A stretch of 64,000 nucleotides of DNA, from positions 124,001 to 188,000 of the forward strand of contig DF236985.1 in assembly GCA_000708835.1 (NCBI GenBank), read 5' to 3'. Below, one piece after another: positions 1 through 64,000 of the stretch. This stretch comes from Klebsormidium nitens (lineage: Eukaryota; Plantae; Klebsormidiophyceae). A program made the position numbers and the translations under genes. A model generated the notes under the pieces. It saw nothing but the letters and a program-made list of their open reading frames with translations, was not told the DNA's origin and ran no database searches. Numbering within the stretch: the first letter of the stretch is position 1; each line of letters opens with the position of its first letter.

Positions 1-318
1 TCGGCGCTGATGCTTTGCTCCTGCCTTGCTTGATCCAATCCGCCGCACTTGCGTATCAAGAAAGGGAGTCGAGTCTGTTGATCCTCTATCTAGTGACAAT
101 CTCTTTTGTCCAGCTCTGACAATATTAACCGCACGTTGATAGCTTCGATTAGGCAATCGAGTCGGATGGAAAGATCTGTCTTGGACAGCTGTCCTTGTCA
201 ACCTCCCTTCACTTCCAGAAACTGCCTGAACGAGACTCATTATGCAGAGTCCTCAAAGTCGAGAGACTGTGCCATCATAAGATTTTCACACAGAGTCCTT
301 TCTTCCGGGTTACTACAG

Positions 319-593
319 GGCTGGTGCACTACCAGCAGAACCTGGATTGCGCCCCCGCCAAGTACATCATCACGTACAACGACGCCGAGGCGCAGACCGT
401 CAACTCCGTTCCCGCGCTCTTCAACCTCCCTGCCGCTGCTGTGGTGCAAGTTCTGGGTCTGACGGCAGACCAGTACGCTCAGCTGAAGAGCACCTCGGTT
501 GACGGAAACTTTGTGCCGGGCTCAGACCCCGCGTGTATGGCGCGGTGCGGGCTTTCCCTGCCGGCCGCCCAAAAAGCAACCGGCGGTCGCTGA
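319..593 (+). CDS. Last exon of a germin-like/spherulin-type cupin protein (upstream exons outside the window)
   Basis: Acceptor ttactacag|gg at 318/319. The exon reads GLVHYQQNLDCAPAKYIITYNDAEAQTVNSVPALFNLPAAAVVQVLGL, matching the second germin/cupin box pattern G.(V/I)H(F/Y)Q.N..C.PA......N followed by LF.LP..VV...LG. Stop TGA at 591-593. Confidence 0.65.
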
Positions 594-1878
594 ACGGAAA
601 TATAGCGGAAGAGGGACTTTCCTCGGATTGTTTGAGGCGACACGGCCGCGGTGACATGATGAGATGTTGGTGGGCAGGAGAAGGGGCCAGGCCTGGGGCG
701 GCGTACAGTCGTATATTGGAAGAGCAGGCCGGCGCTGTAAACAAAGAGATAATTGACAAGCCTCGATCCAGACGCGATACATTGTCGACAAGATTGGTGA
801 TCCGCGAGTGGGAGACAGTGATCCATACGCTTGCTCTGGCTAGCTTGTCACAGCTTTCGAGCCTGCTCCTAGAAGAACAGTGGAGCCTGCACAGCGCACG
901 CTACATAATAGGCTGCAGCTGTTCTGGCGCACTTTGGAGAATAGTGGTACGCTTCATTCGGCCATTGTGCTTTTTATTGATTTTCTGGTTCAAGCTGGTC
1001 AAGCTGGCACATCCTGTGAGAAATCGTGTCCAGGGCTAACTATAGACGATAAAGAGGGACCTCAAACCCAAATTAATGGTAAGTGACTATCATTCTTACA
1101 AATAGTTCGTCGACAGGCCATGTTGGTTTGTCTTGACCTGACACCGGCACGCTCTGGCACTGTTCGCGGCCCATGCGCATATATGCAATCAACTGGGTTT
1201 CACGTGCACGGAGCTTGCAATGTGATCCAATGCATCGGACATACACGCTTTGCATCGGGCCGCCGCACTGACACCGTCTGCATGGGCAACATGTAGAGTC
1301 TACATCCCGGCCAGATCATTGCGCATTTGATTGCATGCGGAACCTGCGGAGTTGAGTAGCTCGCCGTATACTGATGGCGCATATGCTTGAGACTGCAGCA
1401 TCATGGCATGGGGGCGCTTTTATAGTTTCTACTGACGAATGATAATACGCGTCCGAACTTGATTGGTCATGTGCATAACATGTCTCACAACGAAACACCA
1501 TCAATGAGAAAATAGTTCATTCATGCTTGACTAAACATTGATGCACATGCTACACGTACGTTGAAAGTTTGAAGGTGTCATATCTGTTTACGAACTAGAT
1601 CGACACTTACCCATGTAGCTCAGCTGCTAACTTCGTATAGGTACTCAAATCCGAAGTGAACACTGTACATGTTCCTCTCTTCCTCACGCCTGATGACGCT
1701 CCGCAATCGAAACTATGAAACTAATAACCCGTCATCTGCAAACCCTCCAATATACTTCTCACCGTCCTGACCATTTTGAATCGTTGTGCAATTCTAAGCC
1801 TTTCGTATGGTATGTACACTAACCAAGTCAGCCAGACCTTCCGACGAGTATCACTGCAAGGAATTTGTCCAAACACCC

Positions 1879-4800
1879 TCACTCCACTGGCAAAAACACT
1901 TCGTTCGTCTTCAAAAACCACGGAACGAAGGGCGGATTATACCGCGCAAGCGTCGGCGTCCCGGTGACCGTCAAGCCCGCCTCTTCCAACGCTTCTCGAA
2001 GCGCCTTCTCCTTTTGCGCGGTAACTGCAAGGCAAAAACAATAACGGTGAGTAGTTAGCGCTTGAGCAGTTACCTGGGATAGAACGCAGCGTTCAGACCT
2101 TTGCGGTTTCTGTGCTTGTCCGTTCGTCGGGATCTGGTAAAAGGTTGACGCTCTTTGCTGGCTAGTGTAATCTGGTGTAATAAGGACTCAGTCCGGCATT
2201 CCACCGAATCAGGAAGCGGACCGATCCAAAAACCACCATCTATCCACACCCACAAAAAATTGTTACGGGTTGCATATATACACAACAGGCAATCTGATGA
2301 AGATGAAAGATGACGGACTTTCATCAATGCTTCCTGAATGCTCTCCACATCAGAGCAACAACAAATCATGCAAGACCGGTTTTCCCATGGGAGCAAACAC
2401 AGCAACACAAACTCAGCTTAAGACTCCACAAGAAAGACTTTTGCGGAAACTTCGAAGCAGCAAACGAGACCACTCACGTCCTTCAAGTGCAAGCTTAAGC
2501 TGATTGGCAATAACTCCGCTTTGCGGCCTTATCGCAGCAGCAAAATAAGACTACTCACGTTCTTCCGTCGTATTTCCCGAAAACTTTATCACGCCCAGCT
2601 TGCGTGCGGGCAGCTCCTTGATGGACACCCGCGAGTCCTTCGGCTTTGGCGCGTTCTCCATTGTGTACTTCTCCGGTAGCACGAACTGCATGATGGACTC
2701 TTTCTTGGAGCCGGAGCTCGAGTCGGCCGTGATCACCGGTGCAGTCATAGCGATCTTTTCACCATCCACCTTGTCGCTCTGTGGGGCAACGGCAAGAAGC
2801 GTGATCAGAACAAAACTCAAACGCGAAGGCGCTTGCACAAATCTTGGAGACGCTATCAGATGGTCAGAAACTGACTGTCTTCTTGCATCTTGCTACAAAT
2901 CTATGTTGCGGGGGAAGAAGAAACATCGGGATTGGTTACTGAAGGAAGATAGTGCTTCGTAAGAGACGTCAGCCTGTCTAAAAGACGGCAGTGGCTGTGA
3001 CTCCTGCACACTCGTCCCGTTTGTCTCGCGGCGCGGAGGGATCAGAACAAAGGCTAAATCAAAAGGAACCACTTTCCTCCAGAGCACGTCGCCATTGCGA
3101 TACGATAAACAAATACAACCCGCCTTGCTTTTCGCCCTGCTCAACTTCACAGTAAAACAAGAGGGGGAAGCAAATCCAGGTTGTGATTCGATAGAAAAGG
3201 AAAGTCGAGCAGGCATGACATTCGCATGCTGCCGGCAGCACTTATAGGAAGGCACGTTGACTGTCAAGTTCCTTACGTACGTTCCTTACGAAGGGACAGA
3301 CGATATGCAAGCCGCTACGTAGGGAACTTGACAGTCGTGTCCCTTCGTTGGTGAACCCGTGACAATGGCTTGATGTGACTTGCCAGATCGAATCCCCATC
3401 GGCAAATCCTCTTCGTCTAGATTTGTGCACATCAATCGACTCCAAAGTGACCGCCAAAGAGTCAAAAAATTGTGTTAAGAATTTGTTGAAGGGTGCCGCT
3501 CAAATCGTGTTATGCCGAAGCAAACACCTCAGATATGGGCCATGTACGGAAATTTACGGACCAACCTGCACCACTTATCCAAACTGGATCGTCTCACTTG
3601 GCCAAAATAATAATCTAATTCAGCCCCGTAGCACTGAAGGCGGCCAAGCTCTATCTTAAGCCCACCCCCCCATTCTTCGGTCCGCGCAATGAGATTTGCC
3701 TGCAGTACGTTTTCTCGATGTAAGGGGCCTTACTTTCCCCGTTGTCCCGGCCACATTATCAGGCTGATTGTCTTTGAGCGGCGAGTGGACCATAAACCCA
3801 CAGTTTGTGACCGGAGTGCTCACCGTCGGATCGCTGGTCTCAGTGATAACTGGCGCAGTCATCGCAATCTTCTCCCCTGACTCAGGCTTGCTCTTTGACT
3901 CATTCTCTGGGTTGCCGAAGACCCCAATGTACTTTGCCAGTGTCCTGAACGGGTCTGACTGATTCTTTCCGTAAGCCGCACCTGTGAAAACCGAAAGCTT
4001 TCCGTTGAGCAGGCTTGGCCTATGTTTGGTTAAGCGACTCTGACCCAAATGACTTGACTTCAGGCTGTCCCCTATAAGTGCCCGGCAATAGACAATCGAT
4101 CCTAGTGGGTGCAATGTCGGACAATGAGATGGCGTTGCTGCCTCTCCTTACGAGTGAAGCAAGGAAGGCATACTATATTGTCAGACCGCAACAACTAGCG
4201 GTTTGCCAGTGCGAGGTACACGATTCCAATGATAAAAGAAGTCCCATTGCTATGCCGGTGGCAAAGTCAAAAGGCGTCTCCGAATTTAATTGCTGCAAGA
4301 ACCTCTTTGTTTCAGCTTCCTGAGTGCCAACGGTTCTGATTGCCAACTCTCTAATGGCTCAGATTGCACTTGCGCAATCCGAAATCGGAATTATCCTTTC
4401 AATGTTCTCAAAGTCTTCCAAGCCTCAGTGCGGAACGAACAACGTCTGAAGAACTCTTTCAAGCTTGACATGCAAACAATTCAAATGCCGACGGGCAATC
4501 GCTAGTGTAACACGGTACTAGAGGCGTAAAGAAGCTCATTAGTAGTTGCGGTTGAATCATAACAAACTGGGGCTTTGTAAAGCAACGTGGCCTTACCCTC
4601 ATACTTTACCTCCGCAACAACGGCTGGAGGGTATTCTCGGACTTCATAGTTGGCCCCACTTGACACCACCGTGTACTTTGGTTGCTCTACAGTGACTCTG
4701 GTAAACCAGCAAAACGTAGTCAGTGTCAAAAGCTGATTTTCTTCACCAGAACATAGCGAATCAAGTCCACCCAGTTGCTCGTAGAAGGGGCTGAAGAAGA

Positions 4801-5140
4801 TAACAGAGTCTGCCACTTTGACATCTGTATCATCTTTTCTTGTTGAGCTTCAAGCAGAAAAATATCATTTGGGCGCAGTGGAATGAACCCAAAGGAAACT
4901 TGATTCTTCGGACTAGGATTGCATTTAGACACTGCTGATACGCTTTAATAACGACATCTTTCAAGCGCGACGATAAGCAACAAAGGAAACTCGGTTCGTA
5001 GTGCCAACTTGAAAGCCTGCACTTACGCGCAAGAGAGAAAGTGCATGCACAACTCCTGAAGAAATATGTATTGCAACGCGTCGACCATGCAAAAATCTCA
5101 TGTTCCATATAGACACCCACCTTCCCAAAACCAGGCCCAT
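1879..5140 (-). CDS. HBP2: SOUL/heme-binding protein (plant cytosolic HBP2 type), 5 exons, 214 aa
   Basis: Exons 5121-5140, 4597-4697, 3824-3981, 2559-2778 and 1879-2024 join in frame (645 nt) with GT-AG introns. Translation: MGLVLGRVTVEQPKYTVVSSGANYEVREYPPAVVAEV...FRTLAKYIGVFGNPEN...EKIAMTAPVIT (twice)...MQFVLPEKYT..NAPKP.D.RV...LARYNPPFVPWFLKTNEVFLPVE, all SOUL-family motifs. Confidence 0.93.
3259..3336. repeat. Intronic 20-bp inverted repeat (hairpin)
   Basis: gactgtcaagttccttacgt (3259-3278) pairs with acgtagggaacttgacagtc (3317-3336) with one mismatch. It lies in SOUL intron 3. Confidence 0.8.
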
Positions 5141-5470
5141 TTTGCCTGCAGACCGTAAAGATCAGGTAACACTTTGAATCTGCTGGCCAGAAAATGGAGC
5201 TTTCCTTCAGAGTAAGCTAAAAATCCTTCGAAGTAAGCTGAGAGAGGGAGACTTCAGAAATGCAACAGATCTTCGGACACCTGATCGCTGAGAAGCGCTC
5301 GCTTTTCGTGGAGACTGAGCAGGAGCCCAGGGCCACAATGCAGACAATGATGGCGGCATGCAGCCAGGTGCTGGGTACGGACCTGGGTACGTATCCAAAG
5401 CAGTCGTGGTCATATCTCAGCCGTCCAAGTGAGTGCTCATTAGCAAGTCGCAGGCACTGGAGCAAGAGGC

Positions 5471-5853
5471 ACAAAGTTGCTGAATAAATTTTGGTAGAAT
5501 CGGACGCGGTACTCGACGGTTCGGACGTGGGCGGACACTCGAACCTGGTCGGGTAGCCTCAGAGCACACTAAAAACCTAAGACCAATGGCTCTGCCGTTA
5601 GTGGGAACCCTAATCGTGGAGCAGTCACAGGGAAGGAATGTAACCCTAACAAACCGTCACAGGGAAGGGGCGTAACCCTAACACACAGTCAGTGCTTTGT
5701 GACTTGACCCTAAGGCTAGTACGAGTGCCCGGTTGAAGTCGTGGTACTAGGTCCGGTACTCGTACAAATTCCTGGCGGTGGGTACCGTTCCGATCAATCG
5801 ACGGTCTCGATCGTCCGTCTCCAACTCTACCAAAATTTATTCGGGAACTTTGT
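5471..5853. mobile_element. MITE-like/foldback element with 28-bp inverted arms
   Basis: acaaagttgctgaataaattttggtaga (5471-5498) matches the reverse complement of 5826-5853 at 26/28 positions. The interior is non-coding, with several accctaa motifs and a short duplicated gtcacagggaagg...gtaaccctaac unit. No target-site duplication seen. Confidence 0.5.
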
Positions 5854-6476
5854 CCGTTTTGCGGCACTGGACGGACGACAAGCCATGCCATGATATCCAG
5901 GTTGAGGAAATCCGAAAAGGGCACTGACAACCAGTTTAAACTTAAAGCCGTTGATGTCCTTTTAGCTGTGCCCATCGACGCTAAGTAAACAACGACAAAC
6001 CAGCTCCACAAACCCAGTACAGAGTGAGCCCCTGCTGGGCTATAGTTTGGGGTTTGCACTGAAAACCTGACCCGATGGCCTCCTGTGCAAGTGGCTGGTT
6101 TCGGTCAGCTGAAGAATAGGAAGAAAGGAGATGGCGTGCATTTGCTGCGTCGCCATTGGCTAGGCAGGACAAAGACGAGGACGCTGTCTTTTGTCCACCA
6201 TCGTATAGCATCTTGGCAGGCTTGTTGCAAGTTTTGTAAGTGTATTACAAAATCTCGCTTGTTTTGGTACCCTGGCAGGCATACCTGTTCATAGATTCAA
6301 ATGGTTCCAACTGCTGGGCAACTGAAATGAGGGGGTCTCGTATAAGCCCTTTGCAAGGTTGGAGTGGCTCATCTTGCGCGCGCATGCCAGTCAACTAGTT
6401 CGATGGTGGAAAATCCAGGAAAAGGTGACTTCGCTGCCTAAAGCTTGATTGTGCTGCTTTACGGCGGCCAGCAAGC

Positions 6477-9400
6477 ATGAAACCCTCGTCAGATCAACAG
6501 ACCAGCCAGGTCAATGATGAGATCATGGAGAATGGAAGCTCAGCTGCTCAACTCCAGACCAGCGGTGATGAATTGCAGCTGCTCGACTCAGTGGAGAAAA
6601 AGAAGCCCGGCCTCAACAGCTATGTCCTGGCATGTGCATTGCTTGCATCACTCAGTTCCGCATTGTTGGGATACGGTAAGCGACCCGATCAAACTCTTAG
6701 AGGATGTGCTGCTGCCTTCTTTGCAAACCTCGCTGCATTTGGCTGCTGGAGCTCCAGTTCTCAGATAGCTTCGCATGAATGTCGCAACATTGTCAGAAGA
6801 CGATTGAGCTCTGAAGTGACATATGGATTTAGAGTGGAAGATACTTGACCAAATTTGATGATACTGACCCCTTTTAATGACCTCTCCCTTACTCAAGTCA
6901 GAAAAGTTGGAGAAGACAGTAGCTTCGATCTCACTGATTTATCAACTTCAGGTGCAATTTTCTTTTGGGTGCACTCCCCTTTGACATCCTTGACGCTTCT
7001 CTTTGCTTTACCTGAACCAACCATGGACAACCTGCAGACATTGGGGTCATGAGCGGAGCAGTTCTCTTCGTGGAAGAGGAGATGAAGATCAAGACGTTCC
7101 AGAAGGAGCTGCTGGTCGGCTCCCTCAACCTGGTGTCGCTACTAGGCGGAGCCTTTGCTGGACGTCTCTCCGATTACATTGGGAGAAAAGGTGAGAAAAG
7201 CTCACTGCTGCTTGTACATGCCAAAGTGTCTGGGTTAAGGACTTCTTGTCAGTATCTGTGACAGAACTACTGTAGAGGAGTTCTAAAACCCTGATACCCT
7301 TCTGTGACAAGTCCGCTAAGCCTAGATGACCCTTGTTTGACAGATCTGCTTTGCCTGGTTGAGTCGCCAATCATGTCTCCGAGCAGATTTTCGCTTCAAA
7401 TCAAACTTATCTAGATTAAGCGGATTATCTCCAAGTCAAAGCATACAGCTGCGAAGTGTCCCTTCTGATCTGTATCACAATTATTCAGATCAGCAGAATC
7501 TTTGCAAGTCAAAGCATACAGCTGTGACGGTTGAGATCTCCGTAGCTTGTAGATCGCCGTATTAATCAAAATCAAAACCACACCAAAACTTGGAAAAAGT
7601 GGTGGCCACCAGTGGTGCTTGAAGTTGTCCTGCAGACCTTGAGTTCAGGTGACCAGTTTCCATACTTGCCAGCCCCAGGGACAACGCTGAATTTACTGGA
7701 CCCGTCCATCTGACTTGTGAACCAATTACCATGTTGATTGAAGCTCCACGACCATGGACGGAACCTGTTAACTACCAAAGCGGACAGCTTCCCTGCTCAC
7801 ATTCAGATCAATGAAGTGAACAATAACATCGGTGAAATATGAGCTGACAATGCTGGGACAGTTGGACCTTCTTAGGGTGGGTATGGGAGCCGAGCGCGTG
7901 AATCTTTGGGTTTCTTTAGTCAGTTTGAGGCTTATTCTTCACTGCTCAAGCTTTTTAATCACAGGTCCGAACATTGCCCTGCTCACTCTCGCTTTTGCTT
8001 CCTGCAGGTGGCATGGCCACAGCAGCCGCACTCTTCCTGGTCGGCGCTCTCTCCATGGCAGCCGCTCCGACCTATGGCATACTCCTGGTGGGGCGTCTCA
8101 TCACTGGGTTGGGAGTTGGCGCCGCGCTGCTGATCGCCCCTCTTTACACCGCTGAGCTGGCACCAACGGGGGTGCGAGGCGCTCTCGTGTCTCTTACGGT
8201 AAGTCTAGTCAAATTTGCGAACCCAAGGACCGTTGAAAGGCCTAGGGAAGGGTTGCTCTAGGGAGCTTTTGGTTGGTTTGTATTTAAAGCCCCTAGCGGG
8301 TTATGATACCTTTTAAGGGCAACGAGTATCTCGATTGCATCCAGACTCTGCAAGTTTAAACGTTTCTGCAGCTGCTGAAATATCCGTTTCTTGCAATAAG
8401 AACCGACTCAGGTATATTTTCAGAGATCGAAACAAGTCGTCATTCTGTTTGACAGTGCAATGAAGTCCATCTGTGAGTAGCGGCTTCCAAGTTTCCGCTA
8501 GCGCTTCCCACATCGTGGACACTTGGGCTTAGGTTGTCATTACAGCACTGTAAACATTCACCGCTGTAACGGATTCAAATTGGTCCTTACGACAGTCTCA
8601 GTGCCCTTCCCGAATCCTGTTCGAGCATCAAATCCATTCAAGTACTTTGATTTCAGAAAACTCCAACCGGAACTCTCTCTTCTTCCGTTAACTTCCCGTA
8701 TACCATTAGGCATCCTGACCAGGCACTTTAGCAATTGAGCCTCCCCCTTGAGATCGTCTTAGCACCCGGACAGATCCCCAACTCCCGCCCTTCGCAGGAG
8801 GTCTTCATCAACGTAGGGATCCTGCTCGGCTACATCGCCTCGTACGCGCTCTCCGGCCTCCCCGCCAGCTCGGCCTGGCGCTGGATGGTCGGTCTCGGGG
8901 CAGTCCCCGCATTCTTCCTCGGGGCCGGCGCGCTCTTCATGCCCGAGAGCCCCCGCTGGCTCGTCATGCGCGGGCGGCTGCCGCAGGCGCTCCGGGTGCT
9001 CCTGCTGACGTCATCCGGGGACCGCGACGACGCCGACGCGCGGCTTGCGGAGATTGTGGCGTCGGTGCAGGGGAGGGGGGTGGGGAGTGAAGCGCGGCTG
9101 GCGAGGAAGGAGTCGGGGCAGCAGGAAGAGCAGAGCGCGGCTCCGCTGCGAGCGACGGCGGCGCGGAGTCGACGGGGGTCGGCCGACGAGCGGAACGGCA
9201 AGGGAAGGAAAGGAGCGGAAAGCAACGAGCGGAATGGGAAGGAAGGGAAAGGAGCGGAACTCGAGGGCGAACGAGGGGCGGTGCGCAAGCAACCTGAGCT
9301 CGAGCAGAAGAAAGCGGAGGAGATCGCGCGCCTGCAGCGGGTCGGCGCGCAGCCCGCGTTCTCCGGGAAGGGCAGTCGGGCAACGGAATCCGGCGCCGGA

Positions 9401-10927
9401 AAAAACACCAGAACGCACACGGGGTCGCCTTTTATGGAGCCGCACGAGGGGACGGACGCGCTGGCTCGAGGAGATCTAGACGCAGCGGAGGGGCTGGAGG
9501 AGTTGGTCACAGAGCGGGGCGGCGGAGGGAGTGGTGTGTGGCGGGATCTGATGCTGCACCCTACACCGGTGGTCAAGCGGATGCTGCTCATCGGGCTGGG
9601 GTCCAACTTCTTCCAGCAGGTGAAGTGGCTTCCTGAACTCGCTTTCTCCCATTCTTTTCGTTTGCCGAGCCGATCGGTCGCCAGTCCATGGCTTCCCTTC
9701 TCGAACTTGCTCCATGACCTCGAAAGAAGCGGGCAGCTAACATTTTCAGCGATCCGTGGCAGTCGCAAACCTTGCTGGCCGTTAGGAAAAGGGACTCATC
9801 TGATATCCCTGAGACATGGACAATGTGCAACGTCGACTGCCCTCACCCCTTCGTTCGCCGGGAGTTCGACCGGACCAGCGTGCTCAAAAGCTCGTCACCT
9901 TCAATTCAGCGAAACGTCTAAGCTAACTCGCTACCTTGTTTTCCAGGCGACTGGTGTGGACGCCATTGTATATTACGCTCCAGCCGTCTTCGCCCTCGCC
10001 GGAATCAACACCCGCGCGGGCGTCCTCGCCTCCACCATCGTGGTCGGGGCGGCCAAGGCCGGTTTCGTTTTGGTCGCCGTTTTCCTCTTGGACCGGGGCT
10101 GGGGAAGGCGACCACTCCTCCTCATGAGCGCGGTCGGTTGCACCGTATCCCTCCTAACCCTCGCCATCGGTTTCATGCTCCTCGGGGGCGGCATGAACGA
10201 CACCCATACGGCCCATGCTCCATCCCCCGGTTCCGCCGTTCCGGTCGGGCAGGACGGAACGGGGTTCCTCCGGTCGCTCGCGCCGGTGCTGGCTGTGACT
10301 GCCACGTGTGCGTACATGGCGTTCTTCTCGGCTGGGCTTGGGCCGGTGAACTGGGTTCTGGTTAGCGAGATCTTCCCGTCAAGGCTTCGAGCGCAGGCCA
10401 TGGGGCTCGCGACCGTTGTAAACCGCACGATCAGCGGCACTGTCTCCCTCACTTTCCTCAGCCTCGCGGAAGCAATCACCGCGGCAGGCACGTTTTTGCT
10501 CTTTGCGCTGATCGGGCTCGCATCCGTGGCGTTCTTCTATTACGTGGTGCCGGAGACGCGGGGGAAGAGCTTAGAGGAGATAGAGAAGATGCTCGCGCAG
10601 AAGGACGGCCCAGAAACGGAAGTTGCTAACGCTCCGACGGAAAAGCAATCGTGGTTAAGTAGACTGTACCAAAGGATCACAGGAATGTTTGCTCGAGGGT
10701 ATTCCGAGGTAGGAGATGCGGGACAGGACGATAGCGTGAACGGGACCGATGAAGATCAGACGCCCGTCAAGAAGGATACCGGTGATACCCGCCGCATCAA
10801 TAGGTTAGCAGCAGCTTCGGAGCAGGCAGAGGCTAGGTTAAGCTTGCGGGACAAAGTCAAGGCGATCGCACTGCGTAAAGAAAACGTTGGTCCATCGGAA
10901 TCGAGTAGGATGTTAGATGACCTGTAA
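6477..10927 (+). CDS. MFS sugar porter, polyol/monosaccharide transporter (PMT/PLT family), 5 exons, about 781 aa
   Basis: Exons 6477-6675, 7038-7190, 8008-8198, 8798-9619 and 9947-10927 join in frame (2346 nt). Motifs: LLGYDIGVMSGA, LSDYIGRK, GRLITGLGVG, PLYTAELAP..RG.L, MPESPRWLVMRGR, FFQQATGVDAIVYYAP, DRGWGRRPLLL, GLGPVNWVLVSEIFPSRLRAQA, VPETRGKSLEEIE. Confidence 0.95.
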
Positions 10928-11326
10928 ATCTCGTAAATGCACGCCGCGCGCTGTGATTTGATTCTGATCAGCTATCGATTGTAGCTGATCAACTATATTT
11001 AACGAGCTTGCCCCGCCTGATTGCTGTCCCATGTTCAGCATCAATACATGCCGGCGGGTCTGAGGACCAGCTCCCTGGCCATGTTCGTCATATCTTATGA
11101 ATCCACACCCTCATGTGAAACGTTGGTGAAGTCGCGATGAGGGAGCCCTAGGTCAGCTTGATGGATGCATGTGGATTGGCGCACCTTGAGCAAACATATA
11201 CATGTGCAACGCGTTGCATCAATGATGAGGGATGGGAGTCTACGCACGGTTAACTGAGTGAAAAAATGGCCACGGAGCCAAGACTCGAGACCAACTTCGG
11301 AGGTAACGGAATTGACAATGGCTGCC

Positions 11327-11434
11327 TACACCAGGCCCCACCAGGCAAGATGTTTGCAAGACAAGTGCAATGTGCACAGTTACACCAGGCCCCACCAGGC
11401 AAGATGTTTGCAAGACAAGTGCAGTGTGCACAGT
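11327..11434 (+). repeat. 54-bp tandem duplication (2 copies)
   Basis: tacaccaggccccaccaggcaagatgtttgcaagacaagtgcaatgtgcacagt at 11327-11380 is repeated at 11381-11434 with one substitution. Confidence 0.9.
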
Positions 11435-12672
11435 TAACCAAATCTCATTCTGTTTGAAGATCTGAAAAACTGGTGTTAAGTGCATTACAGGCCAGGCTGC
11501 GGAGAGTTTGGGGGCCTTGCCAGCAGCCTGATACAATGTTGCTGGAGGCTCTCTTCACAAGGCCTTCCTGGTGCTTCCGCACCCCAAGCAAGGCCCCTTG
11601 GGTCCCCCCAGAGGGCCCTGACGCAAGCTGGCACCTGGTAGTCTGCTGTGCACATTGCACACAAGGGCTGAAGGGCAGGGGGATCATCCCTGGCAGGGGG
11701 CGGCTGGGCTCTAATTAGGGAGGCTTCCCAAGGTCTGAGATTGACGCCATTGGCACTGGAGGGTCCTTGATGTTCAAGAAGCATGCCTGGAGATGGCAGG
11801 GGGATGGCAGCAGAGGTGGACTGGCATACAGCCTTTCCAATCTTGGAGAAAGGTATAGGAGAGGGTTGGCGGGCCTTTGTATTTCTTTTTCTACGCCTCA
11901 GCGGACCAAGTGCTTTAAAGCTTGCTGCCACGTCACTTCCACCATAGCCCCCCACAAAAGGGGCACAAAAGCCCGCACAAAAGGTCCGATTCTGGAGCTT
12001 TTTGAGTTGGCTGAAAGCTTTCAAGGGCCTGTAGATGCTACGCTTGGCGAGAAGAATGCTAATTTTTAACGCCTCCTCCTGCTACCAATGTCAGACTCCC
12101 AGCAAGAATTTGCACTTTTGTCACAAGAGCTGTTGAACCAAAGGCTTCATAATTTTTCTGACATTATGACATACTACTCTTTCAATTCCCGACCTCCGTG
12201 ACCAGCTCGAGGTCAGAGCCAAAAGACTGAATAGCAACACTGCAGACACTGCCGCCGTCCTGCAAGCTGACAGGGGTCCGCTGTTCTCAAGATTTACATA
12301 ATAGCGAGCTGGAACTTGCAAGTTCGGAGCTAGCAAGGGGGCCGTCAGATCGGAAGTTGCGACCCATGGATCTGCTTCCCCAGTTGGGGGATTCCCCGGT
12401 AGTGCAACCTGCCACTGAGGTGTCCTCCGCCTCCCTCGAGTTTTCACTGCATGAACGAGGTTGCCTGGCACCAGTCACGCGACTCACGGCGTCACCCTGC
12501 TCCTGCGGTGAGGAAGACACCTCAAACATTGCTTTCTTGCAATGTCATTGTGAGATACAGAGAGACTCGAAGGGCAACCATTTTAGAATCTGTTAAGGTC
12601 TCTAAGAAGGCAACCATTGATCGTCAAAACTGTCAAGGACTTTAATCTCTGCTCTATTGGCATTGCACCACA

Positions 12673-13293
12673 ATGATGGAGGCATACCCCTACGAGATCC
12701 TGCCTGGACTGTGGATTGGCAATGCAGACGTGGCAAAGGCGGATGACACTCGCCACCAATATTCGCACGTGCTGAATATGGCAGCTGGATTGGAACCGCT
12801 GCCTTACGAGCAGCAGCAGTATTTGCACATAAAGCTCGAAGACTTGGATGACATCACCCCTCACCTGGACACGATCTACGCTTTCGTGTCCAGCGGGATG
12901 GACCATTCCGGTTCTGTTTTGGTGCATTGCGCAATGGGGAAGAATAGGTCGGCAGCTGCGTGTTTAGCGGTGCTTGCCAAGAGGAGGAAAATCAGCACAC
13001 AGAAAGCTCTCAAGTATCTGCAGAGCAAAGCGCCGTTCGCAAGGCCTGCGCTTTGGTTCCAACAGCAGGTAGCAGCGTGGTTGGGGGAGTCCTCCCCTGC
13101 TGACGGGGCGCTGGCTAAGTTCAAGCAGCGGCTTCAACTGCGCAAGTCTGGGAATGCTGTAGATCCTATGCAGTTGTACTACCAGCAAGTAATGAGCCAA
13201 CGCCAGAAGTCAAATAGCTCAGGGGAACAGGATAATAGCTCAGGTGAAAAGGATACAAGTTCAATTGTAGATTCGACAATGTTAGACTCTTAG
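12673..13293 (+). CDS. Atypical dual-specificity protein phosphatase (DSP), intronless, 206 aa
   Basis: PYEILPGLWIGNA start, HVLNMA, general-acid region IKLEDLDD, catalytic VLVHCAMGKNRSAA (HCx5R) and C-terminal RP..WF.QQ, the standard DSP layout. Confidence 0.88.
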   Translation: MMEAYPYEILPGLWIGNADVAKADDTRHQYSHVLNMAAGLEPLPYEQQQYLHIKLEDLDDITPHLDTIYAFVSSGMDHSGSVLVHCAMGKNRSAAACLAVLAKRRKISTQKALKYLQSKAPFARPALWFQQQVAAWLGESSPADGALAKFKQRLQLRKSGNAVDPMQLYYQQVMSQRQKSNSSGEQDNSSGEKDTSSIVDSTMLDS

Positions 13294-14496
13294 CTGCCAT
13301 AGGACATGTCGGTTCCTGTCTAACCTCTCTGGCAATTGATTGTTCGAACTCTAGTGCAAGTTGTACGTCACAAACACACAGGCACGTCCCTATCCATGAC
13401 AGTTATGGTGTAAGGATGTTGTATTTGAAAGCCTCATTGGATGGCAAGAGTGCAAGTTGCTCCGCTGAGTCCTTATGGTCTGTCTCAATCAACACTTTCT
13501 CTTCTAAAGATACTTGTGGCAACTTGCAAAGGAAGGTATACTCACTGTTCCAAAGCTCTTTTCGAAGCGTTTGAACATTGACACGCTTGTGGAGTGCCTC
13601 TCGAGTTCCGTCGACATATCGCACTCAGTTCCTCGCAGGTGAGTCCTTTTAACAACCACTTTCTGCATCCATCTTCTGTCTGCGCACAAGTTCTTTCAGC
13701 ACTTTAGCTGCCTTTTCTGTAAACGGAAGTGCTGAGCCAGCGCCCATGATCATGTATCAAACTTGTGTGCACTGCTTTCGATGTTACTTATATGATCGTT
13801 TGGTTGACAATCCTGAGATTATCTTGGGTTTCGTTTGGGTTGTGTGTGCAGGACACGCTCACGCAACAGTGGAAGCAATGGAAAAAGCAGGCAATTATGG
13901 AGGTAAGGTGCAGCTGGTGGCTCTTCCCAATACCATTCGGTAGCTGCAGCTGATCGTGTGCAGTCCGTGTGCAGAACAACGGCTCAGGTTGAGCAAGTAG
14001 GCATAGGGACAGGTTACACTTTCTGCCGGTATGTCAAGACTGCCCGTTATGTAATGAGCACATTTGGTGCAATCGTTAGCAGTTTGGCGGCAGTTTAGTG
14101 TTTGAAAGTGTTGAGGTTCAGCTCCTTGATTGGCTTGCTTTGTGTTTCAAGTACGACTTGAGGAGCTACATCTTGCTTTTAAGAGAGGACGGAAAGGGCG
14201 GAGCTGCAGGATGGACGGTCCATGAGCTCAGCGCATTGCTCATATTGGCGTAGCATGGCGCTCGCTAAGGAAGTAGGGGTTGTTATGTGGAGTTGAGTGC
14301 TTTCTTGGACACGGTACAGCAAACAATGCATATGGGTGCCAGACGGAAGGAGGTATTAGTCACTTATTCATTGATAGAGTTAATGTCTTGGTAGCTAGGA
14401 AGAGTCCCTTTTACCTGCCTTGAGCACAGTTGTGCTTCGTATGCATGATCACGCACTAGGGCCCCCTCTCACCTCCCACTTGTGCGTGTGCGGCAG

Positions 14497-14611
14497 ATAC
14501 CAGCTCGTGAACGGGCTGGAGCAGGTGTTGTACGACGTCTTCTCGCAGCACCTCGGCGTGGCGCGTGCCGCCACTGCAGCCATGCGCCTTGGAAACAATT
14601 TCCTGGGATCG
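14497..14611 (+). pseudogene. Isolated exon resembling the C-terminal part of a RETICULATA-RELATED (DUF3411) protein
   Basis: Bounded by ggcag| and |gtgagc. Reads (R)YQLVNGLEQVLYDVFSQHLGVARAATAAMRLGNNFLGS, like the RYQ..NGLE...R..NN..G end of DUF3411 proteins. No matching neighbouring exons found. Confidence 0.45.
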
Positions 14612-14882
14612 GTGAGCCCCCCCCCGTTTCTGTACATACATCCGGCCAAGAATGGCTTACATAATCTATGTACTTCTGGTCAGCGCAAGCGCCCAGGCAT
14701 TTCTTGCAACTGCCTCCTTGTGTGCAGCCCGGGCGGGGTGCCTGGCCGGGCCGCTGCTGACCGTGACGTGTTGTCTTTCGGCATGTGCAGCTCAACTACG
14801 TATGGCCTGCCCAGGCGACTCAGCTGGCCGTTCCCCGCTCGGAAGCTGGCTGCGCCCGTAGCCTGATTGGGCCGCTTGCAGC

Positions 14883-15320
14883 GAGGGGGTCGCGGGCCTG
14901 CTTTTGACCGAAGGGGACGAATCCGACTGATTGCAAGTATGCGGAATGGCGAAGGGAGGGAGGAGGACGGACGGAAGCCGATGGAGACGGAACGGNNNNN
15001 NNNNNNNNNNNNNNNNNNNNNNNNNNNNNNNNNNNNNNNNNNNNNNNNNNNNNNNNNNNNNNNNNNNNNNNNNNNNNNNNNNNNNNNNNNNNNNNNNNNN
15101 NNNNNNNNNNNNNNNNNNNNNNNNNNNNNNNNNNNNNNNNNNNNNNNNNNNNNNNNNNNNNNNNNNNNNNNNNNNNNNNNNNNNNNNNNNNNNNNNNNNN
15201 NNNNNNNNCGAGGGGGTCGCGGGCCTGCTTTTGACCGAAGGGACGAATCCGACTGATTGCAAGTATGCGGAATGGACAAGGGAGGGAAGAGGAGCGGTAA
15301 GCCGAATGAGCGGAACGGCA
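14883..15320 (+). repeat. Diverged tandem repeat of about 110 bp spanning an assembly gap (N 14996-15208)
   Basis: gagggggtcgcgggcctgcttttgaccgaaggg(g)acgaatccgactgattgcaagtatgcggaatgg starts at both 14883 and 15210. The downstream halves of the two units differ, so this is not a simple contig-end overlap. Confidence 0.7.
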
Positions 15321-17204
15321 CTGAAGGGAACGGAACGGAACGAGGAGCGGTGCGCAAGCAACAGGAGCTCGAGCAGAGGAAAGCGGAGGAGATCGCGCGC
15401 CTGCAGCGGGTCGGCGCGCAGCCCGCGTTCTCGGGGGAGGGCGTCCGGGGATCGGATTCCGGCGCCGGAAAGACCACCGGAATGCACACGGGGTCGCCTT
15501 TCTTGAAGCCGCACGAGGAGATGGACGAGCTGGCTCGAGGGGAACTAGACGTGGCGGAGGGGCTGGAGGAGCGGGGCGCCGGGGGAAGTGGCGTTTGGCG
15601 GGACCTGATGCTGCACCCCACACCGGTGGTCAAGCGGATGCTGCTCATTGGCTTGGGGTCCAACTTCTTTCAGCAAGTGAGCTGCAAGCTCGGCCGTCTG
15701 TCTTCCTCTCTTCTGGGGGTCAACCTTCGCCGCCGGTTGATTTCTGCGATCTTCATTATTCCTTTGCTATGGAGGAGTTTGGCAAGTAGCGGGAAGCGGA
15801 CTCTCAGCACGTTGTCTTGTCAGCGTGCTGGTTACCATAACGAAGACTCTGATTTTTCTCTGAGATAGCTTTTGCTGACGATGCACACGATGCAAAGTGG
15901 CAGATCCCTTTTTTTTGATCAGGAACAAAGAGCGACTGGGGGTAGCTATGTGAGATACCGGTTTCTTAGAAAGTCAAGGTTCGTTAAAAATAAATGCAAG
16001 TGTCGGGATCTGGTAGTAACTTCGACTAGCGAATAACGACGAGAGCAAGGAGCTACCGGAGAGGAGATAATATGTTCGAAAGACATTTTCCAGAACCTTT
16101 CTTAAGTGAGGAGCGGAGCATTGAGTACGGCTGTCATCTGCAGCCGCACGAGCTTGAACTTCGAGCTTTTCTAACAGACCCGTGACGTTTAAGTACCAAA
16201 AGCAACCTGCAACATTTTTCGCAGGCGACTGGTGTGGACGCGATTGTGTAATACGCTCCCGCCGTCTTCGCCCTCGCCGGAATAAACACCCGCGCGGGCG
16301 TCCTCGCCTCCACCATTGGGGTTGGGGCCGCCAAGGCCGGGTTCGTCTTGGTCGCCGTTTTCCTCTTGGACCGAGGCTGGGGAAGGCGATCACTCCTCCT
16401 CATGAGCGCGGTCGGTTGCACCGTATCCCTCCTAACCCTCGCCATCGGTTTCATGCTCCCGGGGGCGGCATGAACGGCGCCCACACGGCCCATGCTCCGT
16501 CGCCCGGTTCCGCTGTTCCGGTCGGGCAGGACGGAACGGGGTTCCTGCGGTCGCTCGCGCCGGTGCTGGCAGTGACCGCCACGTGTGCGTACATGGCGTT
16601 CTTCTCAACTGGGCTCGGGCCGGTGAATTGGGTTTTGGTTAGCGAGATTTTCCCGTCAAGGCTTCGAGCGCAGGCCATGGGGCTCGCGACCGTTGTGAAC
16701 CGCACGATCAGCGGAACTGTCTCCCTCACGTTCCTCAGCCTTGCGGAAGCAATCACCGCGGCAGGCACGTTTTTGCTCTTTGCGCTGATCGGGCTTGCCT
16801 CAGTGGTGTTCTTCTATTACGTGGTTCCGGAGACGCGGGGAAAGAGCTTAGAGGAGATAGAGAAGATGCTCGCGCACAAGGACGGCCTAGAAGCGGAAGT
16901 CACTGATGCTCCAACGGAATCGGACTCGTGGTCTAGTAGACTGTACCAAAGATTTACAGGAGGGTTTGCTCGAGCATACTCGGAGGTAGGGGATGCGGGC
17001 AAGGACGATAGCGTGAACGGGAACGATGAAGACCAGATGCCGGTCAAGAAAGATACCGGTGATACCCGCCGCATCAATAGGTTAGCAGCAGCTTCAGAGC
17101 AGGCGGAGGCTAGGTTAAGCTTGCGGGACAAAGTCAAGGCGATCGCACTGCGTAAAGAAAACGTTGGTCCTTCGGAATCGAGTAGGATGTTAGATGACCT
17201 GTAA
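15257..17204 (+). pseudogene. 5'-truncated, disrupted second copy of the polyol transporter
   Basis: Paralogous to the 3' part of exon 4 and to exon 5 of 6477-10927. TAT has become TAA at 16249-16251, a 1-nt deletion near 16458 (ctcggggg to ccggggg) shifts the frame, an in-frame TGA lies just upstream of 15257, and exons 1-3 are absent. Confidence 0.88.
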
Positions 17205-17964
17205 GTCTCGTAAATGCACGCCGCGCGCACTGATTTGATTTTGATTGTAGCTGATCAACTAAATTCAGCGAGCTTGCCCCGCCTGATTGCCCATGTTCAG
17301 CATCAATACATGCCGTCTAAGGACCAGCTTTCTGGCCATGTTCGTCAATGATCTTATGGATGCACATGCTCTTGTGAAACGATGCTGAGGTCGCGATGAG
17401 GGAGCACTATCAGCTTAAAGGATGGTGGACTGGCGCACACCTTGAGCAAACATGAATACATGTGCAACGCATCATGCATCATGAGGGACACTCGATCTGT
17501 ACCTAGTCTCGTATCTCATGCATCCGGGAATCCTCAGTTTGGCTGCATCGTATAACTCATGCTCAACCGAGGCGCACGGCATCTACATTATTGACACTTG
17601 CGATGTGCACAGCTGACAGCTTTTGTAGGCTTGTCTGCAAGCGGTCGGACAGCGACAGAGAGCCGGTACCGTATGGTTGAGATACAACGGCTTCTTGCTG
17701 GCCAACATATGTTGCAGCGCGAGCCTTCCATACACCGATTGCATGTGTTATTAGGAACACGGCACCATAGCTACAGGTTTCAATACCCTACGTAGCTGTG
17801 CCTCACGTGCCGGTCAATGCATCATCCGAAGCATCCTCTCGTCCGACAACGGCAGATGGTCTGTTGATCAAGCGATACGCAGCTCCGCAAAAACTCCCGC
17901 AAACATCTCCCCTTTCGTCGAAAACAGGCTAAGCAACAAGTCTCTCAGACCATCTCTCCAACAT

Positions 17965-20900
17965 TTACTGCCCGTACTTGAGCAGGAAGTCGTTGTTGAT
18001 GACCTTGAACGACAGGCGCGAGTGCCCGAGCGCGGCCATGCGCGCGCGCGCCACCTCCTTCTTGGGGCGCACCACGATGCCCTCTCGGAAATTATCAGTG
18101 CCCGGGTACTTTCCCCGGGCCTTCTCCAGGAGCTCCTCCAGGGTGTAGCCGAAGCCCTCCCCCTCCTCGAGGATGCGTACCGTGGGGATGTCGAGCACCC
18201 GGGCGGCCTCTACAAACTCCTGTGTACCATACAACGAATGTTCGCATTTATGTTGACATTTCTTTCAGAAGCAGGCAACGGTAGTTTAGAAGCAGGGCTG
18301 TCACAGCCGGCGCCGCCAGTCAGCTTTTCTGGGCTCCGAAGGAAGACTCGCCTTCCAGATCAAAAGATATTTCAACTTTTAGAGACAAGTAATGTCTGAG
18401 AGGTGCTTGCCGAGCGGTCGACCTGGGACTTCAGTTCGATCTTGTCAGGGACTGCAGTTGGATCTCGTCAGAGTTCTACTTCAGGCAAAAGAAGCGCAGA
18501 GTCTGGAGAATTCACCAGTGTCGAATGCTCACGAAGCTGCAGTGCCTTATACTAGACATCTCGTCGAGAAATCACAGGGAAATCACACTTAAACTAGAAG
18601 AGCTCGTCATATGCTTCTGTCTGTAAGTCATCAATCTCGTCTGTAAGTTATCATTCTCAATTGTTCCAAGCGCCCACTTGACCACTTGCCTCGTAGTCGA
18701 GGTAGCGCCGCTCCTGGATGGACCACACGTTGAACAGCGCGAGCTGCAGCGCTTTCGCGCGACACTTGTTCTTCTGGAGCCCCGGGCCGTGCACCTCTCC
18801 TTGGAGTATCCAGTCCGGGTTGCGCGCGAGCCGCTCGCGCAGATTGTACAGCTCGGCGACCGCCCAGAAGGCAGTCTGGGCCTTGCTCGTCTCGTCCTCC
18901 CGAGCGATGCCCAGGTTGCGCGAGCACACCTGCGCGCGGAGAATCGGAGTTGTCGAAGTGAAATTGTCAGGCTTATGGCCCTTCACCTCTCAGAGCTTAT
19001 AAGTCTGATCGTTCGTCGGATGAAGCGGACTGCTTCTCGTGGCTGAATTCTCGTAAGATCTCACAATCCAAAGAAAGGTTTTTGAGTCCTGTTGCGAGTC
19101 GAAATGGCTCCCGTTCCCCTATGCCAAAGCGCCTTACGGCTCAACGATCTAAGGAGGAAGCCGCCCTGAGCGGTCGTTGATATGACCTGCTTGCGCTAAG
19201 ATGAGGGCTCACAAGTTGTCCACCGGCTAAAAAATCCGGAAACTCGTCGTAAATCTTCCACAGGAAACGATACGTGCATCTTCCCCCACCGCAAACTATC
19301 TTGCACCTTCGACCAGGTATTTATCGTGCATTGCTCGACGAGCCTCAGGTTCTGCTCGTTACTAGAGTAATGACGGTCCAGATCCTGGATAATCCGAGTA
19401 AAGATGGCCACGTCTCGTGAGAGAGACCTCGGGTCGATCGCGAAATAGCAGAGGAAACAATCGGCGAGAAAAGTGTCACGTCACCTTGAGCTCCCCGTCC
19501 CAGAGGCCGAACGGCCCCGAGGCGCCGTCGACCTTTTCGGCGATGTAAAAGGGAAGACCCCGCAGGGCTTCCAGCAGCTCCAGGCTGCTTTGGACACGTG
19601 GCTCGTCCGTTTTGGAGGGGCCGCGGCCGCCGAACACGGAGGAAAAGGCGACGCCGCCACCTGCGGACGCGCGGGGTTTGGGGGTTTGAGGGTTTGCGGT
19701 TTGGAGTCGGGATGTGGGCTGTGGGGTTTGAAATGCGGTGATGCGCTTGAGGCGCTTCGAAGGCCCAGAAGAATAGATCTTGTAAGTGGCCAGTCAAAGA
19801 TAATCTTGCGCTCAAGGGGCTTTTAAAGGGGGAGGAAACGAAGCAGTGACGCTCAAACTGAGTGAATGCGTCAATTGTCCACTGAGCTTGCGAGGGATTT
19901 GTTGCGTCGATAGGAACTGCCGATAGGAACTGTCGATAGGAACTGCCGTCACTGATCCGAGCCTCGAGTTGCAAGATACAGAAAACGTCTGCGGCAACCG
20001 GTATCTGGTTACAGTAACTTATCAAGAGACATTCCTTGGTCACAATCTGCTATCTCTCTCGGAAGAGATAAGTGGTATTCGCAATGTCCAATCTCGAAAC
20101 CGCAGAACAAGAGCCCTTTGCTTTCAGAGCAACAAGGCTATCCTCGAATTTCTGTGCACGAGATAGATCTTTCAATAATATCATCGACAACGCAGCAGAG
20201 AACAGTGTGCTTACGTGGCATTGGGTAATTTCCCGGTTCCTCAAAGATCCGCTTCTCGATGCCCAGCGCGCGCGTCAGGTCCGCGCCCTCCACCCAGTCC
20301 CCCTCCCCGACCGGAAACTTGTCGCTCCGGGGGAGGAAAAGGCCCTGCGAAAGCTCCCCCCGCAGCTTCAGGGTCTTGATCTTGCGCTTCCGCTCGTCGA
20401 CGTTGTGCCACGTGGCCTCCGGCAGGATCGAATCGATCTCGAAGTAGACGCCCACGTCGCCCTCGCGGCTGTCGATAGGAACGACGACGCGCCACCCGCC
20501 GACTTCGGCGATGGCGAGACGGTCAGCGTTGGGGTGCGGGGAAACCTTGCCCAATTTTACGACCTGATTAATGAAACCAAAGAAGAAAGGTTAAGGATCG
20601 TAAACGTGGGGGAGGGTCGAGAGTATCTAGATACACTGCACCTGCTCTGGGGACGGAGGTCAAGGGTGTTCTGCGTTGGGGTGGGGCAAAACTTTGCCCA
20701 CTTTCGCGACCTGGCTAACGTAACCAGAGAAGGTTAGAAAACAAAGCGGAAGCTCAGAGCAACCAGATTTGATGCTTCTGCTGTTGAGGGCGATCGAAAT
20801 GCGTTCGTTCGGGTTAGGCTTTGCACAAATTCGCGAGCTGCTTTATGTATCAAACGTAAGACCCGTTAGGAACAGTGAAAGGTACTAAGAGTCTGACTCA

Positions 20901-22334
20901 GAAGCATAGCACCTGGTTCTGGATACTAGATTTGAGGGCGGCCAGCGTGGGGGAGAGGGAAGAGATCGTGCCCAGCCACACGACGCTGAATTGGCAAGCA
21001 GAAAGTAGCTGGAATGAACCCATTACAGGTGATTTGTGCTGGAACATTGGGAAAAGATGGGAAAAGGTCACGTAGGAAAAGTTACGTCAGATGATCTTCG
21101 TAAACGGACGTAACATGAGAACATACTTTCTGGCGGTGCGCCGTTAGGGTGGGGAATGACTCGCTCAGCTGACCGTACGTAAAGTAGGAGCGACATCGTC
21201 TGGTGAACATAAGGGAGTTGACCTGGCTTCTCTTGGTTTACTCCTCCATCGGTTCCAAAGAACCAGTCAACTTATGAGCAAACAAAGCGGGCTCAGAGTA
21301 GCCGTACAACGTACTTATTTGCGTCGACTGCTCTGATTGAAAAAAGCAAAGAGCAACTTGAAATATTCAGTATTTGGTCATGAGAACTTCCGTGAGGAGA
21401 AGCTGGCGTATATGAGACTCAAGGAGTATATGAAATTCAAGGAGTCACCGCAAACCCCCTTCTGATATTCTGGTAACGTCCAAAACGAGATAGTCGCAGA
21501 ATGGGAACAAAGTCCAACTCTCCAAAGAGTATCAGAATCGGACAGAAACCTGAACGACAGAAAACCTGAACAAAAGCTTTGAGATGTCACGTGGCCATAA
21601 TCTAAATGGAAAATGGCAGACAAGCAGGCTGTTTGAAACGCAGACAGTTTCGAAGTCAAATTGCTGATTACCTTCGCCATCGAGCGAGAGCTCTCATCAA
21701 GATCCAGCTGGTTCAGAGCCGCAAGGTCAGCTGCTTCTCCCATACTTTTGTTCCCTTCGACGATCCTGGAAGCCTCCATCTTGCTCTCGGTTACACTTCC
21801 GTTCTCTTCCGCGGTTTTGTTCAGCTCCTCCACGATCTTTGGAGCTTCCATGTTGCTGTTTATCTTCTCTGCAGCACTTTTGTTCTCCTCACCCAGCTTG
21901 CTTGCGTCCATAGTACTGCTGCTCTTTACCCCAGTTTCCTGCTCTTCAGCGATTGCAACAGGTGCTTTGCTTGCGTCATGAAGATCATGAGTGGAGCTTT
22001 TGTCTTCGTTTGGCGCCATTAGTACAGAGGGGATACTAGTACAGAAGCTGCGGCGTCTTTGTTGCGTTCCAGGTAAATGACGCTGAGCAGCAACGCCGCG
22101 CGCCCTGTACTGCAGCTCTGTGTCGAACAATGTTCGCAGCAAGCTGCAAAACTTCCGGCGTTTTAGCTCAGGGCTTGCACAACCTTGGAACAGTGTGCGC
22201 TGTACTACTAGCAAGCCTGCCTGACGGGAACCGTAACAACCATACAATGCAGCACTGCTGTGCAGCTTCATAAAAGCTGCGCAGCCAGCGACGCTCGGCT
22301 TGCCGAGACATGAGCTGAACTGACCGAAAACCAT
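17965..22334 (-). CDS. ATP-dependent RNA ligase of the Rnl5/DRB0094 type (OB domain + nucleotidyltransferase domain) with an organelle-targeting-like N-terminal extension, 5 exons, 560 aa
   Basis: Exons 21672-22334, 20215-20563, 19485-19660, 18690-18929 and 17965-18219 join in frame (1683 nt). OB domain: RSMAKVVKLGKVSPHPNADRLAIAEVGGWRVVV...GDVGVYFEIDSILPE...IKTLKLRGELSQGLFLP. Then KTDEPRVQ, motif I EKVDG, Ia VCSRN, III LQGEVHGPGLQKN, IIIa LFNV, IV REGIVVR and V SFKVINNDFLLK. Confidence 0.88.
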
Positions 22335-22552
22335 GATGACTAGACACGAGTGGACTCCAAAGTGATGATCCTGTTAAGAGGAGAAGTGACGGATACGTTC
22401 CAAGGCTTGTTGAGTCATGAACAACACAATGTGCCGGTCTGTCCAATGCACTGTCCATTGCAGTAATATGAGCAGCTACGTCAGGGCTACGTCACTGTTC
22501 TCCGCTATGTCACGCTGCAGCGTGTAACCGCTTGAGTAGACTCAGTAGTCCT

Positions 22553-24458
22553 GCATGTAACGCGCCCGGGTGCGCGGCGCGAGCAAAACAGGGCGGCCGC
22601 GGAGAATGTGATGCCGGTATCTCGGGGTTTCGGGGGGTGTCCGCAGCTAGGGCGTCCGATCCATGTAGGTACTAAGCCGCCAAGTATATCATAAGAAATC
22701 TGAGTGGGGATTCAGGGCCTTTTGCCCTGCCTCCCGCGGTCGGATGTCCGAGGGTGCGACATTGCCAAATACGGCCTCCTGATTGGCCCGCTCAACACTC
22801 AATATTCAATCTAGGGTACTTCAGACCTAAAACCTTACTTTAGTGTACGTTGGACCGAAATTTAACACCGCAGTTCCATGGCGTGGCGGCCTAAAATTCA
22901 CTAAGTACCGAAAAGCTGTACGACTGCGAGGACCCGGTGCTGAGCACACCGGTTACGGAGTCCTAGCTGAAGAGGCTGGGTGGAGTAACGCCGGCAGACC
23001 CCGGTTGGTCTTCAAGTAGTGAGTGAGAACAGTTTTCAGGTCGCCGGCTTACCGGTCAAATTTCAAGGCCCTAGTAGTCTGACACATAGTACGCCAATGT
23101 CTGACATACCGTACGCACGTGGTACGGTCTCATCAAGAAAGTTTGACTTGGCGACTTCAGTGTGCGACACGTTGCAAATTTGTCAGGATCACGTACGGCC
23201 GACCGTTCGGTTCAGATTCAAACCTGCGGACCGTAAGACTGACCGGCTCATCGCTTCAGCCCGCCGCAAACAGACAAATTAAATAAAACACCTATTTTAT
23301 CGAACCCGGTACCGGGTCCATATAAAATCGAAGATGACTGTCGCGAAATAAAAGTTAAGCGACGCGGATGACCGGTGTTACCCAGCGGTTAGTACCCACG
23401 CTGGACCTACGGGCAATCAACCTGGTACCGGGTTCCGACCAGCGGTCGGATTCAACTCTGGGCTCCAAACTTCCAAAGTGCTGCGCACATTGGAGTTCTT
23501 ATATATGTCACACATGGTGTATCGAAATCGAGATCGAATAATCATATACACTGACATGTATATATGTAACGCATGTAACGCGTTCGACAAATTGCATCGA
23601 AGCTGTCTCGCGATGGTTCACGACAGGCAAGAACTAGGAATTCGACACGTGTCCACGACATGCCTTTATGGAGTTGAGTCCCGAAAGACTGACGTTCCTG
23701 CCAGGATTCGAACCCTGGACCTCGAGGCTCGAGCCGTCCGACCAAACTCTTTGCCCACTGGGCTAAAAAGAGCGCGTACGTTTTAATGCGGAACCTTCCA
23801 AATATATAAAAAAAGTCTTCNNNNNNNNNNNNNNNNNNNNNNNNNNNNNNNNNNNNNNNNNNNNNNNNNNNNNNNNNNNNNNNNNNNNNNNNNNNNNNNN
23901 NNNNNNNNNNNNNNNNNNNNNNNNNNNNNNNNNNNNNNNNNNNNNNNNNNNNNNNNNNNNNNNNNNNNNNNNNNNNNNNNNNNNNNNNNNNNNNNNNNNN
24001 NNNNNNNNNNNNNNNNNNNNNNNNNNNNNNNNNNNNNNNNNNNNNNNNNNNNNNNNNNNNNNNNNNNNNNNNNNNNNNNNNNNNNNNNNNNNNNNNNNNN
24101 NNNNNNNNNNNNNNNNNNNNNNNNNNNNNNNNNNNNNNNNNNNNNNNNNNNNNNNNNNNNNNNNNNNNNNNNNNNNNNNNNNNNNNNNNNNNNNNNNNNN
24201 NNNNNNNNNNNNNNNNNNNNNNNNNNNNNNNNNNNNNNNNNNNNNNNNGTGTCAAGGAGCTGATCTCTCACTTTTTCGGGACCTCCGACTCCGATCTGAC
24301 GGTCGGAACTTCACCGCCAACAGGAAATCGACGGCAGATTCGGGGTGCGACATTGTGTCCGCACCGGACGGGAGGCAGGGGAAAAGGCCCAGCGCTGGGC
24401 CAACTCAGATTTCTTATTAGTATAGGGATGGCAGGCGGGCGGCCGCGCCCTGTTTTGC
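22553..24458. mobile_element. Composite non-coding repeat element with diverged inverted repeats, spanning an assembly gap (N 23821-24248)
   Basis: Inverted matches: gcaaaacagggcg 22583-22595 with 24446-24458; ataagaaatctgagt 22691-22705 with 24403-24417; gggccttttgccctgcctcccg 22715-22736 with 24369-24390 (one mismatch). No transposase ORF in the visible part. Confidence 0.45.
23694..23773 (-). other. tRNA-derived sequence (degenerate tRNA or SINE head)
   Basis: The minus strand has an A-box-like TAGCCCAGTGG and a perfect B-box GGTTCGAATCC inside a CCAGG...CCTGG T-arm-like stem. The acceptor and anticodon arms do not pair properly, so it is not called a functional tRNA. Confidence 0.55.
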
Positions 24459-25111
24459 AGATCGACCGTACGCCCGGACGGTACCATGCCAGGCTGGAAA
24501 ATTGTTAGTCCGCAATGGCTGGACTTTGGACGGCCAACATGCAGCGTGTGCGGCCATCGGACGGTTTGAATAGAGCACCGTCCGCAAGAAGTCACGCAAC
24601 CGCGGCATTTTATGAAGGGGCTCCGTTTACGGTTTGTTTGCAATCCCCCCTTAAGATCCGGAATGTCCTCGAAGCTGCTCCAGGCGGGGTTGCGCGACCG
24701 GGGCGACGTCGACGCGTGCACACCGTCGATAACGGATGTTGGACTTTAGGAAGCCGTCCGATAAGGGCCAAAAAGTGACCGATCGACCATGCATGATGCA
24801 CAATGCTGAGGCAGTCTGCAGCTTTCAGCAGAAAATTACGACCTGTAAGAAGCGCTGTATTAAAACTGAGTGCTTGTGAGGTCCAGCTGATCAGAAGGAA
24901 GCGAGCAGCGCCTCCTGTGACATTCTGCTTTTACTGTTGGGCGCCCTACGATAGCCCCTGATTCGCATCTATTTCTGAGGGAGCACCAGAGGGGCGCCAC
25001 AGGTTTCCAAGAGCAATCCAGCTGTCTGCGGGTCTCGCATCCAGCTGTTTCCTTCAGCTTATTGCTCAACATCCGCACGCGCGCCGAAGTCTCTAATCAA
25101 TCGCAGCAGCC

Positions 25112-28100
25112 ATGGCGTCTTCAACTCTCCTCCGCCCGCTTGCGCCAATCCCAATTTCGGCCCCAGTGGTTGCTTCAGCAAAAACTCCAGCCGGTCAGGA
25201 GGGGCGATTGTCAGTGGGGATGCCTGCACGCAGCTTCAAGAGCACGGGCGGAGCTGGCCGGAGCCAGTTCTTAGGTGGTGCTGTGCCAATCAAGTCCTTC
25301 CAGAAGAAGGCCGTGAAGGGTGAGCCAATAGTACTGATTGTCTCGCCTCTTGAGCTAGACTTTGTTTACCCCAGTTGAGATGGTGGCTTCTGGAGGTGCC
25401 GTAAGTTTGATGCTGCAACGTTGCCAGAGTCGTTGGAGGTTAGGGGTAGCTGCAACAGGGCCTTCTGCAATCAGTCACTTGCATCAGTTGCGCTCGTTGC
25501 TGGTGAGTAAATGAATTGCGTTGGCTGGCTTCCTTCGTAAGACTCACAGGGTGAGGTTTGGCATTGCGCTCTGGGAAAGGATATTGCTCACATCATCTAG
25601 CTGAGAAGGCCTCAGCCAGTGCCTTTGCCCATCAGCCCCGCAGAGTCTGCGCTTCTTGCTTGAATTATGTGGTCTTGCACGCGCCACTGCTCGCCCTCTT
25701 TTCTTTAACAATGGAGGATACTAGGATACTCTTTTGACATGCCCCCTACTTTGCTTCGTACTTTCCGCATCGGCAAAACGTCGTTTATGGTGGTAGCGTG
25801 CCCATTTTGAGTTCGTTGCGTCATCGATAAGTATCGTTGAGTTACCAGCGCCAGTTTGCGGGACGAACTTTTCAGTGGTGTAGTACTACAGCCACATCTC
25901 TTCATTCCCCTCAGATACTCAATAGTTTGTTGGAGACCTTGTGCGTGAATACTGATGTGTGCGGGCGCGCAGAGCGTACAGTGCTGAGCTGTACAGAAAC
26001 GCATAAAGTTTGCGTTCTCACTAAGACCTATCTGTTGTTTGCTCCACGTCCATTTTGAGAATGTTCCTTCCCAATCCCGTGCAGGCGAGCAAAGGCCTCT
26101 CTCTGTGGAGGCCAACGTGTTCAAGCGCGCCAAGCGCATGGTGCAAAGCTACACCACCGCCGTGAAATCGTCCATCGAGGACCCGGCCAAATTGCTGGAC
26201 GACAGCATGCGCGACCTGGACAGGGAGCGGCAGAAGGTGCGGGAGACGGTCAAGCAGGTGAGCTGATGACGCTTGATGACGTTTGACGGCGCTTGTTGAC
26301 GCTTGATGACAATTCCTCTACCAGGAAAAGCGATCGTTGGCCTCATGTTAAGATTGTGCTTTGTGAAGAGGCTTGTTCTATGTGCAGCCAAAAGAAAGTG
26401 AGGATTGAGCAGCAGCGTCCTCATCCAGCTGGTTTAAATGGTTGCGATCAGTCTCGTTTCTAAGGACTTAAGGAGATTCCTGGTGGCTTTTATTGGCGGT
26501 TTTGACAGACACCTGGAGAATTTTGACGAACACCTGGAGACTCTTGAAAAACAGTATAGTCGAACGGGGTCACAGCTCATACCCTGTGTTGACAGAACAA
26601 GCTTAAGCTTGGAGTGATTCATCGGCCCAGCTGTTGCAGGGAGCAATCCGAGTTTTTTCATCCGGTTATTAGATCGCCTGTTCCCGATTGCGCTGTCCAT
26701 GTTCGCTAAAGAGCAGAGTATGTTTGTGGGCTCAACTCTTCTGATGTCGAAACTGTGCTGGGTTGCAAGCATTTACGTAGCTAGGGCGCTTAAAAGGAAG
26801 CTCTAAACTTTTCTCCTCCTCTGGCAGGTCCAGTTCTCCGTTACTCAGTTGGAGGGCCGCGGGCGGCAGGCCGCACTGCGCGCCCAGGAGTGGCACGACC
26901 GGGCCAAGAGCGCGCTCGAGAAGGGTCACGAAGACCTGGCTAGGGAGGCGCTGAGGAACCAGAAGGAATACGAGGTGCGAACTCCTTTTTCAGATGCTTT
27001 TCATTGCTGAGCCGTCAGGTGGGAAGTCTGGAAGCTCGAAACGTGTGCATTTGTCTCGCTAGTAACGGTTCTATTTGCCAGGGATCGGCAGGAGAGCAAA
27101 ACACTTTATGAGTTTCGGCTTTGAGAGCCAGGTGCCTTTTGCAGACAGCGGCACAGAGGGACGAAGCACATTTGAGCAGTGCTTAGGACATGCTCCTAAC
27201 AGGGTTTTTCCAAGTTCACGGTTTGCTTGTTTGGTGGTACTTCATCTTCGTCTGTGGTTCTTCATCTTTGTTTGTTCCTTTGCATCTTGAGTGAACGTTC
27301 ATTTCACAACTTGGATGGACAATCTTGCAAACGCATCAATGACAAGTCACACCGGTAAGTTTCGTAATCGTATACAGTTCACATTCCAAACGGCCAACAA
27401 TTGATTTGAGTGGCTCAGAAATATAAATACTTCCTGCTTCATCAGGCGAGCGGCGCGTCGCTCCAGGCCCAGTGGAAGCAGCAGACGGCGCTGCTGACCA
27501 AGTTGGAGTCGAGCGCGGGGCTCCTCGAGGAGAAGATCGAGGAGGCGCGCGCCAAGAGGACCGCGCTCGTCGCGCGCGCACAGACCGCGAGCGCCAACCG
27601 GCGCGTCCAGGAAATCCTGGGGGGGATCAGCACCGGCGGGGCAGTGGCCAAGTTTGAAGAGGTAAGCGGCTGCAACGCAAGCTTTGATCTGCGGATAAGT
27701 GGGTCTTGAGGATCCAGTTGTATGGTCTCCGAACGCTTGGCATCGGATGGTGGATTCAAGTTCTTCCGCATTCTCACCGTTCGCGATGCTAGACACGCTG
27801 CAGGGGACGGACACGCTCAAACAGTGGCTTTGAAGCGCGTCAGAGAAGCTCACACTGCTTCGTCCTATGTTCGTCATAGGCGATATCGCTTTCCGTTCAT
27901 TGCTATCGAGCAGTATTGCAGTTCGCAACAGCCCTTGTTGTCTTTCGTTGGAGCCTTTTGACCTGGCATTAATACATCAGCGTCAATAGCTTGGTGATTC
28001 CAGATTGACCAGACGGTTGTATTCGAAGGCAGCCCGTAGCCTCTTTGTTTGATTCGCATTTCCTTAGCCCACTTTCTTGAGTTGTATTCGGAGGCCGCCC

Positions 28101-29049
28101 GTAGCCTCTTTGTCTGATTCGTATATCTTTAGCCCACTTTCTTGCGTTCTTGAGATGGCGATGGTTTTTCGTTCTTGCATCCGAACGAAACATGGATCAT
28201 CGAACCACAGACTTGAGCTCATCTCTTTCTGTTTTGTTGCAGGTGAAGGAAAAGGTCAGCAAGCTTGAAGCCGAAGCGGAGGCCCTGGCAGAGGTTACTG
28301 GGGAGTCGCTGGAAGTACGTTTCCGTAACCTGGAGCGGTCAAACATGGACCGTGAGCTAACCCAGTTGCGGGCGGAGGTTGGTACCACCCCCCGGAGGGA
28401 CGAGGTCGCCGTTAAGGACCGGGTTAGCTTACCCGATTTCCTTAACCTGAAGCGGCAGTCAGACGAAAAGCGGAGCAAGGCTGCGGACGTAGAGGTCATC
28501 GACGCGGACGAACTAGAGCGCCGCTTTAACCAGCCGCCTGTGCTCGCGTCAGCAAAGACCGAGACCGACGTCAGCAGGCGGTCGGAGGAGAAGCCCTGGT
28601 GGGCCGGCCGCGAGGCCGGCCGCGACTGGTGGGGTGACGAGACTCAACCGAGCGACCCTCAGAGCGGCGGCTGGCCCAGCTGGGGTGACGTCAGCGGTGA
28701 CGTCAGCAGGCGACGCGAGGGCGACGTGGTGCCCGCTTTCCCTTGGCAGCGGGTCGCCGCTTTGGCGATGCAGCTGGCGTTTGGTTTTCTAGTATTTGGG
28801 GCTGGTTTGGGGGGCCGCCCGGGGCCCAATACGTACGGCCCAGGCCTGCCCGGGGGAATGGTTCTGGGCGGTCCGTTTATGGGACCGGGGAGGGTTATCG
28901 TGAGGAGAGCGAGTCCGTTTGGCAGTCCGTTTGGGAGTCCGTTTGGCGGAAGTCCGTTCGATCCGCTGGGCCAGCAGGTGCGCCCGTATGGCGGCCGGAT
29001 GATGCCAAGGCGCGGGGGAGTTGTATATAGGCGCATCATCATCAACTGA
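25112..29049 (+). CDS. Plastid-targeted PspA/IM30 (VIPP1-like, ESCRT-III superfamily) protein with a long C-terminal extension, 5 exons, 516 aa
   Basis: Exons 25112-25319, 26085-26257, 26828-26974, 27446-27661 and 28243-29049 join in frame (1551 nt). A Ser/Ala/Pro/Arg-rich transit-peptide-like start is followed by NVFKRAKRMVQSY...SSIEDPAKLLDD, EWHDRAKSALEKGHEDLAREAL, EKIEEARAKRTALVARAQTA, AKFEEVKEKV.KLEAEAEAL and LEVRFRNLE, the PspA/VIPP1 pattern. Confidence 0.88.
28016..28145 (+). repeat. 65-bp tandem duplication in the last intron of the VIPP1-like gene
   Basis: gttgtattcg(a/g)aggc(a/c)gcccgtagcctctttgt(t/c)tgattcg...ttagcccactttcttg starts at 28016 and again at 28081. Confidence 0.85.
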
Positions 29050-30275
29050 TTGCGTGTTAGTAGGCGAGGGGCATACAACTGTCATCAGCTCGGATTGGGG
29101 TGTACATTGACAATAATTAGTACTCTTTTATTACTCTTATTATTGCCCGCATAGCAGTGAATGGCAGCGATAGCAGCTGTCCGTATGAGATACCACGATA
29201 TATAAGGCCCGTAGGGCATCTGTAAAGACATGATACATTGAAAACTGCAGGCAACATACTAGGTTACCGAGCTGAGTTAGTTTATAAACTATAGTCTATA
29301 GACTTCGATGTTTTAACAAGAATTTAGCACTGCGGTTTTAGCGCCTCTTGTTGTATGAAAGTCAGGAATTGAAACAGGCTTAAATTTCCTTGAACGTCCC
29401 GGTTGAATTCTAGTCGGAAGCTGCATATGCACGCAATCGATCGGGCCAGTCGAAATAGCCGTTCATTGCTAGGGCGTTGCACGTCAAAGCATCCATGTTC
29501 ATGAGCTTTGAATTTCGTAATTTGATATTAACAAGTTCGTGCATGCTAGCTTTGTTTCATCTATGCATCTCATCATGAGGAAGGGCCCGCACAACATCTC
29601 GCGCATGTTGTATAGATCCCTGACTATTCTACCCGTGATCGACGCCCTATACCGTACGTCTGCGCAAGCGCAGGCCGCGCCCCATGCGTGGTCGTTGTCG
29701 AACTAGTAATATTCTGAAGGCATGCACGCACGCCGCGCGGGACTCATGTTGCATCATTCCGCGCAGCGCCCGCGCCTAGGTCGCCCATGCAAACTCCTAT
29801 GTGCCCATGGTCGATCATATATCCGTCAGGATGTGCATGCGTATGATCATCACAATCTGCAGCTAGCAACCATGATCGATGCGCCATTTCTAATTGATTT
29901 TATCTCGATATCGCTCACCATGCGCACTTTTGACAACTGTTGCGCAGCTAGGGCGGGGGGGCTCGCCTGGCAGCAGCCGCAGACTACCCCGCAATCCATC
30001 ATTGTTAATCGATATATGAAAATCCTGATCGAACGTGTTCCTGACCACACCAGGACCGTTAGTACAGGAGACGTTGACTTCGAGCTTGGAAGCTTGCCAC
30101 AACAATGATCATCGAGCCAAACGTACTGCAACTGATATATTGACGTGGACATTTTGAACATGCTAAAGAGTGGGTCACAAAATCGATATAAAACCGGAGC
30201 AGAACAACGGAAAGCTGTAAGAAGATAATCAGCAATCATACAACTGTGGCCGGCCTAAATCCCTTCTTGTATGTG

Positions 30276-33200
30276 TTAGTTTGCAGGCGTCCGCATTAGA
30301 TTAAGAGCTCTGTCAAGCGTGCCATTTGCTTTGTGTACCTCATTCGCCGGCCCCATGCGGTCCCAAAGACCAGCATTCGGGTCCGTGACGTCATTCAGCG
30401 CCGGCTTTTCCCCACCTCGTCTCTGGTCCCTGGACTCGACCTTACGCAACCCTCCTTCATCTCTGTGCCTATCTAATTTGTGTGCAGCTTCGCTTTTGCG
30501 AGCTTTGAAGAACTCAATCGCCCTGTCAATCACCTGAACGCAGTGGTGGACTTCGCCGCTGGTGGACACTTGTTCGCTCACGGACGGCCGTTCTCTCGCC
30601 GGTGCATAATCGTTTCGCCTTATACTGCCATTCGCTTGCGCGTGCTTGTACTTGTCAAAACTGGGGACTGAACCCTTTTTCCTACCGCCGTCGGCTGAAG
30701 TGCTGACTGACTCCCTTGCATCTGACGAAGCCCCAAGCTCCGTTTTCTTATCTACGTACCCTTCTAGACGGTCTTGGCCATTTTCGCGTGCTACCCCCGA
30801 CTCACGATTTTCTGTCCGAGAACGAACCCCTACTTGACTCGATAAGAACGCATTCGCACCCGCTGTTTCGTCACTCCGAACCTCAGTCACCGTTCCCCGC
30901 CGGGTATGCTCTTCGACGCGGACCTCGGCTTCTGATACCTCTGCGCTTCTGCCGGACGCATTGCCGTGGTTCGAACTAACCACCATCTCGGACGCCCCCT
31001 CGACCGTCCGGTGAAAGCCTGCTGCACTTCGGCCGTCCGATTTGGGCGCCGCGAGGCCCCCCTTGACCTGCTGCAGAAAGGGGTCCGTCTCCAGGAGGCG
31101 CTGGAAGACCTTGACGAACTTGGTGTCCTTGGCTGACGTCACGTCCTGGACGACCTGCGCAGGCGGAGATGACGTCAGTGTATGCGGTACGAACTAACTC
31201 CTTCAAGAGAACGAAGCAATTGTGAGCCGGTGGCCAAGCAGGATCTTTTCTCCGCAAATTCTGGCCATTACGAAGACTCTTCGAAGTCGGCATAATTGTT
31301 GCAGGGTGCTTCGCTATCAAGAAGTAGGATACTTTGGAAATGTAGTACCTTGCTGCAAACCGCCTGGATGCGAAAACTTCGTCAGCGAAGTCACAATGCA
31401 CGAAACAGGACAGAACCGGATAAATACCGTGCATTGGCGCTCCTACTTTCCGAACGGGCGTGGCCCCTAGAAAGTCGATACTGCCGCACTTTGGTAAGCG
31501 GACATCATGCCGGGGCTCGAAAAGTCGTCTAAATTTCCCCTCGAATCAGCCCTGTCTCTTCACGCAGACTCTCAAGAAATGTTGCAACAGTCAATCGGGA
31601 GAATTGTACTACCACACATAAAGTATGTGCACCCTTTCGCATCGTCTAGGCCGTGTCCCGACATCTCACTTCCTTCGTTCTCCAAACTTTCGTTCTCTAA
31701 TAGCCCAGCAGCCCCAATACCCTTGTACAAACTCTGCGGACGCATATCGGACCGTCCTTACCTTTTCGAACAGCTTGAGTCCGAGCCCCGCCAGCTGGCG
31801 CGAGATGAAGTTTATGACCCACGCGGGCACGAGCGCCAGCTTCAGGTCGATGTCCGCAATCGTCCGAAAGTAGCACTGCGAGGGGGCGATTTGCTGGAAG
31901 ATGTACCCCCCCACGACCTCCATCCGCGTGATGCCCTTGTCCTCGGGGGGAATGGGGGGGCCGTCTTCGGACAGGGGGGAAGGACCGGGGGGCAACTGAT
32001 GGAACAAAACAGGGGCTCAGTCTGGATTGTCCGTGGCTGTGAGTATGTCTTAAAGTGGCTGTGATATGTTCCTCACGCCGCGCAAGCCCCGTTAGGAAAG
32101 CACCTCATCAAGAGGGGTGCGGATCTTGGAAACAAAAAAACCGGTTCCTTCTCCTTTGCAGACTCTACTACCATGTACAAGTTACACGACAAGCCCGAAC
32201 GGGAAAGGCCGATCTGACCGCGCTGTCTTGAGCCTAGAGTATCAAACCGCATCCTTTCGGCGACATTGCGGTGGCACAATGCGGTGCGTATAAGGGGTTT
32301 GAATCCTCGCCGTTTTCATGAGCACTATGAGGACGTCCTGTATCAAATAGTCCACGGCATATGCCTCCAGCACGATCTCACGGGCGGTGAAGGGCCAAGG
32401 CACCTTGAACCTGCATTTACGAACGACTCAACCAGGTGAACTTTTCACCAAAGAACTCCGAAGATGGAGAGACCAATACGCGGGACGCTGGGTATAACAC
32501 TGAAGAAGACATGCAAGGATGCCTTTCTTCTTTGCTTGATAATTGCGCGGTAATGAAAGGGAGCAACGGACGGCCTCAGTTTGAGATTTGTGTATTTACA
32601 TACTTAGACCAATCTGATTCAAACAAGAACGACGCGAACAAAGACTATAATGGGCTCCCTCTGACAGAAAGCCCTGTAAACATTGGCATCTCGAGACGGC
32701 ACAAAACAGTAACAAATGGGACGAGCGCTGTAAACTTGAAACTCACCTGACAGACGCAATAACCTGTCCTGGCTTTGGCTGCTCGAGCCACTTCGACTCG
32801 GAGATTTTGAACGTCGGGACTGTGAACTGCAAGCAAAGTGCAATATGGTTCGTGTTTGCGTCATTATGTCTGTTGCTTGAATACTTCGGGCTCATAATGT
32901 GCGGTTTGCCGCTCTTGTGAAAGTTGAGATACATGGAGGCACGAGGTCGAACGAAAACGTGAACCGTCTTGATGGTCGCTGCGTACAAGACAAGCTGGGT
33001 GTCAATGTCAAAAGAGGTCGTAAGCTTAACATAATTTCGTCTGTTGAGCAGGCTTCTACGTCGACTCTCTGGGCCGAACGTAGTGACACCAAATCTTCCT
33101 CTCAAGTTCCATTCTAGAATGTTGTGTGGAAGACAACCGTTATGTAAGGGAAGAACTCAAGAGGACGGCCACTGAAGCATTCGTATCTCAGTCTTCCAAT

Positions 33201-34393
33201 TGAAGAAGGACTGTCAACCAGTTTATGCAACGCACCTGCGGCCACCAGTCCTTAAAGTAGGGGGCCTCCCAAGCAACACACAGCGCTGCAGTTGACAGTC
33301 AAGTAAAGTATCAGTACACACCTTAGGGAACCACTCCCTGTAGTAAGGCACACCATACGCCACTGACAGGGCTGCAAAGCAAGCAGGAGTTGCATTTGAG
33401 GGCTGGGCTTCTCAAACTCAACTGTCAAGAAGAGGCGCGAAGGCAGGGTGCATGTATCATGTCTTGGCGGATGAAGCAATCAATCAATTGTCAGAAACCG
33501 CATGTGCCGAGCATATTGCGCAGTTTTATTTTTGCTGATCTCATTGGGACGCATAAGTCCAGTCAAAGCCAGTTTCTTTGAGAACATGCATGTACTGAAC
33601 TCTATCAAGGTTGGCCCGAGGGACTAAAACACTCTAATTGCTCTGTGCAAGCGCACTCATAAAGGATGGAACAGCATTCCTAATTGTACCTGTCGCAAGT
33701 GGCCCGTTGATCATGCCCTCGAGACACAGGGTGTGTAGCGGAGTCCCCTCCGGACCCTTCCGATACAGCACACGCATGTTGCCAGTATCCTCCTTGACCT
33801 GCAAAAGTGGATCCCCATTTGAGCAGTCCTTTGACCATTCAGCACTTGGTTTTTCTGCACAACCACTCTGGAAAATTGAAGTCAATATGGCTGCAGAGGC
33901 GTCCAAAGAGGGGGGCGAGGACTCTTTTAAATGTTCAACATTCCGGAGTGAACTCCGTGAACCCCCATATCGTTCGTACACACCTGACCATTTCAGATTG
34001 GCATACAGCTGGACTTGCAAACGAAATGCACGATTGGTTGCTCGTCAGGATGAGAACTGTTGAAGCAGCCGGGCGTGTTGCCTTAAGAAGCTGCAAGGAC
34101 TTCTTTGAGGAAAAGTCAGGTTCTTGCTCCCTCACTTTCCAACCCCTCCCATCAATGTCGTCCACCACTGCGCTCTCTTTTGCCAGCTCGCCGCTCACGC
34201 CCCGCAGCTCCGAGAGGAACCTCCATACCTCCTCAAAGCGGCTGTTCAAGACCCCCCCATCGGACCCCAATTGCTCCCCATCTGGTGAATGTAGAAAGGC
34301 CTTGTTGACCAGCCGGCGCACACTGTCCTTACTGCACAGGTCGGCGGAGGACAGGGCCTCCTCAAGCCGAGCTCTTGCAGATGTCCTGTCCAT
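30276..34393 (-). CDS. START-like (SRPBCC superfamily) lipid-binding domain protein, 7 exons, 569 aa
   Basis: Exons 34136-34393, 33690-33798, 33236-33285, 32747-32826, 32311-32410, 31762-31995 and 30276-31154 join in frame (1710 nt). Motifs GWKVKEDTGNMRVLYRKGPEGTPLHTL.LEGMINGP, LCVAWEAPYFKDWWPQFTVPTF, FKVPWPFTARE and DIDLKLALVPAWVINFISRQLAG are typical of the plant START-like family. The C-terminus is low-complexity. Confidence 0.8.
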
Positions 34394-34604
34394 GTCTGCC
34401 TACGGGAATGCGCACATTTTACTTTCTGTTGTGCGCCTCGGCCAATCCGCTGAGGGTTGAGCAGTCAACAATCCGTGGCTCAAGCAGAGCTGCAACCATG
34501 CAGTTGCTTTTGCGGGGCCCAAAGGGATCGCAGCCAAGGGCAGCGAAGCACAAGCAAAGAGAATGCCAATGCCAGGCGTCTGCTTCACGAGCTTCAGGAG
34601 GCAC

Positions 34605-34637
34605 AAACCCTAAACCCTACTAGTCGAGAACCCTAAA
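34605..34637. promoter_or_regulatory. Telo-box-like motifs between the divergent START-like and agmatinase genes
   Basis: aaaccctaaaccctac at 34605-34620 and a further aaccctaaa just downstream, lying between the two start codons (34393 on - and 35000 on +). Confidence 0.35.
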
Positions 34638-34999
34638 TCACAAGTGGCAAACCTTCCAAAAGTTTGGTTGCTTTTTCAGAATTTTCTGTTTTGCACACAG
34701 AGATGGCTGCACATTCACAACTCTGGCAACTCCAAAGGTGTAAACAGCTCGTTGAAAAGCTGTAGAGGGTGCAGCTAGAGGCGCAAGACCGCTCACCTGT
34801 TTAGTAAGCTTGAAACGAGGTTAGTAACATTGCAGGTAAACAGCATTGCTTTCAGCGGCATGGGCTTTGTCTACGTATCCTTTTCTTCATACAGATATGG
34901 CGGTCCAAAACGTTGACAATTGATAAAACTCTGTTGCCTCGATCCATGCTTGAGCTGATCTCCTACTTGGGTCAACTTTGCTCCAAACCTGGTGTTGCT

Positions 35000-37900
35000 A
35001 TGATGACCACTTTGCGCAGCCACATTGTGGGGTTCACATTAGTAGCGGCGCTTCTCTCCGTGTGCCACATTGCGGCTGCGGCTGTCAGTGGTGATCAGTG
35101 CAAGGCCCAAGAGACTCAGGCTGTTGCAATCAATGCGTACGGAAGGCGCTTGTCGATAGACGATGAGAGTACACCGTTCTATCAGGTGGGTGGCTTCTCT
35201 CCATCGCTCCTGCCACTCTGTTAGTTACAAACGATTGGTCTAATGCCTTGACTCGAAGGACAATCAAAAAGAGGAGAGAGCTCTTTCTGTAAGAGCGGAT
35301 TGGAATTATATGTACCTTATGAAGCAAATAAGAGGTTTCATTGCTAGAGGACTTTGTCTGACTCCTGTCATTGTACTCAGTTCTATTCAAACGGCCAGCT
35401 GTTCAACGTACACACTGCGCAATCACCGTGATGTCATGGTGCACCAACCAGACTTCCCTTGCATAAGGTTCGGCTTGATTGACCAGAGAACCACAGACGC
35501 TTTAGAACTGATCGATTGTGGACACTTTAAGGCCAAAAAGGACTATCTGATGGGGAATCAAATGTCCCTTACCCAGCTGTTTGACTCCTGATAGAAAGCC
35601 CTGTGGCCACATACGAACAGATGTCAAGACACTTTGAAGTACCTGAATGAAGTTTCTCGTTTTCAATGAAGTTTCTCGTCTTTGTTAGTACAGCCAACAG
35701 ACTCCCTGGCATCTCCCCGCTTCTCTGGAGTAAGGACGTATGCCCGCCTGCCCCATGTCACCTCCATGGAGGGGGTGGACGTCGCAGTCTTTGGCATCCC
35801 CTTTGATACCGGTGCCAGCTTCAAGTAAGTGAGCGAGCCTGCTGTCGCTGAGTATCTGCTATAGTCTGCTCACTTAATGAGACCTTGACAAGTGAAGCAC
35901 TTCACACAAATGCGAGGCATCAACAGTCTTTACTGAGATTTCGAGATGAGACCTTGCTGAGTAACGTCATCTTCCCGTCACAGATCAATTGGTCTTGGGG
36001 CAGCTTCCTGGAATGTTCGTCAAACTTACGACCTGGCTTCCAGCACATAATCCGTTGCCTCTCCCGAATTGCAAGAGCTGGAGTACTTTTACGAACTTCC
36101 TTTCTTTGGCTTAAAGTCAGCATCCAATTGCAGTCTGCCAGAAAGTCCAACTGGCCATTAAGTCCAACATTCAGACCACCCAATTTTGGTCCTATGTCCT
36201 CATCTCACTTCTGACACGACCTCCAATCGATCCCTCCAGGATAGGCCAGCGCTACGGCCCCGAATCCGTTCGCAGCGCCTCCCACCTGCTCCGTCCCTAC
36301 AACCCCGATGTCAACGTCACCGTTTTCGGCGCCCTTTCCTGTGTCGACTTCGGCGACGTGTCTGTCGTCCCTGGTTACATCCAGGCAAGCTATGCGGCGA
36401 TGGAAAAGGACATCACAGAGCTGGCGGAAGCGGGGGTGGTAACGCTCGGCTTTGGGGGCGACCATTCTGTTACGCTGGGGGAGCTGCGGGCGCTGGCAAA
36501 AGTGCACGGGCCGATGTCGCTGGTGAGGTGGTGCGATCTTCTGGGAAGCTGTCAGTAGTCTCTGCAGATGTCTGTCAAGGCAAAGCGCGGAGACGAGCAG
36601 GAGCAAGGGCTCAGTTTGTTGTTTGTGACTTCTGGCATCGCGGGTTGAACATTTGAATGTCAACCGGACGGTTCGTGCGCTGCGAGCCACTCTTACCTTT
36701 GTCCTTGATACACAAACCTTGCACTTAGTGAAGTAGCACAAACCTGCACTTGGTGAAGGTGCCCGTTAGGAAACCTTTTGGCTCTCGGTTCTCCTAGCTC
36801 TCTGAAATACCAGTATATGATGGCTATTTGCGTCCGCTCGAGCACCCTCGAATTGAACGATCTGACACTGGCCACGTCCTCTGCTGATCCTGACAGGTCG
36901 CACTTTTCCTCTGTCAGCTTCTGGAAACCAGTCCTCTTCGATCGATTCCCCTTTTTGCCATACATGAGAGCCTGCTCTGTTCTGCAGGTCTGCTTCCACT
37001 CACACAGCACGTTTACAAAGCTTACAACGATTCTCTTTGATGAGTATCCCTAATTGTTGATGTGAACGGCTGAATGTATTTCCGCAGGTCCACTTCGACT
37101 CGCACAGCGACGTGTGGGACAGCTACTTCGGCAAGAAGTACAACCACGGGACGCCCTTTCGGCGTGCCGTTGAGGAGGGCCTCTTGCTCCCCAGCAAGTC
37201 GATCCAGATTGGGATGCGGGGACCGCTTTACTCAGCAACGGTGACTCGCTACTTTCACTAATCGAGCGTTCGAACGTCCCCGTTAGAAGTGCTGCCTGAG
37301 CTGCCGTCCTTCTTTCCGAGTTTGAGAAAACGTGCTATCTGTGTCTTCGCGTGGAGCTGTGCGGACTGACGTCCTTCCGTCTCCTCTTCGAAAGTACAGT
37401 CTAATATCTAATCATCGTCCGCCTCTGAGCACTTGTTGCAATGAATGAACGGCCTCACAAAAGTGCTGGAATATAGACGGGCTTGGACTTTGCTGCAAAA
37501 GTGTAAATATGTCACTTGTCACAAGATCTTGATACGTCGAGCCGCGGTCACTTACACTTGAGAACAAAGCCCTTTTCCAGGCTTGTCTGGTTCTGAACGA
37601 AGGCGATTTCGAGTTCAGATTACATTCAGTCAAGTTGACCTCTTGGGACAGAGGTGAGAATACGATCTCCGGTTTCAGGCTTGCTGTTTGCGATTGCAGG
37701 ACCGAAAGGACGCCACCGACTTGGGCTTCAACGTCCTCACCACTTCCGACCTCGCCTCCCTCAAACCGCTCGTGCTCGGCGCGGCGGTCCGGCGGATCGT
37801 GGGCGCGAGCCCTGCCTTCCTCTCGTTCGACGTCGATTTTTTCGACCCGGCATATGCCCCAGGAACGGGCACGCCCGAAGTCGGCGGGCCGTCCACGCAA

Positions 37901-38116
37901 GTAGGCCTGGGTTACCTCCGGGCACTGAGAGATATCAATTGGGTTGGGGGGGATGTGGTGGAGGTGTTACCTGCTTTGGATCATGGTCAGATAACGGCCC
38001 ATGCCGCCGCTCAAGTTGGTTTCGAGTTCTTGTCGCTGGTTGCCGCGCGAGCGGAGGCTTTGAGGACGGTGAGGGCGGAGTGCGATGCGTTGCGGAAAGA
38101 TAAGGAAGAGTTGTAA
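35000..38116 (+). CDS. Agmatinase-like ureohydrolase (arginase superfamily) with signal peptide and C-terminal KEEL, 5 exons, 389 aa
   Basis: Exons 35000-35185, 35694-35824, 36240-36522, 37088-37240 and 37700-38116 join in frame (1170 nt). Motifs [47 protein letters not shown] (DxHxD), NHGTPFRRA and [22 protein letters not shown] (SxDxDxxDP). Confidence 0.92.
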
Positions 38117-39084
38117 CCAGAGCCGTTGTAAAGCAACCCACCATGCAGATACGAGAACACCAAGCGTCTTTGGAAGCTGACTCGACCAATGATAGCCGAT
38201 CAAGACCCAAAAACAATCTTAGTGACCTAACAAAAGTGCGATGCACCCTGATGTGACATTGATTGCTTGATTTAGAATGAAGCTTATGACGAATCTATAC
38301 TAATTCTGAAATTGAAGTCAGAGTGGAGAGTGCCGACACCATGTTGGAGATTTGCCGCTCGTTTTTGAGCAATCATTGAATGATCAACAAGACAAGAGTC
38401 AAGGCCGCACTTTACCCTCGCAGGGTAAAAAATATTCGATGCACGCTTGTGTAGGACAACAAAGAGAGCTACTTTTGAAGCGATTGTATTGGGCACAGTT
38501 AAATAGTACCCAGCAAGCGAAGCACGTTGTTGCCTTTCGTGATGAAGCTGCCAGACGATCAGAACTTTGCCCGCTCGGAGAGTTAACGTATCACGCGCTC
38601 AGGTTTCAGCGCACTAGCTTCATGACGAGCTGCATGTACGTTTAATAGGCATGGCCATATTCAGCTGCGTGAGGTGATTGTCTTTTATAAGTAATTCACA
38701 GGTGAACGTACGAGTAGAAGAGTGGAGGCCGGCTACTATTTTCTACAATCTGCCGAAGGTTTGCAACGTATACGGAGAGCTCAGCCACGTGACATGCTGG
38801 CCGCGCCTCAGCCTTCCGCATGAACGTGATCGAACAGCTAGGCTCATGGGCATCCGGCTCGCGCGGCGGCCGCGCGCTGTCGCGGGTGGGCCGCCGCGCG
38901 GCCTGCAGGTTTTGGCAAATTTGGGCAATTGAATATAATTATGAAGACTGAAGTCTGTAAGAAAGCTGTTCTTCAATTGTCCTTCTATTGGCGCTGTCCT
39001 GCTGCACCTTTCCTGTGTGTTTTCGCTGGACAAGCTTTGAAGAGCTGCCAAGTGCTTACGGCAGATAGAGGACCAGAAGCAAGA

Positions 39085-42000
39085 ATGGCAGGGAGTGAGG
39101 GCCAGGGGTCTCGGTCCTATATGAGCGATCAGATGGACAGCGTCGTTCTTGATCAGGCAGACGACGCAGGTGGCCGAAACCTGGGCAAATCGGTCCTCCA
39201 TGCAGCAGACCCTCTCTCTTCCTCCTTGGCACAGTCGGCACTGACGGGCTTTGCGGGAGAGGAAGACGTAAGGATCCATTCTTCCAGTTTAAAGGTCGTG
39301 ATTGTTGTGAGCTGTCAGCGTTGATTGCAAGTGCCGCCAGGAATCAAAGGAAAGTATGTGACATCCTCTATTCTTGGCGGCACTTTTGGATCGTGAAGGA
39401 AGTTCACGGTTGGTTCCTAGGCAGTTCGTTTGGAACAAAGTGGCGGACTTTTCACAAGGGGGACTCCTCGCACAATAAATTCGGGTGTCTGAGAAAATGC
39501 TGCCGCTCACAATGTGCGATGCTCTATTGGTCACCGCTTGCACTTAGGAGCAGCTAGCACAACCTTGGTTGACAAGTCCAATGCCTAAGAAGTGCACACT
39601 TGGAAACCGCACTCTCATTTATCATCTTCTGGAATTCAAGCAGATAGAAAGCTTGAGACTCTGATAAGAAGACCCTCACTTTTAGGCAGACTTTCCTTTC
39701 TGGTTTCTTTAGTTACTGCATATCTTTCAAGTATCGAAAAACTGAAACTTGGGATGTGGTGAACGTTGGTTCCATGCGCTAGATGTGTCACAATCGTGGA
39801 TGTGTTGCCCCCTTCACCTTTATTTGAGTTGCCAATGTGTCGTATCGTCAAGTTTGTTCTCAACGTTTGGAGTCACAGTAGGGCACAATGGCGCTCTAAT
39901 CAAGAGAATTGGCGGTTAACCTTCTTCTGAGAAGTTTTGAGAGAGGCGTCAACATCCACTAAATGCAGCTTCTCTGGTTCGAAAAGCCTGAAGATCTCTG
40001 TTCACACCTTATCCATTCTTTCAAACCCAAAGAAGTCAAGTTGTCACACGGCGTTGCCATACAAACTCCTGATCCTCATAGAACACACCCTGGTCATAGA
40101 TAACCAATTAGCTTCAGTACAGCCACCATCTGCATCACTCCCGTGCTTACACAGCATGTCTAAAACCTCTCTCGCGTTCCTCGGTACTTCTTCTGCTACT
40201 AAAAGCAGATAAGGAATGCTGTGCTCCTAGACTAAAGGAAAGCACAACTTGCTTTCATTGAGGGAGCCTGCTTCCTAATCTCTTGATTCCTTTTCCTTTA
40301 GAGAATATCGGATCCGCACTGGATCGAAGCTGCCTCATTTGCAGTCAGACCTTGATAATCGGCGTTTCAGAAAGTCTCTCTGTCATGCGTCTCTCCTTCA
40401 AATTACTACTGCTTCTCACTTTTTACGCTAAGTCGGAAACCCGCATCTCTCCCAGCTCGTGGAACCGCCCTCGTACGCGGACGCCATCTTTGCCCCCCCC
40501 TACATGGGCTCCAGCAGCGACACCGAGATCACTGCCGCCACGAACGGTCCGAGCCCGTCCGAAGCGCAGCCGTCCACGTCGCGTCCGAACCAGCTCGTCC
40601 TTAACATCTCCGTAACGGACCCTCAGAAGATCATCGAGAGCGCGGGCTCCAGCCTCGTGCCGGGGAGCGGGACGTACGTCTCTTACAAGGTGGGTGATTG
40701 ATTCCAAAAGGCTCCTTGTTTACGTTTCAGAGTCCCCCCGTTTTGAAGAACCGTCCAGGATTTGTAATCTGCTCGGCTGTATCCAGGCTTCGATCTTTCA
40801 TAGCTCCAGACTCGTTTCTATCACTCGTCTGTACTCAGATTTAGACCGTAAGATAGCTTCAGCCTCGCTTGGATTTCCCTTCTATGTCTGTGTTTTGGTC
40901 TGTGATTGCTTCAGCCTTGTTCTTTGTCTTAGGATTTTCATCCCGACCACTTCTGACTGCACGTTCTTGGATGGATTGAACCTCTCCGAAGGCATCTGAC
41001 ATCAGCAACAAACCAAGGGGGTTCTGATGATTTTGACAAAGCCGAAACTCTATCAGAGACCAGTTTTCGTTGTCTGCTTACATGTATTGTGTGCCGGGGA
41101 TTCAGAAGCTGTCTTTCTATTTGAATCGGACAAGGTTTTGAATTTCGCCTGAAAGTCTGCAAGATGCTTGTGGGCGTGTCGGCTTTGTCTACAGCTTTCA
41201 AGGGGGGAGTGCGATGTCAGGCTTTTCTAGCAACCTTTACATAGATCAGCTTTTTCTACCAGGGCCACAACCAGCTGTATGCAGCAAAGAACAGATGACA
41301 ACGCAAAAGGTTATGTTCGGGCGACGGGCTGCCCCGCTCAGACACTCACACGGAAGTGTCATCAAAAGCTGGTACAATTCCGCTGAAAGCACAGCCTCCG
41401 GTCGACTTATTAGACGTTGCTCCGAGTGCAGGTCACTACAAAAACGAACCTGCCGGGGTACAAGGCGTCAGAGTTCGCGGTCCGGCGGCGGTTCAAAGAT
41501 TTCGTGGTCCTGGCTGACAGGTTAGTCACTTTAAACTCGGTGAGTCACTTAAAATCGGAGAGTCGGAACGACCTATTCGGGTACCCGGGTACTCGGGTCA
41601 GCATTCGTCTGCTGACAGCTTCAGCTCATGCAGCGCTCGAGGATCAGAAGTTGTTCGGCCAATCGTCCTCCACGGTTACTCTTCATTTTGTTCATCATGT
41701 CACCCGCCTCCGTCAGGCTAGAAAGGTGACCACGCCAATATCGTCTCACTTTGTTCATCTCCTCCCGTCCTTTTCATTTCCTGGCATTCACCGTCTGACT
41801 TGCGGTTCCATACGGCGTCCTCATTTCCCCCGAACTCGATCGTGATCGTGATCATGTGAACCTCCCCCGTGCAGGCTGGCAGAGAGTTACCGCGGGTACT
41901 TCATTCCCCCGCGCCCCGACAAGGCCGTGGTGGAAGGACAGGTCGCATTCCTCTCCCCCTGGCCCCAGGTTCCTGCCACGGCACCCTTTCCTAGGGCTGC

Positions 42001-45000
42001 TTTTTACAGCTTCTTTCGACCAGGTTGCGAACAGAACCAAAGGAAATAATTCAAGACTTGTAAGAACTTGCGTGATACATTTCTGAAAGCCGGGCGGGAC
42101 ATGAGGTCGCCAAGGAAATTTGCTCACCGAACTGCGGGTAATTTAGCCCGAACCAAGTCAACAAAGGTTTTGACAGGGCCTTTCTACTTTCTTGAAAATC
42201 CCCGCCCGTGGATCCGGATTCAAGAAAAATTCTTGGTTCCTTTTGCAACCTGGTCGAAAGGAGCTGTAGTCATGCACGTGTGTTTATAACGGAGCTCTGG
42301 AACCCCATCTTTCTATTGTGTCCTAAAAAGAGCTATGCAGGACTGAGCGGGGGTTTTGGCAAATGCTCTTGAACGATTTCTGAATTTGAGTTAAACCTCT
42401 AAAGTGAATAGAAAGCCAGTCTTCCGAGCAGCGACCCTGGCATCCATCTCGAATCTACGAAGCTTACGTCGGCATGATTCGAAGCTTTGTTCACTAGATT
42501 GGGCTCTCGCATTCACGCCGGAAACTGTCAGCGTGGTCACCCGTTTTCTTTGGAGCTTGTCACATCTTTGCATAGTCGCTACTCTCTTCCCAGCCTCATC
42601 ACTTCTGGCCCCATCGGTCCTTCGCTTCTAACCACACCGCCTTTGCCACCGAGCTCCTTTGACAAGCCACCGCCGCGAGATATTGCAGCGCCCATGTGCG
42701 ACCAGTTCAAGCGTGACCCGAGAACCGGAGAGCTACAATGTTTGACAGCGCTTGTTTCTGGATCACTGCAGGTGATGCAGCAAAAGGACTTTGTGGAGAT
42801 GCGCAAGATGGCCCTTGACAAGTACCTCAAGAGGCTGGCGGCGCATCCGGTCCTCCGCAACAGGTGAACCCTGAGGCTTTTACTTTCGAGGATAGTTAAC
42901 GGAGAAGTAATCGTACGATGAGGGACAGGAGTTGCGGGGCTTTCCCTTCGCTTGAAGCAAGTCTATGGGAACTCCTGCTTGAGCAATTTTGCGTTGTGAG
43001 GATACAGAGCTTAATGACGACAACAGATGTTTGGCAGCCCATTCACCTTACTCGAAGCAGATTTGTCGGGACTCGTGCTTGATCAGTCTTTGCAGGTGAT
43101 TACTCGAAGACCTCCCGAACTTATATGCTTCGGTCTTCAGGACACACCACTGTCTGGGAAATTGTAGGAACCCCGTGCCTGGCTGTATCCGGTCCCTTTC
43201 CTTCCTGAATTTAGGTTCTCCCTTTCCTTTCGTCGACATTACTCGCATCTGCTTGCAGCACGGACCTGAAAGTCTTTCTGGAAACCGAGGGCAGGCTTCC
43301 ACTACAACCCACGACCGACCTAGGTGACTTCTCTCAGCCCCGCATGCATTCAAGATTTTTCGATACTACGTGCACACGTTAGGCACGTCTTCGAATAAAA
43401 TGATTGGAAGGCCAATTTTGACAGCGGGGGCGGCCGCTTTCTCTGCCTGGTGACGCGTTCGAACTTCCGCGATTCCGAATGAAGGCGTTCTTTCAACGCA
43501 GCACAACTGTATCTTTGCGTCATTCGAGTGCCGCAAAGTTGTAAGAGCGGAAAGGCTAGCGCGCTCTCAGTTTTGTACACAAGCGGAGGGATCCATCTCT
43601 GGCGGGATAAGAAAAAAGGTCGCTCAAACCAAGAATCTTCACTGCAAAGCCTCACCTTGGAAACCTTTTGCTCTCTATCTGCAATACTAGAAGCTGGCTT
43701 TTTTGCTTGTGCAGCCTCGCGCATGCTGGACGGTGCAGTCAAGCTCCCGCGGCAACTCTTCGGCAGCGAGCAGACGACTCCCCCACCGCAGGAGGCCGCA
43801 CAAGTAAGCCACGCTAAGCAAATGGCTTTTCGTACAACTAGTCCCCAAGTGCGATCTGCCCTACGATTATTGGGTTGTCACGAAATAAATCCCAGGCGCG
43901 TTCTGGTAGCTGTTATCCCTTTGGCCGGCTTCAAGTCGGTGACAGGTTTTGCTTGCGTTTCCTTAGTCCGTTCGACGGGCGCCTCTTCTGCTTAGTTTCA
44001 TCCGTGTTCCGTTCGCTCGAAGCTGGAACGGGCCCGTAATCAGCTTCTACCGACGATGCACCGCCCAATCGATTGTTAGGGTCCGCTGAATCCTGCATCT
44101 GAGAACTAGGTAAGGCACAAAGCTGTCAGGACTGAACGATTGCCTTTGCTTTGTGCAGCCAGCGAAAGGAGGCCGGGACCTGGTGCGAATCTTCAAGGAG
44201 CTCAAGCAGACCGTGCAGAACGACTGGGTGCGTTGTCGAGGCCCCTCTCCCTTGCATGTTTCCTTTTTAAAAGCTAGAATGCGATAAGGCGTGGAGATTG
44301 TGAAGGGCACTTTGAGCGCCTGTCGGTCAGAAAGTGTCCAAAGCTGAGTTCCAAGGTGTGACTGCAGTTTGACCTCGGAGCAATTACCAGGGTGTTATTG
44401 TTGAGCAGCTCGTCGCAGCGACGTCCACCAGAAGTGCGCTTCCTTTTAGCCTGGCTTTCCGTCAGACTTCTGTCTACTTAGTTACTTACTTGTTACATTG
44501 CCGAGAAGTTGATTCGCTTTTTCCCGGATTCGCATCTGCTGACGCAACGCTCTGCCAGGCTTGTCATCTGTGGAGCCGCTCCGGCGTGAGGAATGTCGTG
44601 CTTGGTTATAAGGAAGCCGGGAACCCTTAAGCTGCTCTTCGTCAATCAATGTTCAGGCTCCTTGCACATGCCAGATAAAAGCGAACCGGATTCAGCCGAC
44701 TGGAGAACTTAACCAGGACCTGTTTGACGCTGCGTGCTCGGGTTTTCAGAAGCCTGCGCAGCAGCTATCGCTGCTACTTTTCCCGTCGTTCAAGCGTCAC
44801 TTTGCAATGGCTGGTGGGATGCTTAACAATGACTTGGGCGCGAATTATCACACTGCTTTTTTCGCCCTTTCATGGATTTGTCTAACTGCAGGGGTCGTCG
44901 AAGCCGCCCATTGCGGAGGAGGACAAAGCGTACCTGGACCGGAAAGAAAAGGAGCTCGACCTGGAAAAGCAGCTGCTGGACGCGTCAGCCAAGGCAAGCT

Positions 45001-48000
45001 CCTCTCAACTAGCTTTTTCTGCGCTGTCGTCATACCCTCCGCTAAACGCTTGGGCGAATGCACATTTCTTCGTTCTAAAACCTGCTCTTTTGAGCCCGTT
45101 TCCTGAGACTCTGAAAGATTGCTCTCCTGAGTTGGCTGTCGCTCTTGGTTGAGGAGTAACTCTCATATGTCATTAGAAATTCTTGGCATCTGCCAGTCCC
45201 TTGAATCAGATCAAAGTCATCAGCCGGTCAATTTGGACGGAAAATGTTCCAAGTTTTTGGCGAAAGAGGTTGCAACCAACATCATGATTTGTACGCTTGT
45301 TTCTGCAGGCGGAGGCTCTGACTAAGGCGCAGCAAGAACTGGGGGAGGTTACTGGGGAGCTGGGCCTGGCCTTTGTCAAGATCGCGAAGTTCGAGGAGGA
45401 GCCCGGTGAGCCGCCCCGGGGGCCATCTTGCACTGAAATGAATGTTGCGCTTGACCAGGGCTCACGTGGGGGACGTTCTTGTGGAGGTCGCTTGTGAAGA
45501 TTGTGCCAGTTTGCCAAGTCTGCGCTCATTATCCATGTTCTGAGCTCGCTGGCAGCCGTCTTCAAGATTAAAAGAGGTCTTTCCACATCTCCTACGATGT
45601 GGAAAGACCTTCGTTTCATAAAAGAGACGTAGAAGTACCTGTTTGGATTGGAAAATAACTTGCTTTTGATCCTCAGGAGGTTGCACGGGTTTAGTCAGCG
45701 GAGAAAGGCAGACTTTGTATGACTGTTGCAAGGGGACAGGTCAAAGGAATTGTTGGGCGCCTCAATTTGAAAGCCAACGGCAGTACAAAGAAGAGACTTG
45801 AGCATGCTTGAGGCCTGTTCGTGCAGGCACGAGCCAACAGCAGAAGGTGCATGCGGTGGAGTCTCGCAGATTAGGACACGCGGCGATCCGGACGAGCCGG
45901 CTGTGTCGAACAGCCACCGCACAGACCGTCAACCAACTGGTGAGCAGGACAACTGATCCCCGACCGCAGTTTGTGTCAGTCCCAGAATACCCCACTGAAG
46001 TCCAACATCAGTTGCACGCTATCTGCCTTACCCTCGATCTCCCTCCGTGCGTCCTGGAGCCCATAGTCGTGAGCAGCTCAAGTGCCTACGACTTACAACC
46101 GTTCAATATAGGAACTTGCAATCACGTGTAGGTCCCTTGCGTTTGCTATGGAGCCGTTCTGCCGTGACGATTGACTGAGTCGAGTGTTAGCCAGAGGATG
46201 CGAAGTTTTGGGACGGCTTCTTTGGAGTACTCAGTTTAAGGAGCCCGCAATTTTGAAGACGGAAGAAAGAGCCGTATTTGCACCCTGCACTCTTGCGTTG
46301 CTTCTGGACAGGGTTATCTACAAGAGTGTTTGGGCCTGGAACGCCCACAACCTTGATCTGGATGCCCATTCAGGAACCCGCAAGGCCTCTCCTTCACGTC
46401 CCATTCTGCAACTTGTCTTTCATACGCTCTCAATATTCGTTCCCACAGGGACAGCTGCACGAGTACTTGGACCTGGATGCCCACAACTTCAATCGCACCT
46501 CAGTTTTGGAACTCGCATAGGCTCCCTTTTACGTGCCAACTCCCCTCATGATTTTTCACCACTTGTGTCAGCTCCACGAGTTTCTAAGGCGTGAATGCCC
46601 ACAACTCCGTCCTATATCGCACTGTGGAACCCGCATCGCCTCTCCTTCACTTTCTGTCTTAACATCACTCTCTCAAAAACTCGCCGATCAATTCTACAGG
46701 GACAGCTGCATGGGTATCTGGGCTTAGAAAGCCCTAATGATGCGGTTCTGGAACCCGCCTTATCAAGTGAATGCAGCCCGCAATATCTCGCTTACTCGTT
46801 TCTCTTTGCAACTATGCAGGGGCAGCTGCACGAGTATCTGGGTCTGATGGCCGCCATTCACGCGGCCATGGCGGACCGCAACAACGCCCTCGTCACCGTC
46901 CAGACGCTCACCAACGACCTGGCCACCAAGAAGAGCAAGATCGAAAAGCTCGAGGCGCAATCGTCGAAGGTCGGTGCAAAATACAGCAGCGCTTTCTTCA
47001 AATTGGAGGTTATTCTGACTCGTGTTCCTCAGTCCTCGGCAGCTCTGGTCGCAACTTTTCCAAGTTCGGGTTCATTTACCGATAGAAGACTTCAAGTTGC
47101 GGGACTTTGTTGATATCCTCGCGCTGAGCATTGAAACCGCACGGGAGTTCGTTTGATTTATGGCTCGCTTGTGTATCGCATTGCCGAGGACTAGTAGGTT
47201 GAATCTTGACGTTTCAACGTGCTTTGTTGTTCAAGGTGAAGCCTACCTTGAAATTACAACGGATGGCCCACAAAGTTCCAATGGTTTTAGCGTTCCAAAA
47301 GGGTCGTCACTTAACAAGTCGTCTTCCGATGGTTCCCTTAGTTCCCTCGATGCGAGCTCTTGAGCCTCCCGGCCGTCATTTCCTCCAATGTTTTCGTTAC
47401 CACTGTCTCATCCAACTCCTTATTCAATGAGCAGATATTCGGCGGCGACACGTCCCGGACGCGAAAGATAGCGGATCTGAACCGCGAAGTCGCCGCGACG
47501 GACGAGGCGTTGTTGGCGGCGAAGCAGGAGTACGAAAAGATCAAGGTAGGCTGGCATCTTTCTGCAGGACCACCGGCGATGACGTGGATTTCTTTTGAGC
47601 AGTTGCGAAGAGTGTCCTTCGAGCGGTTGCGAAGGGCACGTCATTCGGACACCCGGTATGGCAAAGAATCCCTAAGCTGCTTGTGTCGATCAAATGCCGT
47701 CGATGGTTACACTCGTAAAGAAAGCGTTGGCCCGTACGTAACGTCACTCCGGCACACCGCATCATGACCCGGCACCTCTGTGGGCAGCGGTCGTTCAGAA
47801 AGCTGAGGCCTCGTTGACATTCCGCATTAGTCTCGATCATCGCTGCGACCGTTGTGCTACCAAGTACCATACACTCGATATTTTTGCCAATAGAGTCTTG
47901 CTTATCTTTGTTCGCAAGAAAATGTTTATTGGACAACTAGGGGACTCACGCTCACTGTTGTGTGCTTCCTTCAGGAACGGAACCGGGAAGAAATCGAGCG

Positions 48001-48464
48001 GTTTGACCGGGAACGGCACGCAGACTTCCACCAAATGCTGGCCGGCTTTGTACGAACCCAAGTAAGAGACCCAAACGAGATGCCTGATTGCGCATCCTCT
48101 CCACTTGACTCTTCACGTGCACTCGACAGCCTTGTGAACACGGTGGTCGTGTCCGCAAGTGGGTTCTTTGAAAGCAGTCCATGCCCGGGTCTTCGTCAAA
48201 CTGTGACCTCGTCAAAACGGGTGTGTTGATCGGGCCTGTTAGTTGATTAGACGCACAGGAGAGATACGCACTTGATTCAGAAGCTTTTGCATGTCACTTT
48301 CTGAGTCGCTCGGGACGACCCGATCAGGGAGCTGCTTGGAGTAGAATGCCGTCTTTTACCATTTGCAGGTAGCATACAACGAGAAAGCCGCAAGCTTCTG
48401 GCAGGCTTTGGCTGACGACTCGACGCAAGGGAGAAGCGCCCGGTCGTCAATTGCAGGCACTTGA
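39085..48464 (+). CDS. SNX2: Sorting nexin 2 (PX + BAR/Vps5 domains), 15 exons, 547 aa
   Basis: Exons 39085-39267, 40456-40689, 41432-41520, 41875-41941, 42772-42863, 43259-43323, 43715-43803, 44159-44227, 44892-44993, 45309-45405, 45827-45939, 46820-46969, 47435-47545, 47975-48061 and 48369-48464 join in frame (1644 nt). Motifs EPPSYADAIF, VRRRFKDFVVLADRLAESYRGYFIPPRPDK, LKRLAAHPVLR, ASRMLDGAVKLPRQLFG and FDRERHADF..ML.GFV.TQVAYNEK match plant SNX2. Confidence 0.93.
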
Positions 48465-50027
48465 AACAGCTTGTACAGAATGGGGACTCTAGACCGTGGG
48501 TGGATATCTCGCTTTTCATGCATTCAAGCTGTGTATATGCTCTGAAACTTCCGACGTCAGAAACAGAAAGGGATGCAGGTCGACCCTCTCCAGTGTTCAA
48601 AGTTTCGATGCTGTTGCAAGCCTGGTATGACGTTGGCATCCGGGCCGCTCAAGTGCCCGCAATCACCTCACTATGTCGCATTCGACAAAACTTAAGAAGG
48701 GCCATCAGCTCATTATGACGACCGCTCCAACCCAAAGCCGGGTAACTCTCTAAGCACAACGACACTCGGTAAGCTCTCAACTCAGAGGTACGCCCTGCTG
48801 CAGTGCTTAGCTGGTCGAAGAAACTGAGTTTGCCAAGTCCGCAGTGGCCAAGCCCCCGCGCGGGGAGCGGGTGGGAAATCGCCTGTAAGGGTGCTGATCG
48901 ATCATTGGATAGCAATTATCGTAGAATTGCTGTCATGATGGAATGTGGTATGCAACTATGTACGTAAATGGCTTTCAAGAGTGAATGAAACGATGTGGCA
49001 CCATGCATGCAATGTATTCGATGGCCTGCATGTCACTCCGCTGTAAGCGACCTTCTGCGCACCGCAACATGCTGCGGGCAGCCATGTGGAAAAGACCCGA
49101 CTTAAATTGCTATATATTGCCAGTGGGGCCCAATCACCTCGGACTTGATCATGACCAACAATGAGTATTGATCGAACCTTGCCAGTCGGTGTAGCTCATG
49201 AACGCGGATCTTTGCGCAGGCGACGGTTGGGCCAGTGATCGATGTGCACGTACACCGCGCTCCATGCATTTAGTTCGATCTGGCCGCGAGCTTTAAGCAT
49301 AAGACACGGCAATTTGTGTTCATGTGCTGTCGACACGCGGCATATAATTAGAAGTGCACAGCGGTTTCATGCGGCGACAGTCTTCAAGCCTAACGGAGTA
49401 CGTGATCCGTTGATCATCAGGGTCACTTTTGCTTAGGGACTTCGCAATATCAGGAAACCCTTGCCAGGGCTTTTGCAGAAGAAAAACCAACCCTTTGTCG
49501 TCCTCAAAGAAGCGCACTGACAAAGACGCACATCGACAGCACAATGTTGGCAGCAGCACGCGAGCTCAGAGTTCTGTTCCGCTCTTGAAGAGGGTTCGAC
49601 GGAATGATGCGAAAATGGGGCGGAATTTGGCCGGACATCCAGAAGGCACTCAGATGACTGGGTGCAGACCGAAAGGAAGCAATATTGCTTAGTAGGGAAT
49701 GGTGTGATCTGCACATGACGGTGATGCACCTGCAGCTCGGCGCGAGTGGCCACTGCTGACGGTCAGAACGAGCAGTGGCATCATGTGGCCTATATGACCA
49801 TGGTGACGCCGTATGAAGAAACGCGTGTAGATGGCCTGATTGACCTACAGTAGCTAGCGTTATGCTAGCAAGCTTGCGCAAAGTAGAGGCACTGCCTTTG
49901 CAAGAGAATGTTGCCGTCAAAAGGTGATACGAAACCGTGGAATACGTGGGCGTAATGTGCAAAGCTCTGTTATTCTCCTTCCTAGTTACTCAGACGAGTA
50001 TGCAGAGGCAATGTGGAGACTGATCTC

Positions 50028-51092
50028 TCACGGCCGATACTCTGTGTTGTGTGCCACATAGAGTTTCCTACGTCTGCTCTTAGACTCCTGAGTTCCTTCG
50101 CCCTGAGTTGCACAAGACGTAGATATGGCCCCTTCGGAAGTCTGGTGGCCAGACAAGGTGCACATCGAATCTAAAAAACGAACCAGCGCCCAGATAAGAC
50201 CAAAAGAGAGGAGGACGAATATCAAGCCTCCTGTGACGATCATGGAGATTTGCACGGGTAAGAGCCACTCCGATTCATCATTGAAGACAGGTTTCATTCG
50301 GCCACCGTATGGATCCCCCAGCCGTGTGCAGCTATCGGGGAAGCCCACATAGAAGCTCATGTTAGCATTCGCGCACAGCTCCAGTCTGAAGCCCGCACTC
50401 CGTTCTTCTAAGTACTGATTCAGCCCTTGGGAGGGTTGCGGAAGGCCCACCGGTCCCTGAGGCGCAATCTTGGTCGCTGGAACAAACTCCTCCATCGCAG
50501 CTGAAGCCACGAAGGAAGTGAACACTAGGACGATGACTACCGCTGTGACGAACAGGCTAGCTTCCACAAATGAAGCTTTCCGCACAAATGCCGAAATCTT
50601 AGCGATGTCATTCCGCAGTGATAGATCCTCTGAAGCGAGAATTTGCTGAGGCTGGAGCTTCTCAAGAGCGCGTTGCTTTCTGATGTCTTCCAGAGGATCA
50701 TGCGAGTACCCAAGGCGATGGAGGCCTTCCCAAATCAGGCCGACACAGCCGATACACATGACTGCTACAGCGGCGGTCAGCAGAGGCGGAGGATACTCGC
50801 AGCTCAGATTGCCGGGTGCCCGCACTTGGTAGAATTCATAGACGGGGCCAGCTGTGAAAGACTGGCATCTGATCACCTGGAGCGGCTGTGACTCGTTTGC
50901 TGGAAACAATGGGTTGGTCAGATTGGTGGCTCTCAGAAATTCGTTAACCAGAAGTGGCTCCGGCAACGAAAGCTGGCTCAGAATTTCTGTGCTGGTGGAG
51001 ACGTTCCTGGCAGCCTGCACGGGGTTGCTCTCTGTGATGAAGCAAATTGCAAGCAACACAATGAGTGCCGGCGCACCTTGAGCCCGCCCCAT
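50028..51092 (-). CDS. Uncharacterised intronless membrane protein (signal peptide + about 3 transmembrane helices)
   Basis: Open frame of 364 codons. Signal-like MGRAQGAPALIVLLAICFITES from the ATG at 51092. Hydrophobic spans LLTAAVAVMCIGCVGLIWEGL, LFVTAVVIVLVFTSFVASAAM and ISMIVTGGLIFVLLSFGLIWALV, plus several N-x-S/T sequons. No family recognised. Confidence 0.55.
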   Translation of the reverse strand: MGRAQGAPALIVLLAICFITESNPVQAARNVSTSTEILSQLSLPEPLLVNEFLRATNLTNPLFPANESQPLQVIRCQSFTAGPVYEFYQVRAPGNLSCEYPPPLLTAAVAVMCIGCVGLIWEGLHRLGYSHDPLEDIRKQRALEKLQPQQILASEDLSLRNDIAKISAFVRKASFVEASLFVTAVVIVLVFTSFVASAAMEEFVPATKIAPQGPVGLPQPSQGLNQYLEERSAGFRLELCANANMSFYVGFPDSCTRLGDPYGGRMKPVFNDESEWLLPVQISMIVTGGLIFVLLSFGLIWALVRFLDSMCTLSGHQTSEGAISTSCATQGEGTQESKSRRRKLYVAHNTEYRP

Positions 51093-52269
51093 ATTCGCCG
51101 CTCTCAGAGTATCTTGATGCAAGAGCGCCTGCTCAGGCTGCTGTTTTTAGTGTCCTGATTTCAGGAGCCGCGGCCGCGGGCCGCTGACGCCACAGCGCGA
51201 CAGAGTTTTAGCAGGGTTTAAGCCTGTCGAACAAGTAAGTCTGCATGAGACTGTGCAATATTACGGCCCAGTATACAGTACTGAAGAGCACAAGGCCCAA
51301 TCTGAACCGTTGACCCCTGCAGCAAGTTCGTTTCTTCTGATCTGACGACTCCAATTTGTTCCTAAAACGCCACCACCAATCTCGCACCAAGAATTTACGA
51401 GGCAAGGTCATTGTGAGACATGCACGAAGGAACGGCTCTTTCTTTGGAAAGTCCGAAAGACCTCGCGCCAGCATAGACTTCGCCTTACATTTTTGGAGCG
51501 CGCTCTTCGAGAAAGTCCGCCTCATTTGCGCTGAAGGCATTGCTGGTTGCTGCAACAGAGGACGAGCGCCATTGAACGACTCAAGAGCGTTTCCCAAGAT
51601 AGAAGATTACAATCTCAATTCTCATATGTGAAAGCAGATTGTAACATAATATGGTTCCTTGAACATGCAGCTTTCACACATCCCTGGATCCTTAAGCCAG
51701 CTTTTATAAGGTAAGATCTCAGATCCGTCTTCTGATTTTGCTTAGATGCCTTCGGAAAATTGGATTCAAGTAAACATCAAATTAAAGCTGTTGGATACTG
51801 ATGGCTTTTCATTCTCGAAGACGTGGGATGACAGGTCAGCTGAGTTACGCTTTGTATGCCAGCATCCTTCATCATCCCTAATCCTTCTCTGTATCATCTA
51901 GAGCCTTTTTCCGCTGGCATGCTTCAGTATGAAGGTCTAGGTTATGGATCAGGAGAACTGCAACCACAAAGATTTGAAGAAGAGATTGCAGGTGCCAGAT
52001 CCGAAGGACTCTTCGCTTTGATTATGATCAAAGATTGCCCGGTAGCCCAAGAATGACTTGGGTTGTGGTCTGAAACAACATCTGACATTCCCCAAAAGTC
52101 ACTTAGCTGCCTCGTCCCCATAACGATGCATGTGCGTCTTGCAGACCTTTGAAATTTGAGTTCAAGTCGGAGTGGTTTGACTTTGAAGGTGAAGTGCCAT
52201 TATCTGAAGTTGTACGGTGAGAGACAGCTTCCTCTGGCTTCCTCCAAGATTCATCAGTGGAGCGCAGTC

Positions 52270-55222
52270 ATGGAAGACTTCAGTCCCCAGCGGTTGCGAC
52301 GCATGGGCCTTCCCGAAGACCTGAGGACTTCCGGAAAAGCTCTGTTTGGGACACGCTTCAAGCCCATGGAGATATCTTTTGAAGAGTTCTCGAGCACTGT
52401 CAAAGAGCTGGTTCAGGAAGTTGGGGCCTCATGGAAGGACTCCAGTTGCTCAGCCCCGAATGACATCTTCATCAGCATCACAGGATGGCCAGGCCTGCCC
52501 GCTGGTGAGAAGATTGACCTAGGTCTTCGCAGCAGCTACGAAAAGCACCATGGGAACATCAATAGCATTCGGGATTGCCAGAAGGTCATGAAGGAGCATA
52601 TCACCGTCATCTGCAACTTTGAAGCGCAATTGAGGTCAGAAGCCGATTCCGCATTCGAGAAGCTTATCCCGAGAGTCAGGACGCTAGACCAGATGCAGAA
52701 CCTGGAAGCGCAGCAGAAAAGTGGAGCTCAGCTTTACAAGAGGAGCTTGAGAGAACAGGGCTCGGACGCTTTGGCAGATCACGTGAGCAGGCTCATCTAC
52801 CGTCCGGTCAGCGCCGGATCAGGGCAACTTCAGATGGCGCTTACCGAGAGCACAGAGATCAGTGGCGAAGCAATTGAGCGTCTCGATCGTTGGCTGCCAC
52901 GTGTCTATCTGTTAGCCAACAACCTCACGGAGGAGGAAGCCTTTGACATCGCCATCAGGAACCTCGATCGAGCCACGCCCGAGAACCTGCGGTGCACTCT
53001 GTTCAAGTCCCAAGATGGAATTGAGCATTACTTGAAGACGCGGCCCCCCCAGAGCATCTACCTTACCAGCTTACATCGTCTGGACCAAAGATACGTTTCG
53101 ATAAATTGTTCCGATGACCGGGCCTTGCCACGGATGCTGCTGCCACGCGTTGTGGAGTGCATAGCAAAGAGCCTGAAGTGTGAGCCGAGGAGCGTGGTGA
53201 TAATTCCATGGTGAGTTGGACTTCAGTTTTGTCGTCCTTAGGAACCCCAGGAACGTGCTTCCCGCTTAAAAAGCAAGGACCATTGCTTTCTGTGGGTACT
53301 CTCGGAGGGAGCACTTTGATTGAGTCTGCTGAAAGGATGCTCATGCTGAATCTCCGACGATCTCGACCTTCTCTACAAGGTCAGAAGGCTGTTCCAACAT
53401 CCTATGCAATTGTTGGTCAGAATCATTCGAGTTCCCTGGTTCGACTCATTTTACATGCTGCAATTTCACCGCCTCGTCTCTATACTGGGCTTCCTATGCG
53501 CTCCTTCGCGTCTCCATAAGAATCTGCTCCGGTAGTTTGAGGTTGGTATCGCTCTACCACAGGCAGTTATGCCAAACAAATCGAAGTTGTCTCATATTGT
53601 CTCACGAGGATAGCCCTTAAGTCACCGTTCAATTCGTTCATTTCGTTTCTCCGCAGGGCTGAGGACCAGATCTTTGCCGGCTGCTGCGAGCGTTTCGATA
53701 GCATGCAACATTTGGCGAGAGTGCAGCGGATGCAGATGTACCGAATCCAGAAGATACACGGTGGAACATCTCCAGACGACCCTACCGGGTGCGCCTGTAT
53801 TTTCATTACCCTCTAGAAGCTCGACGTCATCCCTGTTTTTTCGTTAAAGCGAGGTGCAAATGGGTTGAAAGAGTGAGGCAGGACGCTTAAAAGGTTTGAA
53901 AATTGGTCCCTGATTTGATGTAAAGATCAGAGTTCTTCGATGGCAGCTTGACAATAAAGGATGGACACCTTTTGGAACCCGCAGAACTTTAAGAAGCAAA
54001 CAAAAGCTTGGTATGTTTAGAGAATGCTCTCTCCTGAACCTGCGGATTGCCACCCAAATGGCTCGACTTGCATGTTGTTATCCTTTGGCGTCCTTCAAGA
54101 TATTTTGGATCAGGGCCTGTCGATTCGTTACAGGCTTCCATATTGCTGAGATTCATGCTGACGCAAACAAAGCAAAAGATGGACTCTAGCCAATCCGTTC
54201 TGCTCTGCAGGTAAGCACTCTGCGCGACGCAAAGGGCCTGGTGGAGCTGACCCCATACGAGGTCTACGGCGGCGTGCACGGTCTGCAGAAATGGATCGAC
54301 CACAAGCCGGTGACGATGTATGCCGTCCCCAAGACCGACCAGGACATTGAGGACTTTGAGAAGGCGCCTACGGTGCTCGTGCTGGACGAGAGCTTCTTCA
54401 TGCTCAAGCACTGCTGGCAGGTGGGGCGGCCGATTCAATAATACGAAGCGTTCCGCGCCTTCCTTCAAATGTTCTCGTCTGCACTGACTAAGTCCAGTGG
54501 TTTGCGCCAAGCTCGAGAACGGAGATGGTCGACCGGTGTCTCAAGATGCTCGGCTGTTCAGATTTTTGAAAGTCGACACTTGAATCGTATGATTGGTAAT
54601 TCTCGATACACGTGAATCTCAGTGGTGAGGAATACACTGGATATGTAATGAAGAAAGCCTTGACAAATTGCTGCTTGTGCAGTGCCGGAAGGAAGGCACG
54701 GCTCTCATGAAATGTGCAAAGTGCGAGAAAGCTCGATACTGCTCCAAAGGTGAGGAAACACCCAGATTAAGCACTTATCAGAGGGTGGAAAGCGTTGCTT
54801 CATCAAGTAGTGCTTGTCTGGAATCACAATGTCGAAGTTTGCGTAGGCGAGATAGAAGCTGTCGTCCATTCCTTGTTCACAGGCCACAGAAAGTGTGCCA
54901 TCTCTAATCACATCGTGTTCAAGGATTTCAGGAGTGAGATGAAAGTACAACTAGCATCAGAATTGAGTAGATCAGGACGAGGTGTGTCTATCTCTAAGCT
55001 TGGAAACGTTTTGCAGCTTGTCAAAAGGCCGACTGGAAGTCAGGACACCGGGACGAGTGCGAAGCCAGGAAGTACTCCTTCGCTCACTGGCAAGATCAAC
55101 CTGGTGGCGTGATCACAATTGAGAAGTCGAAAGAAACAGAGAGAATGTTCAAGAAGGCTGCGAAACAGCTCAGAGAATCTATGAACATGGAGAAAGTAGA
55201 GGAGAAAAGCGGAGTAATTTGA
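52270..55222 (+). CDS. MYND-type zinc-finger protein with a large unrecognised N-terminal region, about 5 exons
   Basis: Exon 1 (52270-53210) ends CCA TG|gtgagt and joins G GCT GAG at 53657. Later exons are about 54211-54420, 54683-54749 and 55017-55222. The spliced finger reads HCWQCRKEGTALMKCAKCEKARYCSKACQKADWKSGHRDEC, a complete MYND consensus. The exon 2/3 junction is not resolved. Confidence 0.75.
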
Positions 55223-57346
55223 TTTGCTTCTCATCTGCATCCGAACCACTTGGTTATTCCGGGTAGCGCATGCTAAAAGTCACGAGGACCTTGTTGATTT
55301 CGAGCTAGGAGCTCGACAATTGTGAAGCGAGACAAGGCTCTAGCTTGGTTTGCAATGCTTCCTTGAATGTTCTGTATTTCAACAGTATTCCGCCTGGAGC
55401 CATGCAGCTGACTTCTTGATCTTAAAATGTGTCCAGCACAGAAGATGGCAACTTTGTCCTTTGCTTCCTCTTAAAATGTTTGGCTCAGCAGGGTTCTCCT
55501 CGCATGTTACGACGTTGGTCCTGAATAAGTATGAGTTTTATACTATAGTATTTATATGTCGCGGCTATCATGGTAATCAAGAGTTTGATCCAAGCGTACT
55601 TTTCGTGCCCCATCCTGATACAGGTTGGATTTTCTCGGTATGATCGTTGAAACAGCTCTTTGCTTTCTTATTGCCGCATCAGATCAAACAATGGAACCAT
55701 TTTATGCCACTAGCGCTCGAAAAGGCAGCGCGTGGCAACTGCTGGCACCATGCACGTCTCTCCATTTCAAACGTCGAGCGCCTACGTACGTTATAGCGAG
55801 CTGAAGCGCCATTGATGACGTGCCACTTTGTCAATTTGGACTGTGTGAACTGGGTGTACAGAGTACGTCATGAGTGTCATGAGGCCCATTGACATTCCTT
55901 GAATGGAAGCCGGGACGCGCAGTCCGACGCGCGTAGAACGATGGCAATTGGGCAGAGCCTTTAATGAAAACAATGAGCATGTGTCTGTATTTCATTGAGC
56001 GTGTGTCTGTATTTCAAATGCGCACCTGATCCGACTCACCTGAAACCCAATGAAACGTCGGCCCAGGCATCCACTAGGCATCCACTAAGAAGTAGCGAGC
56101 ACAGCGAGCAGGCCCCGCGGACCGTGGCGCCGCGGCGTTCGGCAGCCGCGGCCGGCATTCCTACTCTGACTGTGACTCGGGGTTCAGGACGTCGGAGGAT
56201 TCAGCGGCATGAATTCACTCAGGGACCTCAAGGCCCACGGCTGGGCGGCGGTTTCTTTATGCAACCTCTGCCAGCCCTGTAACGCCAGTCGATACCGGAA
56301 TACGCTGCCGGGCAAGTCGACCCGCTAAAAGTATTTGTCGTCGATTTTATATAAAAACATATTGTGGGGACAAATTGTAGTGCGGATATATCGGTGAATT
56401 GTGGCAGATTCAAACCGTCGATGCTCGATACGACAGGATTTTCCGGCCGCCGATAAAATGGAGGGCGGACACCAACGTTCGCGCGAAGTGTTGTGTGGAA
56501 GCCGCCGGCCGCCGATTACATATTGTGCACCTGATCCTCAAAGTTTGCAGCTCTGCAGCTCTATCACTCCAGAATTAGGGATCAGCAATCTCTGACAACA
56601 ACAGGCTTGCGGAACTGACCCATTTCACCCTACGAGGTGTAAGCTTCAGAGGCACGAAACCCAGTCGTGAAAGTAGATGGGAGCGAGCACTCAATTTGCA
56701 GCAGTCGCAGACACAGCTGAACAGCTGACCAGCTGACCAGCTGAACTGCGACCCGCGCAAGAAAGGTGATAGCAACTCTATTCAGTAGCTAAAAAGATCT
56801 AGGATTGGAGGCTCAAAGGACTGACGCACTCCATGCAGTTTGTGGGCCATTGAACCAGAAGCCTTGATGGTTTGATACTCGAATGCTGGCAAGGAGAACC
56901 TTTGTTGGCGCCCGGCCTCTCAAACCGTAGCTTCTGAGCTAGCAATATTCTCAATGCTGCATAGTTTGTGAGAGCAAGTTGACTTGAAGGCAGCACAGAT
57001 CTTGAAGACAGAGGTGACCAGCCGGCAGCTTGGCCAGAGAATATAAGTTGCAGCATGCTTGCGAGCATTTGCAACCTACCGTGGCGGTCATTGTAGAAGC
57101 TTTATCATTAAAATTTGACGTCTTAAGCGAGATATGAACTGTCCTGTGCCAGTGGTTCAAACTTGCTTTACATGTGCCACATGTGAGGCAAATCCCCGAG
57201 AATTCTGAACACGCCAGACTTAGAGGGCACAGATACACTGGTTGCTCCATAAGAAAGCTGGTCTGAGCAAAGGCGGACCACCAGCTGCGCTTTGGCAACA
57301 AGCGCCGTCACTTGTGGGTAATAAAAAAGTCTAGAGCTGGCGCAGG

Positions 57347-60300
57347 ATGAAGTGGAAAAGGGCTGCGCTCTCGGCGCTCGTTCTCATAGTGCTGACGTCA
57401 GCAGCGCTTGCGGGCCCGCTTGACAACACGGAATGGACGGCTGGGCGGGCAACGTTCTACGCAGGCGCTGGCGCAGGTAATTGGGCTGACAATTCCGGGC
57501 CTAGTTCGCATTTATTTTGGGGCGGCCATCAGATCCGACTGTCAGTAATCGTACCTCGGGGCAGTTAAACGAGTTCTTTATTGCTTAAGTGGTGCTCTTG
57601 TGGGGACTTTCAAGAAGCAGGAATGATGTGCCATGGAGCTTGGACTTTCAGCAGATGTCAGCGTACTTTCAGCCGTTTTACCGCTCTGAGGCGTCGTGCA
57701 AGAATGGTAAAGTAGTAGGGTGAATTGATTGGTATGGTCAGCTTCAGCTTGATACACGAAAGCAGTTGGGTAAAGATGCAATGCAATGCCAACCATTTGA
57801 CAAGAAGGTAATTACTGGAGTTGCAGGTTAAGGCTCGTTGTGCAAGCAACTGGGGTCTCGTATTCAGGAGACAAGATTTCCTTCAGCAGTAGCACAGCAA
57901 ATGAGGACGGCCAAAAGCCCGACCTTTGAATTTGGGGCTAGGAATTTACCAGCTCAGAGTCATAGAAGAACCTGCTTCCGATCCATCTAGGACTTTACCA
58001 GCTAAAGTTGGGAGGGAACGTCCTCATGTGCTCACTAGAAGCTGTAGTCGTGCTTGCTTACAGTAGAGGTCCCACCCAGAAGCGTTGCAGAAACTTGACA
58101 GTCTGGTAGATTCCTTGTTAGCTATTTTACCACAAGAGTCACGGCTCTACTTTTTCAATGGTTATGGAGCCAGATGGGGTCTGGCAAGAAAGCCTGCACG
58201 TCTGCTCAGTACTGGCACTATCACAGCAAGTGCCAACAGAATCGTCACTTACGCTCATGGACCACACAATATCAAGAGCCTCAACGGGCTTCTCTCTCTC
58301 TGTCAAAAACGACGATGCAGTCCGGTAACTGCTGCATCTTCTTTAGGGGACTGATTGTAAGTAGCCCGTTCTTTCTCCAGGGGGCCAGTGTCGCTACTTT
58401 GGCTACTACGGAAACAATGTCGTAGCCATCGGGACTGACCAGTTCCAAGGAGGTCTGGTAAGTCGAGCATCGGCACCTATTCCTTCTAGGATCTTAGATT
58501 GAGGCACAATCGCGGTTTCGTGCGATTACCACTTGCTTGAGGTCAGAAGGCCTGAGCTTTCAGATCTTGATTCATCAAGGACTGAGCTCTCAGCTTTTGA
58601 TTCATCAACCGATTAAGAAGAGAAGTCTTTGCGAATGGCGAGCAGGTAGATCCAAGAGGATGGTAGTCACTTGTGCAGCTCGAGGTGGTTGATTCTGCTG
58701 CTTCAGAGCTCATTCTGCCGCTGAGCTTATTCTAAAACCGCTCCGGTGGTCTGAGAAGATGCCACGTGTCCTTTCGCGCAGGTGTGCGGGGCATGCTTCG
58801 AGGTCCAGTGCGATAGCTCCCGCAGCAACGACTGCGTCCCTGGCGCAGGGCCCATCACTGTGACACTGTCCGACGAGACGGACGTGTGCAGGTGAGCAGA
58901 GAAGCCTCTCAAGCTCTCCAGCGAGGCTGGGTGTGATCTGAGGTCTTGAGAGCTGTGGGTACGACGTGCGGAGCGCATGACCAGTCTGGCTTTTATGTTC
59001 TAGCTGACGTGTCGCAGCTCGTGTGAGCGGAACTCTTTAGCTGACATCAGCTTCCAAGGAAGGCCGTGTGGTGCAAGGCTTCGAGAACTTGGGCAGGCCT
59101 GCGAGTAGTCGCCTTCGAGAGAAGCTCACACGCCTTGCCGAATCGCTTCGCCTCTTTCGCGATCACATCAAGCGAGTGCTTGATCTGTTCGCCTGCGAAG
59201 GCTTTATATTGGACTTTAAATGACGTCCCTGCCGACAAATCTGAGTCCAGTAGCATGCAAGGAAGCTGCAGAAAGCAGAGACGCAACGAGTCTGACGAGA
59301 TGGCAGCCCGTCAGAGTAGTCTGCAGAGCTTTAACGGTCGCCTCTTACATCCAAAAACGCCATTTCCCGGCTGCATTGAGCCTCTTTGGCCCCTGCAAAT
59401 GTGTGCTTGTGCAAAGGTGGATATACCTGATGCCTTTGTAGCTCGAACGACAACAACTGCGAAGGCACGGGCTACCATTTCGACTTCGATCCAGCGGGCT
59501 TCGCGCAAATCGCCAACGTGCAGGCAGGCATCGTCTTCATCCAGTGGCGTCGGTAAGTAGACCGCAAACAGACCCAATCGTTTCAACGGAATAGTTTCCT
59601 ATCAAAAATGCTGATTCTGCAGAAGAGCTCTGGGTTGCAAGCGGATTGACGTCTGCTCGAAGAGCGCAATGGTGGGTCCCGAGATCACCTGCTTGATGCG
59701 CCGCATCTAAAAACATCCAAAAATCCAGATTCGTGTTGAAGTGCTGACGTCGATGACCAGAGAGAGCCATGACAAGTTCGTATGCCCGCTCCGTTCACTC
59801 GTTTAGGGTGCGCGTCGACCGAAAAGCTGCACAAAGCTTTCCAGATTTCTTAGCCAATCGGATGGCTTTCCAAATCCACGAGGTAGACTAAGGTACATAA
59901 CCATAGAAGTATTACAGCTTGAACAGCACCGTACCTCCTACCTGTCGGTACTATAAAGGCAACACTGGCAGCCAAGTAGGTTTTCGGTCGACGCGCAACC
60001 TTATTTCTCTTCAGGAAGCACTTGCCGACCTGTAAGGCACCCTTCATATCAAAGCTGTCTTCTCATGATTCGGTTGCTCACAGACGTCCGGCGAGCGTTG
60101 TCGCTCCAGAGATGGATGATGTAGAACGAGCATTCAGGAGACTTGCATATTGGGATGGACCCCGGCACGAGAACACGAGATTCGGCACGTCCTAAAAGGC
60201 CAATCGCTGGCTAAACCCCCGCTAACCACAACTCAAACGAACTCCAATCACTCCGTCCTTATTTTCTCCAGCGTCCAGTGCCAGCGCCAGGGCAACATCC

Positions 60301-62791
60301 AGCTGGTTATTGAGTCGGACGCAAACCCGTACTGGTTGGGCGTCATGATCCGGAATATCGCCGGGGACGGCGAAGTGGTGTCCGCAGAGTACCGGTCCGG
60401 ATCGTCCGACTGGAACACGATGAACAAGGTGGACTTCAGGGGCGCCGACTGGTTCATTTACGGCCCGCCGTCGGGCGCGATCACCGTCAGGTGAGTGCGA
60501 AGTTGTGCAAAAACGAAGCGCCGTTGTGTTTGGATAATACTGACGCAAAGATTGTCGGAGTCTGAGCCTTCGCATTATTCTGCTTGTGGTAAAGTTGCGA
60601 CGACTCTGCTTGCCTGTGCTGCTTGAGAAAGACGCGTAGAAGGAAAGCTGTTGAGAAGAAAGCTAAGTGAGAAACGATGCATCTTTGCTTACCGATCCAA
60701 CAAATGTTGCCTTCTCCGTTCTCAGCCCACGGTTGTAGCTTCTACCGTTCATATTCTTACGGCTGTTCCTTTTCGCTACCCAGAATCTCGACTGACCGGG
60801 GCCAGACCGCCGAGCTGACCGACTGCATCCCCAGCGGCTGGTCTCCCGGACAGAGCTACGACTGCGGGACAAACATCGGATCAGGGGGATCCCCCTCCAG
60901 CAACTACAATTCTGCCCCTGCGGACAACCCAGCCCCGTCCGACACTTCGAGTCCCCAGCCTGCGGACACGCCGGCGCCGCAGGAGACTTCCGCTCCGGAC
61001 ACTCCGGCCCCTGCCATGACGTCAGCCCCGGACACCCCCGCCCCGGTGATTACGTCACCTCCGGACACCGCCCCTCCGGACACGCCAGCCCCGGTGACGA
61101 CGTCACCTCCGGACACGCCGGCACCGTCCGATACGTCTGCACCGACCTCGCCTCCGGACACGCCAGCACCGTCCGTTCCGAACATGCCTGCCCCGACGGA
61201 GGCCGTGACGTCAGCTCCGGACACCCCCGCGCCGACGGACACGCTTCCACCGGACACGCCTCCGCCCACGGACGCCCCCACTCCAACGCCGACGGAAACG
61301 AACCCGCCGGACACCCCCCCGCCGTCCGAAACGCCCGTACCGCCGTCACCGGACACCCCAGCGCCTACGGACGCCAGCCCGCCATCCGCAGATGCAGACA
61401 CGGTGGCGCCGAACGCGCCTACGGACGCGCCTACGGACGCGCCCACGGACGCGCCTGCGGACGCCAGCCCGTCGCCGTCTCCCTTGCAATCTCCGTCGCC
61501 TTCTCCGTCCAACTCGCCCTCTCCGTCACAATCTCCGTCACCGTCCCCCTCATTCTCGCCCTCTCCGTCACAATCTCCGTCACCGTCCCCCTCATTCTCG
61601 CCCTCTCCGTCACCTTCCGCGTCACCTTCCCCGTCACTTTCGCCGTCGCCCTCCCCCTCAGCATCACCCGTTACGCCCCTCCCGCCTCCAGAGTCCCAAT
61701 CTCAGCCCCCCCCTTCGGAGTCCCCCATCTCCCCACCCCCCACTACCGTTTCCCCCCCACCACCAGCGGCTATTTCTCCCCCTCCTCCGACGGACCAATN
61801 NNNNNNNNNNNNNNNNNNNCCCCCCCACCACCCAGCGGCTACTTTCTCCCCCTCCCTCCCGACGGACCAACTCGTCCCCCCCTCCCCACCACTTACGNGA
61901 ACCCCCCCCCTTCCAACTGCCCCCCCCCCACCGATGAACGCTGACGACTCTCTGGACTCAAACGCTCCTAGCCCTTCTCCCAGCTACAGCCCCCTCCCCA
62001 GTCCTTCCGCGGCTGCTCTGAAGCTCGGCCGCAAAGGACGCGCCAGATCGGGTTCGAGCCCAAACCCATCTTCGAGCCCTAGCCCATCCGCCAGCCCTTC
62101 TCCGAGCCTTAACCCGAGTCCTAACCCGAGCCCTGACCCGAGCGTTAACCCGAGTCCCAGCGCTTCTCCAGTCTCAAGCCCCGAGCCAAGCGCTAGCCCG
62201 TCCCCGAGCGCCGCCAGCCCTAGCCCCTCTCCTAACCCGAGCCCTAACCCGAGCCCTAACGCGAGCCCGGCTCTGACTCCCGCCCCCACCCCGGTACCAA
62301 CCGCGCAGGGAATGACCCCTTGGGGAAACGCCTTCGAGCCGTTCCAAGACCCCGGGTCAGATTACACCGAGACCGACTGCTCGACTCTCAAGAGCAGCGG
62401 TAACCTGCAGACCAGCACCTCTGGCAGCGTTACGCTCTCGCTGTTCTTAACCAAGTGCTGGGTTAGCACGTCGGGGGGGAGCCCGCTCCTGCAATACCAG
62501 GCCAAGATTGTGAACAGCGACCGGGAGAATTCGGTAACCGGGTTAGATCTGGACTGCTCGGCGTTGCAGCTTTGGAACCAAGAAATCTGGAACGTACAGG
62601 TGTCGGCTGGAGGCGCGTGCACGCTGCCCGCGTCGCGCGTGGCCATAAACCCCGGCGGGTTTTACCACGTGTTCGGGTTCCTGACGACGGCCGCGGCCGC
62701 GCCCGACGTCATCAAGATCCAAAACGTGGTGTACAGCAGTACGGTGTTGGATCCAGACTGCTCGGAGGGAAACCCGCATCCTAAGCACTGA
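57347..62791 (+). CDS. Secreted expansin (DPBB + CBM63-like domains) fused via a long Pro/Ser/Thr-rich stalk to a C-terminal CBM49-like module, 6 exons
   Basis: Exons 57347-57476, 58381-58457, 58782-58891, 59442-59552, 60272-60490 and 60784-62791 are phase-compatible. Signal peptide, then W..GRATFY, GGQC.Y, CGACFEVQC, HFDFD..GF..IA, GIV.IQWRRVQC, YWLGVMIRNIAGDGEV and CIPSGWSPGQSY. The PDTPAP and SPSPS repeats carry a short N gap at 61800-61819. Confidence 0.87.
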
Positions 62792-64000
62792 CCGGATAAG
62801 GGTTAAACACTGGTTTAGTGAGGTCTGACTGGCGTAGAACAGGGTAACTTATATTGACTGAAGCGCGCAAGTTGGTCAGGGATAGGGGCACAATCTCGGT
62901 GCCAATTTGGCGAAGTAGGGGCTAGGACGGTTACCGTATCTCAGGTTGGTGAAAGATGAGTTTGATGTGGACGGTACCGGCGATAACTTATAGGTGGTTC
63001 GGTTTTGGAACTCTGGCCAGCGCGCTCTCCAACTGGTACGTCCCAAAGTGGAATCGTGAGTAATGTGTGACACTGCTACTGGCGGTAGGGAAGAGTATAG
63101 GAAAGACGATTGACGGGTTTCGTAGGGCAAATCCGTACGTTTATGAACTTCTGTGGAAGTTCAGCGCCGCACTGCATGGAATTGTGGCACGCACAAGGAG
63201 CTAGCCCGTTTCCTTCCTCAGACGATAGCATGCGACAACGTGAACTCAGCAATAAGCTAGAATCGTGGCTCAACTGTTTGCACATTGTCTTCACAACGGC
63301 GATCCCTGGCCTGGCTCGTTAATAGGTAGCTAGTGATTTCAATAAGAATGTTGGGGCCGTCGATGACTCATGCATGCACGTAATATGTTGAAGTAAACTC
63401 ATGGATGTCGTAATCTGAGGGTACAGGCTAGCTAAGCCTATTTAGGCCGCTTCAATGCATACACAGTACTAGAACCATCATGGTTATCTGGGCGATCACC
63501 TTTGATCATGCCGCGTATGGCGCTAACAGTATACATGCAAACGTACAGACATAACTAATCAGGATCACTATCATGCTCGACAATATTCATACGTTTTCCA
63601 TACCGCATGAAAGTAGCGCTTGGCCGGCCCGACCACAGAAAACGTGGACCGAATCGGACCGGAATCTCATCAGTGGTCAGGACGTGACGACGTACCAAGC
63701 ATCAGCACTCACGCTCAAACCTAAACGCATGACTTGGTCAAAGTGTCACACAAACGCAACAGATGAAGCGCGATGCCGAAAGGAACACAACACCGTTTAG
63801 CCAAAAAAAAAAAAGTATTTGCTGATGCTCGTTCTACTATGATACTGCTGCTAGCGACTCCTGCCCCTCTCTCCGTCTCGAGATCTCAGACTCGTCAGCT
63901 ACTTTTCCCTTCAAAGAAAAGGTAAACGTGTCGACGATGTCGACATCGACGATCTTTCCGATGAGGTCTATCCCGCCCGGAATGTGGCACAGCCGATTGC

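Follow-up and report, generated by a model that had tools for sequence, protein, structure and literature searches.

RNA ligases of the Rnl5 family are on record in bacteria, phages, an archaeon, fungi, and amoebae; the plant lineage is not among the recorded groups, and the physiological substrates of these enzymes are not yet established in the literature. The eukaryal prototype of the family is NgrRnl of Naegleria gruberi (PDB 5COT and others), which consists of an OB domain followed by a nucleotidyltransferase (NTase) domain with no C-terminal domain, and whose ATP and metal contact residues include Arg4, Asp53, and Lys121 of the OB domain (PMC7261155). DraRnl (DRB0094) of Deinococcus radiodurans, for which the expected reaction is the sealing of 3'-OH RNA/5'-PO4 nicks, belongs to the same family model, TIGR02306.

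The locus described here is located in a 64,000-nucleotide window of the Klebsormidium nitens genome (contig DF236985.1, positions 124,001 to 188,000; the coordinates below are those of the window). The locus is a genuine nuclear gene, expressed in this streptophyte alga, and it encodes a further member of the known Rnl5 family. The gene runs from 22334 to 17965 on the minus strand and comprises five exons with a 1683-nt open reading frame (ORF) that encodes 560 amino acids.

17965..22334, minus strand: whole coding region of the Rnl5 ligase, from the spliced ORF and transcript contigs; the transcript covers at least 22397 to 17812
22334-21672, minus strand: exon 1, residues 1-221
22035..22334, minus strand: residues 1-100 in exon 1, basic and acid-poor, ending near RRRSFCTS; net charge +12, transcribed, GC3 0.54
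21696..22034, minus strand: residues 101-213 in exon 1, an acidic Lys/Glu/Ser-rich linker defined by composition, with the Met106 codon at 22019-22017
21672..21695, minus strand: residues 214-221 at the end of exon 1 (ESSRSMAK), the native OB N-terminus with Arg217 (= NgrRnl Arg4), from a local HMM and relatives
20564..21671, minus strand: intron 1, 1108 nt, GT-AG, phase 0; joint found in contigs from 4 runs
20563-20215, minus strand: exon 2, OB domain with Asp265 and Lys325 (= NgrRnl Asp53 and Lys121), from PF21189, TIGR02306, and the NgrRnl alignment
19660-19485, minus strand: exon 3, start of the NTase domain with Thr355, Asp356, Arg359, and motif I EKVDG, from the alignment; Lys380 codon at 19535-19533
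18929-18690, minus strand: exon 4, NTase motifs III (QGEVHG, Glu441) and IIIa (Phe462), from PF09414 and the alignment
18219-17965, minus strand: exon 5, stop included, NTase motifs IV (REGIVVRP, Glu522) and V (SFKVINN, Lys548), from PF09414 and the local HMM

All four exon joints are present in transcript contigs of runs X1, X4, X5, and X7, which represent four studies; the contigs skip 1108, 554, 555, and 470 nt exactly at the modelled intron positions with 0 mismatches, and a single 1718-nt contig covers 22216 to 17812 across all four joints. Introns 1 to 3 are of the GT-AG type, and intron 4 is GC-AG, which is its sole canonical placement given a 3-nt joint ambiguity. The five-exon model proposed in an earlier sequence-only reading of this DNA, in which the ORF at 21378-22334 contains the first exon and 21672 is joined to 20563, is thus borne out by the transcripts, the latter joint being found in the contigs of all four studies. 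Two contigs extend past the ATG at 22334, as far upstream as 22397; no other ATG is found between these positions, and an in-frame TAA is located at 22376-22374. Intron 1 carries a decoy of ~60 nt (about 20724-20666) that duplicates the acceptor of exon 2 together with the first 43 nt of the exon; the decoy acceptor is used in no transcript contig. A transcribed intronic fragment at 19205-19433 showed no sign of structured RNA when either strand was folded (z-scores of +1.0 and -1.2), and an Rfam scan of 17500-22800 returned no match at E<=1.

Residues 214-560 make up a complete ligase of the Rnl5/DRB0094 type, with the OB domain (PF21189) directly ahead of the NTase domain (PF09414). Exon 2 matches PF21189 at 5.9e-17 and TIGR02306 at 1.9e-18 and aligns to residues 12-121 of the NgrRnl structures (E 4e-13), while PF09414 matches exons 4 and 5 at 1.6e-09 and 9.7e-05, respectively. 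TIGR02306 matches exons 2, 4, and 5, with 66.4, 19.6, and 14.2 bits on the separate exon pieces, the family cut-off of 151 bits being set for the whole protein. A local family HMM (length 340), built from 13 non-algal members, aligns from residue 214, covering HMM positions 3-339 with a score of 406 bits. The ESSRSMAK segment at the start of this alignment is conserved in three other algal loci (L001, L002, and L174), and the stand-alone relatives begin with M..R.LAK; the proposal that the exon 1 donor after ESSRSMAK joins in frame to restore the family's native start therefore stands, with Arg217 encoded in exon 1 and the joint present in transcripts.

Every ATP and metal contact residue of NgrRnl (Arg4, Asp53, Lys121, Thr145, Asp146, Arg149, Lys170, Asp172, Glu227, Phe248, Glu312, and Lys326) has its equivalent in the algal protein, including the motif residues Lys380, Asp382, Glu441, Phe462, Glu522, and Lys548, and the stop codon follows 12 residues past Lys548, so that there is no C-terminal appendage. 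Judged by these conserved residues, the ligase is catalytically intact; its assignment to Rnl5 and its complete active site, including the Lys of EKVDG, had been correctly recognized from the DNA. By homology, the enzyme would be predicted to self-adenylylate on Lys380 and transfer AMP to the 5'-phosphate at a nick, which would then be sealed by attack of the RNA 3'-OH within the duplex. The algal protein differs from NgrRnl in its N-terminal extension of ~213 residues, in the four introns of its gene, in a motif IV-V loop that is 12 residues longer, and in the low identity outside the motifs.

Phylogenetic relationships were assessed in a careful tree and a 94-row tree, both unrooted and neither with NgrRnl among its rows. 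The phylogeny places the algal gene in a eukaryote/giant-virus-like clade of 25 rows that comprises three algal sequences, an Adiantum clade, and other relatives, with support of 100/99 in the careful tree and 98 SH-aLRT in the 94-row tree. All named bacteria, the IMG/VR phage contigs, and a chytrid fall outside this clade, and fungal and other eukaryote-like sequences lie just outside it. Direct acquisition from a bacterium or phage would fit the abundance of Rnl5 in these groups and an identity of up to 46% to a Myxococcales sequence; with all named bacterial and IMG/VR sequences (the latter all <=40% identical) excluded from the 100/99 clade, such a transfer is highly improbable. DraRnl, which has neither extension nor introns, likewise belongs to a separate bacterial clade.

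The nearest full-length relatives are encoded on giant-virus-like contigs, are ~325-353 aa long, share 43-46% identity with the algal ligase, and, unlike the extended algal protein, are stand-alone. Six relatives within the clade come from gene-dense, ORFan-rich contigs of 30-37% GC that encode such eukaryote-type proteins as HMG box, ankyrin, zf-MYND, GIY-YIG, RFC, ATG8, SNF2-RING, TBP, and DSPc. The ligase genes on these AT-rich contigs are intronless, and P0152, P0156, P0158, P0165, P0006, and P0163 are putative counterparts of the giant-virus RNA ligase (NCVOG1088/GVOG “RNA ligase”). No capsid or polymerase hallmark genes were seen in the fetched flanks; the viral nature of these contigs is inferred from gene context. 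The closest relative is P0152, a sequence of the Loki's Castle metagenome, a data set that has yielded giant-virus bins and in which “RNA ligase” is given as a core giant-virus gene; a protein-atlas look-up with P0152 retrieved only phage-labelled Rnl5 clusters.

In the word-index, length-filtered search, Adiantum capillus-veneris was the only named plant with a homologous protein (GOP47_0006648, P0160). It shares 41% identity with the ligase module of the alga and, together with two fern-like transcripts (P0159 and P0021), stands for streptophyte Rnl5 within the 25-row clade. The expectation that such ligases are not part of the usual land-plant toolkit holds insofar as their distribution is patchy and non-canonical, but it was too strong, given the fern homologue. 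The fern gene nests with giant-virus-like contigs at 95/91, to the exclusion of the alga, although by the AU test this grouping falls short of significance. Old inheritance of the algal and fern genes is possible because their monophyly is not rejected by that test (p=0.27), and, with the tree unrooted, transfer could have run either from virus to host or from host to virus. An ancient eukaryotic Rnl5 gene passed down vertically in streptophytes with many losses, and taken by giant viruses from their hosts, would also be in line with the fungal and other eukaryote-like sequences just outside the clade and with a wholly host-like composition. Such a history nevertheless seems to us on the unlikely side, as Adiantum is the only source among named plant proteins, its gene is intronless and clusters with giant-virus-like contigs apart from the alga, and no intron is common to the two. 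Horizontal acquisition, as originally suggested, is accordingly plausible by way of a giant virus, but a single origin of the algal and fern genes is not rejected.

The introns look like later acquisitions because the fern gene has none and their positions vary among the algal loci, even between close relatives; the GC-AG intron 4 is missing from the related loci. GC3 of the ligase exons (0.82-0.86) is inside the host range of 0.61-0.93, and the locus adjoins a paralogue of VIPP1/PspA, which is also the neighbour at the orthologous locus L001. What we regard as the probable explanation of the whole is an intact, domesticated Rnl5 ligase from a viral or old eukaryotic/viral source, to which a labile extension has been added. 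The ligase module would most likely have been captured from a large eukaryotic DNA virus, or else be an old eukaryotic/viral gene retained sporadically; domestication would have involved the adoption of a host-like codon composition, the gain of four spliceosomal introns, and fixation at a conserved locus beside the VIPP1/PspA paralogue; and the evolutionarily labile extension of ~213 aa would have been added ahead of the native start. The description of the gene as “intron-domesticated” agrees well with this order of events, in which introns were gained after acquisition. A literature search combining Klebsormidium, RNA ligase, and horizontal transfer found nothing relevant. An expressed, intron-bearing algal copy with kin in ferns and giant-virus-like DNA widens the known range of Rnl5 and is probably another instance in which a host of the plant lineage has domesticated a viral gene for RNA repair.

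The extension, which lies upstream of the native Rnl5 start, consists of a basic part of ~100 aa followed by an acidic linker. The amino acid counts reported for residues 1-100 were accurate (11 Arg, 4 Lys, 1 Asp, and 2 Glu, i.e., a net charge of +12 with 3 acidic residues), and both RRRSFCTS and the internal Met106 (MAPNEDK) are found in the translation. The same basic-then-acidic layout recurs in exon 1 of L002, with a net charge of +11 and only 25% identity, and a presequence-like segment is present in both L002 and L003. At the syntenic orthologous loci L001 and L174, however, the ORFs appear to start at MA(T/S)AV, with a Met equivalent to Met106, and have no basic presequence-like segment; a search for an upstream presequence exon at L001 by relaxed tblastn and ORF listing found nothing convincing. 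The extension is short and acidic in these two loci and in ferns (57-68 aa in the latter, again with no basic segment).

Residues 1-100, being basic and acid-poor, have a composition like that of transit peptides, and organelle targeting of the algal ligase is a reasonable guess from sequence: the basic segment may serve as the transit peptide, and a shorter product that stays untargeted may arise by initiation at Met106. The transit-peptide proposal is thus favoured by composition but weakened by the apparent lack of the segment in the syntenic orthologues. Its mitochondrial version fares worse, since residues 1-30 have no Arg, are Ser/Ala/Gly-rich, and look at least as much like the transit peptide of a chloroplast protein, and the maximal 18-residue hydrophobic moment of 0.43 is reached by 74% of shuffled sequences. 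A presequence of ~97 aa, cleaved at RRRSF/CTS and followed by mitochondrial import of a ligase for RNA repair or processing, would be consistent with the charge of the segment, its transcription and in-frame splicing, the RxF motif at 95-97, and the more classically Arg-rich start of L002. We consider this quite doubtful nonetheless, as RxF carries little weight as a motif, it would be unusual for a 97-aa presequence to precede an acidic linker of 110 aa, and the Arg-free start, the unremarkable hydrophobic moment, and the orthologues all speak against it. The kinetoplastid editing ligases REL1 and REL2 set a precedent for an organellar nick-sealing RNA ligase, but they belong to the Rnl2 family and differ from the algal Rnl5 protein in domain layout; we know of no kinetoplastid-type editing system in streptophytes.

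Alternatively, the extension could be a disordered tail that evolves fast and carries no targeting signal, perhaps with basic patches (such as KRRK) of a nuclear or nucleolar kind; the ligase would then be nuclear or cytosolic and would act on damaged RNA or on nicks in DNA that have ribonucleotide 3' ends, the latter being the substrate proposed for the Deinococcus enzyme. This is a fairly serious possibility, though the odds seem to be somewhat against it. GC3 of exon 1 is 0.45-0.56, similar to the background, versus 0.82-0.86 in the ligase exons; exon 1 (residues 14-234 of the extended ORF) has no relative among proteins of 182-579 aa in a collection of 5.8 billion; the extension is short and acidic elsewhere; and loss of DraRnl is reported to render Deinococcus radiation sensitive (PMC5397189). 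On the other hand, an acid-poor basic stretch of ~100 residues is maintained in two loci despite an identity of just 25%, a pattern characteristic of transit peptides.

A single captured ligase of the giant-virus type might also serve two compartments, with the Met1 form directed to the plastid or mitochondrion and the Met106 form to the cytosol or nucleus, and relatives might divide these roles between long (L002) and short (L001 and L174) genes. We hold this to be rather unlikely; if true, it would provide the first Rnl5 assigned to an organelle and, for the plant lineage, a previously unrecognized repair activity on organellar nucleic acids. More generally, if the N-terminal tail directs import, Rnl5 function would gain a concrete cellular site. 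The acidic linker (residues 101-213) has no Pfam domain above the cut-off; Tandem Repeats Finder, run on exon 1 DNA, did not detect its degenerate amino acid repeats, of which there are three, each of about 21-24 aa.

Joining the five proposed exons on the minus strand, read from 22400 to 17900, gives an uninterrupted ORF of 1683 nt that codes for 560 aa. Introns 1 to 3 have GT-AG borders and intron 4 is GC-AG with a classic GCAAGT donor; the phases of introns 1 to 4 are 0, 1, 0, and 0, respectively.

Exons of the spliced ligase ORF
22334-21672, minus strand, exon 1
20563-20215, minus strand, exon 2
19660-19485, minus strand, exon 3
18929-18690, minus strand, exon 4
18219-17965, minus strand, exon 5

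A run search found 12 runs that contain 8-37% of the sampled words, the top shares (30-37%) being about what the exons alone would yield. Transcript contigs from four runs, each of a different study, aligned to 17800-22600 (4801 letters), skip 1108, 554, 555, and 470 nt exactly at the predicted intron borders with 0 mismatches; as assembled contigs, they say nothing on expression level, strand, or exact transcript ends. A single 1718-nt contig spans 22216 to 17812 and crosses all four joints, and the junction of 21672 to 20563, proposed from the sequence alone, is present in all four runs. Two contigs extend to 22397; as read, 22397-22334 contains no ATG and has an in-frame TAA at 22376-22374, so that Met1 at 22334 is the first start codon of the known transcript.

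Intron 1 carries, at ∼20666-20724, a ∼60-nt copy of the exon 2 acceptor and first 43 nt, ∼80% identical to the original and ∼150 nt upstream of the true acceptor; its use would bring a stop after 16 codons, and none of the transcript contigs uses it. Separate 226-nt and 204-nt transcript contigs from two studies (X1 and X7), unjoined to exons, lie at 19205-19433 in intron 3. This fragment matches nothing in Rfam, and neither of its strands folds unusually; the contigs could stem from pre-mRNA that still has its introns, from an alternative exon, or from a small transcript of their own.

With domain profiles run on the exons one by one, exon 2 matches PF21189 (PHA02142 OB fold; 5.9e-17) and TIGR02306 (1.9e-18), and PF09414 (RNA_ligase) matches exons 4 (1.6e-09) and 5 (9.7e-05). 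Chain residues 13-122 of the structures of NgrRnl, the Naegleria gruberi ligase, align with exon 2 at 4e-13; the alignment of exons 3 and 4 with NgrRnl is weak and in register over motif I and motifs III/IIIa. A local HMM built on alignment A1 (13 family members, none of them algal) scores 406 bits against the spliced protein, with HMM positions 3-339 of 340 covering residues 214-559. All 12 key residues whose roles come from the NgrRnl structural study (PMC7261155) have equivalents in the algal protein, which ends 12 residues past K548 without a C-terminal appendage, the absence of which is an Rnl5 signature (PMC4408790).

Key residues of NgrRnl and their algal equivalents
Arg4, R217
Asp53, D265
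Lys121, K325
Thr145, T355
Asp146, D356
Arg149, R359
Lys170 (adenylylated), K380
Asp172, D382
Glu227, E441
Phe248, F462
Glu312, E522
Lys326, K548

The native N terminus of stand-alone relatives reads M..R.LAK.V.LG, and its algal counterpart, SSRSMAK/VVKLG, spans intron 1 (slash); the ligase fold therefore includes the final eight codons of exon 1, which independently shows that exon 1 belongs to the gene. The spliced ORF, the transcript joints, and the domain matches confirm the five-exon Rnl5 gene of the sequence-only reading. Rnl5 ligases are well characterized biochemically (Deinococcus, Naegleria). Judged at the sequence level, the algal gene carries the marks of Rnl5 membership and adds a member, in a new host group, to a known family. 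The listed distribution of Rnl5 comprises bacteria, phages, an archaeon, fungi, and amoebae (PMC4408790), and the consulted papers that mention Rnl5 do not report it in plants or algae.

Exon 2, searched with phmmer against 1.84 billion cluster representatives, had 4490 matches; the best of them, at 73% identity, is an ORF of exon size found on metagenome contigs from JGI. Four related algal loci were recovered from these contigs (L001, L002, L003, and L174), with ligase modules 70-76% identical to that of the window. L001 and L174 share an upstream VIPP1/PspA paralogue with the window and are therefore orthologous loci; a HECT gene adjoins L002 and L003. All four loci keep introns 1 to 3 and an exon 1 that ends in ...SSRSMAK. 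The GC-AG intron 4 (18220-18689) occurs only in the gene of the window; in all four loci, exons 4 and 5 are fused, and L002 has an extra intron within exon 2. Intron gain or loss in this gene has thus been recent. Ligase versions with short (L001/L174) and long (L002/L003) N termini are both found in each of two JGI metagenome samples (3300060284 and 3300060285), and could be paralogues within a single alga or come from two species that occur together.

In the window, ∼213 residues of exon 1 precede the ligase fold. Residues 1-100, abundant in Ser, Ala, Leu, and Gly, include 11 Arg, 4 Lys, and 3 acidic residues (net charge +12), and residues 101-215 are acidic (net charge -13) with three degenerate repeats. 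No Pfam domain scores above the cut-off in exon 1, and the protein collection has no relative of it; its GC3 is near background (0.55 in the window, 0.45 in L002), and it is fast-evolving. The L002 and window exons 1 share just 25% identity, yet the basic-then-acidic layout is common to both, with net charges of +11 and then -5 in L002, whose start is more classically Arg-rich. Composition kept without sequence is what transit peptides show. The R/S/L-rich composition with 3 acidic residues, from which a mitochondrial presequence ending in an R-3-like cleavage site (RRRSFCTS) had been proposed, stands. A firm call is not justified: residues 1-30 contain no Arg, the RxF is weak as a motif, and the best amphipathic moment of the N terminus does not exceed that of shuffled sequences. 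Among the related loci, the layout is kept in L002 but was not found in the syntenic L001 and L174, where the exon 1 ORF opens ∼60-75 residues before the fold with a conserved MA(T/S)AV start that matches the window Met106 region; a search of these syntenic loci found no upstream exon for a presequence. That long and short forms are separate genes in relatives and alternative starts in the window gene is attractive but unproven. Organelle targeting of any kind may be proposed tentatively, as somewhat less likely than not, and a specifically mitochondrial destination would be unlikely. The extension is lineage-specific.

The closest full-length relatives are just 43-46% identical to the algal ligase. 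Two word-indexed protein searches, with P0152 (a relative on a giant-virus-like contig) and the fern protein as queries, returned hundreds of Rnl5 proteins; the only named eukaryotes that they yielded were the chytrid Rhizophlyctis rosea and Adiantum capillus-veneris (GOP47_0006648, 405 aa). The earlier view that such ligases lie outside the usual land-plant toolkit has to accommodate the Adiantum homologue, but agrees with a patchy distribution in plants. In Adiantum, the gene is one intronless ORF of 1218 nt that stands alone in AT-rich DNA (CM043947.1, L173 6001-7218; 49% GC, with flanks of 35-45% GC); apart from an ORF that overlaps the gene itself on the opposite strand, there is no other ORF of at least 130 aa within 6 kb. 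It resembles a solitary insertion more than a piece of an intact viral element.

The contigs of six close relatives (P0152, P0156, P0158, P0165, P0006, and P0163) are densely packed on both strands with intronless genes, most of which have no Pfam match, and include scattered eukaryote-type genes (HMG box, ankyrin, zf-MYND, GIY-YIG, AlkB, DSPc, RFC small subunit, ATG8, SNF2-RING, and TBP-like); the three loci of relatives checked for composition (L004, L006, and L008) have 30-37% GC. Large DNA viruses of eukaryotes typically show such an AT-rich, gene-dense, intronless pattern with eukaryote-type genes. No capsid or polymerase gene was found in the fetched flanks, and we infer from context that the contigs are giant-virus-like. 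P0152 comes from the sediment assembly of Loki's Castle, a source of described giant viruses; the paper that described them lists "RNA ligase" among conserved giant-virus genes, as does a 2026 paper.

Two unrooted trees, a quick one of 94 rows and a careful one of 52 rows (LG+C20+F+G4 PMSF), both contain a 25-row clade of the alga, the fern clade, and giant-virus-like and unnamed relatives (98 SH-aLRT and 100/99, respectively); the three algal sequences group together at 100/100. All named bacteria and archaea, the IMG/VR contigs, and the chytrid fall outside this clade, and a direct bacterial or phage source is therefore disfavored by both trees. The interpretation put forward in the sequence-only reading is thus supported in part: the family and the splicing are retained, and the mitochondrial destination would be unlikely. 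The algal ligase is likely linked with giant viruses. Within the clade, ferns group with giant-virus-like sequences to the exclusion of the alga (95/91), and an AU test does not reject an alga-plus-fern clade (delta lnL 6.0, p 0.27); there may have been one old acquisition or two independent ones, and transfer may have run from virus to host or from host to virus. We lean towards transfer, given that no introns are shared, that the fern gene has none, and that the distribution is patchy. The GC3 of the ligase exons (0.82-0.86) is host-like (neighboring host genes, 0.61-0.93) and far from that of the AT-rich relatives, which, together with synteny across species, means that the gene is a long-standing resident of the host.

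Elsewhere in the window, tandem MFS sugar/polyol-transporter-like gene copies with near-identical C-terminal exons lie at 8735-10927 and 16182-17204, with an assembly gap (a run of N) at ∼14950-15250 between them.

Follow-up and report, generated by a model that had tools for sequence, protein, structure and literature searches.

It is still an open question in the field how VIPP1 polymers are brought to specific sites on membranes, and recent work seeks separate partners for this step, e.g. VIA1 and small transmembrane proteins (PMC13051332). According to a review (PMC12661324), VIPP1 and PspA bind membranes despite having no transmembrane helices, and more than 98% of PspA homologs have a single domain, according to a survey (PMC11237479). 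A nuclear gene of Klebsormidium, located at positions 25112-29049 on the forward strand of the 64,000-nucleotide stretch of DNA analysed here (the window), raises the question of whether a member of this family could bring its own membrane anchor.

The gene consists of five exons, all on the + strand and separated by introns with GT..AG borders, and its single ORF encodes a product of 516 amino acids, ordered as a transit-peptide-like leader, a complete PspA/IM30 core and about 220 added residues, which comprise Trp motifs, then a hydrophobic span of 21 residues and finally an Arg/Gly/Pro/Phe tail. Exon 1 (25112-25319; residues 1-69), placed by its translation and a GT donor, encodes the leader. 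Exon 2 (26085-26257; residues 70-127) encodes the end of the leader, the helix alpha0 NVFKRAKRMVQSYTTAVKSSIE and the first part of the hairpin, the PspA/IM30 hairpin continues in exon 3 (26828-26974; residues 128-176), and exon 4 (27446-27661; residues 177-248) covers the core from the hairpin to the last core helix, which is itself encoded in exon 5 together with the extension (28243-29049, stop codon included; 268 amino acids). One spliced mRNA contig of 1.9-2.2 kb per run, from four runs of four different studies, matched the four predicted joints exactly, with the joint between exons 1 and 2 (25318/9 to 26084/5) seen in four RNA assemblies. Exon 5 was unbroken in the mRNA from 28241 to past 29300, with zero differing letters in the four runs. 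The gene is expressed, and a single mRNA carries both the core and its C-terminal extension; neither ending nor splicing before the tail was found, in line with the exon continuity on which the initial annotation had made its proposal depend. Orthologs with the same five exons are present in two other assemblies, from related algae, one of them syntenic on both sides.

The leader is rich in Ser, Ala and Pro, basic, and resembles a chloroplast transit peptide; exon 1 shows low identity between orthologs (42-76%), and transit peptides are usually poorly conserved. The composition of the leader and the alignment of the mature N-terminus suggest that the protein would be targeted to the plastid. 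For the core, Pfam returned co-linear PF04012 matches to profile positions 1-47 in exon 2 (E 3.5e-8; 33.8 bits, 0.1 below the gathering score of 33.9), 54-97 in exon 3 (E 1.7e-8; 34.8 bits) and 102-169 in exon 4 (E 7.3e-13), the latter two each above the gathering score, indicating a match to the PspA/IM30 family across the whole profile length. The best PDB matches of exon 4 were cyanobacterial Vipp1 chains (E 6.5e-8). The core is completed at the start of exon 5 by the last core helix (28243-28383, + strand; residues 249-295), which hhalign aligned to columns 256-305 of the canonical VIPP1 alignment with a probability of 91% (E 8.8e-7). In this region AlphaFold2 predicted helices at exon-5 residues 2-16 and 21-46, in a model that covers the last exon only, was built from three sequences and is of poor quality (mean pLDDT 49). 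The alignment to canonical VIPP1 is co-linear and free of gaps up to the last core helix, and later gaps fall where the canonical proteins are also gapped. Helix alpha0, which is conserved in the three orthologs, corresponds in the alignment to the canonical NIFxRxxRxVKSY; with a hydrophobic moment of 0.57 and a net charge of +4 it is an amphipathic helix that would bind membranes. The dN/dS values of the core are 0.04-0.11.

The extension past the core comprises 221 residues (296-516), close to the 230 or so of the initial annotation, whose description of a PspA/IM30 core followed by a long extension is borne out by Pfam, hhalign and the translation; all the motifs that it quoted are present as well (KPWWAG, RDWWGD, GGWPSWGD, AFPW, VAALAMQLAFGFLVFGAGLGG and three copies of SPFG). 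The extension begins with a charged linker (28384-28533, + strand; residues 296-345; dN/dS 0.10-0.33), where two short helices, LKRQSDE and DELERRFN, were predicted by AlphaFold2 with low confidence at exon-5 residues 70-76 and 88-95. It is possible that these helices are a remnant of VIPP1 helix 7; the hhalign alignment ends before them and gave no significant helix-7 likeness, and Smith-Waterman local alignments with helix 7 did not score clearly above those of shuffled sequence (p = 0.03-0.71 over nine targets, uncorrected). The linker is followed by a mostly acidic, Trp-rich segment (28534-28743, + strand; residues 346-415) containing EEKPWWAG, RDWWGD and GGWPSWGD, the first of which is unchanged in three species. 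The 73 residues up to the span (346-418) contain seven Trp and carry a net charge of -3; the Trp-rich segment has dN/dS values of 0.28-0.38 and is predicted by AlphaFold2 to be disordered.

The candidate membrane anchor is the hydrophobic span VAALAMQLAFGFLVFGAGLGG (28753-28815, + strand; residues 419-439), which shows AxxxA and GxxxG spacing. Its Kyte-Doolittle mean is 2.01 (over 19 residues) and its Eisenberg hydrophobicity 0.73, with a moment of 0.11; it thus scores in the transmembrane range on both of these simple scales, and its amphipathic moment is close to nil. AlphaFold2 predicted a helix over it (exon-5 residues 167-186). Of all parts of the protein the span is under the tightest constraint (dN/dS 0.00-0.03 at dS 0.46-2.4), and its borders, an interfacial FPWQR at one end and Arg at the other, are typical of membrane helices. 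Judged by the hydropathy of this span, the protein departs from the VIPP1 subfamily, whose members are soluble or peripheral and lack a transmembrane segment. The remaining Arg/Gly/Pro/Phe tail (28816-29049, + strand; residues 440-516 and the stop codon) contains the SPFG repeats, ends in an invariant YRRIIIN and is under purifying selection (dN/dS 0.11-0.20). Its 77 residues include 10 Arg, 18 Gly, 13 Pro and 5 Phe, no Lys and one acidic residue, resulting in a net charge of +9, and a 12-nt unit is repeated three times in tandem at 28912-28947, with a copy number that varies between orthologs. A segment of this length after the span exceeds the usual limit for classical tail-anchored proteins, and a simple single-pass topology is awkward, because the +9 segment would be hard to translocate if the core stays on the stromal side. 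Alternatively, the span might enter a single leaflet or mediate contacts with proteins.

The C-terminal module is lineage-restricted. A profile of the last exon, searched against 1.84 billion representative proteins, found no carrier beyond the gene's own cluster; a word search with the last exon returned only the two orthologs, under a length filter that hides full-length proteins, and an ESM Atlas feature search of the tail gave no usable match. Pfam assigned no family to the 268-amino-acid last exon at E values up to 1, PspB, PspC and LiaI included. All canonical VIPP1s inspected end after helix 7 and have no comparable hydrophobic span, and the tail was missing from every other VIPP1 or PspA retrieved, which supports the initial annotation on this point. 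Literature searches found no paper on transmembrane VIPP or PspA proteins of algae or on Klebsormidium VIPP genes. Around the locus, Pfam matched no family in five neighbouring ORFs, no counterpart of the PaO/Rieske gene that adjoins ortholog L001 was matched within the window, and the window contained no exon-edge copies within the introns of the gene.

The phylogeny called for by the initial annotation places the gene within the VIPP1 radiation of green plastids. In a maximum-likelihood tree, the clade formed by the gene lies inside the green-plastid group (100/100), nested in streptophyte VIPP1 (96/94) and apart from the chlorophytes (99/96), while a second streptophyte VIPP clade forms a separate group that excludes this gene (100/99). 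The gene thus derives from streptophyte VIPP1, and the tree contradicts a direct origin from cyanobacterial PspA; the stem of the clade has a length of 2.21 versus a median terminal branch of 0.14, and such a long branch means that the placement calls for caution. The core is more diverged from canonical VIPP1 than cyanobacterial Vipp1 is: among 100 positions that are invariant in canonical VIPP1 from algae to angiosperms, it keeps 64, compared with 82-87 in chlorophyte VIPP1, 73-77 in cyanobacterial Vipp1 and 69-70 in cyanobacterial PspA. The strict conservation of core residues that marks the VIPP1 subfamily is therefore absent here.

We infer that the gene is probably a paralog in an organism that also has a canonical VIPP1, and that it would have acquired a new role after duplication. 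Alternatively, it could be the only VIPP1 of the alga, an ordinary ortholog that diverged fast, gained a tail and does the normal VIPP1 job with no added anchoring or nucleating function, in keeping with the retention of the whole core and alpha0. This alternative also draws on the database searches: a canonical Klebsormidium VIPP1 was absent from the best 120 matches of two family searches (with a profile and with the algal VIPP1 P0033, under a length filter), which did include Chara, Spirogloea, Mesotaenium and Closterium, and among the matches listed in a metagenome scan with the algal VIPP1 alignment there was no Klebsormidium protein and no contig from the metagenome of ortholog L001. Absence from such lists is weak evidence, because they comprise the top 120 matches only and a length filter was applied. 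VIPP1 otherwise evolves very slowly, with 70-76% identity among canonical proteins from algae to angiosperms, as opposed to the 39-43% identity of this protein to them, and a stem more than 10 times longer than those of its neighbours usually points to a duplicate that has been released from its original function. We therefore regard an ordinary sole ortholog as doubtful. A stranger alternative, and an unlikely one, is that the gene has replaced canonical VIPP1 altogether.

Another possibility is that the tail is something other than an anchor. It might act as a disordered, low-complexity module with elastin-like or FG-like Gly/Pro/Phe repeats and RGG-like Arg motifs, mediating self-association, condensates or the binding of nucleic acids or partners, with the span serving as a protein contact. 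The composition of the post-span residues, the predicted disorder of the region, its partial origin from 12-nt repeats and a charge that speaks against translocation would all suit such a module, as would the fact that some database records call VIPP1 'plastid transcriptionally active 4', a nucleoid-fraction protein. Against this explanation, which we consider improbable, stands a 21-residue span that is under tighter constraint than any other part of the protein, scores as transmembrane on two scales with a moment of almost nil and has flanks characteristic of membrane helices. Much less weight still can be given to an artefact, i.e. two merged genes, a pseudogene in decay or read-through into the 3' UTR. 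A tail with no homolog outside the close clade and no Pfam family might raise that suspicion, but it shares its exon with the last core helix, is continuous with it in mRNA from four studies and has stayed intact in three species although dS reaches about 1.2 (dN/dS 0.17-0.18 for the entire tail); we rejected the artefact on the basis of the continuous mRNA and the purifying selection.

As a whole, the data are best explained by a lineage-specific, VIPP1-derived subunit of the ESCRT-III superfamily with its own candidate membrane anchor, probably a paralog, to which we assign a probability of roughly 55%. Of the self-anchoring ESCRT-III subunit proposed in the initial annotation, the expressed VIPP1-family gene, the conserved tail and a span that is transmembrane-like on simple scales have held up; the anchor itself stands as a candidate deduced from sequence. 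The leader would direct the protein into the chloroplast, where the hydrophobic helix would insert into the thylakoid or inner-envelope membrane, so that a polymer subunit which is otherwise soluble or peripheral would be tethered permanently. Binding to anionic lipid head groups or to a partner protein might be the task of the Arg-rich tail, and the tethered subunit would polymerise alone, or seed and position polymers of canonical VIPP1. The tail itself probably arose locally, as the reading frame became longer and short repeats slipped. A bolder version, which we put forward tentatively and as unlikely in its full form, is that this protein is an integral-membrane member of the PspA/VIPP1/ESCRT-III superfamily that marks fixed sites on the thylakoid or inner envelope and nucleates canonical VIPP1 there, as a plastid counterpart of CHMP6/CHMP7 in one terrestrial algal lineage.

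Comparison with known systems indicates what would be new in such a subunit. Canonical streptophyte VIPP1/IM30 (Marchantia P0050, Chara P0057, Physcomitrium P0017) shares the Pfam family and a transit-peptide-like leader with this protein and is co-linear with it, without indels, from alpha0 to the last core helix, whereas the helix-7 motif EIExELNELRRKA is unrecognisable here and about 170 residues, the hydrophobic span among them, lie beyond the canonical end. Chlamydomonas VIPP2 and the second streptophyte VIPP clade (Spirogloea P0004/P0005, mosses P0006-P0012, P0035) are lineage-restricted extra copies beside VIPP1. VIPP2 interacts with VIPP1, indicating hetero-polymers, according to a review citing Theis et al. 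2020, and thus offers a precedent for mixed polymers. In contrast to the protein described here, the copies of the second streptophyte clade have the usual length and lack a hydrophobic tail (VIPP2 itself lies outside the data set). In the eukaryotic cytosol, myristoylated CHMP6/Vps20 and ER-bound CHMP7 are membrane-tethered ESCRT-III nucleators. The principle proposed to be shared, a membrane-held member that seeds the polymerisation of soluble subunits, is an analogy only: CHMP6 and CHMP7 operate in another compartment, are attached by an N-terminal lipid or membrane-binding domain rather than a C-terminal hydrophobic helix, and are related at the superfamily level only. The bacterial membrane partners of PspA and LiaH, PspB/PspC and LiaI, have the recruiting role that is proposed for the present tail, again by analogy only; they are separate proteins, and the tail has no Pfam match to any of them.

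If the main reading is correct, a VIPP1 derivative with its own anchor would show that one chain can unite tethering with polymerisation, and it would provide a ready-made tool for testing how permanent membrane attachment affects VIPP1 assembly. The gene further offers a clear example of an essential and very conserved family yielding a fast-diverged, newly extended copy in a land-dwelling streptophyte alga. No ancestor of the extension is detectable and short repeats make up part of it, yet it is now strongly constrained.

Reading positions 24600-29600 and splicing at GT..AG sites yielded a gene model on the + strand with a 1551-nt open reading frame in five exons, encoding a protein of 516 amino acids. 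Exon 1 (25112-25319) is followed by exons carrying successive parts of the Pfam PspA_IM30 domain (PF04012), namely exon 2 (26085-26257; profile 1-47), exon 3 (26828-26974; profile 54-97) and exon 4 (27446-27661; profile 102-169); solved cyanobacterial Vipp1 chains were matched by exon 4 alone (E 6.5e-8). In hhalign, the first 50 residues of the last exon (28243-29049; 268 aa) matched the canonical VIPP1 sequence at its last core helix with 91% probability (E 8.8e-7), and the Pfam search gave this exon no family of its own. Every motif string quoted in the initial annotation was found in the translation. Tandem repeats occur in intron 4, where the last exon is closely preceded by two copies of a 65-nt unit (28016-28148; 89% identity), and in intron 2, with 4.7 copies of a 10-nt unit directly after the exon 2 donor (26264-26310) and 2.6 copies of a 21-nt unit (26500-26553).

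The gene is expressed. All or part of the gene stretch is contained in 20 public runs, and runs with about 43-50% of its words were taken as spliced-mRNA candidates, because exons and UTRs make up an estimated 44% or so of the stretch. Two coded species labels occur among the runs, and the sequence is identical under both. Four runs from four studies were compared against positions 25000-29300; each gave one contig of 1.9-2.2 kb, without a single letter difference from the window and with exactly four joints, all GT..AG, at 25318/9 to 26084/5, 26253/7 to 26824/8, 26972/4 to 27444/6 and 27659/61 to 28241/3. From 28241 to beyond 29300 the contigs show exon 5 without interruption, the continuity that the initial annotation proposed to check by RNA-seq; no transcript ends or is spliced ahead of the tail in these contigs, which may lack rare isoforms.

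Beyond the core, residues 296-345 form a charged linker with two short helices predicted by AlphaFold2; going by where it lies, it may be what is left of VIPP1 helix 7, but the similarity was not significant in alignment tests. The following segment (residues 346-415) is Trp-rich and mostly acidic, with seven Trp and a net charge of -3 up to residue 418. Residues 419-439 constitute the hydrophobic span VAALAMQLAFGFLVFGAGLGG, with a Kyte-Doolittle mean of 2.01 over 19 residues, an Eisenberg hydrophobicity of 0.73 and a moment of 0.11; it is flanked by FPWQR before and Arg after, contains AxxxA and GxxxG spacing, and is modeled by AlphaFold2 as a helix at a pLDDT of only 55-64. The remainder (residues 440-516) has 10 Arg, no Lys, one acidic residue, 18 Gly and 13 Pro, giving a net charge of +9. 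The DNA of the tail contains exact 12-nt tandem units, GGCCGGCCGCGA and GGTGACGTCAGC twice each and AGTCCGTTTGGC, which encodes SPFG, three times.

Only P0001 (88% identity; Logan assembly) and P0002 (70%; JGI metagenome) came back from a word search with the last exon; both are ORF calls covering the last exon of orthologous genes. When rebuilt, both genes showed the same five exons with GT..AG borders, encoding 515 and 506 amino acids. The contig from the related alga (L002) shows synteny with the window both upstream and downstream of the gene, with the exons of the flanking genes (20399-22339 and 30283-34494) but not their introns conserved at 65-92%, so that the whole neighbourhood is shared between both species; in the more distant metagenomic contig (L001) the exons alone match. 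Downstream of the L001 ortholog lies a gene with Rieske and PaO domains, of the pheophorbide a oxygenase/Tic55 type (L001:9985-12281, minus strand), for which no match was found in the window. Intron 1 of the L002 gene contains an incomplete copy, 82% identical, of the 5' portion of exon 2 (L002:3712-3782), lying some 100 nt ahead of the true exon 2; no such exon-edge copy is present within the introns of the window's gene.

Among 1.84 billion representative proteins, a profile built from the last exons of the three orthologs matched the P0001 cluster, P0003, which is repeat junk, and a Spirogloea VIPP-like protein (P0004), the latter through the core helix only, and thus detected no relatives of the tail outside the narrow clade of three orthologs. 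No annotated full-length protein with the tail was present in the searched libraries, and an ESM Atlas feature search with the tail gave no usable match. Together with the 12-nt repeats, whose copy numbers vary among orthologs, the lack of a homolog suggests that the tail may have arisen locally by frame extension and slippage. The motifs EEKPWWAG, FPWQRVAALAMQLAFG, YGPGLPGG, SPFDPLGQ, RPYGGRM and the terminal YRRIIIN are invariant in all three orthologs. Nei-Gojobori estimates on their codon alignment gave dN/dS values of 0.04-0.11 for the PspA core, 0.10-0.33 for the linker, 0.28-0.38 for the Trp-rich segment, 0.00-0.03 for the hydrophobic span (dS 0.46-2.4) and 0.11-0.20 for the Arg/Gly/Pro/Phe tail, so that constraint on the span equals or exceeds that on the core; the fastest-evolving part is the N-terminal leader.

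The core derives from VIPP1. More than 1,100 PspA/IM30 proteins came up in a profile search, where streptophyte VIPP1s filled the top 120 places, with a similar result for an algal VIPP1 query. Vipp1 and PspA of cyanobacteria were added from prokaryotic genomes, and chlorophyte VIPP1s without introns from marine metagenomes. In a maximum-likelihood tree of 47 rows, the three Klebsormidium-type proteins form a clade (100/100) nested in streptophyte VIPP1 (96/94), apart from chlorophytes (99/96) and cyanobacteria, as in an earlier quick tree. The gene's place in the tree fits a streptophyte alga. The stem measures 2.21 changes per site, versus a median terminal branch of 0.14, and since long branches can be misplaced, the branch is placed only loosely within streptophytes. 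The core aligns without gaps from the N-terminal to the last core helix, with later gaps only where canonical proteins are also gapped. Identity to canonical streptophyte VIPP1 is only 39-43%, against 70-76% between Marchantia VIPP1 and its counterparts in algae and angiosperms. Fourteen canonical streptophyte VIPP1s have 100 invariant positions in common; the protein keeps 64 of these, compared with 82-87 in chlorophyte VIPP1, 73-77 in cyanobacterial Vipp1 and 69-70 in cyanobacterial PspA. The pattern is one of rapid change and then strong present-day constraint, as would be expected of a duplicate with a new role.

We put the probability that the gene is a paralog rather than the sole VIPP1 at roughly two in three. 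No canonical Klebsormidium VIPP1 is named among the best 120 matches of either family search, lists that do include VIPP1s of Chara, Spirogloea, Mesotaenium and Closterium; because they are length-filtered best-120 lists, the absence is weak evidence. Nor did the metagenome-scan matches listed include a canonical VIPP1 from the L001 sample.

The tree also contains a second streptophyte VIPP clade (100/99), comprising P0004 and P0005 (Spirogloea), P0006-P0012 (mosses, including Physcomitrium 'VIPP1 isoform X1/X3') and P0035. Spirogloea and Physcomitrium have both this clade and canonical VIPP1. Its members have no helix-7 motif, and their C-terminus is instead ELPPWE/ELPPFE followed by a short run of basic residues; we found no paper on it in the literature. 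The second-best match of the VIPP1 search, P0124 (Brassica cretica, 551 aa, 'PspA/IM30 family protein'; 58% identity over 82% of the query), is much longer than a normal VIPP1 and probably an annotation merger.

The initial annotation proposed a self-anchoring plastid ESCRT-III subunit that nucleates or localises VIPP1 rings. The observation behind it is confirmed: there is solid evidence for a real, expressed and conserved VIPP1-family gene with a unique tail. The proposal itself is partly supported; we infer the membrane anchor, the location in the plastid, the status as a paralog and any role in nucleation. Reviews describe VIPP1 and PspA as membrane-binding proteins that have no transmembrane helices (PMC12661324), and more than 98% of surveyed PspA homologs are single-domain (PMC11237479). 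In a recent review on how chloroplast ESCRT-III interacts with membranes, the membrane partners discussed are separate proteins only (PMC13051332), and our literature search found no description of a transmembrane VIPP/PspA of algae or of Klebsormidium VIPP genes. It is possible that the tail is instead a disordered module for self-association or binding, but an anchor accounts better for how extremely constrained the hydrophobic span is.

For the anchored subunit, the retained N-terminal amphipathic helix alpha0 (hydrophobic moment 0.57, charge +4) and the co-linear core predict that the protein should have retained the fold of a PspA/VIPP1 subunit and its capacity to polymerise, and the added hydrophobic helix would keep it on the membrane permanently. 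Moving 77 residues with a net charge of +9 across a membrane is difficult, so one possibility is that the span enters a single leaflet and leaves both ends in the stroma; another is that insertion requires a translocase. In Chlamydomonas, VIPP1 and VIPP2 are reported to interact, indicating hetero-polymers (PMC13051332). A tethered subunit could build its own polymers or, alternatively, seed canonical VIPP1. Cytosolic ESCRT-III is seeded by myristoylated CHMP6 or ER-bound CHMP7, and the Klebsormidium protein may be comparable to these tethered seeding subunits.
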